Shown: positions 1 through 11,295 of the stretch, piece by piece
How positions within the stretch are numbered: the stretch's first letter is position 1
How the letters are laid out: the number at the start of each line of letters is the position of its first letter
Origin: Prasinococcaceae sp. CCMP 1430
Lineage: Eukaryota > Plantae > Prasinodermophyta
DNA length: 11,295 nt
Assembly (NCBI GenBank): GCA_013416795.1
Contig: RQSC01000028.1
Coordinates: 973,869 to 985,163, forward strand
Direction: 5' to 3'
The notes under the pieces: model-generated
Seen by the model: the letters and a program-made list of their open reading frames with translations, nothing else
The model's database searches: none
Told to the model about the DNA's origin: nothing
Made by a program: the position numbers and the translations under genes

Positions 1-87
1 GCCCGCGCGGGGGCGGGGGGGGGGGCTCCCCCTCCCCCCCCTCCCCCCCTCCGGGCGGCGGCGGCGGTCGAGCGCGCGCGCACTCAC

Positions 88-651
88 CGTGAAGCCCTCC
101 TCGGCCGTGAGCGTGGTGTGGATCACCTCGCAGTTGAGGGGGTCGTAGCCGCGCGTGACGGCGTTGATGACGCCCCAGTGGCACACGAGCGCGATGTGCT
201 CCTCGGGCCGCGCCAGCAGCCACAGGCCCAGCCGCCGCATGCGCTCCTCGAACTCGCCGTCCGTCTCGGGCTCGAGCGGCCACCAGGGCTCGCGCCCCTC
301 CAGGTGGCCCACGTCCCACGAGCCGCACGGGAAGAGCTCGCGCAGCTCCTCGGCCGCCGAGCCCGTGTCGCTCGCGTGCCAGTGGCGCTCGGTGGCGAGC
401 GGCTCCACGCGCCGCCGCACGTCGGGGAGCGCGCCGTACGCGAGGTGCGCGGTGAGCAGCGCGCGCCGCAGCGGGCTGGCGACGATGAGCTCGGGCTGCG
501 GCTCGCGCGTGGCCAGCACGTCGGCCAGCGCGGCCGCCTGCGCCTCGCCGGCGGGCGTGAGCCTCGTGTCGCGGAGGCCCGGGTCGACGAAGGGGAGCTC
601 TCGGTCCGCCGCCGCGGCGCTGTTGCGCTCGTGGAAGTCCTGCAGGTACAG
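88..651 (-). CDS. Internal exon of a histidine phosphatase (phosphoglycerate mutase-like) family protein; RHG-containing exon not visible
   Basis: Manual translation (frame absent from the ORF track): LYLQDFHERN...FVDPGLRDTRLTPAGEAQA...ELIVASPLRRALLTA...EPLATERHWHASDTG...FEERMRRLGLWLLARPEEHIALVCHWGVINA...EEGFT. It has the family's DxxLT, SPLxRA and VxHxGxI motifs and near-100% GC3. Acceptor CAG at 654-652 (alternative 642-640); donor GTGAGT begins at 87. Confidence 0.85.
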
Positions 652-957
652 CTGCCGCCGTCGTCGTCGCGCATTCGAGGCGTTCCGTTCGGTTGGTGGC
701 GTCGTGTCGCGGGTGCGTCGGTGTTTTTGTGTGGGTGTGGGGGTGTGTGGGGGTGGGTGTGTTTGTGCGTGTGCGTGTGTGTCCGTGTGCGTGCGTGTGT
801 GTGTATGTGTGCGTGTGTGAGGATGCATGGGTGAGTCCTGATATGTTCACGCTTCGAGTGGGTATGCTCTCCCTCTCACACACACACGCGCGCACGCACA
901 CGCACACGCGAGCACACGCGAGCACGCGCGCGCGCGCACGCGCAGGCGCTCTCTCAC
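652..957 (-). other. Intron-like segment: GT/GC-repeat 5' half, CA-repeat 3' half
   Basis: On the minus strand it starts GTGAGA (957) and ends CGGCAG (652). Imperfect (GT)n at 721-820 and (CA)/(CG)n at 876-940 on the plus strand. Confidence 0.7.
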
Positions 958-1110
958 CTGTCGAAGAGGTACTCGAAGCAGACGGGGCAGTTGGAGTGCA
1001 TGGAGCGCTCCACGCACTTGTGGTTGTCGCGCAGCTCCACGCTGTAGCAGCAGCCGCACTTGTCGCAGTGGAAGTACTGGTCGGCGCCGCCCACGCGGCA
1101 GATGCCGCAC
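958..1110 (-). CDS. RCHY1: Single 153-bp internal exon of a CHY/CTCHY/RING zinc-finger E3 ligase (RCHY1/Pirh2, plant CHYR-like)
   Basis: [50 protein letters not shown](S) matches the CTCHY-to-RING junction of this family. Acceptor CGCAG at 1115-1111, donor GTGAGA at 957; phase 2 on both sides. Confidence 0.88.
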
Positions 1111-1126
1111 CTGCGCCGCGCGAGAA

Positions 1127-1174
1127 TGTGTGTGTGTGTGTGTGCGTGCGTGAGAGAGAGAGTGAGAGAGAGTG
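1127..1174. repeat. Compound (TG)n/(GA)n microsatellite at the 3' end of the intron preceding the CHY exon
   Basis: tgtgtgtgtgtgtgtgtgcgtgcgtgagagagagagtgagagagagtg read directly. Confidence 0.9.
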
Positions 1175-1657
1175 TCAGCAAGCGTGCACGCTGCTGCTTT
1201 GGCGTACGCTCCGAGACCAATCCANGGGGGGAGCCGGCTGGGCAGGCGGGCCAGGCGGCTGCTGCCAGTGTGCCGCACCCCCCCCGCGCTCTGGCCGGTC
1301 GCGCGCACGGCCAGAGCGCCCTGACTGTTCGTGTCCTTCGATAGATTGATGCGGGCGAGAACTCCTCGCAGCCGAAGCGGAGCGGCCACAGGCGCGCGCG
1401 CGTGCAGCGGTGGCGGAGTTCGGCGCTGCGCGATGCTCTCCCCGAAACCTGCGCGCCGCGCAACCAAGTCAATATATTTTTCGCTCCCCGCGCGCCCCCG
1501 CGCCCCCGCGCCGCGCGCGCGGTGCCGCCGAACCAGGTTCCGAATTGGGTTCCGTTTCGCGGTGGGATCTCGGCGCCAACGGGGGTGGATTCCAGTAGAC
1601 TAGAGACGAGTCTGGGGTGCGCCGCGCGGCGCCGGCGGCCCGCGGCGGGCGCGGCGT

Positions 1658-2133
1658 NNNNNNNNNNNNNNNNNNNNNNNNNNNNNNNNNNNNNNNNNNN
1701 NNNNNNNNNNNNNNNNNNNNNNNNNNNNNNNNNNNNNNNNNNNNNNNNNNNNNNNNNNNNNNNNNNNNNNNNNNNNNNNNNNNNNNNNNNNNNNNNNNNN
1801 NNNNNNNNNNNNNNNNNNNNNNNNNNNNNNNNNNNNNNNNNNNNNNNNNNNNNNNNNNNNNNNNNNNNNNNNNNNNNNNNNNNNNNNNNNNNNNNNNNNN
1901 NNNNNNNNNNNNNNNNNNNNNNNNNNNNNNNNNNNNNNNNNNNNNNNNNNNNNNNNNNNNNNNNNNNNNNNNNNNNNNNNNNNNNNNNNNNNNNNNNNNN
2001 NNNNNNNNNNNNNNNNNNNNNNNNNNNNNNNNNNNNNNNNNNNNNNNNNNNNNNNNNNNNNNNNNNNNNNNNNNNNNNNNNNNNNNNNNNNNNNNNNNNN
2101 NNNNNNNNNNNNNNNNNNNNNNNNNNNNNNNNN
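1658..2133. other. Assembly gap (476 N)
   Basis: Run of N. Confidence 1.

Positions 2134-2225
<92 letters not shown>
2134..2225. repeat. 92-nt poly-G abutting the gap, probably a sequencing/assembly artefact
   Basis: Pure G run at a contig end; long terminal poly-G is a known no-signal artefact of two-colour Illumina chemistry. Confidence 0.75.
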
Positions 2226-2517
2226 CGGCTGGAGTTGGGGGGAGTCGCGTGTCGCACGCGCCCGACGCGCGCCATACGCCCTACCACACGTGGCCGCGCG
2301 GGGCGGCGGCGGATGAAGGGAGGGACGGGTGGGGCGGGACGAGGCGCGCGGGAGTCCGGGCCGCTGCTTCACGGCGAGCGAGCAGGAGCGGGGTGGTGGC
2401 GGTGGTGGTATTGCTACTGTACTGCCTGCAGTGTTATTATCATGGTGGCTTTTTTTTTTTTTTGGAGCGCCATGGCGCGAGGGGCGCGGCCGGCCCGGCC
2501 GACCCCCTCCCCTCCGG

Positions 2518-4092
2518 TCAGGCGGCGTCGTAGTGGTGCAGCCTGTAGAGCAGCGCCCTCCCCCTGGCGTTGCCCACGGCGAAGTACGCGCCGCCGGGCG
2601 AGAACGCGCACGAGTGCACGAACTGCAGCGGCGACCTGCTGGTGGGCCAGTTGGAGAAGACCGTGCGCGTGGGCACGTGCACCAGGCGGAGCGCGTCCTT
2701 CTTCATGCGCGACGCGCACGCGAGCACCGAGCCGTCGGCGCTGAACGCCAGCGTGTCCACCGTGGTGGTGAGGTTCATGAAGCTGCGCGCGGGCGCCGGG
2801 CCCGCGGCGCCGCCCGGGCCGTAGGGGTCCTCGTACAGGTTGACCACGCCCGCCTCGCCGCCCGTGGCGTAGTGCGCCCCGTCGGGCGAGGCCGCCAGCG
2901 CCGTCGCGCCGCTGCTGCCCTCGTCCACCGCGCGCCCCAGCACGCGCCGCGTGCGCAGGTCCCACGTGAGCACCGCGCCGTCGCCGCCCGCCGCCATGAG
3001 CCGCTCGCCGTCCGCCGAGAAGCACAGCGAGCGCGCGGTGCCGCTCATGCGCAGGCTGCCCGCCAACGAGCGCGTCCGCAGGTTGAGCAGGTTGACCACG
3101 CCGCCGCTGCCCAGCGTGGCCATGGTCCGCCCGTCGCGCGAGAGCGCGAAGGTCTCCAGCGACCGGTCAGTCACACCAGCCACCGGCCCCACGCGCTCGG
3201 CCGCCGCCGCCTGCATGTCGTACACGTAGAAGAAGGGGCGGCGGCCTGAGCAGACGACGTGGGTCGAGCCCGCGAACGCCGCGCGCGAGATGGGCATGTC
3301 CTCGAAGTGCACGCCCTGCAGCTTGGGGTTGGAGGCGCCGTCGACGCGGAAGAGGCGCAGCGTGCGGTCGAGGGAGGCGGTGAGGAGGAGGGGGGAGGAC
3401 GGGTGGAACTCCACGGAGCGAAGCACGGCGTCGGCAGGGTCGGCCGCGTTGGCGTCGCGCAGGCGCGTGACCTCCAGGCGGGAGGGCGGCAAAGGAGAAG
3501 GCGTTGTGGACGCCGTGGTGCGGGGGCCGGCGGTGGGCTGGTTGGTGTGGGCGGCGGCGGCGGCCCACGCGGTCGCGCCCGGGTGCATGCGCTCGTACTG
3601 CCGCCGGAGCCGGCGCTCGTACTCGTGGGCGGGCAGGGCGGCCTCGCTTTCGCTCTCGCGGAGCTTGCGCGAGCGCGAGGTGGGGGGGAGGGAGACGAGG
3701 GCGGCGGCGGTTTGATGGGGCTGGTCGGGCTGGTCGGCGTCGTCGATCCATGCGGATGCGGATGCGGGCGGGGTGGGGTGCGGTGAGGAGTCGTCGGGGT
3801 TGTTGTTGTTGGGGGAGTCGTCTGGGCCATCGGAGGCGTTGTTGTTGTTGGGGGAGGAGGCGGCAGTTGTTGGTGATGTTGTAAGGGCGGGGCCGGGCGG
3901 GGTGGGGTGGGGCGGGCCGAAGACGAGCGCGGCGAGCTCGTGCTCCTCGGCGGAGGCGGGGTGTGCGGAGGGGTCGACGGTCTTTGCGGTCTTTTGACGC
4001 TTCTTCTTGCGACGAGGGGCGGAGGCGGCGGGTGATGCTGGTGGTGGTGGTGCGGGGGAGGTGGGGGAGGAGGAGGTGTGTCGTCCCACCAT
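2518..4092 (-). CDS. UTP18: U3 snoRNA-associated protein 18 (WD40, SSU processome), intronless, 524 aa from ATG 4092
   Basis: EEHELAALVFG, SAWIDDAD, RKLRESE...EYERRLRRQYERMHP...WA, RLRDAN, SVEFHP, HFEDMPI, SGRRPFFYVYD, KDALRLVHVPTRTVFSNWP and AVGNARGRALLYRLHHY are all characteristic of UTP18. First in-frame ATG at 4092; the ORF track's start at 4293 is a GTG that is really a splice donor. Confidence 0.92.
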   Translation of the reverse strand: MVGRHTSSSPTSPAPPPPASPAASAPRRKKKRQKTAKTVDPSAHPASAEEHELAALVFGPPHPTPPGPALTTSPTTAASSPNNNNASDGPDDSPNNNNPDDSSPHPTPPASASAWIDDADQPDQPHQTAAALVSLPPTSRSRKLRESESEAALPAHEYERRLRRQYERMHPGATAWAAAAAHTNQPTAGPRTTASTTPSPLPPSRLEVTRLRDANAADPADAVLRSVEFHPSSPLLLTASLDRTLRLFRVDGASNPKLQGVHFEDMPISRAAFAGSTHVVCSGRRPFFYVYDMQAAAAERVGPVAGVTDRSLETFALSRDGRTMATLGSGGVVNLLNLRTRSLAGSLRMSGTARSLCFSADGERLMAAGGDGAVLTWDLRTRRVLGRAVDEGSSGATALAASPDGAHYATGGEAGVVNLYEDPYGPGGAAGPAPARSFMNLTTTVDTLAFSADGSVLACASRMKKDALRLVHVPTRTVFSNWPTSRSPLQFVHSCAFSPGGAYFAVGNARGRALLYRLHHYDAA

Positions 4093-4183
4093 CCTCCTGG
4101 GTTGGTTGTGCGGGACGATGGTGTGTGCAGGGATAGACGGGTTGGGCGTACAAGGCGCGTGCGGAGAGGGGTGAGCCACGCTG

Positions 4184-4235
4184 CGCGCAGCGCGCGCAGC
4201 GCAGCGCGCGCAGCGCAGCGCGCGCAGCGCAGCGC
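4184..4235. repeat. Tandem repeat, 14-bp unit CGCGCGCAGCGCAG, three exact copies (4191-4232) plus partials
   Basis: Read directly; lies in the intron-like stretch between the AOX exon and UTP18. Confidence 0.9.
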
Positions 4236-4293
4236 CGAGCGCGGGCGGCGCGCGCGCCGTGTCCGGGCCTCCGCCCTCGCCCGGATCGCTCAC

Positions 4294-4776
4294 CTCTCGT
4301 TTTCTGCCTCCTCGAGCAGAGTATGTATCCAGCCGTTGTCGCGTTGCATCAGGCGTAGCGATCGCAGGTGCCTGAGCATTCCCGCCACCATCCCTGGAAC
4401 TCCAGCGATTGTTTCAAGGAAGATCATGCGCTGCAGCCACTTCGACTCGGTCATGTTGGGGCCATACCCTGTGGCCGTGTCGAACGCGAGCCGTACCGTC
4501 GACACGCCGAGGAGCGCAGCGCGCTGCGCGATCGTTGCAGGTGCCTTGTGTGTAATCTGCACAGACGTCAAATCAGACTGGCTGTAGATGGGCTGAAATA
4601 GCCAGTATGTGTTGCCAGCCTCGCTGCGCTTCAGGCCAGGGTGCAGAGCGGGGGGCTTCTCCTCGTCGGACGCGGACGACTCCGCCTGTGGCGCGCTGTC
4701 GCCTGACTCGCTGGTGCTCCAGTTGTCCTCGATGGGGTTCGCCACTGCAGCGTGCGCGGCGCCGAGGCTCGGCTTG
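4294..4776 (-). CDS. AOX: Alternative oxidase exon (N-terminal half of the di-iron domain); downstream exon(s) not visible
   Basis: YWLFQPIYSQSDLTSVQITHKAP...RLAFDTATGYGPNMTESKWLQRMIFLETIAGVPGMVAGMLRHLRSLRLMQRDNGWIHTLLEEAENE(R) has the AOX LET(I/V)AGVPGMV and EEAENER motifs. Ends AG|GTGAGC (donor 4293, phase 2). The 5' boundary is uncertain: acceptors giving starts at 4776 or 4815, with an n at 4782. Confidence 0.9.
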
Positions 4777-5207
4777 CTGGGNGCGGCGGCTGCGCGCTGC
4801 GCGCGCGCGCGGCGGCTGTGCGCGGCGGCTGCTTCACTTTTTTCTTTTTTTTTGTTTGCGCGCGGTGCGTTTTTTTTTTTCTTGGGGGTTGGTATGGGTC
4901 TGCAGCCAGAGTGCGACTGCCCTGTCGGTCGGTCGGGGGTTGTCGCCTTCCGACTGTGTACAGTACCGCTGTATCTACTGTATTGATTCCGTGCACCCCG
5001 GGGTCCGCGCATCATTATCGGGGTGTTCTCCTGGGGGGTTGTGTATGATTTTTCATTTGGGGCTGCGAACAACCGCCTGTTGTTTGAGCCCGGCCGGAGT
5101 GATAATTTATTTTTGGTTTGGCCTGTCCGCATCGGTCGCCGCCCCGTCCGGGCCGGCGAACGTCTGCGCGGCGCGGCACGGCGGACCTCAAATGATCGAC
5201 TCACAAA

Positions 5208-5239
5208 TATAATCGTCAATTTTGGCGCCGCGCCGACAA
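5208..5239 (+). promoter_or_regulatory. TATA-like (TATAAT 5208-5213) and CAA (5237-5239) elements upstream of the tRNA
   Basis: About -39 to -34 and -10 to -8 from the tRNA 5' end, resembling the TATA/CAA arrangement known upstream of plant nuclear tRNA genes. Confidence 0.45.
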
Positions 5240-5246
5240 CTTCGCC

Positions 5247-5360
5247 GGTGCTTTAGCTCAGTTGGGAGAGCGCAAGACTGAAGCCAATATTAGTCATTTA
5301 TCTAGAGATTAGTTTTAATCTCGTCCAGTGAGGTCCCGAGTTCGATCCTCGGAGGCGCCA
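5247..5360 (+). tRNA. tRNA-Phe (GAA) with two predicted introns (5284-5299 at 37/38; 5304-5328 at 41/42)
   Basis: Acceptor stem GGTGCTT/AGGCGCC plus discriminator A; D-arm GCTC-AGTTGGGA-GAGC; anticodon arm CAAGA-CTGAAG|A-TCT|TG; variable AGGTC; T-arm CCGAG-TTCGATC-CTCGG. Intact A box (5254-5265) and B box (5340-5348). Exons 37+4+32 = 73 nt. Identity as tRNA-Phe is firm; the two-intron model is an inference. Confidence 0.9.
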
Positions 5361-5382
5361 GCAGCAATTGCTCACCGCAAAC

Positions 5383-5391
5383 TTTTTTTTT
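5383..5391 (+). terminator. RNA polymerase III terminator (T9)
   Basis: Run of 9 T starting 23 nt after the tRNA discriminator base. Confidence 0.75.
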
Positions 5392-5428
5392 GCGCGCTGG
5401 CGCGCCTGCGCCAGCACATCACGCTCAC

Positions 5429-5637
5429 TGCAACAGTCGTGGACACGTGAGTACGCTGCCGCCGCCGCTGCCTGCAACGCCGCGCGACGCCGCCGGCGCT
5501 GGCTGCCTCAGCGGCGCACCACACTGCCGCCGCAGCGCTGCCGCCAACGCTGCCTGCGACGCCGCNACCAGCTCCCCCCGAACATTCGCTCCAGCACCCC
5601 CTACGTACGCTCCAGCACCCCCCCCTGCTCCATTCAT
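5429..5637 (-). CDS. Candidate first exon of AOX (possible mitochondrial presequence)
   Basis: The ORF reads ...AALAAALRRQCGAPLRQPAPAASRGVAGSGGGSVLTCPRLL, Ala/Arg-rich and acid-poor. It ends CA|GTGAGC (donor 5428, phase 2), compatible with both phase-2 acceptors of the AOX exon. Start uncertain: n at 5566, and the ATG lies inside the repeat cluster. Confidence 0.35.
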
Positions 5638-5842
5638 TTGATGTAAACTTCGGAAAAAAAAATATTCATCGATTCATTCAAAATTATATAAAGGGTCTAC
5701 ATATATGTTCTAATGTGGATCGCGTTTCACAATCCATTCAAATTGGCCTTCGCCCGAAGGGCGAAGGCCATAAACCTCAAACAATCTAACCCAAAGGGGG
5801 TGCTGAGAGCGGTTTCTTGCAGTGGGGGGTGCTGGAACGAAT
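5584..5842. repeat. 259-bp segment bounded by 18-bp inverted repeats (17/18 match), with inner copies of the same motif and an AT-rich core
   Basis: ATTCGCTCCAGCACCCCC (5584-5601) versus GGGGGTGCTGGAACGAAT (5825-5842). Inner copies CGCTCCAGCACCCCC (5608-5622) and GGGGGTGCTGAGAGCG (5796-5811). Confidence 0.75.
5744..5770. repeat. Perfect 12-bp stem, 3-nt loop hairpin
   Basis: TGGCCTTCGCCC-GAA-GGGCGAAGGCCA. Confidence 0.9.
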
Positions 5843-6002
5843 CTGACCCGTTTGTGACCCCCGCTGCCCGCCCCCCAGTCAGCAGAGCACTCGCCGCGGT
5901 TTCGGATTTGGGGGGATGACGCCAGAACAACGAAAACTGCCATACGATGGTATCGTATCGGAGCCTCTCGAGACGAGAGATTCTTGGCTTCGATCGCCCG
6001 TC

Positions 6003-6093
6003 GTGAGCCGGTCGCCACACGTGCACACCCACCCAGCGGGGCGGGCTCCCCCCCACCCCACCCACACACCCACCCACACACACACCCCTCCAG
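6003..6093 (+). other. Probable 91-bp intron just upstream of the sulfotransferase ATG
   Basis: GTGAGC donor, CA-rich body, CCCTCCAG acceptor. Removal joins ATG 5916 (MTPEQRKLPY...RSPV) in frame to HT-M(6100), so 5916-6002 is either a short coding exon or 5' UTR. Confidence 0.55.
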
Positions 6094-6099
6094 CACACA

Positions 6100-7693
6100 A
6101 TGCAACACCCCACGACGACGACGACGACGACGACGACGAGCAACAATCGGAATCTGCTCCCAAGAACAAGAAGAAGAAGACGAAGACGAAGAACGAGAAC
6201 ACGCCCCCCTCCCCGCCCTCTCAAAAAACTCCTCCTCCTCCCCCTCCTCCTGACCCTCACCCCCCCCCTCGCCCTCGCAACCCCCCCTTCTCGCCCCCCC
6301 GCCTCATCCTCATCCCCGCGCAGCAACGACAGCCGCTCCCCCTCATCCGCCCCTACGCCCACGCACCCCCTCCTCCCCGTCCTCCCCCCCGGCCGCCCCC
6401 AAGGGGGCGGCGGCGTCGCGCGCGAGTGCGCCGCGGCGTGGGAGGAGGCGCGCGCGGCGCCAACCCCGCTCCTCGCCTCCCCCCCCCCCACACACACCGT
6501 GCGTGCGCTGCGCCGCCCCCCTCTCGTGGCTGCACGTGCCCAAGTGCGGCACCAGCTTCTACTCGACGCTGCTGCGGTTCGCGTGCCCGCGCATGGCGGA
6601 CGACGTGTACGTGGGCTCGCGGCGCTCCGAGGAGGGCTGCCCCATCAGGGGCGGCTCGATCCCGTGCGCGGCGCGGCTGGTCAACGCCTCGAGCGAGTGC
6701 TGGCGCGCGCCGGTCGCGAACCGCGTCCACCGCGCCATGGGGGCCAAGGTGGGCGCGTACGTGGGCATGTTCCGCGACCCCGCGCGGCGGCTCGCGAGCG
6801 GCCGCGACCACCGGCGGCACAACCTGTACGGCATGAACGCCAGGAACATGAGCGTCGAGGACATGGCCAGGCAGGAGCACGAGCGGGCGCCCAACATGTG
6901 GGGCGTCAACCCGGAGGAGTGCCGCAGCCTGGGCGAGACGCTGCGCGGCGGGTGGGCGGAGCAGCGGGGGCGCGCGGGCGAGCCGGGCGGCGGCGAGCCG
7001 GGCTGGCGCGAGGACCCCGGCGGCCGTCCCGCGGCGGGAGGGATCGGCACGCTGCACTACGCCATGTGCCCCGGCGTGCGCAGCTGCCAGACGCGGATGG
7101 TGCTGGGCGGGTTCGCGCACTCGCCGCAGGCGGGCGACGCGAGGCCGAGCTACCCGCGCCTCGCGCCGAGCCTGACTCGGCACTACCTCCGCCCGGAAAA
7201 CGCGTGCGCCTCGGCGCGCGACCTGGCGCTGCGATGCGACCACCTGCAGCGCGCGCTGGAGCGCGTCGGCCGCATGGCCTTTGTCGGCGTGACCGACCGG
7301 TGGAACCCGAGCGTGTGCCTGTTCCACGCCACCTTCGGCGGCGAGCCGCACCCGACGCAGCTGCGCGCGTACCGCCACCAGAGCCACGACGGCCAGGCGG
7401 ACGTGCTCGACGAGCGCCTGCGCGACGCCGACGGCTGGGACGCGGCGCTGTTCCGCCGCGTGGAGGCGCTCTTCGATGCGCGGCTGAGGCTCTTCGGCAT
7501 CCCCGAGGAGGCCGCGCCGGGCGAGACGTACAGCGCCACCTGCAGCAGGGCGCTGCGCGCGCTCGAGGCGCGCAGGCGGCAGGGGGGGTGCGCGGCGGCC
7601 ATGCCGATGGACGAGGGCGAGAGGAGGGGATCGGACCCGCAGGCCGCGCAGGCCGCGTGCGAGGCCCCACCCTCCGTGCGGGATTTTGACTGA
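6100..7693 (+). CDS. PAPS-dependent sulfotransferase (Golgi type II membrane, Sulfotransfer_2-like); one apparent +1 frameshift in the C11 run at 6479-6489
   Basis: The ORF-track 6503-7693 frame has WLHVPKCGTSF (5'-PSB loop), GMFRDPARRLAS (3'-PB), CQTRMVLG and FVGVTDRWNPSVCLF. The frame from ATG 6100 supplies a basic tail (R8), a hydrophobic anchor LLLLPLLLTLTPPLALA and a Pro/Ser stem, with coding-like GC3 up to the C run. Confidence 0.8.
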
Positions 7694-7928
7694 TTGGCCG
7701 CGTGCGGCGGCGGCGGCGGCGGCGGGGCCTGCGGCGGCGGCAGCCCAAGTCATGCTCGCAAGCTCGCCGCTAGCAGACGCCGCCACCCCTGCCCTCCAGC
7801 CCGCGCCCACCTGCGGGGCGCGCAGCAGCCTGCGCGCCCGCGCGGCGTCACACTCACGCGCAAACCTCGCACTCACTCCCAACTCCAACTCACTCACTCA
7901 CGCGGCGGTGTTACAAAAGTAACGGTTC

Positions 7929-7956
7929 TACCATCATCGGATGGTACTGTACCATC
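7929..7956. repeat. Cluster of three alternating TACCATC/GATGGTAC motifs
   Basis: TACCATC-ATCG-GATGGTAC-T-GTACCATC. Confidence 0.8.
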
Positions 7957-8249
7957 ATGGGACCAGTGTTTTGACCGTGGTGGTTCGTGGATCGTGCTCG
8001 CCCGCGCGCGCCCTGCGCGAACGAAATCGAAATCGCAGTTCCGTTCGAACACACACGCGCGTGCGCGTGCGCGTGCGCGCGGCAGAGCGCGGGCGCGGCC
8101 ACGCGCGGCCAGCGGGGGCGCCCGGCCCTCCCCGCCGGGCCTCCCGTATCCATACAACACACACGCCCCCCACCCAACCCCCCCACCCTCCTCCGAAACA
8201 GCAGCGACGACGGCTCCGCCGGCGAACGGAACCGGAACGGAACGGAGCG

Positions 8250-9935
8250 ATGCCACGCGCGCGCGCGCGACACGAGAGGCCGCCCTCACCACCTCCCTCG
8301 CCTCCCACCCAGACCTCCCCGCCCACCTCCTCCCCCCCGCCAGAAATCCTCACCACGACGACCAACCTCGTCTACCCAAAGGAGCCCCTACAGTCCACCC
8401 GCTGCGAGCTCCCCCCTCCACACGACGACGACCCAGAGCTTCGCCCCAGAGCTTCGCTTCGCCATGGCCCTCCCCCCCAGCAGCAGCGCGAGAACGCCGA
8501 CGAGAGCGAGAACGAGAACGACGGCGACGACGGCGTCGCGGTGCGCGGCGCCGCGGAGCACCTGCGCGCGCGCTCGCGCGCGCTGAGCGCGCGCCTCTTC
8601 CCGGCCTCGACGACCGCCCCCCCTCCGCTCTCCGACCACCATCGCGCGCGCCTCTTCCCGGCCTCGACGACCGCCCCCCCTCCGCGCTCCGACCACCATC
8701 GCGCCCCCACCCAGCCGCCCGCCGTCGAAGACCCCCTCCGCGCCCGCCTCGCGCGCGAGGCCGCGGCGCTCGCGGAGGAGGTGGTGCGCCTGCGCGCGAG
8801 CCTCGCGGCGTCGCAGGCGGACGCGAAGGACGCGCGCCGCGCGCTCCGCGTCGCCCGGGCGCAGCAGGCGCACGCGCAGGGCCCTCCCCACGCGCGCCCC
8901 GCCGCGACACTCCCGCCGCCCCCCCTCTCCGACTCCATCCGACCCCACCAGACCACCGACCACGCCGAATTCGCGATCGCGCGAAAGCTGCTTGAGAGCC
9001 TGATCGCGGGGGCGGGCCCCGCGGCGGCGGCGGCGGCGCCGCCGCCGCCNCTTGGCGGCCCCACGGCTGCCATTGCCAATCGCGAGCTGCGCGCGCTCGC
9101 CCAAGCCGTGCGCGCGTGCGTGGAGGACGCGCGCGCGAGCAGCGTGGGCGGTCGGGTGAGCGGGGCGCATGTTGGGCGGCGCATAAAGCAGGAGCTCTGG
9201 CGCTCGTCGGCGGAGATCACGTCCGACAGCCTGCTGGAGCTCCTGTCGAGCGTCCCCGGTACGGCGGCGGTGAGCTTGCTGTCGCTTTGCCGCGCCCTGG
9301 TCGGGCCAGCCCACTACGAGGTCACCGTTGGCGCGGTCCTCGCCGAAGGTGAACTGGAGGTTGCGTGCACGTTGCTGGACGACTCGGCGCGCGCGGGGCT
9401 GCCGCTCACCCGAGGCGCGTGCGAGGGCGTGCTGCTGGGCTGCGCGGCGCTGCTCGAAGACGACGGAATGAGCAGCAGTGGCGCCGAGCGTCTCATAGGT
9501 TCGGCCTCGACGTGGAATCGGGTGGACGGCCTGCTCGAGCAGGCCGCCCGGCAGGGCATCACGCCGGGCACGAGGGTGTTCAACGCACTCATCAGCGCCG
9601 CGTGCGCGGGCGGCGACACGGGGCGCGCCACGGGCCTTCTCAAGGCCATGCGCGCGTCGGGCGTGCAAGCCGACGGCGGCACGTATGCGCCACTGGTGGG
9701 CCACCTGGTGGCCTCCGGCGCGCTGCGGCGCGCGGCGAGACTGATCGACGCGCTGCGGGCGCGCGCGGGTCCGAGCGCTCTGGCGGGCGCCTACGCAGCG
9801 GCGGTGGCGGCCGCGCCTGAGGCTGAGGTCGCCGCCTTCTTCGAGGAGGCCGCGCGCGCGGACGACTTGGACGCCGCCGCGCTCCTTGAGAAGGCCGCGC
9901 GCGCGGAGGATCACGCCGTATCCGCCGATGTGTAA
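8250..9935 (+). CDS. Pentatricopeptide repeat (PPR) protein with low-complexity and coiled-coil N-terminal half, about 561 aa
   Basis: VFNALISAACAGGDTGRATGLLKAMRASGVQAD and TYAPLVGHLVASGALRRAARLIDAL are PPR motifs, with degenerate ones upstream (HYEVTVGAVLAEGELEVACTLLDDSARAGLPLT). Coiled coil LRARLAREAAALAEEVVRLRASLAASQADAKDARR. ATG 8250 is preferred over 7941; n at 9050. Confidence 0.75.
   Translation: MPRARARHERPPSPPPSPPTQTSPPTSSPPPEILTTTTNLVYPKEPLQSTRCELPPPHDDDPELRPRASLRHGPPPQQQRENADESENENDGDDGVAVRGAAEHLRARSRALSARLFPASTTAPPPLSDHHRARLFPASTTAPPPRSDHHRAPTQPPAVEDPLRARLAREAAALAEEVVRLRASLAASQADAKDARRALRVARAQQAHAQGPPHARPAATLPPPPLSDSIRPHQTTDHAEFAIARKLLESLIAGAGPAAAAAAPPPXLGGPTAAIANRELRALAQAVRACVEDARASSVGGRVSGAHVGRRIKQELWRSSAEITSDSLLELLSSVPGTAAVSLLSLCRALVGPAHYEVTVGAVLAEGELEVACTLLDDSARAGLPLTRGACEGVLLGCAALLEDDGMSSSGAERLIGSASTWNRVDGLLEQAARQGITPGTRVFNALISAACAGGDTGRATGLLKAMRASGVQADGGTYAPLVGHLVASGALRRAARLIDALRARAGPSALAGAYAAAVAAAPEAEVAAFFEEAARADDLDAAALLEKAARAEDHAVSADV
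8587..8704 (+). repeat. 57-bp in-frame tandem duplication (2 copies, 1 substitution)
   Basis: ARLFPASTTAPPPLSDHHR / ARLFPASTTAPPPRSDHHR; period 57 checked on the DNA (8596 vs 8653). Confidence 0.92.
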
Positions 9936-10323
9936 ACGATGTATCTGTACCTGTACTGTCACGAATCGCACCCCATTCGTGCGCACGATCAGCGAGACAG
10001 CGCTCGGCAGTTGCGGCAGCCATAGCGCGCGGTGGCGCGCCCGCTGCGACCGCTCTCTCGGCGGCCGGGCAGGCGCCCAGCCCGAAAGCGCTTCGCGCCG
10101 CGCTCCCCCCGCGCGCTCCCGCGCGCCCTCGCGCTGGCACTGCCGGACGCCGCGCGACGCACCGTACGATCGTGCGCAGCAGTGCCTGCTCAGTCGCGCG
10201 CGCAGCGCTCGCGGGCGCCTGGCCCTACAATACCATGATGATACCATCTGTAGTACTACACACCGAGACTGACGCCCGTGGGTTGATTAGGTGCGGAATC
10301 GCGCGGCAGTTGCAGGTGTGCCG

Positions 10324-10352
10324 TCCGATGGTACGTACCATCCGATGGTACG
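10324..10352. repeat. Second GATGGTAC/GTACCATC cluster, including a perfect 16-bp palindrome
   Basis: TCCGATGGTAC-GTACCATC-CGATGGTACG; palindrome at 10327-10342. Confidence 0.8.
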
Positions 10353-10601
10353 ATCAGTGCAGTCCTGGGCACGTGAGAAAATTCAGTACCAGGTACCTGG
10401 GCACCAGGTAGCTGATTTCCGAAAAAATAAAATATCCCCGAAAATGAGCGGGGTGCGGCGGCGCAGCCCTGGGGTGCGCCTCGCTGCCCAGGTGTGGACG
10501 CGCGCTCAGAGGGTTTTGCGGGTCAAACGAAACCCCGAACCCCAAATCGATGGCGCGGCGGGCGAGCGCGCGCGCGCGGACGGCGGCGCCGCGGCCGACG
10601 C

Positions 10602-11295
10602 GGGCCATCAATATCCGTTGCGACGCCGCCGTGCGCCGGGCCCCCTCCCTCCGCGGACGCCGCGGCCGACGGAAAGGAGGGGGCGACGACCGCACGAGCG
10701 CCACAGGAGGAAGAGGCCGCGGCGGTCGCCCCACCGCCCGCCCGGCAGCCCGCGCCCACCAGCGTCGCCGTCGCCCCGCCACCCACCCAAGGGCCCGACG
10801 ACCCCCCCCCTTCGCCGCCCCCTCCCCGAAGGAGGTCCTCGCAGGCCTCTCAAACCTCCCCCCCGCGCTGCCAGGACGCGCTGCTCTCCAAGACCGAGGA
10901 CCTCCTGGAGGACGCCCTTCGCTCGCGCGATGCGGAGCGGCGGCGCGCGGACGCCGCCGAGCACGCGCGCGACGTGGCGCAGACGGACTGCCGACGGCAC
11001 GCCGAGGCGATGGAGAAGGCCCAGAGGGAGGCGGCCGACGCGCGCGAGGCCGCCGCCGAGAGCCGGTCCGAGGCGAGGGAGGCAGCGGCGCTGGCGGCCA
11101 AGCTGCGAGAGAGGACGGGCGCGCTCGAGTCCATCACGGAGGGCCTCAGGTCGCGGATGGAGGGCGCGCAGCGAGAGGCGGAGCGCGCGCGGGCGGAGGC
11201 CGAGAGAGCAGCGCTGGGGCGCGCCAACGCGGAGGCGGCCTCGGCGGACGCGGAGGCGCGGCTGGCGGCCTCGGCGCGGAGCGCCCGCCTCGAGC
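10602..11295 (+). CDS. Partial coiled-coil protein with Pro-rich N-terminal region; start unresolved, runs off the window
   Basis: Manual translation: GPSISVATPPCAGPPPSADAAADGKEG...QEEEAAAVAPPPARQPAP...DALLSKTEDLLEDALRSRDAERRRADAAEHARDVAQTDCRRHAEAMEKAQREAADAREAAAESRSEAREAAALAAKLRERTGALESITEGLRSRMEGAQREAERARAE... It is E/A/R-rich with heptad character and no stop. No in-frame ATG back to 10440, so an upstream exon is likely (candidate: ATG 10444, donor CAG|GTGTGG at 10492). Confidence 0.7.

What the first reader, a model, noticed from the sequence alone, without database searches (positions are those of the whole stretch)
5247..5360. tRNA-Phe gene with two introns and a 4-nt micro-exon, including a non-canonical intron at 41/42
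Seen: removing one canonical intron cannot restore the anticodon stem, because the 5 nt before the variable loop are CAGTG, which do not pair with CAAGA. Removing 5284-5299 and 5304-5328 gives CAAGA/TCTTG perfectly paired, loop CTGAAGA and a 73-nt tRNA. The second intron has archaeal-type bulge-helix-bulge spacing: 1 nt, a perfect 7-bp hairpin GAGATTA-GTTT-TAATCTC, then 4 nt + 2 nt to the 3' site. A box, B box, TATA-like element and T9 terminator are intact. Established: most eukaryotic tRNA introns lie only at 37/38; multiple and ectopic BHB introns are known in archaea and a few algae such as Cyanidioschyzon merolae. Inference: a functional multi-intron tRNA implying a relaxed-specificity TSEN endonuclease in this lineage.
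Basis: partly seen in the sequence, partly recalled or inferred. Interest (0 to 1): 0.8.

Follow-up and report, generated by a model that had tools for sequence, protein, structure and literature searches.

The report
Twice-split phenylalanine tRNA gene, green alga
The alga Prasinoderma coloniale has a phenylalanine tRNA gene interrupted twice within 45 bases, once at the usual spot and once inside the anticodon stem, a layout so far proven only in red algae and archaea; here the splicing is predicted, not shown.

Summary
Window 5247-5360 (+) is a tRNA gene that standard tools miss. Removing 5284-5299 and 5304-5328 gives a clean 73-nt tRNA-Phe(GAA).

- **Identity:** all arms, the invariant bases and the PheRS identity bases are intact. 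Rfam's tRNA model scores the unspliced locus at 39.6 bits (cut-off 29) once the filters are relaxed.
- **Organism:** Prasinoderma coloniale. The neighbouring AOX exon is 100% identical to PRCOL_00001655.
- **Intron 1:** an ordinary 37/38 intron.
- **Intron 2 (41/42):** it has a perfect 7-bp hairpin in exact bulge-helix-bulge register (about 0.2% of composition-matched shuffles). Its central helix is weak, 2 of 4 pairs in the primary transcript and 3 of 4 once intron 1 is gone. Removing intron 1 also allows an outer helix (30-33/45-48).
- **Order of splicing:** the two motifs share A38/U39 and the exon between them is 4 nt. Splicing must therefore be sequential, probably intron 1 first.

Not shown:
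- No RNA data covers the locus.
- No relative's copy could be fetched.
- A rival junction, ATTT at 5296-5299, cannot be excluded.

This scan has already noted similar interrupted tRNA genes elsewhere in this genome. I did not test those notes. I found no paper describing this for any green-lineage nuclear genome. Verdict: probably a real two-intron gene, a new member of the kind known from red algae.

The parts
5205..5213 (+). TATA-like element AAATATAAT, 34-42 nt upstream of tRNA position 1
   Evidence: Read directly. It lies in a local low-GC island of a genome that is about 70% GC. Its role as an upstream pol III element is inferred by analogy with plant and C. merolae tRNA genes (PMC3728597).
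5247..5283 (+). Exon 1: tRNA positions 1-37 (acceptor 5' strand, D arm with A box 5254-5265, anticodon stem 5' strand CAAGA, loop CTGAAG with anticodon GAA)
   Evidence: ARAGORN on the spliced forms. Rfam RF00005 alignment.
5284..5299 (+). Intron 1, 16 nt, canonical position 37/38, 25% GC
   Evidence: ARAGORN calls it as a 37/38 intron once intron 2 is removed. The relaxed hBH motif has H 3 of 4 pairs and h 3 bp, rising to 5 bp after intron 2 removal.
5300..5303 (+). Micro-exon ATCT: tRNA positions 38-41
   Evidence: It is required to complete the anticodon loop and stem. The junctions are unambiguous for this mature sequence. The competing parse ATTT at 5296-5299 is not excluded.
5304..5328 (+). 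Intron 2, 25 nt, inside the anticodon stem between positions 41 and 42, 36% GC
Evidence: Removing it restores the CAAGA/TCTTG stem.
5305..5322 (+). Perfect 7-bp hairpin (loop GTTT) acting as the inner helix h' of the intron 2 splice motif
   Evidence: It appears in the minimum-energy folds and contributes -7.4 kcal/mol. It lies in exact BHB register, shuffle frequency 0.002. The sequence is unique in the window.
5329..5360 (+). Exon 3: tRNA positions 42-73 (TG of the anticodon stem, variable loop AGGTC, T arm with B box 5339-5349, acceptor 3' strand, discriminator A)
   Evidence: ARAGORN. Rfam alignment.
5383..5391 (+). T9 run, probable pol III terminator, 22 nt after the discriminator base

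Best explanation
This is a functional nuclear gene for cytosolic tRNA-Phe(GAA) of Prasinoderma coloniale. RNA polymerase III transcribes it as one precursor. The signals are the internal A and B boxes, an upstream TATA-like element and a T9 terminator.

The precursor carries two protein-spliced introns only 4 nt apart:
- a 16-nt intron at the canonical 37/38 site;
- a 25-nt intron inside the anticodon stem at 41/42.

Maturation is inferred, not shown. The tRNA splicing endonuclease would cut at 3-nt bulges flanking short helices (relaxed bulge-helix-bulge motifs), and a tRNA ligase would join the exons.

The two motifs both use A38 and U39, and the exon between them is only AUCU. They therefore cannot be cut at the same time without losing the tetranucleotide. 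One intron must be cut out and the ends ligated before the other is cut.

The most likely order is intron 1 first. The intermediate then refolds so that nucleotides 30-39 pair with the 3' end of intron 2 and with variable-loop bases 43-48. That places both intron 2 splice sites in 3-nt bulges next to the 7-bp hairpin. Removing intron 2 lets the normal anticodon stem form.
For: - **Shown, the product:** the doubly spliced product is a perfect 73-nt tRNA-Phe(GAA) with 7/4/5/5 stems and the invariant bases. It also has G20, G34-A35-A36 and A73, the PheRS identity set (my own knowledge), and G37, which is typical of cytosolic tRNA-Phe.
- **Shown, the model score:** the unspliced locus reaches 39.6 bits on Rfam tRNA.
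- **Shown, no simpler solution:** no single-intron solution exists.
- **Shown, intron 2 geometry:** h' has 7 of 7 pairs in exact register, with bulges CT|A and AG|T. Shuffles reach this in 0.2% of trials.
- **Shown, effect of removing intron 1:** the central helix improves from 2 of 4 to 3 of 4 pairs, and an outer helix 30-33/45-48 across a tandem G-A loop becomes possible. That conformer scores -30.5 kcal/mol, against -28.0 with the hairpin only and -24.2 for a cloverleaf with the intron as a bulge. In the primary transcript the intron 2 motif costs +3.7 and the intron 1 motif +1.2.
- **Shown, the anticodon arm is natural:** the predicted mature anticodon arm is identical to that of 101 intronless and 18 single-intron natural tRNA-Phe genes in metagenomes.
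- **Shown, the DNA is real:** the sequence is identical in independently assembled contigs.
- **Weak, copy number:** in run X1 the depth over 5058-5451 equals that of the single contig covering it. No second copy at 90% likeness or more, and no intronless joined form, was laid.
- **Context:** ordered BHB splicing of multi-intron nuclear tRNAs is experimentally established in C. merolae (PMC3728597) and Chondrus crispus (10.1101/2021.12.21.473619).
- **Leads only:** scan notes report many other interrupted tRNA genes in this genome, including two more 41/42 introns.
Against: - No RNA evidence exists. The two RNA-type contig sets (X23, X24) cover the neighbouring AOX exon but nothing between 4861 and 6240. 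They are contigs, so they would be expected to miss a tRNA.
- The central helix of both motifs is imperfect, 3 of 4 pairs at best, and position 32 does not pair with the intron in this parse.
- In C. merolae the 37/38 intron is removed last (PMC3728597), the opposite of the order proposed here.
- No orthologous copy from a relative could be obtained, so there is no conservation or covariation evidence.
- The single-copy argument is weak.
Confidence: 0.7

Rival explanations
1. The gene is functional and has two introns, but with different junctions. Intron 1 is 5284-5295 (12 nt), the micro-exon is ATTT (5296-5299) and intron 2 is 5300-5328 (29 nt). The mature tRNA then reads ...GAAGAUUUUG..., with a G30-U40 wobble pair.
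For: In this parse intron 1 has a full 4 of 4 central helix. It includes a pair between position 32 and the intron base 3 nt upstream of the 3' splice site, the classical anticodon-intron pair of eukaryotic pre-tRNAs, followed by a 3-nt bulge TC|A. The same pairing is part of the minimum-energy fold of the primary transcript, helix 30-35 with 5290-5295.
Against: - The 5' site of intron 2 would then lie 5 nt, not 1 nt, from the hairpin, so the in-register h' is lost.
- The anticodon stem would carry G30-U40, whereas A29-U41 including G30-C40 is invariant in yeast and human tRNA-Phe (my own knowledge).
- The ATCT version is the arm found in 119 natural genes, although that scan required ATCT and so is not an unbiased count.
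Confidence: 0.13
2. The locus is a dead gene. It was an ordinary tRNA-Phe gene with a 37/38 intron and was recently disabled by a 25-bp palindrome-containing insertion, such as a repair or transposon footprint. Functional tRNA-Phe is encoded elsewhere.
For: - Any insertion leaves the flanking exons intact, so intact exons alone do not prove function.
- The first 3 nt of the insert (AGA) are the reverse complement of the last 3 exon nt (TCT), giving the palindrome TCTAGA centred on the junction. The insert also repeats the ATCT of the micro-exon.
- A multi-copy MITE-like element lies 220 nt downstream. Scan notes report active mariner elements nearby.
- No RNA cover exists.
Against: - The hairpin offset (1 nt and 6 nt) is the one BHB-compatible offset out of about 8 possible, and the 4 nt after it pair 3 of 4 with the spliced exon.
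- There is no decay anywhere in 73 exon positions, the promoter elements or the terminator.
- No second copy at 90% likeness or more appeared in the whole-genome contigs of run X1 (weak).
- The insert sequence is unique in the window.
- The same genome is reported to hold many tRNA genes with such inserts, including essential isoacceptors (untested).
Confidence: 0.12
3. Only intron 1 is removed. The product is an odd long-arm tRNA in which TCTAG forms the 3' anticodon stem and the hairpin serves as an extra variable arm.
For: After intron 1 removal, TCTAG pairs with CAAGA at 4 of 5 positions and the hairpin lies immediately 3' of it. ARAGORN proposes comparable long-arm solutions.
Against: This needs an A28xA42 mismatch. 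It also leaves 14 unpaired nt between the arm and the T stem, a geometry unlike any class II tRNA. No tRNA-Phe with a long arm is known (my own knowledge).
Confidence: 0.02

Closest known systems
[quoted passage not shown] 2013, PMC3728597), including its two-intron tRNA-Phe(GAA)
   Same: - It is a nuclear tRNA gene with more than one protein-spliced intron, one of them outside 37/38.
- The exon-intron junctions carry relaxed or strict BHB motifs.
- It has an upstream TATA-like element and a T-stretch.
- Processing is ordered, and the 37/38 motif is weak (C. merolae tRNA-Phe has no H helix there).
   Different: - The lineage is different: Prasinodermophyta, in the green lineage.
- The ectopic intron lies in the anticodon stem (41/42). 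That position is not among those listed for C. merolae (D-stem, D-loop, variable arm, T-stem, T-loop).
- The two introns are 4 nt apart and their motifs overlap. C. merolae introns fold independently and are stated not to be nested.
- The inferred order here, 37/38 first, is the reverse of C. merolae.
- Splicing is proven there and not here.
Non-canonical tRNA introns of Chondrus crispus (PlantRNA 2.0, 10.1101/2021.12.21.473619) and of the Guillardia theta nucleomorph (cited in PMC13578239)
   Same: Eukaryotic tRNA genes that standard finders call pseudogenes or miss, and that are rescued by removing a second intron. In C. crispus some genes combine a canonical and an ectopic intron.
   Different: In C. 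crispus the ectopic introns sit at two fixed loop positions (20/21 and 58/59), not in a stem and not next to the canonical intron. Both lineages are red-algal.
Archaeal multi-intron and nested-intron tRNA genes (Thermoproteales and others; reviewed in PMC4033280, PMC4090602)
   Same: Introns occur in stems and at many positions, exons can be very short, and in some cases the last BHB forms only after another intron has been removed (as stated in PMC3728597).
   Different: Those are cut by archaeal EndA-type enzymes. This locus is in a eukaryotic nucleus with pol III signals, and its BHB is more relaxed than the strict archaeal hBHBh' motif.
Permuted and long-intron tRNA genes of prasinophyte green algae (Ostreococcus, Micromonas; Maruyama et al. 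2010, cited in PMC13578239)
   Same: They are the only atypical nuclear tRNA gene architecture so far described in the green lineage. They are also thought to depend on BHB processing.
   Different: Those genes are circularly permuted or carry long canonical introns. Neither the 2026 review nor PlantRNA 2.0 reports an intron at a non-canonical position for any green alga.

Membership tests
Cytosolic tRNA-Phe(GAA) | Cloverleaf with 7/4/5/5-bp stems, a 7-nt anticodon loop and anticodon GAA | tested here: met
   ARAGORN on the doubly spliced 73-mer. Met only after both inserts are removed.
Cytosolic tRNA-Phe(GAA) | Score above the curated threshold on a general tRNA covariance model | tested here: met
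   RF00005 scores 39.6 bits against a gathering score of 29 on the unspliced locus, with permissive filters. It was missed with default filters.
Cytosolic tRNA-Phe(GAA) | PheRS identity bases G20, G34, A35, A36 and A73, plus G37 (the wybutosine site) | tested here: met
   Read directly. The identity set itself is from my own knowledge.
Cytosolic tRNA-Phe(GAA) | Mature, aminoacylatable RNA present in the cell | not testable with these tools
   The only RNA contig sets have no cover at 4861-6240.
BHB-mediated disrupted nuclear tRNA genes (C. merolae type) | An intervening sequence outside 37/38 whose removal restores the cloverleaf | tested here: met
   Intron 2 lies at 41/42.
BHB-mediated disrupted nuclear tRNA genes (C. 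merolae type) | A BHB or relaxed BHB motif at each exon-intron junction | tested here: inconclusive
   For intron 2, h' has 7 of 7 pairs in exact register and both bulges are correctly spaced. H has 2 of 4 pairs in the primary transcript and 3 of 4 after intron 1 removal. The outer helix exists only across a tandem G-A loop. Intron 1 has H 3 of 4 and h 3 bp. These are comparable to the relaxed and 'no H' motifs accepted in C. merolae.
BHB-mediated disrupted nuclear tRNA genes (C. merolae type) | Spliced product and processing intermediates detected by RT-PCR, northern blot or sequencing | not testable with these tools
   No RNA cover.
BHB-mediated disrupted nuclear tRNA genes (C. merolae type) | A genome-wide phenomenon affecting many tRNA genes | not tested
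   Only unchecked scan notes are available. The rest of the genome could not be reached with the tools.
Canonical eukaryotic 37/38 tRNA intron (for intron 1) | Position 37/38 with the 3' splice site in a 3-nt bulge | tested here: met
Canonical eukaryotic 37/38 tRNA intron (for intron 1) | Anticodon-intron pair between position 32 and the intron base 3 nt upstream of the 3' site | tested here: not met
   In the ATCT parse this is the mismatch C32xT5297. It is met (C32-G5293) only in the ATTT parse.
Nested (interdependent) tRNA introns, archaeal type | One intron's splice motif forms only after another intron has been removed | tested here: inconclusive
   In silico only. The intron 2 motif goes from +3.7 kcal/mol in the primary transcript to -2.5 kcal/mol after intron 1 removal, both relative to the hairpin alone. 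The two motifs share A38 and U39.

The most novel reading that the evidence does not exclude
Prasinoderma coloniale, from the third and earliest-branching phylum of green plants, may mature its only cytosolic tRNA-Phe through obligatorily ordered splicing of two overlapping BHB-type introns around a 4-nt exon. This would be one example of a genome-wide set of ectopic tRNA introns. It would be the first such system in the green lineage and the first interdependent (nested) tRNA introns in any eukaryote. It would suggest that position-independent, BHB-guided tRNA splicing was present in the common ancestor of red and green algae rather than being a red-algal oddity.
Probability: 0.45. Interest if true: 0.75.

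Novelty: new member of a known kind. Interest (0 to 1): 0.6.

Why it matters
**Significance.** Eukaryotic tRNA splicing is textbook-restricted to position 37/38, because the endonuclease measures from the mature body of the tRNA. Proven exceptions come only from red algae and a red-derived nucleomorph.

A spliced 41/42 intron in Prasinoderma would extend position-independent tRNA splicing to the green lineage. It would bear on two questions:
- whether this ability is ancestral to Archaeplastida;
- whether the endonuclease of the green lineage, modelled as archaeal-like (alpha-beta)2 in Arabidopsis (PMC13728533), can recognise BHB motifs wherever they occur.

**Practical point.** Standard tRNA finders miss this gene. 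The tRNA set of this genome is therefore probably under-annotated, as the C. merolae set was before BHB-aware searches.

**As a test system.** The 4-nt exon and the overlapping motifs make this locus a compact test case for ordered splicing.

Tried and rejected
- **Single-intron and other parses.** No single-intron solution pairs the anticodon stem. Using the second ATCT (5318-5321) as the micro-exon gives a 7-nt intron with no possible inner helix and 1 of 4 H pairs, so I rejected it.
- **RNA evidence.** The RNA-type sets cover the AOX exon (4294-4786, with a spliced end at 4294) but not the tRNA.
- **Relatives, by metagenome scan.**
  - A scan for the anticodon arm with two variable gaps returned 118 loci, none with two introns and none from this species.
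  - The most similar GC-rich hit (L045) is from an unidentified green alga. Its MSH7-like protein is at most 49% identical to its best hits other than its own metagenome copy, and at most 47% to any named protein. It is therefore no close comparison.
- **Relatives, by neighbouring gene.**
  - A TARA contig 97.9% identical to the AOX exon stops short of the tRNA.
  - The exact AOX protein is not on record for contig look-up.
  - Six ORFs around the tRNA are not in the protein collection.
- **Other hidden tRNAs in the window.** A B-box scan gave only chance-level hits.
- **Insert as a repeat.** The hairpin sequence is unique in the window.
- **Assembly artefact.** Rejected, because the DNA contig is identical.
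- **Endonuclease subunits of this alga.** I could not look for them.

Full report
**Observation.**
- Default ARAGORN and default Rfam find no RNA gene anywhere in the window.
- When only 5150-5450 is searched with permissive filters, the Rfam tRNA model matches exactly 5247-5360 over its full length. The score is 39.6 bits against a gathering score of 29 (E 3.3e-7). The acceptor, D and T arms are aligned and only the anticodon stem is marked as unpaired.
- Removing 5284-5299 and 5304-5328 gives a 73-nt sequence that ARAGORN calls tRNA-Phe(GAA) with a standard cloverleaf.
- Removing only 5304-5328 gives tRNA-Phe with a 16-nt intron at 37/38.
- On the raw locus ARAGORN in intron mode proposes only a badly paired tRNA-Ile.
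- The five bases before the variable loop pair with the 5' stem strand at only 2 of 5 positions, so no single excision restores the stem.

**Organism and context.**
- The window averages about 70% GC, with third codon positions near 100% GC in coding parts. The tRNA sits in a lower-GC intergenic island.
- On the minus strand an alternative oxidase exon lies just left of the tRNA (Pfam AOX, E 1.4e-37).
- Its translation is 100% identical to EukProt entry PRCOL_00001655. This identifies the genome as Prasinoderma coloniale. The published GC content of 69.8% agrees (PMC7455551).
- RNA-type contigs cover the AOX exon 4294-4786 and continue into unrelated sequence at 4294, as expected at a splice site.
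- The tRNA is transcribed divergently from AOX.
- Upstream there is AAATATAAT at 5205-5213. Downstream, a T9 run at 5383-5391 lies 22 nt after the discriminator base. It is one of only five A or T runs of 7 or more in the window.

**Anatomy of the two inserts.** I scored each proposed intron against the bulge-helix-bulge scheme: outer helix h, 3-nt bulge, 4-bp helix H, 3-nt bulge, inner helix h', with cuts after the second base of each bulge.
- Intron 1 (37/38) has H at 3 of 4 pairs. Its h is 3 bp, using the micro-exon, and becomes 5 bp once intron 2 is gone. It has almost no h'. This is the usual relaxed eukaryotic form, although position 32 is unpaired.
- Intron 2 (41/42) has a perfect 7-bp h' that starts exactly at the second intron base and ends exactly 6 nt before the 3' junction. 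Both splice sites therefore fall in correctly spaced bulges, CT|A and AG|T.
- Composition-matched shuffles of the 25-mer give 7 in-register pairs in 0.2% of two million trials.
- The central helix of intron 2 is weak, at 2 of 4 pairs in the primary transcript.
- After intron 1 is removed, G37 comes next to A38 and the helix becomes 3 of 4. Bases 30-33 can then pair with variable-loop bases 45-48 across a tandem G-A loop, giving a near-complete hBHBh' motif.

**Energies.**
- The hairpin alone contributes -7.4 kcal/mol.
- In the primary transcript, forming the intron 2 motif costs +3.7 and forming the intron 1 motif costs +1.2, relative to the hairpin-only state.
- After intron 1 removal the full intron 2 conformer scores -30.5. 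The hairpin-only state scores -28.0. A cloverleaf with the intron as a bulge scores -24.2. The constrained minimum, -32.5, contains the same outer helix.
- These values are marginal. They are comparable to those reported for accepted C. merolae motifs, where the tRNA-Phe 37/38 motif is +1.15 kcal/mol (PMC3728597).

**Mechanism (inferred).**
- A38 and U39 belong to the bulge and outer helix of the intron 1 motif and also to the central helix of the intron 2 motif. The two motifs are therefore mutually exclusive folds.
- The exon between them is four bases. If all four sites were cut together, the tetranucleotide would be lost.
- Splicing therefore has to be sequential: cut and ligate one intron, refold, then cut and ligate the other.
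- The register and energy results favour intron 1 first. This is the reverse of C. merolae, where the anticodon-arm intron is always last, so I give the order only moderate weight.

**Ambiguity of the mature sequence.**
- The DNA reads ATTTATCT at 5296-5303. If ATTT rather than ATCT is the micro-exon, intron 1 (then 5284-5295) has a 4 of 4 central helix that includes the classical pair between position 32 and the intron.
- Against that parse, the 5' site of intron 2 would be 5 nt from the hairpin and the stem would carry G30-U40.
- The ATCT version reproduces A29 to U41, which is identical in yeast and human tRNA-Phe (my own knowledge). It also reproduces exactly the arm found in 119 natural genes, although that scan required ATCT.

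**Expression, copy number and relatives.**
- No RNA contig covers 4861-6240. Because these are assembled contigs, this says nothing either way.
- A DNA contig of run X1 covers 4882-5565 without a difference.
- The summed depth over 5058-5451 equals that contig's depth alone. No other contig of that whole-genome run was laid on the tRNA at 90% likeness, and no intron-less joined form appeared. This is weak evidence that the locus has no near-identical paralogue, because the tool filters some records.
- The metagenome scan found no two-intron relative.
- Other attempts to reach a relative's copy failed.

**What is known.**
- Ectopic and multiple nuclear tRNA introns with BHB motifs are experimentally established in C. 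merolae (PMC3728597) and Chondrus crispus (10.1101/2021.12.21.473619). They are also described for the Guillardia nucleomorph.
- The P. coloniale genome paper does not treat nuclear tRNA genes.
- Four further literature searches found nothing on them.

**Earlier scan notes.**
- This scan has already recorded many interrupted tRNA genes elsewhere in the same genome. They include Ile, Glu, Pro, Val, Met, Arg, His and Lys, two more 41/42 introns and a 5-nt micro-exon.
- One note on this same stretch says that the second motif forms only after the first intron is removed. I re-derived that point independently.
- I could not test the other notes, and I use them only as leads.

**Verdict.** The best explanation is a real, functional two-intron tRNA-Phe gene (confidence 0.7) with sequential BHB-type splicing. 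It is a new member, in a new lineage, of the class known from red algae. Three features are unusual for a eukaryote: the anticodon-stem position, the 4-nt exon and the overlapping motifs. The main rivals are the alternative micro-exon (0.13) and a gene disabled by a recent insertion (0.12). RNA evidence is the missing piece.

Noticed in passing
window 5584-5842: An element of about 260 bp with 21-nt terminal inverted repeats (90% complementary) and an AT-rich interior lies 220 nt downstream of the tRNA. In the whole-genome contigs its depth is about 8 times the single-copy level, and variant letters appear at 5603-5630. It looks like a multi-copy MITE.
   Followed up: partly
window 4293-5015 (- strand): This is an exon of the alternative oxidase gene PRCOL_00001655, the first exon if translation starts where proposed below. 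It is transcribed divergently from the tRNA. RNA contigs confirm the exon end at 4294. A possible start is the Met at 5015, upstream of a Lys-rich, A-rich tract (4845-4880 on the + strand). An ambiguous base near 4783 breaks all contigs there.
   Followed up: partly
L119 (TARA metagenome scaffold, 890 nt): This ocean metagenome contig is 97.9% identical to window 4208-4786, and its protein is 98% identical. Its first 311 nt do not align with the window upstream of 4786. A close relative or strain of P. coloniale with a different AOX 5' region therefore occurs in TARA samples.
   Followed up: partly
L045:1238-1339 (- strand) and the whole 4.9-kb locus: This marine metagenome contig comes from an unidentified, extremely GC-rich green alga (72% GC, third codon positions near 100%). 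It carries a tRNA-Phe(GAA) with the same anticodon arm and a single AT-rich 29-nt intron at 37/38. The gene lies between a TET/JBP-like oxygenase gene and an MSH7-like gene. The MSH7-like protein is 47-49% identical to its best hits other than its own metagenome copy, and 47% to the best named ones, trebouxiophyte proteins.
   Followed up: partly
window 1658-2133 and 5566: There is an assembly gap of 476 N, and a single ambiguous base at 5566.
   Followed up: no
window 2518-3423 (-), 6503-7693 (+), 7941-9935 (+): Three further coding regions stand out by third-position GC near 100%. One is a WD40 beta-propeller gene. One is an ORF with no Pfam match. One is a 664-aa ORF with weak PPR-repeat matches.
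   Followed up: no
window 5296-5309: ATTTATCT is a near-tandem repeat of ATYT at the 3' end of intron 1. TCTAGA is a perfect palindrome centred exactly on the junction between the micro-exon and intron 2. Both may be traces of how the second intron arose or slid.
   Followed up: no
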